64,000 nucleotides of DNA from the NCBI GenBank assembly GCA_951406725.2, contig OX597819.1, positions 62,744,001 through 62,808,000 on the forward strand. The letters run 5' to 3'. Below, piece after piece: positions 1-64,000 of this stretch. The notes beneath the pieces were generated by a model. The model saw only the letters and a list, made by a program, of their open reading frames with translations. It had not been told where the DNA came from and did no database searches. A program made the position numbers and the translations under genes. Origin of the DNA: Octopus vulgaris. Lineage: Eukaryota. Every line of letters starts with the position of its first letter. Position 1 is the first letter of the stretch.

Positions 1-744
1 TGGAACAGTTGATTTTATCCGCAATTCGTCGAGCGGATTGATTAACTCCCCTAGGATACATATTGGAGTTTATCAGTAAATATATCTAAGATTCAATAAT
101 TCCATATCTCAAATTTATTTCTCATTTGGAATGATAAGTATACTTTTGAGTGAATGAAACTATCCGACATAAAAAAAATGTAAATAAAGGCTTCTTTAAT
201 TTGATATTAAATACATCAAGTTTTCTATGTCGAACCAGTTTGTAAATTGAGCACTTAAGTATCTATTACGTACCATACTTGTTTCTGTTACAAAAAGAAA
301 TATAATATCAAAAGCGAAAAAAAAAAATTCAAAGTAATTTTTTTAACGATACGATTGCTTGGATTAAAAGGAAATCTGTTTGATATGTCATGTGCCCTTC
401 AATGCAGTTTGAATGCTAAAGATTCAGTTTCGCTCAGGGACATCCACAGATTCTGTATTTTAAAAGTTTATGCATCAAATTCCAACCCAAATAGATCTTA
501 AGAGGTGATGTTATTAATACTAGAAAACAGTCGACAGAATAATGATGAAGCCTAAAAAGAAAAAGGCAAATACCATTAACTGTTTTTTTTTAAAATATGT
601 CTTTGACTAATATGGATGAATCTAATCAGAAAGAATTCTCTACATGTTACCCACCGCGAATAATGTTATAATGCCCTCTGTATGCATGTTAAAAAAGCTT
701 ATGAGAAAAAACATTATATCCACAAACTATCGAACAGCTTAAAT

Positions 745-891
745 AATTATTTACATTATTTACATTTGACAGATGCTTCTCCTCATCTTGTTTGTTGTTA
801 ACACAACGTTTCGGCTGATATACCCTCCAGCTTTCATCAGGTGTCTTGGGGAAATTTCAAACCTGGGTTCTCATTCCTAAGGTATTTTTCG
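745..891 (-). mobile_element. Inverted arm of hammerhead-bearing repeat (Penelope pLTR-like fragment)
   Basis: Reverse complement of 1064-1210; contains an HHR-like core on the minus strand. Confidence 0.7.
800..845 (-). ncRNA. Minimal type-I hammerhead ribozyme-like motif (family H1)
   Basis: Minus strand reads GACAC-CTGATGAA-AGCTG-GAGGGTATAT-CAGCC-GAAA-CG-TT-GTGTT: helix I GACAC/GTGTT, helix II, and palindromic AACGTT in place of helix III. Confidence 0.65.
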
Positions 892-956
892 CGTAGTGTT
901 TAAGAGCGTGGGCTGCTAACCCCAAGATTCCGAGTTCGATTCCAAGCAGTGACCTC
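891..956 (+). mobile_element. tRNA-derived SINE head (tRNA-Ser(GCT)-like loop CTGCTAA) followed by (AAT)n
   Basis: A-box-like TAGTGTTTAAG and B-box GAGTTCGATTCC; related copies at about 16664-16724 and 18541-18579. Confidence 0.65.
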
Positions 957-974
957 AATAAAAATAATAATAAC

Positions 975-1042
<68 letters not shown>

Positions 1043-1060
1043 TAATAATAATAATGATAA
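957..1060 (+). repeat. (AAT)n microsatellite linker
   Basis: Direct reading. Confidence 0.95.
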
Positions 1061-1063
1061 CAT

Positions 1064-1245
1064 CGAAAAATACCTTAGGAATGAGAACCCAGTTACGAAA
1101 TTTTCCCAAAAGACCTGAAGAAGGCTGGAGGGTATATCAGCCGAAACGTTGTGTTAAGAACAAACAAGATGAGGACAAGTATCCGTCAAATGTAAATAAT
1201 GTAAATAATTTACATACTTCCTCATCTTTTAAATATCGAACGGCC
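1064..1245 (+). mobile_element. Hammerhead-bearing repeat tail (H1 family; HHR at about 1110-1155)
   Basis: CTGAAGAA-GGCTG-loop-CAGCC-GAAA-CG-TT-GTGTT; homologous to 17316-17497. Confidence 0.7.
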
Positions 1246-2624
1246 TTAATAATATTGCAAACCTAGTAGAAATAATATTTTAGATATTTCTAATTCATTT
1301 TGTCTAAGAAAAAAAAATTCCAACGATGTTTCTAAATATGGTAAGGAAGCACTGAGTTGAAGGCCTATTCAGGAACAATCGAGTAATTATTAACATCGCA
1401 CACTTTGAGATAGAAAGAGAATTTGTAATTTGCTTCAATTTACTATGTAATTTAAAAGTATACACATGTGTGGCAAACGTTATTTTGGAATATTTACTTA
1501 ACATTTCCCCTCGAATAAAAGCTCTAAAAAAAATTCTGACTTCATAGAAAACTCATTAAATTCAAATTGTCAGAATTGCAAACTTATTTCTCCAATCCAA
1601 TGGTTCCAACTTGAAACTGTACCAATTCCAGCAATTCCCTGCATGAAAGTAATTATAAACCAAAGAATTAGTTTAAGGTCCTTGTATTGATAGTTATTTA
1701 ACTTCATAATATTATGTCAACAAATTATTATTTAATCTCAAATTTAATCAACATACCTCTAGCATTCATAACTACAACACAAAGGCAAGTATCCTTTGAA
1801 GGTAAATGATATTATACGCATGTAATCTTCATACAAGATTCTATTAAGCCTTTGTGTAAGTGTGATGATAAGAATGAATCAAAAAGCTCTACACAGAACA
1901 GCCGTACAGGTGGAGAAAAGGATGAAACAAAAGATGAAAGAGGAAATAATGATGGAAAAGTGCGTGACGCACAGAAAGGCAAGAAAGTGCCTTAGGTATT
2001 TTAAGATAGGAAAACAAGAGGAATGACAGGACGAGAGAAGGCAACTCTGAAAAGAGGAAATAATTAAGATATCTAATATCATAGCAGATAAAAATATTCA
2101 GACCACTGGGTTTCAATGAATACATTCACATCCGCGCACACACATGCACACACGTATACACACACACACATGCAAAATGAAAGAAAAGTTTTGAAACGAA
2201 CATCGCTCATGCGGCATATCAATAGTTAACGTTATATTCATAAAGTATTGTAATAAGCGTAACTGTTCTAACTCTCTGAGACATAAAGGACGATTATAAT
2301 GTTGTCAGTTTGATACGAACGAACGAGCAGGGTTCGACAAAAACACACGTCAAATAATTGTTTCTAATTCAGGTACAGGGACAGAAATTTGCAGAGAGTA
2401 GGTTAGACTATTATATCAGACCTCGATCTTCGCTGCTACTTGACTCAGGAAAGATGAAAGCAAATTTAGCTTTAGTGACATTTGAACTCAGAACGTAAAT
2501 CCCAAAGAAAGGTTGCAAGGCATTTCCCCCATTTTAATACTTTGCATGTACTACGTCATCGCGCTGTTATTTTCTTTACTTGTATTTTTTCTTCGTTTTT
2601 TTTTTGCATTATATATATATATAT

Positions 2625-3040
2625 ATTTCTTTACTGCCCAAAAGGGGCTAAACATAGATGGGACAAACAAGGACAGACAAAGGGATTAAGTCGATTACAT
2701 CGACCCCAGTGCGAAACTGATACTTTATTTATCAACCCCGAAAGGATGAAAGGCAAAGTCAACCTCGGCGGAATTTGAACTCAGAACATAAAGACGGACG
2801 AAATACCTATTTCTTTACTACCCACAGGGGGCCAAACACAGAGGAGACAAACAAGAACAGACAGACGGATTAAGTCGATTATATCGACCCCAGTGCGTAA
2901 CTGGTAATTATTTAATCGACCCCGAAAGGATGAAAGGCAAAGTCGACCTCGGCGGAATTTGAACTCAGAACGTAACGACAGACGAAATACGGCTACGCAT
3001 TTCGCCCGGCGTGCTAACGTTTCTGCCAGCTCGCCGCCTT
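2625..3040 (-). mobile_element. tRNA-derived SINE family A with partial tandem duplication (2625-2807 / 2808-3040)
   Basis: Minus strand GGCGGCGAGCTGGCAGAAACGTTAGC...GTTCTGAGTTCAAATTCCGCCGAGGTCGACTTTGCCTTTCATCCTTTCGGGGTCGAT; many copies in the window. Confidence 0.85.
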
Positions 3041-3169
3041 AATGGCTTATAAATACTAATAAAAAAAAAGACTTATAATACAATAGAAAATTCAAGACCA
3101 AGACGACAACACTGCACATATGAAATGTCCATAAATCCGTGCACGATAGTGTAGCGAAAGTAACATAGC

Positions 3170-3202
3170 AATAGCAGTAGTAGTAGTGGTGGTGGTAGTA
3201 AA

Positions 3203-3255
<53 letters not shown>

Positions 3256-3257
3256 AT

Positions 3258-3319
<62 letters not shown>

Positions 3320-3359
3320 TAATAACAATAGTAATAATAATAATGATGATGATAATAAT

Positions 3360-3425
<66 letters not shown>

Positions 3426-3500
3426 TGTGAGTTGATAACAATATTACTAATGATGGCGATGATGATAATAATATCAATGATGAAGATGAAGATAATAATA
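3170..3500 (+). repeat. Compound (TAG)/(TAC)n/(AAT)n microsatellite
   Basis: Direct reading. Confidence 0.95.
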
Positions 3501-4150
3501 ACAGAAAAATAATTTTTCAGCAAGCGAACGGCAAAATGAAACAAAAACAGCGAGAACAATAGAAAAATCTAAAGAAAACACGACCAATAAAACCAAAAGA
3601 AAAAGAAAAAGAGAAGAGAAGAAATGAAATATTAAGCGGATTAGATATCTTTGACAAAACATTCTCAGTAGAATCGATCTTGCATCGCTAGATTGAATGT
3701 TTGCTGTAATCCTTCGGAGTTTGTCAATCGAAATGTCAATGAGATCCTGTGTAGTTTAGCAAGTCCTCTCTTGGTGTATCTGTTTGTGCGTGAGCATGTG
3801 AGTATGTGTGTGCGTGTGTATGTGTGTGTGTGTGTGTGTACGTGCTTGTGTGTGTGTGCACTTATGTGTATGTGTGTGCGTGAGCGTGTGTATGTATGTG
3901 CGTCTGTGTGTATGCGCATTTGTGTATAGGGCACCATGGTTTCGTATATAACATCATGACGCACACATTTCTCTAGCTGTATGCCACACATGTGTATATT
4001 AATATATTTGTAGATGCATACATTCATACATGCACATACATATGGACACACACATACACACACATATACACACATAACTACACATACTTATGCATGTATG
4101 TTGATATACACGAATATATACATATACAAACATATAGATATAAATACATC

Positions 4151-4197
<47 letters not shown>

Positions 4198-4253
4198 GTA
4201 TGTATATATATATATATATATATATATTATGCATATATGTATATATATATATA

Positions 4254-4304
<51 letters not shown>

Positions 4305-4364
4305 AATATATATATATGAATCTATCTATCAATCTGTCTATCTATCTATCTATCTATCTATCGA

Positions 4365-4410
<46 letters not shown>

Positions 4411-4418
4411 GCTCTCTA

Positions 4419-4455
<37 letters not shown>

Positions 4456-5026
4456 ATCTATCTACACCTCTATATGTACACCATAACTGCACAAAACTAT
4501 ACACACAGACATATGTACACATATATACCGTCACAGGCACACGCACACTCTTTCTATACATGAATACAGAAATACATACATCCGCAATATAAAATAAATA
4601 TTAAGTAAGAGGATCCTCCGTCGGTTGCGCGGGTGAGTACTCCAGTTGCTGAACTACTGAAACATTTCATTAATGTTGAATTGAACATGTATGCTATAGG
4701 TCCTTTGACCCTTAATGTAACACTTGGCCGGAATAATTGTGGCACACGTGTCATCATGTAACTATGCGTAACAAAGCTGCCCTTTTTTAATTACTGGTAC
4801 TGTCTGTCTAACGATTTGTTACATGGTCTAGATATGTGAGTTAAAGACTTTAATAACTGTACACACACACACACACACACATCCACGCTCGCTTACTCCT
4901 ATACACAATTATGTACAGTCATATATGCACATGCTTTTCTTCCCTCTGTAAACTGAATAACTATACAAATTCCTTCTCATACATTTACGGAAGCGCCGTC
5001 AGATTTTTGCTGATTCCACATAAAAG

Positions 5027-6847
5027 ATGCACTGGTGACGATTCGACGTAGAAATGCTCTGGTACTGGTGCCACGTAGAAAAGCACTGGTTCTGGTTTCA
5101 CGCAAGACAACACCGGCGGTGCTGCCGCGTTAAAAACCCCGGTGCTGGTGCGACGTAAAAAGTACTGGTGCCACTGACACATTAAAAGCACTGGTGCTTG
5201 TGCCGCGTTAAAAGCATTGGTTCTGGTATCACGTAAAAAGAAAAGAGACTGGTTCTGTTTTCATGTAAAAAGAAGCACTAGTGTTCCCTGCTTCCTCATT
5301 GGAGGAAGAGAGGGAGGAAGTCGAAGAGGTGGAAATATCCTCGAAAAAGGGGGAAAAAAAACCGAAAGGTGGGCAACAATGGTTGCCCACAGAAAGATCC
5401 AAAGGCTGCGGGAGGATCTGCAGGATGATTCAGACAAACACCAACCTCCCGTGGCTCAAGGAAAAAAAAGGAAAACAAAAGAGAAACGAGACATTGCCGG
5501 CGGTTTGTGATACACTGCCGGCGTGTCCCGAAGTACCTTCCGTGGGAATTGCGCCACCGAAGTTAGAAACTGTTGATCCCTCCCATGCTGTGCAGTGGGA
5601 GTTTGTGGTCCTCTTCCATAAGAGAGGGACAATGGAGAACTTCATGAAGAAGTTTAAAAGGAAGGGCCGAAAGGAGGGGATCCTGTCCTGTACGGAGGCT
5701 CCTGACTGGCCTTCTCAAGAGGTCATATGGGAAACGGGTCTGTGCAGGATAATGAACTTCCCGGCGGACACTTTTAATTTTGTATTGAGGCGGCCCGACT
5801 AGACACCGTCCAGGTGTTTGACCAAGGCGAGAGGTCTGGTCGGGCTGGATGATTTATAATCAATTAAAGTAAGTGGCTTGGTGACTCATTTGTATTGTAT
5901 TATTATTGACTTTTTGACTTGTGTAAGAGGTTACTGCCTCACAATGGCTTTCTTGTAAGAGGTTTGTTGCCTCAATAAGTATTTATGACGAACAATGTGT
6001 TCGGGTAAACAGCAATCGGCGGGTGTTGCTGTTACCCTCATTATTGTCATATCGTCTATCATTTCATCTCATTATGTCCGTGTCTAGCCCGCTGCTTCCT
6101 TTCTTTGTAAGCCTTTGTGGCCAATGGAATGAATAAAAGAAGCACTACTGTTGAATCCACGTAAAAAGCACTGGTGCTTATTCCTAGTAAAAAACGCTGG
6201 TGTTGGTGCCACGTTCAAAGCATTGGTTCAGGTGTCACTTAAAAAGAAAGCACTAGTGGTGTGATACCACATAAAAAAAAGCATTGGTGGTGGTGCCGCG
6301 TTAAAATCCCTGGTGCTGGTCAAGCGTTAAAAACATTGGTTCTGGTGTCGCGACAAAAAGAAAGCACTAGTGCTGCTTCCACGTAAAAAGAAAACACTGG
6401 TGCTAATTCCACATTAAAAGCACAGGTACTGATGCCAAGGAAAAAAAAAAAACACTGGTCCTGATTCTGCTTAACAAAGCACTGGTGGTGCTGCTACGTT
6501 CAAAGACCTGGTGCTGGTGCAACGTTAAAAATATTGGTTCTGGGGTCGCGACAAAAAGAAAGCACTAGTGCTGCTTCCACGTAAAAAAGAAAAACACTGG
6601 TGCTGATTCCACATTAAAAACACAGGTACTGGTGCCAAGGGAAAATAAAGACACTGGTGCTGATTCTACTTAACAAAGCACTGGTGGTGCTGCTGCGTTA
6701 AAAGCCCTGGTGCTGGTGCAACGGTAAAAGTACTGGTGCTACTGACAAGTAAAAAGAAAAACACTGATGTTGATGCCACGTAGAAAAGCACTGGTGCTGA
6801 TGCCAGGTAAAAATAGCACTGGTGCTGGTGCCACTTAAAAAGCACCC
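5027..6847 (+). repeat. Degenerate ~23-28 bp minisatellite (AAAAGCACTGGTGCTGGTGCCACGT) interrupted by an 854-bp insertion
   Basis: Dozens of imperfect units at 5027-5280 and 6135-6847, running into a SINE-like segment at 6847-6995. Confidence 0.85.
5281..6134 (+). mobile_element. 5'-truncated ORF1-only non-LTR retroelement with 13-bp TSD AAAAGAAGCACTA
   Basis: TSD at 5268-5280 and 6135-6147; AATAAA-type 3' end; ORF 5281-5802 shares motifs with the 46114-47119 element. Confidence 0.7.
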
Positions 6848-7073
6848 ATTATACACACAGTAAATTAGTTTGCGTTACTAAGCATCCAGTAGAAGAAAAC
6901 ATGCCAAAACGGACAAGAGAGCCTAGTAAGGAAACGCGGATTCCAGTGCTTGTCAAACCATCCAACGCAGGCCAGCCAGAAAATCGGATGTTAAAGGATG
7001 AAGAAGACGATGATGACGATGGTGATGATGATATGATAATAATAATGACAATGATGATGATGATGATGATGAT

Positions 7074-7132
<59 letters not shown>

Positions 7133-7162
7133 TTTAAATCTGCCGGTGTTTTTGTGTAGATT

Positions 7163-7298
7163 GGTGCAGGCGTAGTGGTAGAGTGCTTTTCCATTGCAGG
7201 CCACGTTCGGCAAAGGCAAATGTCCTTCACTATAGCCTCAGGCCCACCAAGGTTTGTCAGTGGATTTGGTAAAAAGGGAATCAAACAAGCCTGTCGTA
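7163..7298 (+). mobile_element. SINE family B (degenerate)
   Basis: CTATAGCCTCAGGCCCACCAAGG...GTGGATTTGGTA core shared with 8218-8605. Confidence 0.6.
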
Positions 7299-8145
7299 CA
7301 TACATATATACATACATACATACATACATATATACATACATACATACATATATATATATGTGTGTGTATATGTATTTATATCTACATATATCTATCTGTC
7401 CACACACACACACACACACACAAACACAAACATACACACACATATAAGCATGTGTGTGTATGTATATAATGTATATATATATGTATATATAACATGGTGG
7501 CTGCCCCCTTGTTATCGAGTATGGCCATTGCACGAAGCTTAATCAATGTTGTTATCGTGCAATGCCTGTGCAAGAAAATTTATTTTAAGTGAGGAAAGGC
7601 TGTGCACTGAGTCAATCCCACACACGAAGCATCAGCAGCCATAATTCGTAAAGAAGAACAAGTCAACATCATCGGTAACCACTGAGCTGCAAGTTTTATG
7701 TCGGAGTTATCCCAGTTACCTGAGCTACATTCTCCTAGAAGGTTGCCCTAACAAGGGCTAGAAGTCCTTCACTCCCAATGGTTTAACCGAGCGATCGGGT
7801 ATTCAGTCCGATTATTTCTATGTTCCCGCGCATGATACAGCCTTAAGACATTTATTAGATGGCCGTTGACTCTCAAGAGTTCCTCCGCCCTTTGACGGAT
7901 TTTGTTTTTCATCAAGCAGGGTGTCCAATAAACACCGTCCTCACCAAGCAAATTTGGTGGGGTTGCCGGTTTAGTCGCGACGACCCGACCATGCAACAGG
8001 TTGTACTGGGTTACATGTTACCAGTAGCACTTGAAAGTGACTTGACATAACATATATATATACATACATGCAGATATGAGTACAGAACGTCACCAACGGT
8101 GCAGATACCATGAAATACGTAAACAACGAGAAAGATATGGAATAT

Positions 8146-8217
<72 letters not shown>

Positions 8218-8219
<2 letters not shown>

Positions 8220-8605
8220 CGTAGGAGTGTATGTGTGATAAGTAGCCTGCTTATCAACCACATGGTTCTGGGATCAGTCCACTGCGTGGCATCTTGAGCA
8301 AGTGTTTTCTGCTATAGCCTCAGGCCGACCAAATCCTTTTTAGTGGATTTGATAGACGGAGACTGAAAGAAGCGTGTCGTTGATATATATATATGTGTAT
8401 ATGTTTTTGTGTTTGTATTTGTCCTCCCCACCATCGCTTAAAAACCGATGTTGGTGTGATTCGGTCCCCGAAACTTAGCGACTCGCCAAATAGACCGATA
8501 GAATAAGTTCTAGGCTTACAATGAATAAGTTGTGGGGTTGATTTGTTCGTCTAAAGGTGGTGCTCCACCATGACTGAAAGAAATAATAGAATAAAGATAT
8601 AAAAG
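8218..8605 (+). mobile_element. tRNA-derived SINE family B
   Basis: Head GGCGTAGGAGTG..., CACATGGTTCTGGGATCAGTCC, core CTTGAGCAAGTG, A-rich tail; homologous to 56249-56660 and 45745-46113. Confidence 0.8.
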
Positions 8606-8651
8606 AATGTACATATACATATATATATACATACATATATATACACATATA

Positions 8652-8692
<41 letters not shown>

Positions 8693-8763
8693 CTATTCTT
8701 ATATATATATATATATGTATTTCTATAACTGTCTATCTATGTATATATATGTATATATATATA

Positions 8764-8799
<36 letters not shown>

Positions 8800-8832
8800 C
8801 ACATACACACATATATATATACATATGTATGC

Positions 8833-8866
<34 letters not shown>

Positions 8867-9444
8867 GTATATATAGATATATACATATATATGCATATAT
8901 ATATATATATATACATACACACTATTATATCTATACACATGTATATATGCGCATGTACATAATCATCATGTATATATATTGTCTCTCTCTCTCTTTTCCT
9001 CTCACTCTTTTCCTCTCTCTCACTTTCTTTCTCGCTATATATATATATATTCACACCTAGGAAATCACGTTCTTTCTTCATAAAACACAACGATCAGCCA
9101 TAAGAATATACCGGTGTACACATTATTGTCTATACTTCACGATAGCTAAGAAGACATAACAAAACAATACACAGACACAGTAAATGTAGCGGTGAAACGC
9201 ATTTGCTTACCATCTCGATTAGAAACGGTCAGGTTCGCTCACGCACACAAAACTATAATATCCTTCTCTTTATCTTCCCGTCTGTCAGTCTCCCTATTTC
9301 CCCCCTCTCTCTCTCTCTATCTCTGTGTCCTCTAACAATATATGTACAAAATCTTTATCCCAATTATATTAATACACATAATTGCATACATTTTGTATGT
9401 GTATGTACTCTTGTGCAGATACATACTTGAAGACTGCTGCCTAT

Positions 9445-9480
<36 letters not shown>

Positions 9481-10116
9481 GTGTGTGTGTGTGTGATTAT
9501 GTACACATACATATGCATACCTATCTACATAAACGCACATAGCAAAACAGTTACATACACGAAGCCTTTTCTGTCTCTCAAAAGTCCAATACCAGCACTT
9601 GTATACACATATAGCTTCTCGTTTTCCATAAATTCAAATGCTCACATTCCCACTTGCATACACACACACTGATGGACTCTAAAAATCACACACACACACA
9701 CAAACACATATACACACACACACTCGCATATATTCACACTTCAATACGCCACCAGCTACACATTTACATGTGCACACTGACTTCCTTTTATTGACTTTAC
9801 CTACACACTGTCTATTACCTTATCCCGTCTCATACTCACATATCTGGACCATATCACACACACTCTCACGCACACACATATAATACATTGTTATATCTTG
9901 CTTAACAAACACACAACCGCTTATAGCCACGCGCTCTCTATACTCACAACATACAGACATCTTCTATTTCATAATGACAATAATCACGTGCGCATACACA
10001 CGCTCGCACACACACATACACACTCACACACTAACATACACTTAGTCACATATATAAAGAGATACATTCGTTCAATGGTACGTACATGCCCACATAAACG
10101 TATACTATACGACATA

Positions 10117-11399
10117 CAGATGGTGGACAAAATGGAAACATCTTAAATTTAAAAAAAAGAAGCAATTTTAATATGGGGTAGGACTGCCTTTTGTAATAAT
10201 TACAATTTGAATTCTATGAAGTATGGACTCGTACAAAGTTTGAATTGTTTCCAAAGGAATTTTTGTCCATTCTTCAGCTAAAACAGTCTCCAGTTCTTGT
10301 AGTGATGATGGTGGAGAATATCGACTCCTTATTTGTTTTTCTCAAATGCACCATAAATATCTCAATATTATTGAGATCTGGGGACTGTGGTGGCCAGATA
10401 AGATGTTCAACTTCACTAGAATGTTCCTCGTGCCATTCAGTAGCAACATTAGCTGTGTGAATTGGTGCATTATCATCCTGAAAGCTTGTCCCCCCCCCCC
10501 CGGAAACAGTTCTGCAATCGTAGGATGGATTTGATCAGATAAAATGCTTAAATAGTCTTGACTATTAATTCTACTATGAAGGGAAACCATTGGGTCGGCG
10601 GATTTCCAAGATATAGCCCCGCAGATCATCACAGATCCCCCTCCATGCTTAAGAGTTGGAAGAAGGCAGTCTGGGTCAAATGCTTCTTTTCGCTGTCTCC
10701 ACACGTATACTCGGCCGATGGTTGGAAATAAGGTAAAGGATGGCTCGTCCGAGAAAATAACGTTCTTCCACTGCTCTAGGGACAAATTCTGTTGGGTTTT
10801 ACTCCACTTTAAACCCTTTGCGACGTTTGTTTCTTGAAAGTAGTGGATTTCTGATTACAACCCTCCCATGAAATCCGGCTTTGTGCAGCTCCCGGCGAAC
10901 AGTTTTTGTGGAAACTGTGTTCTCGAAGTGGTCATTAAGCTCTGCAGTAATTTTGGGAGCTGTACTTTTGTGATCCTTTCTAAAAATTCGCGTAAGAGCT
11001 CGACGGTCCATATCTGAAAGTTTTGGTTTTCTTCTGGAGTTTTGTTTCAACGAGGAGGATTTTTTTTTTTCCTCTTTCTCAAAGGATGTAATTACTTTCG
11101 AAACAGTACTTCTTGATACACCAAACATATCAGCTGTTTTCGTTACACTAGCGTCTGCCATACGAGCACGGACAATTTGGCCTCTTTGAAAGTTCGATAG
11201 ATCCTGTCATTGTAATGAATTTTAATTAACTTTTTCTGATGATATCTGAAAAGAAACAACAATTTTAACAGAACATGTTAAGCAACACTAATAATAAATA
11301 AAAAAAAACAAAGATGAACAAGCTTTTCAAGGTTTTATAGACATTTCAAAATTATTATTCTATGATGCTAGGCGTTTCCTTTATTTTGTCCAACCCCGA
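10117..11399 (-). mobile_element. Tc1-family DNA transposon (decayed), TA-flanked with imperfect TIRs
   Basis: Left TA|CAGATGGTGGACAAAATGGAAACA; right GGCGTTTCCTTTATTTTGTCCAACCCCGA|TA; transposase inside. Confidence 0.9.
10220..11210 (-). pseudogene. Tc1 DD34E transposase, frameshifted
   Basis: HTH region FQRGQIV..SVTKTADMFGVSRSTVSKV, VSTKTVRRELHKAGF, WKNVIFSDEPSF, VMICGAIS, FQDDNAPIH, WPPQSPDLN spread over several frames; 3' end approximate. Confidence 0.9.
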
Positions 11400-11409
11400 T
11401 ATATGTCAT

Positions 11410-11662
11410 ATCAAATCCCACTTCGGTCATGAATGACCATATGATTTCACCTAGAGAGTTCCTCTCCGAGGGACAAATCCAAGCAAGGGTGTTTATGGAA
11501 GACCTGAAGTCGCCCATGCATACCAGCCTCTCCTCTTCACGTCACCGATGTTATCCCAGGGAAAGGCAAAGACTGATGAAGCTTGACACCTGTGACGTCA
11601 CAACCCATTTCTTCAGCTGAAGGACCGGGAAATGAACTCTCTACCACATGATTGTGAGCCCG
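11410..11662 (-). mobile_element. SINE family D (inverted relative to 30487-30832)
   Basis: Reverse complement shares CAGCTGAAGAAATGGGTTGTGACGTCAC...CTTCCATAAACA...CATGACCGAAG with 30613-30815. Confidence 0.7.
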
Positions 11663-11859
11663 ACAACAGATACATTCATTCAACCAGTATTGACTGTATA
11701 CGCACGTGTACGTACATGAAATCGAACATATACATTCAGTATATAATAGCATTAGATAAATATTTATTTACACCAAAATGGTTGCCCTTGTGTACACACA
11801 TACGCGCAGTTATATTTATAACTCACAAAGTTTCATCTGTACATACATACATACATACA

Positions 11860-11932
<73 letters not shown>

Positions 11933-12619
11933 GCATATGTATGTATATATATATATATATATACATAAACAAATATTGAATATGTGTGTTACTGTGCGTG
12001 TATGTCTGTATGTGTATATATGTATATGTATTTCTATATACCATATTGGTAGTTCAGAGACGCATGCATGTAAGTACATGCACAGATTCACGCTCATAAA
12101 CACACATACACACACTCATATACATAAACTCTGCCCTATATCTCATAACAATCGTTGCCCACACACACACACACACACACATACACACACTTCCTCAATA
12201 AAGGTTTACAGTTTGCAGTTTACACACAAGCGGCATCACATTAACAAACAAACAAAGCACAATGTACAAAAACTTTATGCCTAAAATAAAGACGAACATG
12301 ACGTCAGCATAGGTGATTGTGACGTCAGACGTTATTTGCATATACTTAGCGGCCATTAAATATGTCCGCTTAGAAACAAAGAAACCAGTGCTGTTTCTAT
12401 TTAGCTTTACTATATTCAAATATACTATTTTGTTGTTGAAATTATTGTTGTAGCTGGCGATGTTCAACTTCCTATGCACGTTGTGGTTGTTGCTGTTGTT
12501 ATTTTTAATGTCCATCACGATGTTAATGTTTTCTCATTTTGTTATTATTTTTAATGTTCGTTTCGTTGTCGATAATGTTTCTCTTGTTCTTCTTGTTAAT
12601 GTTCCTTTTGTCGCTGTAA

Positions 12620-13446
12620 AACTTGCTGTTGTTGTTGTTGATGTTGTTGTTCACATTGGCGGCGGTGGCGGCGGTGGCGGCGGTGGCGGCGGCGGTGGTA
12701 ATGTCCCTTCATTTTCTCGTGCCTATTGTTTCTGCTGTTTCAAACTCTTGTTGTTGGTGTTGTTGTTGCTTATGCTGCGTTGTTTGTTGATGTGCCCATT
12801 GTTGCTTCCTGTTTTAGTGGTTGTTAATGAGGCTGTTGTCGCGTTGTTGTTGTTGTTGTTGTTGTTGTTACTGCTGCTGCTAGTGCAGCTGCAGCTGCTT
12901 CATCTGTTGTTGCTGTAATTGTTGTTCTTGTTAGTGTTTTTGTTGTCTTTGATTATCTTAGGTTCTCGTTGACAGACGAATTTGAAGTCATTGTTGATGC
13001 TGTGTCAGTTGTTGTTGTTGTTATTGATGATAATGATGATGATGATGATGATGTTCATGATGATGACGACGATAATGGTGATGATGATGGTAATGATAAA
13101 GATTGATGAGAACAGATGACGATAATGATGCTGATGATGATAACAGCGACGATGTTCGTGACGATGAGTTTGACTATTTTGACGATGACGATAAACGATG
13201 CTGATAATGATGATGATGATGATCAAGAGGAGAATGATAATAATAATGATGTGGACGATCATGGTGATGACGATAGGGATGACGATGAAGGTGATGATGA
13301 TGATATTTATGACGATCATGATGATGATGATGATGATGATGGAGGTAGTGGTGGTAACGAGGGAGAGGGAGAGAAGTTGAACGGTAATGGTAGTGATGAT
13401 TTTCATGATGATTATGATGATGATGATGATGATGATGATGGTGATA

Positions 13447-13481
<35 letters not shown>

Positions 13482-13680
13482 ATTGATGACGATGATGAAG
13501 ATGACGATGGTGCTGATAATGCTGACGATGGCAGTGAGGAAAATTGTGGGGATAACGATGATAGTTGTGGTGGTGGTGGTCGTCGTGGAGGAATGATGGT
13601 GATGATGATAATGATGATGATGATGGTGATAATAACGATAATGACGTTGCTGTTGTTGTTGTTGTTGTTGATCGTCTGAT
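12620..13680 (+). repeat. ~1-kb compound trinucleotide tract (GTT/GGC/GAT/GAC)
   Basis: Direct reading; source of spurious poly-L/D/H/M ORFs. Confidence 0.9.
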
Positions 13681-13896
13681 AATGCTGTGAACGTAATAGT
13701 AGTTGTTAATGTTCATTTTGTTAGTGTTGCTCTTTAAGATGGTGAATGGCGGCGCCGTCACGAGAGTTTTGTTTTCCTTCCTTGAAATAAACTTTAAACT
13801 TTATAATAGTAATGTGGCTATGATTGTATGTATGCTTGTATATATGACTGATCTTCTTATGAACCTTCTCTCTATATATAATACATACATACATAC

Positions 13897-13956
<60 letters not shown>

Positions 13957-14211
13957 GTAAAGATAAATATATTAAGTATATACTATCTGGATGTATGTGC
14001 GTGTGTGTGTATATATATATGTATATATGTGAGTGTGAATGTGTTATACAGATGTCCCATAAGCAAGGTAACATATAGTGATTAATATAATAATACTAAG
14101 TGACACATCTTCTATGCTGCACTCTATATAATTTATTACTATGTATAAGGCTGAAAATACAAGTGCGTGTATGTATGTAGGTATACATATATGCATATAT
14201 ATGTATATATA

Positions 14212-14261
<50 letters not shown>

Positions 14262-14489
14262 TATTTACATATGTAGATATATATGTATATGTATATATAT
14301 ATATGTTTATATGTGTCTATAAATTTATATGTGCATATATATATGTATATATATGTTTATATATGCATATGTATTTATATATGTATATATATATATATAT
14401 ATATATACATATATCAACATATATATATATATATGTATATATATGATATGATATAATATAATATAATGTAATATAATATATATATTATA

Positions 14490-14525
<36 letters not shown>

Positions 14526-14574
14526 TATATCCACACAAATATATAGTTGTATGTATATTCATATGTAAGTATTA

Positions 14575-14609
<35 letters not shown>

Positions 14610-14660
14610 TATATCCACACAAATATATAGTTGTGTGTATATTCATATGTAAGTATTAAT

Positions 14661-14732
<72 letters not shown>

Positions 14733-14755
14733 TTATATATAGATAAGAAAGTTTG

Positions 14756-14851
<96 letters not shown>

Positions 14852-15167
14852 ACTTGTGTATTCACACACATACACACACATATATATAGGAACGGAAGCA
14901 AATATAGAAATATGAATATCTTTGTGTGTTTGATGTGCGTGTGTTTGTGTGTAAGTCAAATAAGTGTGTATGTGTTTTTGTGTGTGTGTGTGGTTCTGTA
15001 TCTGTGTGCAAGCAAATACACATACAATTGTTTCTTTGTTTGGCTTCCCATTAAATTTAATCTTTCGTTATTCGAAAGTCAAATACTTAGACAGCTTAAC
15101 AATAAACACGTCTCCATCTTTGGACAGTTTTGTAAGCAATGGAGGAGATAGCTGGCTAGAAAGAGAC

Positions 15168-15252
<85 letters not shown>

Positions 15253-15494
15253 TATATATAGATATATAGATTCAAAAATGAGAGACTGATAAACCAAAGA
15301 AGAGAAAGATATAGAAGCTATTGAGCGTGGTAAAAATTGTAAAGGGGTGAGCAAACCATGACATAGATTTATATAAATTGACCGATAGACGAATGAATGT
15401 ATAAATAATGTTTGGATGTGCTATACTGGAGTTCTAGCGAAACTATCAGCTAAAAGAAACCGAATACCACCTTATTATTTTGGAGGAGTGAAAT

Positions 15495-15650
15495 TGCGTG
15501 GCTGAGTTGTTAAGGCGATGTACTCACGATCGCAAAATTGTGGCTTAAATTTCCGGACCGGGCTGTGCGTTGTACTCTTCTGTAAGAGACTTCATTTCAT
15601 GCTGTCTGAATCCATTCAGCTGTAAGCGGGTAATCTTGCTACCGACTGGG
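15495..15650 (+). mobile_element. SINE family D head (degenerate)
   Basis: GCGTGGCTGAGTTGTTAAGG...CTCACGATCGCAA...CCGGGCTGTGCGTTGT, similar to 30282-30385. Confidence 0.55.
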
Positions 15651-15894
15651 GTCAGTGCTGTGACCTTGGTCCATTTACCGGGTTACCTGCTCTGTGAACC
15701 GTAAGACTCGTATTATGTTTAGGAGTTGTCAAGTTTATCTACATTTAATATGTTACCATCTTGTATATTGCAGTTTAAATTATCCACGTGATGGTTATGA
15801 CTGGAGCGCTTATGATCAAAAGTCTTGTTACTCAGGGTTAACCGGATGTCGGATCCTACCGAACAAAACCTCTGTCTAGTGTGGTAGTTCAATG

Positions 15895-16010
15895 AAAGTT
15901 AAGAGGCAAAGACTACCTCAGCAGAATTTGAACTCAGAACGTAAACACGGACGAAATACCACAAATCAGTTTGCCCGGTGTGCTAAAGATTCTGCCAGGT
16001 CACTGCCCTA
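15895..16010 (-). mobile_element. SINE family A 5' fragment
   Basis: GAATTTGAACTCAGAACGTAAA...CCCGGTGTGCTAA. Confidence 0.65.
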
Positions 16011-16663
16011 TCGTACACGCTTTATAATATTTCCACTTGTCACTCCGTTACTTAGCCCAACCGTAACGCTTTCGCGTGATTAGTTGAAGGGAGACGGATG
16101 CGGGTGGGGAAAGAGAGGGGAGGTGCAGGTGGTTGTAAGTGAAATATGTTTTTTTTAACTAAGATTTTTTTCTTTCATTACTTAGCCTTTCACGTGATTA
16201 GTTGAAGGGAAAGGTGAAGAACGAAAGAAAACGAGAGTGAAAAATACGCTAAGGCGAAGAGTCAGAGAGAAAGAGGGAGAGTGTTGTGTAATAAGTCTAT
16301 AAAATTGTACATAAATTATATAAAGTCCATCAAATAATCATCGCATTACAATTTCCTTCACTTTTTAATGATTAGCAGTTGAGCGACTATCTTTTGACAC
16401 AGACACAACACAGGCTACGCTTTCAGGATTTTTTTGAATAAATTTTTCAGAAATATCTCAGTAGGTTTACTATTAATGCCGTGAAATATTCATGGGTCCC
16501 GTTAGTACATATTTATATTCTAGTCAGGAAGCTTTTGCCACATATGCTAAAGAACGCTGCGACGTTAATGGGAAAAGAAGTTAAGTCGTGCTATAGATTA
16601 ACTCATCTACCTGCGTAATTCACGTCGCGATTTGAACTAACAACATAGAATATCATTATTCGA

Positions 16664-16724
16664 TGTTGGTTAAGAGCGCGGGCTACTGACCTCAAGATTC
16701 CGAGTTCGATTCCAGGTAGTGACC
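16664..16724 (+). mobile_element. tRNA-derived SINE head (same family as 891-956)
   Basis: GGTTAAGAGCGCGGGCTACTGACCTCAAGATTCCGAGTTCGATTCCAGGTAGTGACC. Confidence 0.65.
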
Positions 16725-17218
16725 GGACCAAAAAATTGGTACGACTACAAAGCTGAAGGAATCGTCGAAAACAGAAATGCAAAGATTCTATGGGATTTTA
16801 TGATTCAGCGCGACCATGAGATAGAAAATAGAAAGTCTTAATTGAGAAAGAAAATTAACTATGCTGGATCATAAGCATGGTATGCGATAACCTTGACAAC
16901 AATGTATGCGATAAGGAAGAAAGAAAAGTCGAGAGATATGACAGTTTAGCTTGGGAGGTTAAGCAGTTGTGGTCGATGAAAAAGGTGTTAGTAGTACCAA
17001 TAATTGTCGGAGCAAAAATCTCGAGACGTACGTGGAACAAATAGGGGCTGCAATAAGGATCGACTACTTGCAGAAAGCAGCGGTGCTTGGAACCACTCGA
17101 ATACTCCGGAAGGTGCTCGAAAATTAAGAGGTGTTACATTAGTTCACTGGTAGGGAACAGCTGACACTGTAGTACACTGTAGAACAGCTGAAACTGTAGT
17201 TAGGATCTGTGCAAAGGC
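16725..17218 (+). mobile_element. R4/Dong-clade LINE 3' fragment (RLE endonuclease region)
   Basis: Translates to WYDYKAEGIVENRNAKILWDFMIQRDHEIENRK...KVERYDSLAWEVKQLWSMKKVLVVPIIVGA...LQKAAVLGT; ends in (AAT)n. Confidence 0.75.
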
Positions 17219-17246
17219 AATGATGATGATAATAATAATAATAATG

Positions 17247-17304
<58 letters not shown>

Positions 17305-17315
17305 CAACAACAACA

Positions 17316-17497
17316 TCGAAAAATACCTTATGGGTGAGAATCCAGGTTCGAAATTTCCCCAAGACAACTGATGAAGGCTGGAGGGTATATCAGCCGAAAC
17401 GTTGTGTTAACAACAACAATATGAGGACAAATATCCGTCAAATGTAAATAATGTAAAATAATGTACATAATTCCTCATCTCTTAAATATAGAACTGT
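17316..17497 (+). mobile_element. Hammerhead-bearing repeat tail (H1 family; HHR 17363-17408)
   Basis: CTGATGAA-GGCTG-GAGGGTATAT-CAGCC-GAAA-CG-TT-GTGTT; homologous to 1064-1245. Confidence 0.7.
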
Positions 17498-17979
17498 ATT
17501 ATCAAATATCATGATAAATATTGCGAAATATTCTGAGAAGCCCCAATGATACTGCCAGTTTGCTCACACATATATTTATGTAAGAATGTCTGTATATGTA
17601 TGTATGTATGTATGTATGTCATTGTTTAGTTTTATTTCAAGATTTCTTGCCCAATAGAGATAGAGTCGATTTCTAACCTAGACCCAAGGTTTCTTCATTG
17701 GAATTTCAACATCAAGATATATATGTATGCATGTATGTACCTATATATGTATGTATGCATATGTGTATGTATACTTGTAAGAATGGCCGCGGCCTTTGGG
17801 CTAAAACATTTTTAAGGATTTAAGGATTTATATATGTATGGATGCATCTATGAGTATATGTATGTATTTATGAATATATCTATATATGTATAACTAATCA
17901 CTTATCCCTCTGTGTATGTATCTCTCCAAATAATATGTAGCCATGCTTAAGCGCCGCCATTTCATATCTGTCTGTCTGA

Positions 17980-18040
<61 letters not shown>

Positions 18041-18088
18041 ATCTTTGTATGATATATAATATATATATGTAAGTATAAATGGATATGC

Positions 18089-18137
<49 letters not shown>

Positions 18138-18540
18138 CAAGGGTGAAATAAAATTATTTCTATGTCAATATGCTGATAACTGACTTTTAAATCGTCAATT
18201 TCCACATATTATATACCCACTACAGAAATACGTTGTGCTGAAATCAAGGAAAGCTAGCCAACAGAATTTAAAAAAAAAGTTCGTTATTTCTATATTGAAT
18301 CAATTTCGGAATTAATCTCATAATAGATGTTTTCTTCGTCAGTAGAAAATACGAATAGAAATACATGAAATACTTACATGCGCCCATGGAAAAAAAGCTG
18401 AAGCAAAAGTCATGAGTACACATTAGTACTTAAGTGCCGACACTTTATGACCTATTTTTAAAAGAAATTCCGTCATCAACCGCTGTAGTAAGGTGGTGTT
18501 CAGGCTGATAATGGGATTGATGACAGTGATGACAATAATA

Positions 18541-18579
18541 ACCTTAAGATTCCGAGTTCGATTCCAGGCAGTGACGTGA
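18541..18579 (+). mobile_element. Truncated tRNA-derived SINE head
   Basis: AAGATTCCGAGTTCGATTCCAGGCAGTGAC followed by (AAT)n. Confidence 0.6.
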
Positions 18580-18585
18580 ATAATG

Positions 18586-18674
<89 letters not shown>

Positions 18675-18675
<1 letters not shown>

Positions 18676-19494
18676 CAAAAGAAATAGACAAAGAAAAATC
18701 CCAGCAATGGTTGAGAAGCTCAGGACTCAAAGCAATGACAGAGGGATTTTTAATTGCAGCACAAGACCAAAGCCTCCCCACCAGAAATTACCAAAAACAT
18801 GTAATGAAAAGAAATATAACAAGTAACTGCAGAATATGTGGAGATGGACAAGAAACAATAAATCATATTATCTCTAGCTGCCCAGTCCTGGCTAAGAAGG
18901 AATATATTCACAGACATGACAGAGTTGGAACCTACATACATTGGAAGCTATGCCAACATTATGGAATAACAACAGAAAAAAGATGGTATAGGCACACACC
19001 AGAAAATGTCACAGAAAACGAGAAAGCAACCATACTCTGGGATATGCCGATACACACAGATAGAGAAATTAAGGCCAACAGACCATATATAGTTGTCAGA
19101 AATCACGAAGAAAAAAATGCTTTCTAATTGATGTATCAATACCGGCAGATGACAACGTGTCTCTAAAAGAAATGGAGAAACTTTCAAAATACAAAGACCT
19201 GGAAATAGAGGTAACTAGAATGTGGAATCTGAAAACAGAAACAATTCCTATCATATTAGGTGCATTAGGCATGATAAAAAAATATTCAGACAAATACATA
19301 ACAAAAATACCAGGACTTACAAACACATATACCATACAGAAAATTGCACTACTAGGCACTGCACACATCCCACGCAGAACAATTTCCATACAATAACGAT
19401 CAGAGCATCACAACAAATCACAGCACATACCCAAGGCACACAGAGCTGCGCTCGGTAGTGAAGTGAAAGCACGCTATAAAAAATAAAACTACTG
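18675..19494 (+). mobile_element. R4/Dong-clade LINE, 5'-truncated, one frameshift, inserted in (AAT)n
   Basis: QWLRSSGLKA, AAQDQSL, CRICGDGQETINHIISSC zinc knuckle, RHDRVG, KANRPYIV, KLSKYKDLEIE; frameshift in the A-run near 19115. Confidence 0.9.
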
Positions 19495-19516
19495 AATAAT
19501 AATAATAATAATAATA

Positions 19517-19974
19517 GGCTACAGCAAATATTCTACTCAATACCACAGATTTGCTTGTCTGTTGTTTGACCATAACCAATTGAGCATGCCCCTTATCAGC
19601 TGACAATATGTGCATTTCTGATTACGAGTAGAAGTAGTCGGGGGAACATCATGACCATGTGTTGAGAGGAATTCTTTGGGGTTTGAGTAATTCACCGCTG
19701 GAAACATAGGTATTTTGTTCATCATCCTTAAACAACTCTAATTCAGGGAACTTTTGAGTGGAATGGTCTACTTGAGGCAAACGGGCTTCTAACTGAGCCC
19801 CACCTGCAAGGTCATGTGCTGTTAATCTTGATATGAGATCACCATGTCACGTACATATGGTCGCAATGTATGTGCCTAGTGTACCTTTATCAGACGGGTA
19901 GTCATGATGGGAATACTGGGCTTCGTATATTTTACCCTAGTGTCACTATGATGGTATTCACTGCTCTCTCACTC
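19517..19974 (+). mobile_element. Unclassified non-coding interspersed repeat X, embedded in (AAT)n
   Basis: Homologous to 22208-22665 and partly to 31130-31197; ends CTGCTCTCTCACTC(AAT)n. Confidence 0.75.
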
Positions 19975-20051
<77 letters not shown>

Positions 20052-20053
20052 TG

Positions 20054-20151
<98 letters not shown>

Positions 20152-20152
<1 letters not shown>

Positions 20153-21996
20153 GTGACTCAAGGTGACTCACTTTCACCTTTAATATTTTGCATAGCCCTA
20201 ATATCCCTTACAAGTGAATTAAACAGAACAGGGTATGGGTATAAAATTGCCAATAAAAAAATAAGCCATCTATTTTATATGGATGACTTAAAACTTTATG
20301 GTAAAGACAATAATGAACTTGAAGGCCTATTGCGCACCGTGAAAGCATTCAGCGATGACATCGGGATGGAGTTTGGAATTGAGAAGTGTGCCAAGGCCAC
20401 TTTCCAGAAAGGGAAAGTGAAGACCACAAATTCAGTCGTGTTAGATGTTGACACAGTCATAAGAGAGCTTGAGGAAGAACAAACATACAAATATTTAGGG
20501 ATAAATGAAGGCTCTGGTATTCAGCATGCAAGCATGAAAGAGAAAATCCGGAAGGAATGTTATAGGAGAGTTCGTGCAGTCCTGAAATCTGAACTAAATG
20601 CACGTAACAAGGTGTTAGCTATAAATTCCTTAGCAGTTCCAGTTGTTACTTATAGCTACAATGTGTTGAACTGGAATATGAGTGAAGTAAAGAATATAGA
20701 TAGGAAAATACGCAAGCTGCTGAGTTGTAATAGGATGCACCACCCAAAGGCAGACGTAGATCGCCTTTACCTTCCCAGAGCCCAAGGAGGTCGAGGCCTG
20801 ATCCAATTTGAACTAGCTTACAAAACAACCACAATTGGACTGGCCAAATATCTCGAAATATCGAATGACTGGATGCTAAAGCTCGTGGAAAATCACGAGA
20901 GACGAAAGAAGCTTCATTCTATCATAAAGGAAAGCAAAAAATTTGCTATTGATCTCGTGCAGGATACCCAAACTGAACAACCCGAGGGAAGTACGGCAAC
21001 TATTGTTGCAAAGAAGGTGAAAATGATGGCAATGAAAAAAGCGCACGAGCAATTGGCTGATAGGTGGGAGGAGAAACCTCTGCACGGCAAATATTTGACC
21101 CGCAGCAAACAAGTTGATGTTGACCAGAAGCAAACCCATCAGTGGCTACGGAGCTCAGGGCTAAAAGCAGAGAGCGAAGGTTTCAACCTGGCTGCTCAAG
21201 ATCAAAGCCTATTAACCCGGAACTACCAGGCCAATGTGATGAAAAATGGAGCAGACCCAAAATGCCGATTCTGCAACGACATGATTGAAACAGTGGACCA
21301 CCTAATCTCTGGATGTAAAGTCTTAGCACCAGTGGAGTATAAATTAAGACATGACAGAGTTGGCCAATATCTCCACTGGCTAATAAGTCGGCATTACAAT
21401 ATCAAAACTGCCGACAAGTGGTATAATCACCACCCTGAGGCTGTAACTGAAGGAGAAAATGTAACCATTCTGTGGGACTTTCCAGTACATACAGACCGAA
21501 CCATCAAGGCCAATAAACCAGATATTGTTGTGAAAGACCAAAATAATAAAGTTTGCTTATTGATCGACATGAGCATCCCCTGTGATCATAATATCTCAGC
21601 GAAAGAGTTTGACAAGCTCAGAAAATATAAAGACCTACTCATTGAAATTGAGAAAATGTGGCATCTCAAGGCGGTTACAATACCAGTGATCGTAGGAGCA
21701 CTAGGAATGATCAAGAAGGGAACCGAAAATTATATGAGAATGATCCCTGGCTTACCATCCCTGCAAGAAGTGCAAAAGATTGTCTTAACTGGTACATCAC
21801 ACGTATTGAGAAGAGCATTGTCGATGTGAGAACTGTTGCTGCTCATGTATTTTAATTTAACTTGAAAAAAAAAAAAATGAACGAACTATTGAGTTTGGTT
21901 TAATGGCCTACCAATGTATACTATGAGTTTCTTTGCCCTAGGAGTCGGGAAGACACTCGGCAAGAAATGGAAGCAAATTTGAAAGAAGAAAAAAAA
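20152..21996 (+). mobile_element. R4/Dong-clade non-LTR retrotransposon, 5'-truncated, inserted in (AAT)n
   Basis: Uninterrupted RT-thumb-CCHC-RLE ORF; (AAT)n on both sides; A-rich 3' end. Confidence 0.92.
20159..21829 (+). CDS. Reverse transcriptase (partial) + zinc knuckle + restriction-like endonuclease
   Basis: QGDSLSPLIF, HLFYMDDLKLY, FGIEKCA, YKYLGI, RLYLPRAQGGRGL, CRFC..ETVDHLISGC, RHDRV, KPDIV..LLIDMSIP..KLRKYKDL; the N-terminal poly-I in the ORF track is only the (AAT)n. Confidence 0.92.
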   Translation, partial: QGDSLSPLIFCIALISLTSELNRTGYGYKIANKKISHLFYMDDLKLYGKDNNELEGLLRTVKAFSDDIGMEFGIEKCAKATFQKGKVKTTNSVVLDVDTVIRELEEEQTYKYLGINEGSGIQHASMKEKIRKECYRRVRAVLKSELNARNKVLAINSLAVPVVTYSYNVLNWNMSEVKNIDRKIRKLLSCNRMHHPKADVDRLYLPRAQGGRGLIQFELAYKTTTIGLAKYLEISNDWMLKLVENHERRKKLHSIIKESKKFAIDLVQDTQTEQPEGSTATIVAKKVKMMAMKKAHEQLADRWEEKPLHGKYLTRSKQVDVDQKQTHQWLRSSGLKAESEGFNLAAQDQSLLTRNYQANVMKNGADPKCRFCNDMIETVDHLISGCKVLAPVEYKLRHDRVGQYLHWLISRHYNIKTADKWYNHHPEAVTEGENVTILWDFPVHTDRTIKANKPDIVVKDQNNKVCLLIDMSIPCDHNISAKEFDKLRKYKDLLIEIEKMWHLKAVTIPVIVGALGMIKKGTENYMRMIPGLPSLQEVQKIVLTGTSHVLRRALSM

Positions 21997-22034
21997 TAGT
22001 AACAATAATAATAATAATAATAATAATAATGATG

Positions 22035-22067
<33 letters not shown>

Positions 22068-22109
22068 GAACTACTGAGTTTGGTTTAATGGCCTACCAAA
22101 TAATAATAA

Positions 22110-22665
22110 ATGCCCTGATGCAGTACCAGGCAGTGGCTCTCATGGCTTCTGATCTTAACTGATTGGAAGTGTTATCATGTACATTGTTTTGTCTTGGTAT
22201 AAAAGATGGGCTACAGCAAATATTCTGCTCAATACCACAGATTTGCTTGTCAGTTGTTTGACCTTAACCAGTTGAGCATGTCCCTTAGTGGCTGACGATA
22301 TGTGCATCTCTGATCACGAGCAGAAGTAGTGGGGGAGCATCATAGCCATGTGTTGAGAGGGATTCTTTGGGGTTTGAATAGTTCACCTCTGGAAACATGG
22401 GTGGTTTTTTCAACATCCTTAAACAACCATTATTCAGGGACCGTTTGAGCGGGATGGGCTACTCAACCTGAAGAAAATTCTAACTGGGCCCCACCTGCAA
22501 GGTCATGTGCTGTTTATCTTGATATGAGATCACCATGTCGCGCACATATGGTTGGGATGCATGTGCCTGGTGTACCTTTATCAGACGGGTAGTCATGATG
22601 GGTATATTGGGCTTCGTATATTTTACCCCAGTGTCACTTTGATGGCATGAACTGCTCTCTCACTC
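22110..22665 (+). mobile_element. Unclassified repeat X, longest copy
   Basis: Starts TGCCCTGATGCAGTACCAGGCAGTGGCT like 31042; 3' part matches 19517-19974. Confidence 0.75.
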
Positions 22666-22692
22666 AATAATAATAATAATAATAATAATGAT

Positions 22693-22727
<35 letters not shown>

Positions 22728-22769
22728 CAACAACAACAACAAAAACAACAGCAACAACAATAATGATTT

Positions 22770-23630
22770 CATCTATTTGTCACAAGTGCGAGGGATGAGG
22801 AGGACAGTATAAAGACAGTACAAAGTGTGGGTGTTTTCTTATGACAGGGTCAAAAAATGAAAAGATGAATACACGGTATACACTGGGAAATAAGGGACAT
22901 ATGCATAACATTAAAAATGTAGCGGGGAGGATGTTAGAGATGTGGCGCTCCTGATGCAGGAAGGCCTCTAGGGGTAATCGAGGAACACCACTGTTCGAAA
23001 TTTCCTTGAAACTCCTGTGCCCTCTACAGTTCCTTCTCTCCTACTCACACGTCTACACTTACCATTTCGCAAATTTCACCCTCCTTTCAATAAACTTACT
23101 CAAGGACAGCACTTCTCTCCCAACTCTCAAATATCCTTTTCAAGTGAAACTTGAAGAAGTCAATGAGAGCTGTACCAAAGAGATCTGTATCTCTCCTCAG
23201 CCTTGTCCCCAAACAACCTTCCTTTCAGGCTTTTGCCATAGCCATCAGGCAAAGGAAAACTCTCTTGCCTGCTCGACTGAAGGAGAGCAGCGGTGCAATC
23301 ATCACTACAGACTTGGCCGACAGACCGATCCCTGCCACACGTGACAGCAGCTGTTTGGCATAACTCCACAAGTTAGCAATGCCCGGACACTGAATGAGGG
23401 TGTGCAGAACGGTTTCGTCACTCTGAGCGCACCTCGAGCAATTCCGTCTGAAAGCATATCCGTGCCTGTAGAGTTTGTCTAAAACCAGTAGCGGCTCCAA
23501 ACCCCCACCCCCGCACCACAGCCAGATCAAGGACATTTGAAAATTATCCATGATAGTTCCCAACCGGAAAGTACCCCGGAACAGACTAGCCAGTTCGATC
23601 TCGTCGGCGCCCAGAGTGAGGGGCGGGGAC
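22770..23630 (-). mobile_element. L1/Tx1-clade LINE ORF2 3' fragment
   Basis: CSRCAQSDETVLHTLIQCP (C-terminal CCHC motif) followed by typical hydrophobic C-terminus. Confidence 0.7.
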
Positions 23631-23631
23631 A

Positions 23632-23935
23632 ACTATGAAGATTTGAAGTGGGAAATACATCGTTGTTGGCAATGAAGAGAGTGGACGTGATACCAGTAGT
23701 AACTGGTGCGCTTGGAAGTATCAGCAATCCAATATGGCTCAAAAGGATTAGTACAAATGTATAGATAGAACACCTACAAAAATCATTATTGCTTGGGACA
23801 GCAAGAGATCTCCGCTGGGTCATTGAAGCATGATCAGTAAACAAGTGTCACCTTAGTCTGCTGGTTGTGGGCAGCCGGCACATCCCATCATACCTAGCAA
23901 AATAAGCTGACATTTTTCATCAAATGTTCATAATA
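23632..23935 (+). mobile_element. R4/Dong-clade LINE 3' end fragment
   Basis: YEDLKWEIHR..MKRVDVIPVVTGALG..IEHLQKSLLLGTARDLRWVIEA*. Confidence 0.7.
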
Positions 23936-25689
23936 ATTCTTTCAAATATTGTCACAAAGCTTGAATTTTTGTGGGAAGGGTCTAGACAGTTACATTGACA
24001 CAAGTACTGTTACGTATTTAATCGTTTTTGAAAGGATGTAAGGCAAAGCTGACATCGGCAGGACGTGAACCAAATACTTTAAGAACCAAAAGAAAGACAA
24101 CAAGGTATTTCGCCCTTTGCTCAAACAATTCTGAAATCTAACTGGCACTTTATTGCATCGAACCAGAAAAGAAGAAAGACAAAGTCGACAACCGCGGTAT
24201 TTGAACTAATGACGTAAAGAGCCTGGAGAAGGGTTTGCGATGATGAAGATAATGATGATGATGACGATGACAGCGATGATGATGACATCCAACACAGGTG
24301 CAAATCCATAAATATTTGGATTTAAGTTATAGTCAATTAAATTGATCCAACTAATTGCCTGATACTTTAATCGACCTTTAAAGAACGAAAGGTAATGCTC
24401 GTTCCGGTTGATTTCGAACTTAAAGAATAACATAGTAATTCAACAAACTGAAGACAAAAAGACCTCCAAAAAAAAAAAAACCCCAGTTTAATGAAAGAGT
24501 GAAAACCTAGCATTGTATTGGTAAAAAAAAAGAAGAAACAAACTAATGTTCCATTATTGACATTACTATACCGAGAAACCACAATATTGTGGAAAGGAAC
24601 ACGTAAGGAAGAAAAAAATCTTAAGTGGTTACAACATAGTGTAGCTTTCAAGATTGTGAAGAAGGAGAAAGAGAAGACGAGGAGGAGGAGGAAGAAGAAG
24701 AAGAAGAAGAAGGAGAGGAGGAGGAGAAGAAGAAGAAGAAGTGTGACACTAATAATAGTTGGAACGCTAACATCGTCAGTTTCATTCTACTTCAAAGACG
24801 AAGAGAAAAAGAAAAGCAACACGATAAAAACGCCACGAAGATTTGCATTGCTTAGAACTGATATTATACGAAGGAAAGTATTTCCTGTCTCAAGTCTTTA
24901 AGACTTGATAGAACGATACATTATTTTCACATTATTTTCATTTGACATTAGTCAGCACAAACACTACGTATAGAAACATGAACAGTAGTCAACAGATACA
25001 CTGTGATTACAACTATAAATAAACAGAGGACAAATATATAAACAGAATAACAGCAACAACAAGAACAACAAAAAACGAATATTTTTTTGTAACATAGGCT
25101 CAAAGCAAGGCATTTTGGTGCGTGGCTGCAATCAAGACTATATCAAACAGTATTTAATAAGAGTGTATTTTTTCCAACCAAAGTGTATAACAGATAGTAT
25201 CTAAGTTCGTCTAATAATGATGAAAATGATTTCTGAATTTGGCACAAGAACATACATATTTTAGGAAAGATTTGGGTCAAACGGAACCAAGATTGGGGTG
25301 ACTGACATTTAGCGCTCACTGTCCTCTACATGTCGCGCAGTGCAGTCGGTAGGAATTTCAGTTAGCTGTTCTATAAAGGACTGGCACTGGAAAAGAGCAA
25401 AAACGTATCCACAGAAATTCTGGGTATCGAAGAAAATTGATTGATCTCCGTTGACCTTTTCAGCTTACACTTAGAAATGAAGATGCGGGTAGAGCAGGAG
25501 GCGCTGTCCTCCAGTAAATTTGCTGAAGGGCGAGGTGGCATGCATGGTTTTGACTAAGCAAGCGACTGTTGGTCAGCAAATGACAGCTGAGAAACAAGGA
25601 GAGAGAGAGAGAGAGAGAGAGGGGGAGAGAGAGAGGGGAGAGAGAGAGACAGACAGAGATAGAAATAGAGAAGGGAGAATTTTTATTCT

Positions 25690-26100
25690 TTCAGCGGCGA
25701 TGAGTCTAATCCAGGATCATTGGTGCTGACATTAGCGGGACAGTTGATCTATACTATCCAACAGCGTCCTGAAGGGAGGACCGGTTAAGATGTTCGGAAT
25801 CTGGTTAGATTCAGAACACCAGGTAGATAACAAATGGGATGAAGTGATGAGCCGGATGTCCAACCTCACCAAGAACTGGGCAGGGAAGCTAAAAAAAAAA
25901 TGTAAAATGAAGGTAGCGAACGCTTTCATCGCATCCGATCTCTACTACCGCATAACTTTCATACTTTGTCAGACCACTAGCGTACTTACGCTTCCACTTT
26001 ATGAGGAAGGGACGATTTTTGCTGGCCAGATGATCCATTTGCTGTCAACATCCAATGCACGAAGGTCTGGTCATGTGACAAATGACGCATGGACATGTAT
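25690..26100 (+). pseudogene. Degenerate L1/Tx1-like RT thumb fragment
   Basis: PVKMFGIWLD..W..VMSRM..W..K..VANAFIAS.LYYR resembles the post-RT region of Tx1 LINEs. Confidence 0.45.
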
Positions 26101-26667
26101 TCACTAGTGTTTCCTTGACAGTAAACAGGTTGTTGTTTGTCAGATTCCGTTTATTTGTCCTTTTCTTTTTTATTCTTCAAAACTCACAATTTCAGTGACT
26201 TCTATATTTCTAGCCGCAGATAATTTCTCTTCACCATGCATTTCATACGTCTTCAGAACCTAAATATTTTCTGCTTTTAATGAACTTTTGTTTCCTCCTA
26301 TTTCAGAGCATCTAGAGTATTACCTTGATAGCCGCAAGCGTAAGGCAATGTGAGCTGTTTCCTATTTCTTCTACCAAATTCCTTTGGCTGTATGTTTGTC
26401 CAGTTTTTGAAAAGAAGCAGAGCATATCCATACTGAGGTAGCCCATGCATTGATTTCATTTCCTTAATGCCATTGCCACCAGTAAGTTTTCAGATTGGCA
26501 TAATGGTTGGGATATTAGATTAACTGCTGTGGGTTTCTTATGTTGTTTGAAGATCCTTTTGCTTTCCATCCTTTCGAAGTCAATAAATTGGAAGAGTACT
26601 TGTCAAGTCCTGTTGTCCATGATTGTGTGTGATCCCTAGCCTTCAAAATTCCTGGCCTTGTTCCTAA

Positions 26668-26925
26668 ATTCCTCCTCCTCTTCCTCCTTTTCCCCCTTCC
26701 CCTTCCTCTTCCTCTTTCACCTCCTCTTCCTCTTTCACCTCATCTCCCTCCTCCTCTTTCACCTCATCTTCCTCCTCATTTTCCACCTCCTCTTTCACCT
26801 CATCTTCCTCCTCCTATTTCACCTGATCTTCCTCCTCCTTTTCCTCCTCCTCTTCCTCCTCCCATCTTCCTCCTCCATCTCTTCCTCCTCCCCTCTTCCT
26901 CCCCCTCTTTCTTCTCCTCCTCCAT
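26668..26925 (+). repeat. Polypyrimidine ~21-bp minisatellite (CTCCTCTTTCACCTCATCTTC)
   Basis: Direct reading. Confidence 0.85.
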
Positions 26926-27440
26926 TACCTTATTTCAAGGAAAACCAGAGGTGGGGAACGGGTTCTGCCGGCCAGGCACCCCAGCTGCTATCTACAAGCT
27001 TGGAGGCTTGGACATGTCGTAACTAAACTATGCGCAAACGCGTGCTCCTCAGCATTTCATTAACATTAAATAGGTCGTCGTCGTCATCATCATCATCATC
27101 ATCATCATCATCAATTGAGGTCAAAATATGCAAGGGTCATGTTTGGTGTCTTTCCTCTTGGTATCGATGCCTTTAGTAACCTACGAATCAAGTATTAACA
27201 ACACTGTTTCCCCACAACATGATGGTGCTGGTAGTGGAGGCGGCGAAAGTGGTGGTGATGATGGTAGCGGTACTGGTGCTAGTGGTGAGCGGAAAGAGAC
27301 ACGTTTCGCATCTGTTAGAAACCATTATTAAAAGCCTAAAAGCCTGATACTTTTATGTGTTCATATCCCAATAAAGTTGACTTTGTTTTTCATCCATCAC
27401 AACTCAATAAATATAATTATCAGTCTTGAACTGGAGTCGA

Positions 27441-27556
27441 TCCGATCAACTATACGCCATCCTATAATTTTGTAGTCCTATGTATAAATATGAAGGAACA
27501 TAATCATAGATTCGCTTTAGAAGTGACATAAGCATAATAATGGCGAACATGTATTA
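27441..27556 (+). repeat. 116-bp direct repeat, copy 1 (copy 2 at 29302-29417)
   Basis: TCCGATCAACTATACG...ATGGCGAACATGTATTA with few substitutions. Confidence 0.85.
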
Positions 27557-27668
27557 TAAAGCGTCGTAAGTGGCTTTTCTCAGAGTCATTTTCATAGGTA
27601 CAAAGAGTACAATGAAATAATCGATGCTAGCTACAATGATTATATACTTATGATGACGACAACGACGA

Positions 27669-27716
<48 letters not shown>

Positions 27717-28372
27717 TGATGATGATGATGACGACGATGATGATGAGGAGGATGACGACGACGATGATGATGATGATAATGGTGATGTTGATGATGATGA
27801 GAAGGAGGAGGAGGAAAGGAAAATGGTGTGTAGTAGGATGAGAGAGAAGGAAACAGAGGAAGCGGGGGCGGGGTGACAACGGCAATGCTAAATCTATGAT
27901 GCAGATGATGATGATGATGAAAATGAGGAGAAGTAGCGGGAGGAGAAAGAAAAAGGAGGGAAGGCGGCGGAGCGGAGGAAAAAGATGGAACAAGAAGACG
28001 ATAAATAGTGGAAGGTGAGTAGGAGGAAGAGGACGTAAAAGAATGAGGAGGACGGGAAGGAGGGGGAGGAAGGAGGGGAGGCGTGAATAAGTGTAGGATG
28101 AGGGGGAGTTTGTCTGCAATTAACATGGTAAGTTAGATGATTCATCAGATTCTTAAGTGGATTTCTTTTTCTCTTGTGAATGCTGATTGAAATGTAGCCA
28201 ACTAGAGATGCATTTACCGAAAGATTAATGTCGAAGAAAAACAAATTCAAAAGGTGAAGTATAAATATAGGCATGTATATATATAATTACTTCCATTGCG
28301 TTTTTGTTCCAAAATTTATAGTTATATATACATTTAGCATCGTACGTACACTTTTGCTCACCTTAAAGTATG

Positions 28373-28424
<52 letters not shown>

Positions 28425-29096
28425 TGTGTGTGTGTATGTATATATATATATGCGTGTATGCATGTATATATGTATATGTGTGTCTATGCATGTTTTAATA
28501 TGAATGTATGCATAAATGTAAACCTGTTTTTCTTCATTGTTATTGATTAAATGTGTGGGAGGGTAAGATAGAATGCCTATAACACTTATATAATATACAT
28601 ATATGTCTGTCTGTCTGTATGCATGTGTGCCTGTATGTCTGTATGTATGCAAATATATATATATGTGTGTATGTGTGTGTGTGTGTGATGCTTGTACTTC
28701 CATCAACCTGTATCCATGCATAACTAGGTCGCAGGTATCACCGTGTACTAAAAATCCTGTAACCATGCAATGGCATGTTCGATCCCACTGCATAGCGTTT
28801 TGTGAATTTGTATTTTACCAAAAACAAAGGGTTGCTTATGCGTTGAGGGTGAATTTAGTTAAACAACATAACACAGCTTGCTGGACCGTACGATGATCTT
28901 TTGATGTTATTCAAACGGACAGCTTTACAATATCTGATGTACTGAGGGCGTGATGTAATGAGTGCGTGATAGGTGAACCGCGATATGGTGAGGGATTACT
29001 GAGTATGTATACATACATACCGGATTGAGCACATAAATGCGAAACAAGATGGAAAAGATAGTACTCGAATACCAGAGGTAGAGTAAAAAAAGCTTT

Positions 29097-29241
29097 ATTG
29101 AAAAGCAGCAAAAATATTACAAAAACTGTTACTCAGAGTTTCACGTTCCTGTTCGTCGGACAATTTTGTTTAGAATGTCTGACGAACGGGAACGTGAAAC
29201 TCTGAGTAACAGACTTTGTGATGTTTTAGCTGCTTTTCAAT
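29097..29241. ncRNA. Palindromic pair of hammerhead ribozyme-like motifs (family H2)
   Basis: Plus: TGT-CTGACGA-ACG-GGAA-CGT-GAAA-CTC-T-GAG-TA-ACA (29176-29211); minus copy 29122-29167 with helix I AAAATTGT/ACAGTTTT. Confidence 0.7.
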
Positions 29242-29301
29242 GCATACATACATACATACATACATACATACATACATACATACATACAATATAATAATCA
29301 G

Positions 29302-29417
29302 TCCGATCAACTATACGTCACCCTATAATTTTGTAGTCCTATATATAAATATGAAGAAACATAATCATAGATTCGCTTTAGAATTGACATAAACAAAATA
29401 ATGGCGAACATGTATTA
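29302..29417 (+). repeat. 116-bp direct repeat, copy 2
   Basis: See 27441-27556. Confidence 0.85.
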
Positions 29418-29847
29418 CACACACACACACACATACACATATATAATATAATATATGTATTTATATATGTGTATATACCACACCAAAATACGTCAAAACG
29501 GAAACGGATCCCATAAAATTCAAATGTTCAGAGAACAAATTTCTTCATAAAATCCCGGAGCAACCTCCTACACCGGGATATGTCTACAACAATAATAACT
29601 CTTTGCTAGAGTGGGCTATGGTGCCCCACTTATGACTAAAAGACTTCACTAGGTGGTGCTATTAACTTAGACATGGCCTGGTTCTATACTGGCCGCAAGT
29701 TATCAAAGTTATATGCATGTAAATATTTATATATTTATACACACACACACACACGGATATATATCTCTATATATATATATACATACACATATATATATAT
29801 ATATGAAAGAAGGTTTGAAAATGCAAAGGTCTTTTAGAGATGTTTAT

Positions 29848-29895
29848 TGACTTGACCGGTTTCACTTTTTTAGAAAAAAATATCATCAAATGTAA
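29848..29895 (-). ncRNA. Hammerhead-like motif (family H3)
   Basis: Minus: ACAT-TTGATGA-TATTTTTTT-CT-AAAAAAGT-GAAA-CCGG-TC-AAGT; same CCGG palindromic loop as the Penelope 3' HHR; next to (TA)n. Confidence 0.5.
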
Positions 29896-30281
29896 AATGT
29901 AAAGCTTTGTATAATCTTTGTTGTGTTAGAAAAATGGTTATCACAGAAATATTATAATGCAGTTATACAATCTTTGATAATGATAAGAAAATGTTGAAAA
30001 CAGTTTACATGAAAGTGTTCAAGAAAGGGAATGCAATAAGTATTTTGAGTTCAATAAAAATCATGTTTGTGCGGTAGTATATATATACAGAAGAAGATAT
30101 ATTTAGGAATTTACAAAAAATTGGAGAGGAATAACTGACCTGTATGTCTGACATTTTCTGTCTTTGTGTGTGTGTGTTTGTTTGTGTGTATGTGTGTATG
30201 TGTGTGCGTGTGGGTGTACACAATTTTAATTAATCAAACCGCTGAAGTAACTGAGTGACTGTGGACCAAATGTTTCGTACC

Positions 30282-30832
30282 TGGGTCCAGTGGTTAGAAT
30301 GTTGTGCTCACGATCGCAAGATCGTGGTTTCTGTTTCTGGATCGGGCTGTGCGTTGTGTTCTTGATCAAGACACTTCATTCTACTTCGGTACTCGACGTG
30401 TGATACATCATGAACCTGTTCAGGGAGAGTCGATTTGATGGAGAGAGTGAACTAATGTACAGAACATACATTTGATCATCACTGTGAAGGCACGTAGCTC
30501 TGTGCTTTGAGCGTCGAATCTACAGTCATGAAGTTGTGAGTTCGATTCACGGACCGATCTGTGTGATGTGTTATTGAGCAAGACACTTTATTTCACGTTG
30601 CTCCAGTTCACTCAGCTGTAGAAATGAGTTGCGACGTCACTGGTACCAAGCTGCACCGGTCCCTTTGCCTTTCCCACGGATAACATCAGTGGTGTGGAGA
30701 CGGGAGGCTGGTATGCATACGCGATTGTTGGTCTTCCATAAACAACCTTGCCCGGACCTGTGCTTCGGAGGGGAAATTTCTCGGTGCAATCCCATGGTTA
30801 TTCATGACCGAAGGGGGTCTTTACCCTTTTAC
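30282..30832 (+). mobile_element. Two SINE family D copies (30282-30385 partial; 30487-30832)
   Basis: tRNA-like head with GAGTTCGATTC, core TTGAGCAAGACACTT, CACTCAGCTGTAGAAATGAGT. Confidence 0.75.
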
Positions 30833-30965
30833 ATTTGATCACTGCAAACAAATTTGTATAAGTTTGTACAGCAAGTAACTGCTGAACTGTCTTTCTCGGA
30901 CTACGAGTGTCTACTAGTATAGAGGTTTACATATGCCCTCCGTCTTTCTTTTACAACGTATAATG

Positions 30966-31029
<64 letters not shown>

Positions 31030-31041
31030 TGATGATAAAAT

Positions 31042-31197
31042 GTCCTGATGCAGTACACGGCAGTGGCTTCTGATCTTAACTGATTGGAAGTGTTATCATG
31101 TACATTGTTTTGTCTTGGTATAAAAGATGGGCTACAGCAAATATTCTACTCAATACCACAGATTTGCTTGTCAGTTATTTGATCTTGACCAGTTGAG
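31042..31197 (+). mobile_element. Repeat X 5' fragment after (AAT)n
   Basis: Matches 22110-22275. Confidence 0.7.
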
Positions 31198-32055
31198 GCT
31201 TTTATATTGTTTCCGTCTACCCAGTTTTACTCAAAAGCTATGACTGTAAACAATGCCATTTGACCAAAATACCACGAAATGAGATCGAATCCAGCAACCC
31301 ATGGTTCAAAGTGAATTCCTCAATCATTCGGCCACTCACCGCCTACGCATGTTATATAATGATTTCCTTTCAAAAAATTCAATCAACTGAGATTATCCAA
31401 GTAATCAGTAATCACAATCTCCCTCTAAGGAATATTTAAAATCTGAAAAAAAAAAAAATAAGACAAATTAAATATTAAACGCCAATAAATACATTTGATT
31501 AAAATTTTTGGAAAGTTTAGAAATATTGGAGGAGGGAGTCTAATCTCTGAACCGATGTTTTATAATTGTTTTAGAATTTTGTTGCTGTTTTTGGACCTGC
31601 CGAATTAATTTTTCTGATTTTTATTCTAGTTTTGTTTTAGTTTTTGTTCCGTTGTTGTTGTTGTTTGGGAATTATTTTTATCGTATTATTTCGGATGGCG
31701 GTTCCTTGGCGTGAAAACTCAATGTAGAAGAAAGCAAAACTTAATTTCCCAAACTATTTTCTGATTAGTATCGGAGCGATAATTAAACTGCTAGCCAGCC
31801 GTGTAACACATTAGTTAGCATCATTCTGCGTGCTTTTCTTTTATCTGTGTTTTGATTTTAAATGTTTTTTTTTCTTTGTTAAATTTCAGTTTCGTTTTTT
31901 GTTTGTATATATTGTAACAGTGCACTTGTAATACTGTTAGTCTTACACTGCAATTGTTATTTTATGCTGTTTATTATGTTACTTAGGCGTTTTTCTTCTC
32001 TTTGGTGCTACGGCCGTTCATCACTTGCGTATGTTCATCTCATCCTACAACTCAG

Positions 32056-32405
32056 CTTCTTCTTCTTCTTCTTCTTCTTCTTCTTCTTCTTCTTCTTCTA
32101 CCCCATTCTTCTTCTTCTTCGTTTTCCCCTTTCTTCTTCTTCTTCTTCTTCTTCTTTTTCCCCTTTCTTCTTTTTCTTCTTCTTCTTTTTCTTCTTTCTT
32201 TTTTTTCTTCTTCTTCTTCTTCTTCTTCCCCTTTCTTCTTCCTCATCTTCTTCTTCCTAATCTTCTTCTTCTTCTTCTTCTTCTTCCTCATCTTCTTCTT
32301 CTTCTTCTTCTTCTTCTTCTTCTTCTTCTTCTTCCTCCTCATCTTCTTCTTCTTCTTCTTCTTCTTCTTCTTCTTCTTCTTCTTCTTCTTCTTCCACCTT
32401 CTTCT
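32056..32405 (+). repeat. Imperfect (CTT)n tract
   Basis: Direct reading. Confidence 0.95.
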
Positions 32406-32934
32406 AGCCAAATTATCTTTCATTTACATCCATGAAATAATATCAAATAAATCAACGCAACTGACTCACTAGAAGGAAAAAAATAATAATAAAGAAGCCA
32501 GCCGAACCCTCTCATTGGCTTCAACATCACAACGGCTCATTTCCATTTTTTAGGAAAATAGAGGAACGAAGATTTATCTAGCTACAAGAATGTATTCTCT
32601 TCTTTAGACTTCTAATGCTCTGTCTTAATTTCTTTTCAATCTTCCTCCCTCTTTACTCCTCCAGTCACTCCAACCCGGTTTTCTTCCTTCCTTCCTTCCT
32701 TCCTTTCTTTCTTTCTTTCTTTCTTTCTATTATCCTCCCCTTCAAACGTTGGCACACAACTGTCGATATGCATACTCACTCAGTTGTCCCACACATGTAT
32801 GTATGTACGTACGTATGTACATATGTATGTATGTTTGTATGTATGTATATATGTATGTATGTATGCATTTATGTATGTAGTATACCCACAGCTCCCGAGT
32901 TGAAATTAGTTAAAGAAGTTTATGTGTATGCGTG

Positions 32935-32980
<46 letters not shown>

Positions 32981-33084
32981 CATATATATATATTATTTAT
33001 ATATATGTACATATTTATATATATACATCTATACATGTATATATATATATATATGTATACATATACACACATATATATATACAT

Positions 33085-33124
<40 letters not shown>

Positions 33125-33513
33125 GAATATGAGAATTATCTAGAAAATGGATATTTGCACACAATCACTCATACACGATGGTAGTAATTCAACTATATAA
33201 CAATGTGCATGCATATATGGCGTTTCTGTGTATATGTATGCATATATATATATTAGTGTATTTGTATACACATACATTTATGTACATACATGCATACATA
33301 TTTACATACATACGCTCACACTTCGAAAATACACAAGGTATGCACACACACGCATATACATACCCCTCTGTACAAGTATCTATGGAAGTACGAATATATA
33401 TTATATATGTATATATACATATATGTGTGTGTGTGTGTATATATGTATGTATGTCTGTGATTCTATATATCTATATATCTATATCTGTATCTATATATCT
33501 ATCTATCTATCTA

Positions 33514-33550
<37 letters not shown>

Positions 33551-33595
33551 ATATATATATATACATATATATGCACATACACATATGTGTGTGGC

Positions 33596-33629
<34 letters not shown>

Positions 33630-34201
33630 GTGGAAGGGAGGGAGAGAGTGAGAGAGAAAGAGACATAACATCGCAATCAAACTCTCTTGCAGCTATTTAT
33701 CCACACACGAACATACATACATACAAATACATATACCTCCACATCCATATTTTTCGGTCAACTTCCGAGAGAATTTGCAAATTTTGCATTCATATCATAT
33801 ATCAAGACTTGCATTCGGTATAACTTTGTTTTGCGCTGGTTTTTAACCCAACGCTATTTTTGCAGTCCATTTCCTGCTAAAGTTAATCAAATATTGGAAC
33901 CAGCGTTATTCCATAAATGCCACATATAACAACCGAAAGAAATTCCTGCTGGAAATCTAGAAACGAGGTTCTAATGATTCAAAAATGACCCAAACCACGA
34001 AATAATTACATCTTTGTATGAGGAAATATGTATGCATTGTTGGTTTCGTGTTCATTGATTTTCGCTTGTTCTTTTTCTTTAGATTCTTGGTTATAAATCG
34101 TCAAATCGTACCTTGAGTTGTTGTTGTCGGTGATATTTTTTTGCGTTGCTTCTTTTATTGCTTCCTTTTCTAATTATTCTTTTGTATTATGTCCTTGTTA
34201 T

Positions 34202-34650
34202 AAGGCGGAGAGCTGGTCGAATCGTTAGCATGGCGAGCAAAACACAACAGTATTTCGTCCGTCTTTACGTAGCGAGTTAAAAAACCCGCCGACTTCGTCT
34301 TCCATCTTTTCGAGGTCGACAAAATAAGTAACCGTTGAGCACTGGGGGTCGATGTAATCAACTAGCCCCTCATCCCCTATCCCCCACCAATATTCATGAC
34401 TGGTGCCCACCAGAAAAAGGATTATTTCTTTGCTGTAAAGCGGCGAACTGCCAGAGTTATTAGCATGACGAGCAAAATGTTTAGCGGCCTCTCGTACGTT
34501 TGTACGTTCTGAGTTCAAATTCCACCGAAATAGACTTTGCCTTTCATCCTATTGTGGTCAATAGAATAAGTACCAGTCAAATATTGGGTCGACGTAATAG
34601 GGTTCCCCTTCTCCTCAAACACTATTGATCCTGAATCGAAATCTGGAAAC
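34202..34650 (+). mobile_element. Two adjacent SINE family A copies (34202-34400, 34437-34650)
   Basis: AAGGCGGAGAGCTGG..CGTTAGCA heads; GTTCTGAGTTCAAATTCC; GACTTTGCCTTTCATCC. Confidence 0.75.
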
Positions 34651-34793
34651 ATTATTTTGTCATTGGTGGTGGTGGTGCGTGTGTTTTTTTCTGATCTCCA
34701 TCTTCTTGATCATAAACTTCCACCTTCTTCCTCTCAACATTTACCTCTTCATTCGTTTTTGACTCATTGACGCACTCGTTATACTCCTGCTGC

Positions 34794-34836
<43 letters not shown>

Positions 34837-34924
34837 GTTGTTGTTCTTCTTCTTCTTCTTCTTCTTCTTCTTCTTCTTCTTCTTCTTCTTCTTCTTCTTC
34901 TTCTTCTTCTTCCAATCAGGACTC

Positions 34925-35387
34925 ACGCCATTAGCCACAAAGAATAATCTCCAATTCGAGCCTACTCTAAGCTAAAAAGAATGCGTGTCGCAACTTGAAG
35001 ATCCACCCACCACACGCGATAGATTGGCGGTTGCACGGGCGCGAAAGCTACGCTATCTTCATTCCGTAAACGGTGGCTTTTAACGGGTGGAGAGCTGAAC
35101 CATCCTGGGTACAGAGGATTCGCAATCAAGACTAGAGTTAGAAAGTTTACCACACCATAGTGGGTTACACTATGGTCCCTCTGCTTTGTGGCCGAAACAG
35201 GAAGAAAAGGTGAGAGAAAGTTGTGGTGAAATAGCACAGCGGGGTTCACCAGCCACCACCCGCCGGAGCCTCGTGGAGCTTAGGTGTTTTTGCTTAATAA
35301 ACACTCACAATGCGTGGTCTGGGAATCGAAATCACGTTCTTACGACCGCGAGTCCGCTAGCCTAAACACTAGGCCATTGCACCTCCA
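34925..35387 (-). mobile_element. tRNA-derived SINE (family E)
   Basis: Minus: GGAGGTGCAATGGCCTAGTGTTTAGG (A box)...GATTTCGATTCCCAG (B box); ends at a (GAA)n tract. Confidence 0.65.
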
Positions 35388-35560
35388 CTCTTGCTGTCAT
35401 TGATGATCATTGTGGCCGCTGTCAGCTCGATTCAGCAACTGTCCGTGTCTGTTCGCTGTCTGTCTGTCACCGTCTCCTCTCTGCCCCTCTCTCAATCCTC
35501 TGCCAAAGCTCTCTATCAAGTAGTCAAAGTGTGTCAAAGTTATATATTTATACATATATA

Positions 35561-35825
35561 TATAGTGGTCGTATACTGTCAACTCAATGTGACAGTCCCG
35601 GAAGGAATTACACCACCGCCATTTAGCCCTAGGAAACATCGACGTCTCCTGTCGGCTTTGACACATTTTCTGTGTCCTTATATTTGCACTCTCCTTTGCA
35701 AATATAAGGACACAGAAAATGTGTCAAAGCCAACAGGAGACGTCGATATTTCCTTGGGCTAAATGGCGGTGTGTAATTCCCTTACGGGACTGTCACATTG
35801 AGTTGACAGTATACGATCACTCTAT
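35561..35825. mobile_element. Palindromic MITE-like element (~125-bp arms, 8-nt loop)
   Basis: AGTGGTCGTATACTGTCAACTCAATGTGACAGTCCCG...TTTGCA-CTCTCCTT-TGCAAA...CGGGACTGTCACATTGAGTTGACAGTATACGATCACT. Confidence 0.8.
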
Positions 35826-36105
35826 CGCTTCACCACCGCTTATGTCTCTCTGAGACATTTAGAAATTCAATATTTCTAACATATATATATATATACATAA
35901 GTATATTGAGGATTAAGCCCAGAAAGAAGCGCATCAAAAGGTAAGCCTATCCCACGTGAAGTCGTGATTGGTAAAATTTTGTTGATCAGGTGGGTAATAT
36001 TCTAGAGAATCGTGACATTGAGTGATTGCAGACTATCTCGCTATGAAATAAAGAAACGCTTTACGCATTTTTCAAATTGCTAATGATGATGATGAAATTG
36101 AAGAC

Positions 36106-36189
<84 letters not shown>

Positions 36190-36939
36190 GATGATGACGA
36201 TGATGATAAAGTTGCAGTTCATGATGATAATAATAAAGTTGATGATGATGACAATGACGATTGGGGGCAATGATCAGAATTATAATAACCATAGTGGTGA
36301 TGATTATGCTGCTGGTAAAGATGAGGACGACGTCGACGATGATGGTGATGAGAACGGCGTCGACGATGATGGCGATGAGGACGATGACGACGACAACAAC
36401 TACACCATACCTCTGCTATTTGACTAACATTCTAACCCTCCTCCACATGCTAAGGCTAGTGCTACACCCCCTCCTTCTCCTCCTCCTCCTCCTCCTCCAA
36501 CTACTACTCCTACTACTGTTGCTGCTGCTTCTGCCACCTACCTTCTTGAGTTTTTTATACATTTACCCATCACGATATTCGTTTTCTTTATCTTGTTCTC
36601 CATCTTATTTTCCTCTTTTTTCTTGTTCTTCTTTTCATTGCACACTTGTTGTTGTTGTTGTTCTTCTTCTCCTCCTCCTCCTCCTCCTCCTCCTCCTCCT
36701 TCTTCTTCTTCTTCTTCTTTTTCTTCTCCTTCTTTTTCTTCTTTTTCTCGGTTATAATAGTAGTAGTAGTAGTAGTAGTAGTAATAGTAGTAGTAGTAAC
36801 AGTAATAATAGTAGTAGTAATAGTAGTAGTCGTTTATTGTTACTTTTGCCCTCAAGCTCAGCAGATACTTGTGTTACCGGAAACAATAAACCATTACTTT
36901 ATTTCCTATCTCAAAATTCTTGAGTATCAATCGAAGAGA

Positions 36940-36998
<59 letters not shown>

Positions 36999-37682
36999 AG
37001 AAGAGAGAGAGATGAAGAGAGAGAGAGAGGGAGAGAAAGGGAGGGACTGAGTGATACAGAGAAAGAAAGAGAGCGAGAGAGAGAGAAACTGATAGATAGA
37101 CAGAGAGAGAGAGAGAGAGAAGTGCTATAGAAGGACAGATTGATTAAAAACTAAACGACTGGGCACAATAAGAATGCGATAAAGTGATACAAATAAAGAG
37201 AAAGACAAAAGAGAGAGAGAGAGAGAGGGGGAGAGAGGGAGAGAGGAAGAGAGAGAAACGGCGAGAGAAAGAGAGAGAAGGAGGATAAGGAAGTAGAGGA
37301 TGTGAGAAAAATCCTGAGGTTATTTGTGATTCTAAGCAAAGCAAAATTTACTGCGAAAATCTCAAAATGTGAAACATGCATATTAATCTTTTCGCTTTGT
37401 CGTTCTTCTTTGGTTGTTCTTCTTCAGCTTTTCTGCGTTTCTATTTTCATTTTTTTTTTCTGAGTTTGCTTTACTGTTATTATTTATTATCATGTTCTTG
37501 GTTTTATTTTTTTTTTACTTCTCGTCCTCTTCGCTGTCGTTGTTGTTGTTGTTGTTGTTGTTCTTGTTGATATTGTTAACAGTTGTTCATTTTTGTTGAG
37601 AGAGAGAGAGAGACAAGCTTGTTGCAAATAATTGTTCAATATGTGTGTATTTGTATATACACTTTTATATGTATGTGTGTGT

Positions 37683-37719
<37 letters not shown>

Positions 37720-37893
37720 TAAGAAAGTTTGTTTGGTAAAGCACGTGGGTGAATATATAAGAAAATAGTAAAGTGTGAAAAAACGACAGAAGGCTTAAAT
37801 GTTAAAAGATATATATATTTGTGTCAAAATGTCTGGAGAATATTGGAAAAATTTTTTTCCTTTCCTTAAAATGACATAATTTTTAAATTTTTA

Positions 37894-37933
37894 AAGAAAT
37901 TACCGGTTTCGCGTGTAGCTTTTCAAATTTCTT
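37894..37933 (-). ncRNA. Minimal hammerhead-like motif in Penelope 3' UTR (left arm)
   Basis: Reverse complement of 43119-43158. Confidence 0.6.
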
Positions 37934-38067
37934 GTGACGTTATGTTTATATTGCATGGATTTATCGTTGTTTTTATTTCAGGAGATTTCTAAATAAGGGG
38001 AGGTAGTGAGTGATTTTTTCCGGTGTAGGGGAGATAATCGCTTAAAAATTTTTTTCCCATTTCCTTG

Positions 38068-40322
38068 TTAATTTCTCTGTGTCAGTATGTTCGGATGGTT
38101 GAGTCTGGGTTTGTACTTTTCAATGAAGAATGTTTCCTTGTTCAGTCTCATTTGTGTTGATGATCCGAAAGCACATTGGTAAAATGGGAAGATTAAAAAT
38201 TGTGGCAGTAGTTGCTTTGCGCATTTCTCAATGTGCTCACTAAAAGGTATCATTCTATATTCTGGGAATGCAATCTGTTGTCGATGCAGTGTGCATCTGC
38301 GCCTGAGTGATAGTCCCGTGGAACCCACGTAGTCTTGGTGGCAGCCCGAGCATTTAATAACATAAATTATGTTTTCAGAGGCACAAGTAAAGTTAGATTT
38401 GATCTTAAATTTCTGTCCTTCTTTAAAGAAGAATTCTGATCCTTCCAATAGGTTAGGACATGTTGCACAGTTCGATCTACCACATTTTTTTACTTTTGCA
38501 TCCGTAATTTTAGAAGACAATTTTGCCTTTGTGAGAATCTTTATAAGTGATTTAGGCTGTTTGTAGCTTTTAATGATTTGGTGTATGTTTAGAATTTCCT
38601 TAATTTTGGGTTTTTATGAAGTATTGGTAAATTCTGGGTGATGATGGTGAAGGCTTCTTTGTTTCTGGGGTTGTATGTAGATATGTAAGGTAGTATTTTC
38701 GGGGAAGGTGTGTTGTTGTGTTGAACTTTTCTTAAAGTTTCTATGTTGATTTCTGTTGCACGTCTGATCCCATCCTCTATGAGTTGAGCTGGGTAATGTC
38801 TGTCAATTAGGGTGTTTTTGAGTTCTTGCAGTCTAAAGTTCCTGGTATTTTGTTCTGACACTATTGTGCATATCCTTCTTGCAAGGTTGAAGGGTATGTT
38901 TGTTTTAGTGTGTCTTGGGTGGCATGAATTAAAAAGAAGGTATTGTTTGGCGTCTGTGGCTTTGTAAAAAATGTCTGTTTCTATTTTAAGGTTAATTTTT
39001 TTAATTAGTATATCCAAGAACGGGAGCTCCTTTTGGTTGTATTCCATTGTGAACTGTATATTTGGGTTTATGCTGTTCAATAGGTTTTTAAATTTTAGGA
39101 GTTTATCTATGTTTTCATTCCAGAGAATGAAACAATCGTCTAGGAATCGTTTCCAATTCTCTTTTATATATTGAGAGAGGGAGTTTCCAAAGATTGATAG
39201 AGATTCCTGGTAAATGATTATTTCCATGTATCCCATTGTTAAGTTCGCAATGACTGGTGCTGCCCTTGTACCCATAGCAATTCCGGATTTTTGACGGTAA
39301 AATGTATTGTCAAACATGAAGTGGTTATTGTGTAGGATGAATTCAATTGATTTAGTAATGAATTCCTTACTGATCCTTTTTGGTATTTCTTCCGGAAATT
39401 GGTCTAACCAGAATTGTATTGCCTCCAGTCCATAATTATGAGGTATACTGGTATACAAGTTGACTACATCAAATGAAACCAGGATTGTTTCTTCCTTGGT
39501 TTTTTTGGAAGGTGGTTTAACATATCTAAGTCATCTCTGATATGGCTATCGATATGTTTAAGGAAGGGTTTCAAGAGGATGTCCATAAGTAGACTTAGTC
39601 TGTGTGTTTCACAGGTTGGGCCAGCTACAATGGGTCGTAGTTTTAGGTCCCCCGGATTAGGTGTGTGTATGTATGTCTTTGGTGATTTTTTAATGGTTTC
39701 ATTTATAATTTGACTTTTATGAATTTTTGGCAGACCATAGAAAAGGCTAGGTTTGCATTTAAAGTTTGTTAGGAAATCAATCTCTTTGGTTGTCAGTTCC
39801 TTTTCATGGGTTTTAATTAGTGAAGATAGAGTTTTCATTATTTTTTGTGGGGTGTAGTTGGTAATTTTTTCATAATGTAGGTCTTCATCAAGCAAGGAAA
39901 TTACAAGATTTCTGTAGTATGATGTATCCATTATTACAACTGCATTTCCCTTGTCCGCTTCCTTAATGGTTATATCTTCATCATTTTGGAGTTCTATCAG
40001 TTCTTTCCATTGTGTATTGTTAAAATTTGGGTTAGCTTTCTGTTTATGTATAGTATGGTAGGGGAAGTTCTCAATGTGGTTACAGAATTCGTCAAGATCT
40101 TTATTTCTTCCTCTGTGTGGGATGTGTTCACTTTTGTTCTTGACAAGTGATTCATCTTCAGTATTGAAACTGTTTGATGCTTCTGCTAGTCTTAATTTTC
40201 TGCAAAATTCTGTTATATTATCCTTGAGTTCATTTAGGTTTGCTCTGCGTGGAGTTGGTGTAAATTTGAGCCCTTTTGCGAGGATGTCAATTTTTATGTT
40301 AGAAAGAGGTTTGGTTGAAAGA
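38068..40322 (-). pseudogene. Penelope RT + Zn-finger + GIY-YIG endonuclease (left arm, two frame breaks)
   Basis: KGLKFTPTP, IKEADKGNAVVIMD, FYGLPKIHK, LRPIVA, GIAMGTRAAP, RFLDDCFILW, IIYVIKCSGCHQDYVGST. Confidence 0.93.
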
Positions 40323-40723
40323 CCAATACCAGACCCAACCACCATACAGCACAATACGACACTAGGATAAGAAATACACCACACACAAATCACTACTACC
40401 CCATGAACCAAAACTACTGGTCCCCACTAAACACAAGACAAACGCAAAGAAACACTATGTCAAGCAACATCCCACATACAAGAAGTTCGAAACAAAAATA
40501 TTCCCCATACAGAAATTTTACACACACCACAAGCATTAACAACCATAGATTCCCACACACACACAACGATCGGAGGCAACAATACCACCACTCCCCCGAC
40601 CAAATACCACACAACCTCACAGACAACTCATACAAACAAAATTACACCCAACATTTTTTAGCCAGGGACCAGGGACACCAGGACACAGGCTGGAACCTAG
40701 TAATAAGGAAAAACCGAAGATAA
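40322..40723 (+). CDS. Upstream ORF (ORF1-like, low-complexity N/T/H/Q/R-rich), 5'-truncated at the inversion junction
   Basis: Frame is open from the junction to the stop at 40723 and overlaps the RT frame, which is open from 40540. Confidence 0.5.
   Translation, partial: TNTRPNHHTAQYDTRIRNTPHTNHYYPMNQNYWSPLNTRQTQRNTMSSNIPHTRSSKQKYSPYRNFTHTTSINNHRFPHTHNDRRQQYHHSPDQIPHNLTDNSYKQNYTQHFLARDQGHQDTGWNLVIRKNRR
40654..40660 (+). promoter_or_regulatory. Candidate -1 ribosomal frameshift slippery site U_UUU_UUA
   Basis: ORF1 codons CAT TTT TTA; a -1 slip enters the RT frame, which has no ATG until 41119. Confidence 0.55.
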
Positions 40724-42982
40724 TCAATCTTTCAACCAAACCTCTTTCTAACATAAAAATTGACATCCTCGCAAAAGGGCTCAAATTTACACCAACTCCA
40801 CGCAGAGCAAACCTAAATGAACTCAAGGATAATATAACAGAATTTTGCAGAAAATTAAGACTAGCAGAAGCATCAAACAGTTTCAATACTGAAGATGAAT
40901 CACTTGTCAAGAACAAAAGTGAACACATCCCACACAGAGGAAGAAATAAAGATCTTGACGAATTCTGTAACCACATTGAGAACTTCCCCTACCATACTAT
41001 ACATAAACAGAAAGCTAACCCAAATTTTAACAATACACAATGGAAAGAACTGATAGAACTCCAAAATGATGAAGATATAACCATTAAGGAAGCGGACAAG
41101 GGAAATGCAGTTGTAATAATGGATACATCATACTACAGAAATCTTGTAATTTCCTTGCTTGATGAAGACCTACATTATGAAAAAATTACCAACTACACCC
41201 CACAAAAAATAATGAAAACTCTATCTTCACTAATTAAAACCCATGAAAAGGAACTGACAACCAAAGAGATTGATTTCCTAACAAACTTTAAATGCAAACC
41301 TAGCCTTTTCTATGGTCTGCCAAAAATTCATAAAAGTCAAATTATAAATGAAACCATTAAAAAATCACCAAAGACATACATACACACACCTAATCCGGGG
41401 GACCTAAAACTACGACCCATTGTAGCTGGCCCAACCTGTGAAACACACAGACTAAGTCTACTTATGGACATCCTCTTGAAACCCTTCCTTAAACATATCG
41501 ATAGCCATATCAGAGATGACTTAGATATGTTAAACCACCTTCCAAAAAAAACCAAGGAAGAAACAATCCTGGTTTCATTTGATGTAGTCAACTTGTATAC
41601 CAGTATACCTCATAATTATGGACTGGAGGCAATACAATTCTGGTTAGACCAATTTCCGGAAGAAATACCAAAAAGGATCAGTAAGGAATTCATTACTAAA
41701 TCAATTGAATTCATCCTACACAATAACCACTTCATGTTTGACAATACATTTTACCGTCAAAAATCCGGAATTGCTATGGGTACAAGGGCAGCACCAGTCA
41801 TTGCGAACTTAACAATGGGATACATGGAAATAATCATTTACCAGGAATCTCTATCAATCTTTGGAAACTCCCTCTCTCAATATATAAAAGAGAATTGGAA
41901 ACGATTCCTAGACGATTGTTTCATTCTCTGGAATGAAAACATAGATAAACTCCTAAAATTTAAAAACCTATTGAACAGCATAAACCCAAATATACAGTTC
42001 ACAATGGAATACAACCAAAAGGAGCTCCCGTTCTTGGATATACTAATTAAAAAATTAACCTTAAAATAGAAACAGACATTTTTTACAAAGCCACAGACGC
42101 CAAACAATACCTTCTTTTTAATTCATGCCACCCAAGACACACTAAAACAAACATACCCTTCAACCTTGCAAGAAGGATATGCACAATAGTGTCAGAACAA
42201 AATACCAGGAACTTTAGACTGCAAGAACTCAAAAACACCCTAATTGACAGACATTACCCAGCTCAACTCATAGAGGATGGGATCAGACGTGCAACAGAAA
42301 TCAACATAGAAACTTTAAGAAAAGTTCAACACAACAACACACCTTCCCCGAAAATACTACCTTACATATCTACATACAACCCCAGAAACAAAGAAGCCTT
42401 CACCATCATCACCCAGAATTTACCAATACTTCATAAAAACCCAAAATTAAGGAAATTCTAAACATACACCAAATCATTAAAAGCTACAAACAGCCTAAAT
42501 CACTTATAAAGATTCTCACAAAGGCAAAATTGTCTTCTAAAATTACGGATGCAAAAGTAAAAAAATGTGGTAGATCGAACTGTGCAACATGTCCTAACCT
42601 ATTGGAAGGATCAGAATTCTTCTTTAAAGAAGGACAGAAATTTAAGATCAAATCTAACTTTACTTGTGCCTCTGAAAACATAATTTATGTTATTAAATGC
42701 TCGGGCTGCCACCAAGACTACGTGGGTTCCACGGGACTATCACTCAGGCGCAGATGCACACTGCATCGACAACAGATTGCATTCCCAGAATATAGAATGA
42801 TACCTTTTAGTGAGCACATTGAGAAATGCGCAAAGCAACTACTGCCACAATTTTTAATCTTCCCATTTTACCAATGTGCTTTCGGATCATCAACACAAAT
42901 GAGACTGAACAAGGAAACATTCTTCATTGAAAAGTACAAACCCAGACTCAACCATCCGAACATACTGACACAGAGAAATTAA
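40654..42982 (+). CDS. Penelope reverse transcriptase + GIY-YIG endonuclease (frame breaks near 42050 and 42443)
   Basis: IINLSTKPLS..KGLKF, FDVVNLYTSI, GIAMGT, FLDD, LPFLDI, HPRHTK, CGRSNCATC, IIY..YVG, RLNKETFFI, PRLN. Confidence 0.93.
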
Positions 42983-43118
42983 CAAGGAAATGGGAAAAAA
43001 ATTTTTTAAGCGATTATCTCCCCTACACCGGAAAAAATCACTCACTACCTCCCCTTATTTAGAAATCTCCTGGAAATAAAAACAACGATAAATCCATGCA
43101 ATATAAACATAACGTCAC

Positions 43119-43158
43119 AAGAAATTTGAAAAGCTACACGCGAAACCGGTAATTTCTT
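43119..43158 (+). ncRNA. Minimal type-I hammerhead-like motif in Penelope 3' UTR
   Basis: AAGAAAT-TTGAAAA-GC-TACAC-GC-GAAA-CCGG-TA-ATTTCTT: perfect 7-bp helix I, variant core, palindromic CCGG loop. Confidence 0.6.
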
Positions 43159-43291
43159 TAAAAATTTAAAAATTATGTCATTTTAAGGAAAGGAAAAAAA
43201 ATTTTTCCAATATTCTCCAGACATTTTGACACAAATATATATATCTTTTAACATTTAAGCCTTCTGTCGTTTTTTCACACTTTACTATTTT

Positions 43292-43329
<38 letters not shown>

Positions 43330-43435
43330 TATGTGAGTGTGCGTGTGTGTATGTGTGGTTGTATGTATGTGTATATATGTATGTATACATATGTGGGTAT
43401 ATATATATATATATATATGTATGTATACATATGTG

Positions 43436-43473
<38 letters not shown>

Positions 43474-43751
43474 TATATGTGTGTGTGAATGTGTATGTAG
43501 GTGTATATACATGTGTGTATGTATGTATATATATATATAAATATATATATATGTGTGTATGTATGTTAATGTATGTATACACACATGCATGCATAGACAC
43601 ATGTATATATTTGTTGATACATTTACCAGCGCTTCGTTTATTGACCCTCACATTCTCTTTATATTGCACAGAATTTTTGCCAAACTCTAACAAATAATTT
43701 TATGAAGAAGAAACGAAAATGGACGACTACATCTATCTATATATCTATCTG

Positions 43752-43848
<97 letters not shown>

Positions 43849-44079
43849 TTACATATATACATGCATATATATACATACACATATATATGTATATTTACAT
43901 ACAAACACAGACACACATACCCATATATATATATGCACGTATATACATATATATGCACGTATATATTATATTTACACATGTATTATTGTAGTATATGTAC
44001 ATGTGTACTATTTATACATTTATATTGCTGTATATATACAGATATATGTATATATATATATATATAATATATTGGTATG

Positions 44080-44131
<52 letters not shown>

Positions 44132-45289
44132 TATACATATATATATAAAATGTATCCAGACATACATAGGCTATATGTATATGCATACGTAATCATATAA
44201 TCATTTATACATATACACACACATGCATATGTATTGTAGATATATATTTTATTTGTCTACAATGTCTTAGCACAAATGTGTACATGCAAGCATGTACAAT
44301 TAAGTCATAGTAATTGACAGAGAAGAGAGACAAAAAACAAGGAAGATAAACTGCTGCACTCAGAAACAGAACAATTTAGAGTTAGACAATCAAAACAGCT
44401 ATGTGCTTAACCTAAGCTGTCTACCAGAACATTTCTGTTAAAAGACGATAAAAACCATTAAATAGAATATATGCGAAAAGAAAACTTGAAATAGCATAAA
44501 ATATAATGTAAAATGCTCTTCCTTTTAGGAAATATTACAGAGAACTTACAAAGTAAATTAGAAAATTGAGAAAAGAAGCAATTACATAAAAAGAAATAGA
44601 AATAACGAAAGTGAAATAAAATTAGGAGAAAGTGTAAAGAAAATAATTTTAAATTGAAATTACAAAAATTGTAAATTTAGATTAAAAATTGAACAAATCT
44701 GTACGTAGATTGATGTGGAACCGCACATAGATTGATGTGTCCCGCAGTTTTAACTTATAATATGGTCAAAGCCGTTTCTCATAATTATAAATACATCAAC
44801 CTATTTTTGTATAGATGAAAATGCAGCTTTACTTCTGTGTAATTCTGCGTATCTTTATTACTTTTTACAGTCTCCAAGTCTATGATTATAACATTTTACA
44901 TAACTTGCATAACAGTATAGTAAATCTTCATTGAGCATATTTTATAAAAATATGACGTGAATTTCGTAATGTATTTCTACCTGTTTCTTTTCTTCATGTT
45001 TAAATACGTATTAGCTTTATGTCCAATGGGGAGTATGTCGTTGAGAAGTGGTGATGAAAGTACATGATTGAGTGATTGATCGAAGAATCAATCAATTAAA
45101 TGGTTAAATAATTGACCAATTAAGAAAATAACCTCCTAAAGATCCAGAAGATACATGTGTATATTATTGGTATAACAAACCCTCCTGAGATACAACGAAA
45201 TATGTTTTTATACACAAGTCCACAAGAGGAAGCTTGAATACGAAATTCAGCACCGAACTAATCCTTTCTCATCAAGCAAGTAGGAAACT

Positions 45290-45670
45290 AGCCAGCCAGC
45301 TAGCCAACCAACCAGCCAAACAACAAACCAACCAACCAACCAGCCAACAAACTAAACAATAAGCCAACCAACCAACCAACCAACCAACCATCCAACCAAC
45401 CAACCAACCAACCAACCAACCAACCAACCAACCAACCAACCAACCAACCAACCAAAAAACCAACCAACCAACCAACCAACCAACCAACCAACAAACCAAC
45501 CAACCAGACAACAAACCAACCAACCAACCAACCAACCAACAAACCAATCAACCAACCAACCAACCAACCAACCAACCAACCAACCAACCAACCAACAAAC
45601 CAACCAACCAACCAACCAGCCAACAAATCAACCCACCAACCAACCAACCAACCAACCAACCAACCAATCA
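45290..45670 (+). repeat. (CCAA)n tetranucleotide array
   Basis: Direct reading. Confidence 0.95.
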
Positions 45671-45744
45671 CGACAGTAAAATAGTTGAAAATGAAGGACG
45701 ACACTTTCTACACCTCTTATAAAGTTTTTAAAGTCTTGTAAAGT

Positions 45745-47146
45745 CTACTCTACTTGTTTCAATCATTTGACTGCGGCCATGCTGGAACACCGCCTTTAGT
45801 CGAGTAAACCGACCCCAGGATTTATTCCTTGTAAGCCTAGTACTTATTCTATCGGTCTCTTATGCCGAACCGCTAGGTCAAAGGGACGCAAACACACCAG
45901 CATCAGTTGTCAAGAGATGTTGGGGGCATAAACACAGACACACAAACATATATACACACATACATATATACATATATACGAGGGGCTTCTTTCAGCTTCT
46001 GTCTATCAAATCCCCTCACAAGGTTTTGGTTGGACACCGAGGCTATAGTAGAAGACACTTGCCCAAGGTGCCACGCAGTGAGAATGAACCCGGAACCATG
46101 TGGTTGGAAGCAATTCTTTTTATTCTTTCTTTGGACAAATACATTAATGAATAAAAATGAAATATAATGAATAAATGAGAGACGAAACCCAACACCAGCC
46201 GATTGGATTTTTCTCGAAAACATATTTTCTTTTTTTTTTTTAAATCAATATGAGGTTTCGAACCTCTTACAAGGGGAGGCACTAAAACCTCTTACTTAAC
46301 ATGTTTCTTTCTTTTTTCTTTTTCTTTCTTAAAGTACAAAATTGAGGTTATAAACCACTACAAAATAATCCAATAAGATGAGGTTTCAAACCCTGTAACG
46401 AGGGTCTTTCACCTACTCTTCGATATATCCATCGATATATTCATCATTATCTTCAATGCCGCTTGAGTTCATGTATCCCGCCATTTCCCATGCCTCACTC
46501 ATGTAGGACATGTAAGTCGTGTAAGGGCCACCCGGCCATGTGCGACACTCCTCTCCAAATCCTTTGAGCCTTTCCCACAAGGGAAACCTTATGACCTCCA
46601 CAGCTATCTGCGGAGGCCATTCGGGATCCCGTGTGAAGGGCATATCTACTGTTTCTTTATGTTCTTTTACTATTTTTTCCACCTCCCCGCGCTTGTAGAA
46701 AAAGATAATCTTTAAGGGTGGGGGTAGTTTCTTCCACCTTGGGTGGCACAACTTCGGGACATGCAGTCGGCACATCATCTCCCCGCTGAGATGACACGTT
46801 CTTCTTCCTTCTTTTATTTCTTTTCTTCCTGGCTTCGGGAGAGTGGAGCTCTTCCGCTTTGTCCGGAGACTCTCCCCCGCCTTCCGAAGCCTTAGGTTCC
46901 TTCGGCGGGCAACTATTGTTGCTCGCCTTCTTCCTTTTTAATCCTTTTTGAGTTAAGGAGGCTGAAGCCTCCTCGACCACATCTACCTCTCCCTTTGACC
47001 GGGTAGGGGAGGTGGCATCTAGTAACTGTTCCAGGACCTTACCATGGTCCTGGGGGCAGTTCCTTTTAATGTGGCCTGGCTGCAGGCACGAGTGACACTT
47101 TGGGGGATGTCCCTCGAGGGGAAGCAAGCTACTTACCACACAGCAC
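45745..47146 (-). mobile_element. SINE family B split by a 1-kb insertion (head 47120-47146, body 45745-46113)
   Basis: Minus: GTGCTGTGTGGTAAGTAGCTTGCTTCC|insert|TTGCTTCCAACCACATGGTTCCGGGTTC...CCTTGGGCAAGTGTCTTCTACTATAGCCTCGG. Confidence 0.8.
46114..47119 (-). mobile_element. 5'-truncated ORF1-only retroelement with CCHC zinc knuckle, 8-bp TSD GGAAGCAA
   Basis: TSD at 46106-46113 and 47120-47127; CHSCLQPGHIKRNCP knuckle; one frameshift; stop at 46413; AATAAAAAGAA 3' end. Confidence 0.8.
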
Positions 47147-47615
47147 TATATTCTTTTGTCGTCTTATAGCATCTTATATTTATTTTGCAATATAATACTT
47201 ACTGCAGAGTGTCTTTTTGAACACACTGTACTAAGACCGATTCGTCTCATCCTGTCTCACTGTGTGTGTGTGTGTATGTGTGTGAGTGTGTCTGTGTGTT
47301 TGTGTGTGTGAGTCTGTGCATCTGTCTCAACTGTTTCCGTTCCTCTCCGTTTCGACTTCTAAAAACCGGATTAAGCAGCTCTGAGACAAGACAACTCATT
47401 GGGATCCTTTCTTCCAGGAATGGATGAAGGTTCACTTAAGAGCTAGAATCGTCTTCTCATCGAGTATGTGACAATATTAATATAAAGAAACCCTAGAATA
47501 AACAGGCACGGAGGACACGATGTGCCGTAGGGTACATGGAAGTTACAATAATAATATGTGATAGACATACACAAATATGTACATAAAACCTGACGCACAC
47601 ATCTATCTGTCTCTC

Positions 47616-47763
<148 letters not shown>

Positions 47764-47875
47764 GTGTCTGTGTGTCTGCCTGTGTGTGTGTCTGTCTGTC
47801 AGTTTATCTTCTCTATATAAATGTATATATATATATATATTTATTTATTCTCTCTTTGTTTATTTACTCCTGTTC

Positions 47876-47911
47876 CTTTCTGTTGAAGAGCGTTGGCTCG
47901 AAACGTAAAAG
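47876..47911 (+). ncRNA. Hammerhead-like motif (family H4)
   Basis: CTTT-CTGTTGAA-GAGC-GTTG-GCTC-GAAA-CG-TA-AAAG; variant core. Confidence 0.55.
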
Positions 47912-47997
47912 ACTTTCTCACCTTCCCGCGCGTCAAACTAGTACAACGGTTTGTTGTTTATACAACTGTTTTCGTCTTTTGTTTTTCTGTAAATTTC

Positions 47998-48136
<139 letters not shown>

Positions 48137-48254
48137 TGTACACAGTCTATAAATAGAATGTAAATAGATACCTTTTCAAAATTTCTGATCTAAGTGTCTT
48201 AATATATTTTCAGTGGTATAGAATTTACAATGTAATTATTCTTTTTCCTTCCAG

Positions 48255-48353
48255 GTGCCATTATATTCAACATTTGCGAAGAGTAACCAGAAGAAGACGC
48301 CAAATGGCTCTAAAACTACCTTATTTATCACATAGACACGCGCTGAAAGCGAG
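48255..48353 (+). other. Candidate 99-nt symmetric exon
   Basis: Polypyrimidine tract TTCTTTTTCCTTCCAG acceptor, GAG|GTAACT donor, length divisible by 3, one open frame. Confidence 0.3.
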
Positions 48354-48477
48354 GTAACTGAACAAAAAATAATTTTTGTTCATCTACCTATGTGGTAGAT
48401 GAACATTTTTGTTCATCTACCACATTATTTACCTCGTAAATAATGTGGTTTTAGAGCCATTTGGCGTCTTCTTCTAG
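48287..48477. repeat. Inverted repeat (41-bp arms, 3 mismatches) with nested small hairpins
   Basis: 48287-48327 vs 48437-48477. Confidence 0.85.
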
Positions 48478-48517
48478 CATGTGGCGCTACTCAGTAGCTG
48501 TCTTTATTACAGTTATG

Positions 48518-48571
<54 letters not shown>

Positions 48572-48886
48572 TGTATTCATAAACACACACATAAACGCAT
48601 AAATGCGTATACAAAAGTATACGATTTCGATATAGCTAATCTAATCGTTATTTTAATCATGATGATGATGGTTAAAGAATTATCGGTTAGGGATTTTTTT
48701 TCTGATATTTTCCTCTGACATTTACCTCTGATCAGGCGCCAAATTTGATGATAATATGCTCACTGTTTGGCAACTCTTCAATGCCTTTAAAACTTTTACC
48801 AATTTTACAGAGAGAATCCATTGCACGCATATTTACGTATCTATATTACTGCATCTCTTTTATCTTCAGAAATGCATAGAAATCTG

Positions 48887-48937
<51 letters not shown>

Positions 48938-49279
48938 ATATAAGCATGCGTATATATGCATATATTTGAATATGTATAAATATATGCATAAATATATAAA
49001 TATATATATACATCTCTCTCACACTATACATAAATACATACTTATATATATATATACATCTCTCTCTCACACTATACATATATGTACTCATTTATATGTA
49101 TATACATGTGTTGTATATGTGCATAATGATTCTTATGTAGATATACGTTGATTGTTGTGTAGGAGTGTACATACTCCCACACACATGTACATACAACTAA
49201 TTATACATATTTATTGAAATGTAAATTATCTGTATTAGGTACATACATATCGGTATATATTTTTCCTAGATGTTGATTT

Positions 49280-49322
<43 letters not shown>

Positions 49323-49355
49323 CATATGCTTGTATGTGTGTATATATATATACTG

Positions 49356-49387
<32 letters not shown>

Positions 49388-49390
49388 AGC

Positions 49391-49427
<37 letters not shown>

Positions 49428-49651
49428 AGCATATATATATATATATATATACATATATGCAGGCAAATGCATGTGTTTATATATATATATATACATGTGT
49501 GTATATATATATATGTGTATATATATATATGTGTGTGCAAATACACGTATACGTACATACGCACATATACGCACACACATACATACTTTATAAAAGTATA
49601 CTAATAAAAGATTTATACATCCATGTGAACAAATACATGCAATCATATACG

Positions 49652-49697
<46 letters not shown>

Positions 49698-50069
49698 GTA
49701 TGTGTGAGTGTGTGTGTTTGTGTGTTTGTGTGTGTGTCTTTGTGTGTGGGCGAATCTTTTTCTATTTTTTTTACCACACCTCGTGTTTTGGTTTCTGTTA
49801 ACCACAGAAGATAAACGAATCTACTTCGAGCAAATCTTTCTTTGGTGTTCTGTTCAAGTGCTGAACACATGTACTTGGCGTTGAGTGTGTATATGTGTAT
49901 ATGTGTAGGTATGTATATATGTGTATATATTTGTATTTGTGTGTTTGTGAGCGCGTAAATGCGCTTATCTCGCTGAAATATAATTATGTGTAATATGAAA
50001 AAAATTAAAAAATGCATTTTATTTGAATATATAAACATTGATTAATTCTCAGTTCATCTCAGTTCCATT

Positions 50070-50101
<32 letters not shown>

Positions 50102-50131
50102 ATGTATATGTATTTATGTATGTTTATATGC

Positions 50132-50174
<43 letters not shown>

Positions 50175-51482
50175 CACACGCATTTATGTATACATATATA
50201 CATATATATATGTACATATACATACATATATATAAAGAGGGAGAGAGAGAGAGAGAACGCGAGAAAGAGGACATTACATGTGTGTTTTTACAGGTATTTG
50301 TATACATATATATTCACACACATTTATTGGCATATAAACAATATACATATTTATAGATATATATGTTTGCTTGTGTCTATATATATTTATTTACATATGT
50401 GTACATATATATATATACACACACATCCACACAAAAAAACATAAGATATATATACATTAACGCACACAAACACAAACGCACACACACGTGCGCAGATCTA
50501 TGTACAAACATACATACACGTACAAACCGGATTTCTAAATCAATATCATATTCTTCAGATCATATCCCGATGTCTGTAATTAACACAATTCTACAGAATG
50601 ACTGGCGGTATGGTAGTAGATGCATCTATGACAGGTATTTGTGATACATTGCTCCATTTATCAAATAAATATTTAAGTGATTTAACACGTCAACATTGCC
50701 TAAGAGATCATCGAGGAAGAGAACACCAAGCGATAGATCAGCGTACATGGCCTTAACACGTTAAATATCTTTGGCTGATGTGTCTATTTGATGTTGTACA
50801 GTTTGATACCCGTGGTTAACACGTTAGTAGAGTTTAAGGTATAGAGGTTAGTTTTATTTAGAACAAAAATTATCAAACGCATCTAAAACAGGAGTTTGCG
50901 GGGTGAGATGTACTATATGCTGATGTACTAAAGTACTAAAGCGCTAAATTTCCTCCAAGTGTGTCATAATGGAGAATAAATATGACCTAACCTATTACAA
51001 ATAGGATATATTGATAACTTCGTATTTTGTACATAAATATTCTATGTAAATTTAAATTATTTAATATACTCTGCCTTTTCATAGGATGTAATACATGATA
51101 TGAAACAGATTGTCCTGGTATTTAGAGCAAGTACGGCTAGCATCCATAATATATATTATTTATTATTAGGCAGCAGTTACAGAATGACTTAATGGCCGGG
51201 TGATTCGCACGTTGACACTTATCAAGTTTGATGAGTGCCAATGCACCAAACTCGACTTTTCAAATTACTCTGAAACTCTTGTCGATTAACAGCCCAACGC
51301 CACCACCTCCACACCACCACACCTACATAACACACACATGTATATGTACATGTACATTTACGCATACATACACACACATATATAAACACATACATCTGTA
51401 TCTATATAGATGCATATAAATATATGTGTATATATCTATCTGTGTGTCTATCTGTTTGTCTTTCGATCTGTCTGTCTTTCTT

Positions 51483-51560
<78 letters not shown>

Positions 51561-51654
51561 CGCACACAAACGCGCGCTCGTGCTCTCACAAGTGTATGCA
51601 TATTCGCTTTCTCGTTTCAATTTAGAATAAGTTTTAAACAATCATTTGCTTAGT

Positions 51655-53340
51655 AGCAAGAACATGAAGGAGACCATCTTGTGTTGTCGATCATTCTTTA
51701 AATCTAAAGACGGTCTTATAGATTTTTCCTGGTTCATATATTGTGATTGTTTCTAGCCCATGAATTAAGGATTTTCATTCTCACCCCAATATTCCAAGTT
51801 CAGCCATATTTTGCTCCAGACGGGTTATGTATTCTGTTGCTCTGATAGTAATAAGTATTAAACAGAAAGTGTATCTTGGGTACTGGATTTGCAAACTCCT
51901 TATCAATGGTCCATACATGTCCTATATTTCTTGTATTCTTCAAACCACATTGGTCTCCACCCAACAACTGATTCCCACATATATCATTTCTTTGTGGTCC
52001 CACACAACAATATCTGGGTGGTTGTATGGCTGTTTTAATTGTTAAATTCCTCCAGTATTCCTTTGATCCATCGCTCTCGGTATAATCAACATCATCTTTA
52101 AGTGGGATTTTTTGCTATCCTGTTTCAGACAGTTCTAGAAGTCGCATCATAAGAAAATAATTTTTGGAAAACATTCTCTCACATTTGGCAATAATGTGGT
52201 TGATGTTGCAGTCTTGATCAATTAAGTATGTATGTATGTATGTATGTATGTATGTATGTATGTATGTATGTATGTATGTATGTATGTATGTATGCATGCA
52301 TGCATGCATGCATGCATGTATGTATGTATGTATGTATGTATGTATGTATGTATGTAGGTAGGTAGGTAGGTAGGTATATATGTATGTATGTGAAGATTTG
52401 TATGTTTTAAGTATGTATTCTCATGCATATAGTTGCATATATAGACATGCTCATATATATTTAAATGATAAACCACTGGAAAGTTGTACATATTTTTTAC
52501 AGTTCCAGTCATGGATTGGATCTGTAGTCTTCGAATTAGCTTTATCCTTTCTAGTTTTGAGAAACCTAATTTCTCAAGTTTGGTATCTATGCAGTGTGTT
52601 ACATATCTGAGGGCCCCAATAATTACAGGTATAAACCTGAACTTGTAATCTGGATAGAGTAGTTGCAGATTTTTCAATACTAAGTGTTTCCTTTTTCACT
52701 GATCTTCAGCTTTATGTTAACATCCGCTGTCCAGCTAATTACCACAAGTGTGCATAGCTTCTCTTCCATATCCCAAATCATTATATCAGGTTCGGTGTGC
52801 TTACATTTTATTGAGTTCTTCACTGGGACATTCCACCAGTATTCCTTTTTATTATGAGTGGCTATGGTTTCTACCATATTTTGGGTTCTTATTTTTTCGT
52901 CCTCGAAATTATCCTTCCGACAGATTTCTTTATAGAGTGTCCTAGATACTACGTCATGTCTCATCGGTAGATAAAACCGTGATGACATTCTCGGACAACT
53001 GCTGGTGATATGGGTGTTGTCTTCAGTGTGAACTCCACAAAGTCTGCTTCGGTTGTTACACTTTACGGTTTTACCTGAATCTCTATACCTTTTGTGCATC
53101 TGGTACTTGATTGATATTTTCTGTTCCTGGATTGCAAATGCATACCCTTCAAAATGGGAGGTAGTAATCTGGCTATTCGTCCATGATAAACTGCTTTGAT
53201 GATCGATGTTACAATCATCACGGAGCTTTCTGGTAACAAATCCATATATAATCTTCTGCTCATATAGGCTCATCCTTTCATTTGATGATACGTTGCGGTA
53301 GAATCCTGCAACTTGTTTGGACATGTATTCTAGGTTATCA
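51655..53340 (-). mobile_element. Two decayed RLE-type LINE 3' segments separated and flanked by (CATA)n
   Basis: SHFEGYAFAIQEQ, RLCGVHTEDNTHITSSCP, MRHDVV, WWNVPVK, EPDIMIWD, LYPDYKFRFIPVIIGAL; a second, more decayed segment at about 51655-52222. Confidence 0.7.
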
Positions 53341-55249
53341 GACGTACGTACGTACGTATGTATATGTGTGTATGTATGTATATATGTATGTATGTATTGA
53401 TTGGTGGATGGATGCATGTATGTATGAATGTATGTATGTATTTATGTTTGTATGCATGTACGTGTGTCGGTATCTATGTATTTTCTTTTGAGTTTTATTT
53501 AAGTTCTGATGAGAGTTCAAGCTGGTCGCTAACAAAGCGGCAATGCTTTTTGAGTTAAGGGGGTTTCAGGTGTTTTTGAATATATGTTGGAATGTTGGTT
53601 GAGTTGTTGCTGGATACACCCAAATATGTGCATCAATTCACATAAAGCATCTCAGATGGAGAATCTTTGAAATATCTTACAGATCTCCATTGTGTCCCAT
53701 TTAGATTTGATTTGGAGAATCTGCGTCAGTTTTTTTTTTGCTCTTACGTCGAAAAACCTAGTATTTCTATGCATGTATGCATGTACGTATTTAAGTATAT
53801 ATATATGTATGCATGTATGACGAGAACAGGAAAGGTGGGAGAACCAGTTAAACTCACGTACAAATTGTACTAAGCACTAAACTTGTTATTTCAAATGTAT
53901 AGAAGTCGTTATGCAGTCATTACCGAGATGAAAGATGTGGTGTAGATCACTTGTTTGATCGTGAGATAACTGTGTTTATGTTCGAGCCTCTTCTACCCCA
54001 CCTTATGATCATTTTTTAAAAAGTATTGTTTCACTTGATTGTCCTTGTAGCATCAGACCTCACCTGATAGTATCGTCGGTTACATTCCAGTTCCATGGCT
54101 GTTTACCAACTAATCAGATTTCAAATATTTATTTGTAGAAAACTGCTAAAGCTCCCTGCGTTTAGAGGATGTTGCTCTTGGGTGTGTACAGTGTATCATG
54201 GACATTCCATTAGTAAAGACGTCAGAATGATAATTCAAGATAATACTAAAAACAGTTACATACGACATGCTAGATATAGCAGCAGGACAGAACTTTCTCC
54301 AATCATTTTAGCATTGAGCTATCAGGAACACTCCCGGAGGGCGATGGAACTGCTAGAGATAGTTCACAAATATCTCTCAAATTACCGCATACTGTCTAAA
54401 AGCCATGTACAAAACCGGGATTGCAACACTTATAATATCTGATTATAATTAAGACTGTTCAGTGATGTAAAGTAAGCCACGGACAGCTATCTTTATATTA
54501 ATTCCCTTTATAGTTGTTGTATAGCCTTTAGCAAACAGTGATCGAATAAAACAATCCTACAAGGCATTTCTGCTACAATCTCCTACCGCTATTTTGTATA
54601 TTCATTAGGAGCACATTAAAGTACGCATCTTCGTTTTTGACAAGGTTTCTGAAATGTATTTTGAAGAGGATTTCACTGCTATTTCTCGACACTCATACAG
54701 GGTCCAAATTCGGATTGATTTTGCTTTATATCTATACGAGATATGGTCTTCAAAACACGAGTTAATAATTGACTGTTGTGTCTGGCGAGAGCCATTTTGT
54801 GTTTGAGCCTTATAATTTAGCACACTCACCGGTAAAATTTTCACTTATTCCTTATTTTTATTTTCCTAAAATTTTCGTTGCGTCTTTCAAACTTTTCAAT
54901 AGTCATGACTATGTCCGTTATTTACACTGCGTTCCTTTTTGTTTGTTTGTGCGCAGTGTGTGGGTCAGTGTATGTGTGTGTGTGTGTATATGTGTGCGTG
55001 CGTGCGTGCGTGAATGCCTATGCATGCATGTATGCATATATGTATGTATGTTATAAGGCACAAAAAGAAAATGACTCTCCCCAGACACAGCAGAATATGC
55101 TTCAGCCCACGAACTCACATAAAGAAACTTGCACACCAAATCTAAAATTTAATAATTAACATTAGTTTTCTTGGTGTTGGTATTTAATATTCATTTCAAA
55201 TGTTTCCACAGGGCCAGTAATTTCAGTGGAGGAGATATGTTGATTACAT

Positions 55250-55971
55250 GGAAAGGATGAAAAGTAAAGTCGGCCTCGGTGGAATTTGAACTCGGAACGT
55301 GAAGAAGGACAAAATACAGCTAAGCATTTCACCCGATTCGGCTAACTCGTCGCCTTGTGTTGTATTTAATTTTAGTATTTAATAAGGCGGCGAGCTGTCA
55401 GAGTTGTTAGCACACCGGGCGAAATGCTTAGCTGTATTTCGTCCGTCTTTACATTATGGGTTTAAGGTCGGCTTTGCGTTTTTGAGGTCGACTTTGTCTT
55501 ATTGAGGTCGACTTTGCTTTATTGAGGTCGACTTTGCTTTCATCCTTTCGGTGTCGATAAAACAAGTAACAGGTGAACAGAGAGACAGATGTAAGCGACT
55601 CAACTCCAAACCAAACTCTGCTGATCGTGTTCCAAATTTTGAAACCATGTAATACTTAATAACAGATCAGTCAGTTGGATGAACGATCAAAGCGTCCCGA
55701 ATATGATCGTCCCATCCCATTTCTATTAAATGTATCCAGGTTACCACGTGATCTGGCGAACTGGTCGAATCGTTAGCGAGTGGGATAAAATGCTTAGTGG
55801 CTTGTATTCCAGCTCTTTACGTTTTGGGTTCAATATCTACCGAGGTTCATATTGCGTTTCATACTCGCAGGATGGATAAAATAAGTACTAATGTAACACT
55901 GGGGTTGATGTAATTGACTTACTCCTATCCCTCTCTTACAATTGCCAACCTTGAACCAAAGTTTGAAACCA
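55250..55971. mobile_element. Cluster of SINE family A copies (55250-55355 minus; 55384-55647 plus; 55754-55971 plus)
   Basis: Family A heads and cores; internal ~20-bp unit GAGGTCGACTTTG repeated about 4 times at 55465-55540. Confidence 0.75.
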
Positions 55972-56202
55972 TACTATGTTAAATTAGACTTCCAAGGAAA
56001 TTCGACTGCTATTTCGTATAGTCTGATCGTCTAGGTGAGTGCTTCCTCTTGTGTTGGACAAACTAATAGATAGATCATTCACCTACAAATTTGCGGTCTC
56101 GTAGTCTTGAACTTCTAAAAAAAATAGTTTATATTATATATTATTCATGGTTTTCATCGAGCGCTGTCAGCAAAAAAAATGATTAACTATAACATAAGCA
56201 TT

Positions 56203-56242
<40 letters not shown>

Positions 56243-56248
56243 GTATAT

Positions 56249-56653
56249 GAGGTGCAGGCGTGGCTGTGTGTTAAAAGGTTTACTTCCCAAACACGTGGTC
56301 TTGGTTTAAGTTTCACTGCTTGTCATTTTGGATTGGGTAGCTGTCTTCTACTATAACCTCCAGTCGATTAAAGCCTTGTAAGTCGACTTCGTTGACAGAA
56401 ACTGAAAGAAGCCAGTCGTACACACCATACACACATATGTATGTGTTTGTGTGTTTGTACCTGTCTGTCTTTGTTTCCCATCATTGATCGACAGCGAATA
56501 TCGATGTGTTTACGTCACCATGATTTAGCGATTCAACAAAAGAACCCGATAGAATAAACACTAGGCTTAAAATACGATTCGTTCAGCTACAATTCTTCAA
56601 GGCGGTGCCCCAGCATGGCCGCTGTCTAATGACTGTTACAAGTAAAAGATAAA

Positions 56654-56660
<7 letters not shown>
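56249..56660 (+). mobile_element. SINE family B
   Basis: GGTGCAGGCGTGGCTGTGTG...GAAACTGAAAGAAGCC...GGCGGTGCCCCAGCATGGCCGC...AAAAGATAAAAGA. Confidence 0.75.
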
Positions 56661-56748
<88 letters not shown>

Positions 56749-57005
56749 GATATATATATATGTATACATATGTGTGTGTATGTATATATAGTAAAAAATA
56801 TTGGGTGTTTACAGCTAAGATCTTGTTTACCAGTGCGTTGTATATGTAGCGTTATTGAAAATTGAACAAATTAACAGCGCAAAAAAAAAAAAAAAATTTG
56901 AAAGAAAGAAATGAAACAGAATAACAAAAAAATCACGCTATAATTGTTTAGTGTCTAGAGAATTTATCTCATCAATTTATTAGAAGTAGTTCATCTGGAG
57001 AAAAC

Positions 57006-57255
<250 letters not shown>

Positions 57256-57551
57256 AAAATGAAGTATAAAAAGAAGAAATTTGAAATTGAAAACGAAAGA
57301 GAGGATGATAAGAGAGAAAAAAAAAATTGCCGAAGTGAAAGACATGCATTATTAACATAGATGCTGGGAAAAAAAACAGAGCGCTGAAGTGGCAGAAACA
57401 CTAGATATGTGTGTAGGAGGATAAATGTTTTGAAAGAACATTGTCGGGTTACTAGGACGATGCCTCCGGTAAATTTGTGGTTGAGAAATCTGCATTTCAT
57501 TCGGAAAATTTGATGTTTGATCTGGGACTTAAATATATATATATATATCCA

Positions 57552-57711
<160 letters not shown>

Positions 57712-58235
57712 ACTTTGAATAAGTGGTCGTTTAAGCCGCCACGGCCGCCATCACGATGAATTCATGACCGCCATTACGGATTCAGGCGTCAACATTCTAC
57801 ACCTTCAAGAACATCTGAAACTTTTAATATCCTTTGCAGCTGGATTGAATAAGACGTTTAAAAAAAAAAGAACACAGAACAAAAACACAATGATTCTACA
57901 GAAGAATTAGTAAAGATAAATCCTATGATTCGAGATTTTTGAAAGACCTTTGTTATTCTTTCATTTTTTAACTTGTTTCAGTCAATGGACTACAGTCATG
58001 TTGGTGGTGGTGGTGGTGGTGGGGCTAGGGCACCGCTTTGAAGGGTTCAGTCGAACAATGCGACTTGTGGTAATTTAAATGTTTTAACCTTAAAATCGGC
58101 TATTCGTTATATCGCCCTATTTTGCTGAACTGTTAAGTTTACGAGGATTTAAATAAGTCAGCACCTTTTGTGGAACGTTTGGAGAGACAATTACAATAAT
58201 AAACACAAACATACATACATACATACATACATACA

Positions 58236-58297
<62 letters not shown>

Positions 58298-58324
58298 CAC
58301 ATCTATCTATCTATCTATCTATCA

Positions 58325-58366
<42 letters not shown>

Positions 58367-58849
58367 AGAGAGACATATGAATATGTATATACCAAACAAC
58401 ACTTACCCACGGTAATGCTCAGTGAGGTTGAACTCGATACCAGTCGGTCGCATAGCCAACTTCTTAATCACACAGACTTGCTAGCCTCTATATAGTCGAA
58501 CACCCTAACGCAAGATTCTATTATCACAAACAGCTGACAATGTAGTTGATTTTACACATGCAAATTCCAAAATATTTTGAAAGCTATTATCTAAGAGCAG
58601 GATCATACCCCGCAAATGCTGCATATCTTCACTTATATCATTTTTTTTATCTCTAAACCACTACTGGCCCTTGACAAAACGCAGCTCAGGCTCATCAGTT
58701 TTAAGATGATTTTTCAGTTTTGGGTTCAAACCTGAATTTAGGCCTTGTTTATTTATGGATAGACGAATATGTATATAAGCTGATTGGTAGACTATTACAA
58801 TTCACTCTTACCTAAATTATCGTTGTTCATCTTGCTTCCAACAAATATA

Positions 58850-58928
<79 letters not shown>

Positions 58929-60143
58929 CAATTGGGACAAGAACGCAAAACATCCAAATAGACGATACAAAAAACACGGACAGGTCATTCGAAGCCTTTA
59001 GTCTTCAGTCAAGAACCGGATCATCCTCGCAATTTCGGCTGATTAATCTTGAGATTGCTCCAATCTGGCCAGCCTCAAGGAAAAACTAAGCTAAGAGCAT
59101 TAGCTTCCTCGGAAAAAGGGTCGAATATCTACGAAACAAGGACAGAAAAAACGGACGATGTAACACGAATATTAAAAAAAAAAAAAATAATACGAATATA
59201 AATACAAAAAAACCCAATAATAATAATAACAACAGGCGTCTTTCGACTGTGGGCGAATTGAATTCAGCTGGCGTATTGAGTCAGATCCAAATATATTCTT
59301 ACCTGAATCTAAAAAATTCACTCGGAAAGTAGGTCTCATTGAAATTTCGATCACATCAAACACGTGTCTACAAGTATTTTATCCTTCTCATATTCATATT
59401 CTGGAGATGGACTCAAATGGTTATGACTCTCTTAGAACCTATGTGCTCTTGTGCATATCTCCTAAGTAATTAGGATTATAACTATTGAAATACACGCGCG
59501 CACACACACATGCTTTAAGATAGCCTGGTTTATAACTGAATGCCTAGTTTACGACAGGATATAAAAAATATTCTAAAGTCAAACTACACATCAGCAGTCT
59601 TTTAACTGCAGTTTGTGCCCTTTTATGAGGACGAAGACTCCTTATTAACCAATCTCCGTTACTCAAAATGTTCAGGGGCAGATAATAGACAAATTATATT
59701 TATTAGTATCGTGTTCATAAAGTTCTGATCAAAAGCAGGCTGAAAAACTAATTACTGATTTTCTTAGTCGTTACGTCTAGCAAAGTGTGACATGAGAGCT
59801 AATTGTCTCTAAATCTTGCAGTTAAAGAAATGTGGTCTCAGACGGTAGATCACTGAGTAAGATATATGTTAAAGGTAGACCAAATATGCAATAAGATTTC
59901 GACTTTCAATAGCATTTTAGTGCCTGAAACTACGAAATTATTGACCCGTGGAATGGAATTTTTCTTTGTGTACACTCCAAAGATTTTGAACCTTTAAGCA
60001 TACAAAAATAACAAAAGTTATAAAATTCATTTCAAATATTGGCACTTTACCCGAAACTTTGGTAAAGGGAAAATCAATTAGATTGATATCGATACTTTTC
60101 TTCTACTTTTATTTTATTGACCACAATATATATATATATATAT

Positions 60144-60248
<105 letters not shown>

Positions 60249-60504
60249 AAGTCAAGTGTGACCTCCGCGGCTTTTGAACTTAGAACCTTAACTGAATGTC
60301 ATAAGGCACTTTGTCAGATGCGTTAACGATCCTGCCAAACTACTATCATCGAAAAATGGCAAACTTACAAAATTGCCTCGAAAGGTAAGCGCCGGCCGAA
60401 GAGGAAGAAAGCTCAAAGTAAAGGATAGTGGTGATGTGGTTGTGATTCTTGAATGAAATATCGGTCTTAAATTTTGGCACAAGGTCATTATTTTCCGGCT
60501 AGGG

Positions 60505-60660
60505 GCTAAGTCGATTACGCTGGCCTTAGTGATCAACTGGTACATTATCGACAATGAAAGGCAAAGTCGACGTTGGCGGAATTTTAACTCAACGTAAGGA
60601 CGGACGAAACTCTGTTAAGCATTTTGCCTATCGTGTTAACGTTTATGGCAATTCATCGTT
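60505..60660 (-). mobile_element. SINE family A (degenerate)
   Basis: ATGAAAGGCAAAGTCGAC..GGCGGAATTT..AACTCAACGTAAGGACGGACGAAA. Confidence 0.65.
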
Positions 60661-60942
60661 TTATTGTTGACTGAAATATTGATATTGGTGCTCTTAGACA
60701 TTTACTGCAGATGAAAATGGCAGTGCAAGTAGTAGTAGTAGTAGTGGTGACAGCAGTGGAAGTTCCATCGCGTTTAATGAGACGTGAAATACACGTGTAA
60801 AGAGGGGAGTATTTCGTAGACACGCATACTCATAACGTATTTATCAGGTCAAATCAGCGTGACTTCATGTGGCATGTGGAGAAAGACTTTAAGTTACTAC
60901 TAAAATCCGCACACACGCGCATATATATATATATGTACTTAC

Positions 60943-61875
60943 GTGTCCTGTACTTACGTATATTTATTTATATATGCATGTATATATACATGTAACTGTA
61001 GGTACGTACATATATGTTTGTATGTATGCATACATTTTTATTTATTACATTATTACATTATTGTCTGACAGCGCCTCGCGTCAGGTTCGTTTCGATTTGT
61101 CGGTTCGTTCCACTTCTTGTCTCCATTTAATTTTTATATAAATATTTAAGACGCGAAATTCTCTCCCTTTGCTGTACCCTCTCCACTCTCTCTCCCTCTC
61201 ACTCTTCCTCTTTTCTCTCTCTTAGCCGCGTGTCCCCCTCCTCCTTCCTTCTTTCTCACTGCCAGCCTAAAAATTTCTTTCTTTTGCACGCTGCCTCTGC
61301 TACTGAAAAGTCATGCTTTCCACACGCTGCCACACAACATCTTTCGTCTAGCCGAAAAAAGGCCCTTTCGTTTGTTTGTTTTTTCTCATTTGTTCTCTTG
61401 TTTGTTTGATTTCCCGTATTGTATTTTCTTTTTGTTTCTCGTCTTGTATTTTTTTGTACATGTATTTTTATCTTGTATTTTATTGTGCAGTTTTATTGTT
61501 ACATCCTGTTTGTGTTCTTATCCGTTTTACCCCGCTGCTTGGAATTTTATTTTATTTCTCTCGTAGGAAAGCCTAGTTGACAATGTGTCCTGTCTTGCCT
61601 TCGAAACACGCCTGAGTTAACGAGTGACAGCTGATGACGGTGGATTTTCCCTGTGTAGCATGTCCTGTACTTGTTTTCTTGTAAAAAGTTTTGTTTTTCC
61701 TGTTTCTACGTCTTGTTGTGGTGTCCTGTACTTACGTATATTTATTTATATATACATGTAGATGTAGGTACGTACATATATGTTTGTATGTATGCATATA
61801 TTTTTATTTATTATATTATTATTATTTATTATTTTATTTTTATTTATTACTTATATTTTTATTTATTACATTATA
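60943..61875 (+). mobile_element. ~0.9-kb non-coding element with terminal direct repeats (partial-tandem, pLTR-like)
   Basis: GTGTCCTGTACTTACGTATATTTATTTATATAT...GTAGGTACGTACATATATGTTTGTATGTATGCATA at about 60943-61060 and 61721-61870. Confidence 0.55.
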
Positions 61876-61950
61876 TATATATATAGGTAAAAAATAGATC
61901 GCTAGCCACTACACATTCTTCATGTTCTCTCCTTGTTTCTTTCTGTGATC

Positions 61951-61986
61951 CTTTCTGTGGAAGAGCGTAGGCTCGAAACGTTAAAG
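61951..61986 (+). ncRNA. Hammerhead-like motif (family H4)
   Basis: CTTT-CTGTGGAA-GAGC-GTAG-GCTC-GAAA-CG-TT-AAAG. Confidence 0.5.
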
Positions 61987-62088
61987 ACTTTTTCACTTCC
62001 CGAGCGTTATACTAATACATCTGTTTGTTGTCTAAACCACCTGTCATCGTCTTTTGTTTATTTGTGTGAATTCTCCCTATACATATAC

Positions 62089-62174
<86 letters not shown>

Positions 62175-62180
62175 ACATAT

Positions 62181-62411
62181 ATTCCTTTACTACCCACAAG
62201 GGGCTAAACACAGAGGGGACAAACAAGGACAGACAGAAGGATTAAGTCGATTACATCGACCCCAGTGCATAACTGGTACCTAATTTATCAACCCCGAAAG
62301 GATGAAAGGCAAAGTCGACCTCGGCAGAATTTGAATTCAGAACGTAACGACAGACGAAATACGGCTACGCATCTCGCCCGGCGTGCTAACGTTTCTGCCA
62401 GCTCGCCGCCT
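62181..62411 (-). mobile_element. SINE family A, full length
   Basis: Nearly identical to 2808-3040. Confidence 0.85.
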
Positions 62412-62412
62412 A

Positions 62413-62450
<38 letters not shown>

Positions 62451-62474
62451 TTATATGTATACGTATATAGATTT

Positions 62475-62666
62475 GCATATGAGGGTACAGGACGTCACAA
62501 AATATAAACAACAAAAAAATACGAAGTACGAGGACATGCGATAAGGACCTTTTTGCAAGCAACGAAGGAAACAAAATGAAGGGTCGTTCTTTTTGTTGCT
62601 TGTCTTGTTTTCCAAAAAGGTCCTTTCTGTTGTTTAGGTTTTGTGACGTCCTGTGCCCACATATGC
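62475..62666. repeat. Tail-out inverted repeat between (TA)n tracts
   Basis: GCATATGAGGGTACAGGACGTCACAAAA...AACAACA vs TGTTGTTT..TTTTGTGACGTCCTGTGCCCACATATGC; inner IR AAGGACCTTTTTG/CAAAAAGGTCCTT. Confidence 0.75.
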
Positions 62667-62706
62667 ATATGCATATATATATATATATATATATAATTTT
62701 TATATA

Positions 62707-62785
<79 letters not shown>

Positions 62786-63168
62786 GAGAGAGAGAGAGAG
62801 AGAGAGAGGGGGACAGACAGACAGACAGACAAAGAAAGGGAGAGACAGTAGAAGAGAAATGCAAAAAGTGATGGTAGTGTGTGTGAGTAGGAAAGTGACA
62901 GAGGAGAGCGAGAGACAGATAGATAGACAGACAGACAGAGAAATATCGGATGAGAGAAATGACTCCCTTGTCTTCTCTTGGTAATTTATCTGTAATGTTA
63001 ATCTCGGCGGGATTCGAACTTAAGACGCTGATCTGAAGCGTCTATTTGCCAGGCATTCTGAATCACTAAACGCTATTGAATTATCACCACCACGAACAGC
63101 AACTCACCACCCCACCGCCACCACCACCACCACCACCACCACCACCACCACCACCAGCAATAGCATCT

Positions 63169-63235
<67 letters not shown>

Positions 63236-63526
63236 ACGTTTGGTGATTATCTTCCATTTCACCGCCGATGCAGCTCGATAAGTCACGAGGTACGCCAAAG
63301 TTATTTCATTTTATCTTCCATCTCTCTAAATATATATATACAAATAGGCACCTTTCACCTCTCATTGCGAAAAAACAAAATTTACCAAATACTTGAAAGT
63401 AACCAATAGTGTTTTATAAATAATTTCACCGTTGCCTAGTAACCTGAGTGACCCGGCTATATGACCTTACTGATGTGATTTCAGTTTTTTTTTATATTGA
63501 CAACAACAGTAATAATAATAACAACA

Positions 63527-63565
<39 letters not shown>

Positions 63566-63568
63566 TTG

Positions 63569-63627
<59 letters not shown>

Positions 63628-64000
63628 CGTTTCTATTATAGTCACAAGGCCTGAAATTCGGGGGAGGAGATGGTCGATTACATGCGTCTGACTAAATAAA
63701 TGTATTGTTCCTAGGTATTCAGAGGATGGTTAGTTGCGAACTACTTGTCCACTACTTGTCCTGATATTCCATTGCACCTCAATACCAACGATAAACTCAT
63801 TTACTTCAAATATTGCGCTGGAATGCACATAGAGAAGTGTTCGGTATGCAACGATGTGATCAACTCTACTGCTACGTACATCTGTTGTGGCCACCACCAG
63901 AACATAGAGGATACTGGAATATACAGGGCAGTAGGTAAAACACAGTGTGCACCACCGCTGCAGTCGGGTTCTATTCATTAAGAGAAGCTGACTCAACGAA

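Follow-up and report, generated by a model that had tools for sequence, protein, structure and literature searches.

Penelope-like elements (PLEs) are already known for head-to-head, 5'-truncated inverted structures and an optional tail of 30–40 bp, according to passages of PMC8557442 and PMC3846280. Those passages describe inverted EN+ PLE structures qualitatively, ascribing them to self-priming or endonuclease resolution, and contain no count of tail exclusivity or of allele sharing between arms; the formation of tandem and inverted insertions is treated as an open question in the portion of PMC8557442 concerned. For the Poseidon element PAc from Anolis carolinensis, the sections of PMC11167929 covered here report that both strands are nicked and extended in vitro, that reverse transcription begins at two sites delimiting the tail, and that a dimer is predicted, the start sites being alike between strands and without homology to the target; the two sites are not tied there to inverted insertions. 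Neptune PLEs, as presented in part of PMC8557442, have a C-terminal GIY-YIG endonuclease with a CX2-5CxxC linker and internal cysteines, DKG and GxKF motifs, (TA)n targets and a hammerhead, and a section of PMC5408684 gives them an extra esterase ORF.

We analysed a palindrome in a 64-kb stretch of octopus DNA (the window), which consists of two 5'-truncated arms placed head to head, with a tail on one of them, alleles shared between the arms and a layout found throughout the family. On balance, we consider it a single young Neptune-type PLE insertion in (TA)n, with both nicked strands likely priming at adjacent start sites of one RNA, a template that was probably frameshifted, and likely −1 frameshifting between ORF1 and the RT-endonuclease (RT-EN).

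Structure of the palindrome

The assembly does contain the palindrome, which is the sole non-microsatellite self-match of such size in the window. Its arms, 37753–40322 and 40728–43300, described preliminarily as reverse complements, indeed align without a single substitution, their differences being confined to five 1-bp indels (near 37851/43201, 37978/43073, 38043/43007, 38996/42055 and 39499/41551). The components are:

37688–37721, no strand: left (TA)n target microsatellite
37718–37752, minus strand: 35-bp PLE tail, left arm only; represents the beginning of the following unit, bounded by two ATATAT sites
37753–40322, minus strand: left arm, RT-EN coding region and 3' UTR; unit positions 1422–3996, with frameshifts at ~39500 (private) and ~38599 (shared)
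40323–40324, no strand: CC, two inserted nucleotides where the arms meet head to head
40325–43300, plus strand: right arm including the 'spacer', no tail; positions 1019–3996 of the 3,996-bp unit, 5'-truncated by 1,018 bp
43294–43326, no strand: right (TA)n target microsatellite

Both 3' ends point outward into TA runs, as the preliminary description had it, and the outer ends are asymmetric because the left arm runs 35 bp further as the PLE tail. Apart from its first two bases, CC, the spacer simply continues the right copy in the 5' direction, as previously described. Likewise, the private frameshifts reported at ~39500 (left) and ~42050 (right) are present, but a third, at ~42451/38599, is common to both arms, so that neither arm is intact. 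The Penelope-like identity and very young age that had been proposed were both right.

Assignment to Neptune-type elements

The protein has a PLE-type RT, with an RVT_1 match, N-terminal GLKF and ADKG motifs and 616 homologs, followed by a C-terminal GIY-YIG domain of the CCHH type, recognizable from IYVIKCSGC...YVG and downstream histidines; the Pfam match of this domain is itself weak (E 0.068), and close homologs carry PF01541. Upstream of the GIY-YIG lies a linker of the Neptune form CX2-5CxxC (CGRSNCATC), and TA runs border the 3' ends in nearly all 40 best-matching loci. The family also contains partial tandems forming pLTRs, inverted copies and the optional tail. In the pLTR region, a motif scan detected a minimal putative hammerhead, identical in 53 of 66 arms, with the U3-A8 core variant described in PMC4209133:

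37894–37933, minus strand: minimal type I hammerhead motif, U3-A8 core variant, palindromic helix III (mirror copy)
43119–43158, plus strand: minimal type I hammerhead motif, U3-A8 core variant, in the 3' UTR

An Rfam scan of 37500–43500 returned no hammerhead, only microsatellite-driven miRNA matches. Linker, motifs, (TA)n target and hammerhead thus point to a Neptune-type family, its relatives in the RT tree being unlabelled. Membership in Naiad/Chlamys, which needs an N-terminal endonuclease, was rejected, the endonuclease being C-terminal here. EN+ PLEs have a single ORF according to the abstract of PMC8557442, whereas all long copies, and their relatives, contain two overlapping frames; this mismatch does not speak against EN+ PLE membership, because the legend of Fig. 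1 in the same paper permits an optional frameshifted ORF1.

Head-to-head layout and distribution of the tail

The inverted layout occurs in 28 of the 40 best-matching loci of this young family. Mirroring of the entire RT-EN region, which had been presented as unusual, is therefore not exceptional: among 42 head-to-head pairs on chromosomes C1–C3, whose median span is 1.66 kb, three reach at least 5.5 kb. Compared with the inverted PLEs described in the passages of PMC8557442 and PMC3846280, both arms of the octopus palindrome are truncated and kilobases long, but taken alone the palindrome is ordinary for its class, a large instance of the back-to-back insertion that is common in this family.

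The tail sequence is also seen immediately downstream of the unit's 3' end where other copies are joined in tandem. Exactly one tail was present in 27 of the 28 inverted loci among the 40 best hits, none lacking it and one (L051) carrying both, which counts against the explanation that we favour below. On C1–C3, where the pairs came from 173 exact end matches and two are shared with the best-hit set, all 42 had exactly one tail, as compared with about 49% expected if the ends were independent. The rule also held in all four inverted loci among 20 loci of a sister family, which were sampled from the top of a list of 100 tail-less ends, the tail pattern used there being too strict (60 matches versus 780 tail-less).

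Either arm can bear the tail. In the window it sits on the shorter arm, as in 18 of 27 loci of the selected best-hit set; among 38 simple pairs, after leaving out three of 41 loci as complex (L258, L271 and L273), it was on the shorter arm in 13, on the longer in 23, with two ties. A prediction that the tail-bearing arm would be shorter, as expected for a trailing RT, thus held in the selected set but failed in the unselected one.

Alleles shared between arms, and junctions

Arms of the same locus differed at 28 of 679 polymorphic sites, versus 194 expected from other loci. The exception is L067, whose arms differ at 12 of 29 such sites, indicating that two templates are used at times. In the window, two rare substitutions occur in both arms:

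41883 (mirror ~39168), plus strand: rare substitution 1, also in both arms of the palindrome on contig C14
42507 (mirror ~38543), plus strand: rare substitution 2, also in both arms of the palindrome on contig C14

Each rare allele has four matches in the genome, namely the two arms of the window and both arms of the C14 palindrome, which has a different junction; the common allele at one of these sites has 454. Together with one frameshift, the two substitutions are common to both arms and found elsewhere only in this sister palindrome. Shared alleles fit equally well a single RNA molecule, two RNAs of one source, later gene conversion or polishing between arms, among which they cannot separate. 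At the junctions of the 38 pairs we found overlaps of 1–10 nt in 25 cases, blunt joints in three and inserts of 2–25 nt in ten; an overlap of any length is expected by chance in 43%.

Origin of the inverted insertion

Priming from both target ends, one of two routes suggested in the preliminary description, fits the one-tail rule and the family layout. The endonuclease would cut both strands of (TA)n, and each target 3' end would anneal to one of the two ATATAT sites flanking the 35-nt tail. Because one start site would hold one primer, one cDNA would include the tail and the other would not. Each cDNA would then halt at its own point, and host end joining would connect the two cDNA ends via short overlaps or inserts. 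Since the RNA template was probably already frameshifted, the enzyme would be supplied in trans.

In the part of PMC11167929 covered, PAc resembles the octopus family in its two start sites bounding the tail, AT-rich target, nicking and extension of both strands, hammerhead near the unit end and stem around the start region; it differs in having one ORF, no CX2-5CxxC linker, and start sites inside the ORF and without target homology, whereas those of the octopus family lie before ORF1. That the PAc start sites are alike between strands and lack target homology, while both octopus sites end in ATATAT, counts against the double priming proposed here. In L1 twin priming, one RNA serves as template for both target strands and the inversion is closed through microhomology, the second primer annealing far inside the RNA to give two segments without overlap; here, in contrast, both start sites are 35 nt apart and the same sequence would be copied twice.

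The strongest competitor, which we consider possible but clearly less probable, is that both strands prime on two separate RNAs from one active source copy, an asymmetric dimer giving each half a different start site. It would explain the one-tail rule and the shared alleles equally well if one source dominates in the cell, agrees with the mixed arms of L067 and with the lack of a consistent length order between tail-bearing and tail-less arms, and avoids strand displacement. However, many source lineages coexist, as judged from 53 shared polymorphic sites, yet only one of 28 loci is clearly mixed, and at two loci a frameshifted template moved in trans served both arms.

A model along the lines of those in the passages of PMC3846280 and PMC8557442, in which an antisense RNA or a DNA hairpin serves for self-priming and the endonuclease resolves the intermediate on one side of the tail or the other, appears improbable. 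It yields identical arms and is in keeping with the short palindromic overlaps at junctions and with two of the 38 pairs being perfect palindromes with equal arms, but the difference in arm length ranges from 0 to 4.5 kb, and a staggered cut of fixed polarity should assign the tail consistently to one class of arm, long or short, while both placements are seen. Even less credit can be given to one cDNA folding back and copying itself, the second route of the preliminary description. Although identical arms and shared rare alleles suit it, a copied arm cannot exceed the 3' sequence of its template, and it is the shorter arm alone that bears the tail in the window, in 13 of the 38 further pairs and in 18 of the 27 selected loci; because either arm can bear the tail, a simple fold-back is largely refuted and would need a later cut removing the tail from the long arm. 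Finally, a fold-back read chimera or assembly artefact is scarcely credible. In its favour, contigs from four sequencing runs over 40120–40760, possibly of other individuals, gave family sequence and none across the junction, and the large excess of homopolymer indels over substitutions between young arms makes some base-level errors likely. Yet the flanks are unmirrored, the outer ends differ by the tail and two extra bases sit at the junction; moreover, the tail rule holds at dozens of loci whose junctions differ, a pattern that a read artefact would not produce.

ORF1, ORF2 and a predicted −1 frameshift

The spacer contains the end of a first ORF and the start of a second:

40325–40723, plus strand: 3' remnant of ORF1, stop at 40721–40723; 450 aa in full copies
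40549–42982, plus strand: ORF2, encoding RT, a CX4CXXC linker and GIY-YIG with an internal CxxC; spans 811 codons from stop to stop where unbroken, and in the window is interrupted at ~42050 and ~42451
40654–40660, plus strand: T_TTT_TTA heptamer in ORF1 codon phase, in the spacer; predicted −1 frameshift site into RT-EN

Full ORF1 has a helical N-terminal domain and a low-complexity C-terminal part; its AlphaFold model is all helical (pLDDT 79), which suggests a coiled-coil-like protein. Searches with ORF1 gave no Pfam family, no ESM Atlas match above 0.80 and no PDB fold match at E 0.001, and the RT-EN profile had no PDB sequence match. Unlike the Neptune esterase ORF of PMC5408684, as far as that source is covered, ORF1 is helical, lacks Pfam and PDB matches and overlaps RT-EN in the −1 frame.

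ORF2 lies in the −1 frame relative to ORF1 in all 28 long arms listed, copy-specific breaks aside. The overlap contains an X_XXY_YYZ heptamer in the phase of the upstream ORF, and the in-phase heptamer recurs in six families of the octopus genome and 11 outside loci; 12 of 13 heptamer-bearing RTs fall in one clade (SH-aLRT 99, in a quick tree with unlabelled relatives only). Phe-Leu occurs in the last 50 residues of 71 of 88 full-length ORF1 homologs, versus six and two in control windows. Retroviral gag-pol uses the same −1 frameshift signal, U_UUU_UUA, with a structural-type ORF upstream of the enzyme. The octopus PLE has the same heptamer and phase, but no conserved downstream stem-loop was found: folding without pseudoknots gave no common structure 3' of the heptamer (0 to −17 kcal/mol).

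From these sequence features, RT-EN is likely made by −1 ribosomal frameshifting from ORF1 at U_UUU_UUA. It is unlikely that it is instead reached by splicing at the acceptor-like TTTTTTAG, or by reinitiation. Splicing is suggested by the resemblance of TTTTTTAG to a 3' splice site and by the retention of introns in PLEs (stated in a passage of PMC8557442), but in five relatives (L152, L159, L160, L205 and L230) the T run is in phase with no AG after it, and contigs of three studies, which drop rare forms, are unspliced across the overlap with no GT..AG joint listed. Contig changes aligned to the full unit showed balanced transitions and no editing signal. Reinitiation would suit some relatives with an in-frame ATG 7–10 codons before RT (L103 and L137), which count against frameshifting, but ORF2 of the octopus family has no in-frame ATG until about residue 190.

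The legend of Fig. 1 in PMC8557442 mentions, with the clade unnamed, an ORF1 separable by a frameshift with a pseudoknot, so that an ORF1 frameshift may already have been drawn there for Neptune. Beyond this legend, the literature, as partially covered, contained no explicit frameshift in EN+ PLEs and no twin priming; prior print is possible.

Implications

Tentatively, we propose that double priming is coupled: a single RNP would use its two neighbouring start sites on one RNA molecule, one for each target strand, and inverted copies and the one-sided tail would both result from the same event. Equally tentatively, a widespread marine-invertebrate clade, with more than 1,000 ORF1 clusters, would produce its coiled-coil ORF1 and its RT-endonuclease in gag-pol style via a conserved U_UUU_UUA, apparently undescribed so far for EN+ PLEs.

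The one-tail rule and the allele sharing make the mechanism sharply testable in the in vitro system that already exists. If the frameshift is true, annotations of the clade miss about 450 residues of the enzyme N-terminus, as well as a separate protein that is abundant. Inverted repeats of this kind number in the hundreds and, in a host that edits its RNA heavily, may be potential sources of dsRNA.

Structure of the palindrome

Self-alignment confirmed the near-perfect mirror image reported in the preliminary description: the arms of the window palindrome are reverse complements differing only by five 1-bp indels, and both outward-facing 3′ ends reach (TA)n, as described. The RT and GIY-YIG motifs, a signature of Penelope-like elements (PLEs), likewise upheld the assignment of the copies to Penelope, and the CX4CXXC linker and TA targets would fit the definition of Neptune in the excerpted text of PMC8557442. 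The family unit is 3,996 bp long, and the arms correspond to it as follows.

37753-40322, minus strand: left arm, unit positions 1422-3996, plus a 35-bp tail (37718-37752)
40325-43300, plus strand: right arm, unit positions 1019-3996
40654-40660: T_TTT_TTA heptamer, in ORF1 phase

A real structure is favoured by the unmirrored flanks, by the unequal outer ends and by the family-wide tail rule described below. Among the assembled contigs placed on the locus, none spans its head-to-head junction. Young arm pairs differ by 57 indel bases versus 5 substitutions in 17,860 bp, homopolymer indels being the commoner; 26 of the 57 indel bases fall at a single locus, and the homopolymer indels could derive from read errors or RT slippage.

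The window contains these further features.

2624-2990: tandem repeat, unit of 184 bp
5008-6845: tandem repeats, units of 26, 113 and 198 bp
10345-10854, minus strand: ORF similar to a Tc1-type transposase fragment, without match in a Pfam search
19952-21826: RT-bearing ORF (RVT_1, E 1e-11), inside 19514-22767
46660-47145, minus strand: ORF encoding a CCHC zinc knuckle, resembling a LINE ORF1 remnant

Two direct repeats of about 560 bp (86% identity), with (AAT)n runs, flank the RT-bearing ORF within 19514-22767, possibly a second PLE with terminal repeats (pLTRs).

A single tail per inverted insertion

Inverted PLE copies, often with a tail at one end, are already described in excerpts of PMC8557442 and PMC3846280. 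The window is part of contig C6. A DNA search of the 2.8-Gb genome with the window element scored 40 of 3,990 candidates and yielded near-identical copies; 10 kb were then taken at each of the 39 other loci. A head-to-head partner was present in 28 of these length-selected loci, with the tail on exactly one arm in 27, on both in one (L051) and on neither in none. Exact end-pattern matches numbered 301 tail-less and 380 tailed genome-wide, the first 100 of each being listed. Contigs C1-C3 contributed 73 tail-less and 100 tailed ends, forming 43 neighbour pairs no more than 12 kb apart. All but one were head-to-head, and every one of these 42 combined a tailed with a tail-less end (expected by chance, around 49%; P ~2e-12), the remaining pair being two separate insertions, tail to tail. 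The median span of the 42 was 1.66 kb and three reached 5.5 kb or more, so the window palindrome is large yet not unique; it is a real structure, and an ordinary one within its class.

A sample of 20 tail-less ends from an older sister family (L291-L310) included four with an inverted partner, and all four partners were tailed. Inversion is far rarer there (4/20) than in the window family (at least 42/73 tail-less ends). At five loci (L039, L052, L051, L270 and L279) the arms exceed one unit. Where the upstream and downstream partial units were compared, they were nearly identical, consistent with a template RNA that was circular or tandem.

Alleles shared between arms

Within the 28 inverted loci, paired arms showed 96 substitutions over 38,092 bp, where comparison with other loci predicted 373. 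Of 679 polymorphic sites, 28 were unlike between the arms, versus 194 expected on the same basis. The exception was L067, whose arms are unlike at 12 of 29 polymorphic sites and represent two allele lineages. Both window arms carry two substitutions absent from 52-59 other arms, as well as a 1-bp deletion breaking ORF2. Each rare allele had four matches genome-wide, the two window arms and both arms of one further palindrome; the common allele at one rare-substitution site had 454.

C14, 47.006-47.011 Mb: sister palindrome (L288), with the same lost base as the window copy

The truncation points and junction of the sister palindrome are unlike those of the window, its tail lies on the opposite side and its junction holds a 9-nt templated insert. 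With the rare alleles and lost base in common, the two insertions thus descend from one already broken source, from which we infer mobilisation in trans.

A model for integration

Excerpts of Frangieh et al. (PMC11167929) report nicking and extension of both target strands by a PLE protein, with reverse transcription starting at two RNA sites bounding the tail. We infer every step of the following model. Both target strands would prime, and two antisense cDNAs would grow toward each other, leaving the element 3′ ends outward. The one-tail rule would follow from two primers on a shared RNA, with one start site for each of them. The start sites, both ending in ATATAT, could pair with nicked (TA)n. 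In four families (L040:5385-5470, L130, L132, L134 and L137), the second start site sits inside a short stem located after the tail and before the start codon of ORF1. Some changes in this stem are compensatory, with both sides altered at three of eight pairs among five sequences, a weak signal.

Alternatively, an asymmetric dimer may hold two RNAs of one source, and the mixed arms of L067 suggest that this occurs occasionally. Published alternatives, in excerpts, are antisense self-priming (PMC3846280) and an intermediate that the endonuclease resolves (PMC8557442). Of the two origins first proposed for the mirroring, priming from both target ends fits the geometry exactly, whereas simple fold-back of the cDNA fails because the only tail is often on the shorter arm.

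Arm lengths and junctions were counted in 40 further pairs plus the C14 palindrome, 38 of them simple. The expectation that the tail arm would trail was unmet: it was shorter in 13 simple pairs, longer in 23 and equal in two. Junctions showed overlaps of 1-10 nt in 25, exceeding chance, were blunt in three and carried inserts in ten.

Overlapping reading frames

The window spacer contains the end of ORF1, which the preliminary description could not see. In long copies, ORF1 spans 450 aa from its first ATG and overlaps by 172 nt the 811-codon ORF2 (RT-endonuclease), which lies in the -1 frame and has its first ATG only at about residue 190. Two frames were surveyed at 104 loci, 60 of them retaining the RT N-terminus. 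An in-phase T_TTT_TT(A/G) occurs in six Octopus vulgaris families and 11 outside loci, with ORF1 broken or cut in some; within the survey, it was absent from a few close loci (L162, L176, L187 and L201). Among distant RTs, a single long ORF preceded by an ATG is the usual arrangement. A quick tree with 40 rows grouped 12 of 13 two-frame RTs in one clade.

An ORF1 profile search gave 1,071 clusters at 50% identity, and none of the best 150 contained RT motifs. Phe-Leu occurs within the last 50 residues of 71 of 88 full-length ORF1 homologs, versus 6 and 2 in control windows. The T run might instead be a splice acceptor; this is disfavoured because five relatives lack the AG after it and contigs from three studies run through the overlap unspliced. 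Together, the sequences make a clade-wide -1 frameshift likely. Folds compared among the surveyed relatives revealed no common structure downstream of the heptamer. Excerpts of PMC8557442 call canonical endonuclease-bearing (EN+) PLEs single-ORF, but its Fig. 1 legend permits, for a type of PLE that it does not name, a frameshifted ORF1 with a pseudoknot.

ORF1 is predicted to be all-helical, and family, sequence-atlas and fold searches found no match to known proteins. Excerpts of PMC5408684 mention esterases for Neptune-like PLEs, and the U3-A8 hammerhead variant is already published (excerpt of PMC4209133). Pieces of ORF1 also occur in two octopus proteins annotated as those of the host, a receptor tyrosine phosphatase and DGCR6 (P0005 and P0006), reflecting misannotation or chimeric transcripts. 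PLE contigs in bacterial genome bins and symbiont records (L230-L247; P0032 and P0044) most likely reflect contamination by DNA of the host.

L1 twin priming and retroviral frameshifting are known processes. The palindrome owes its value to its family: the strict one-tail rule and the shared alleles make the mechanism of PLE integration testable, and a -1 frameshift is likely across the clade.
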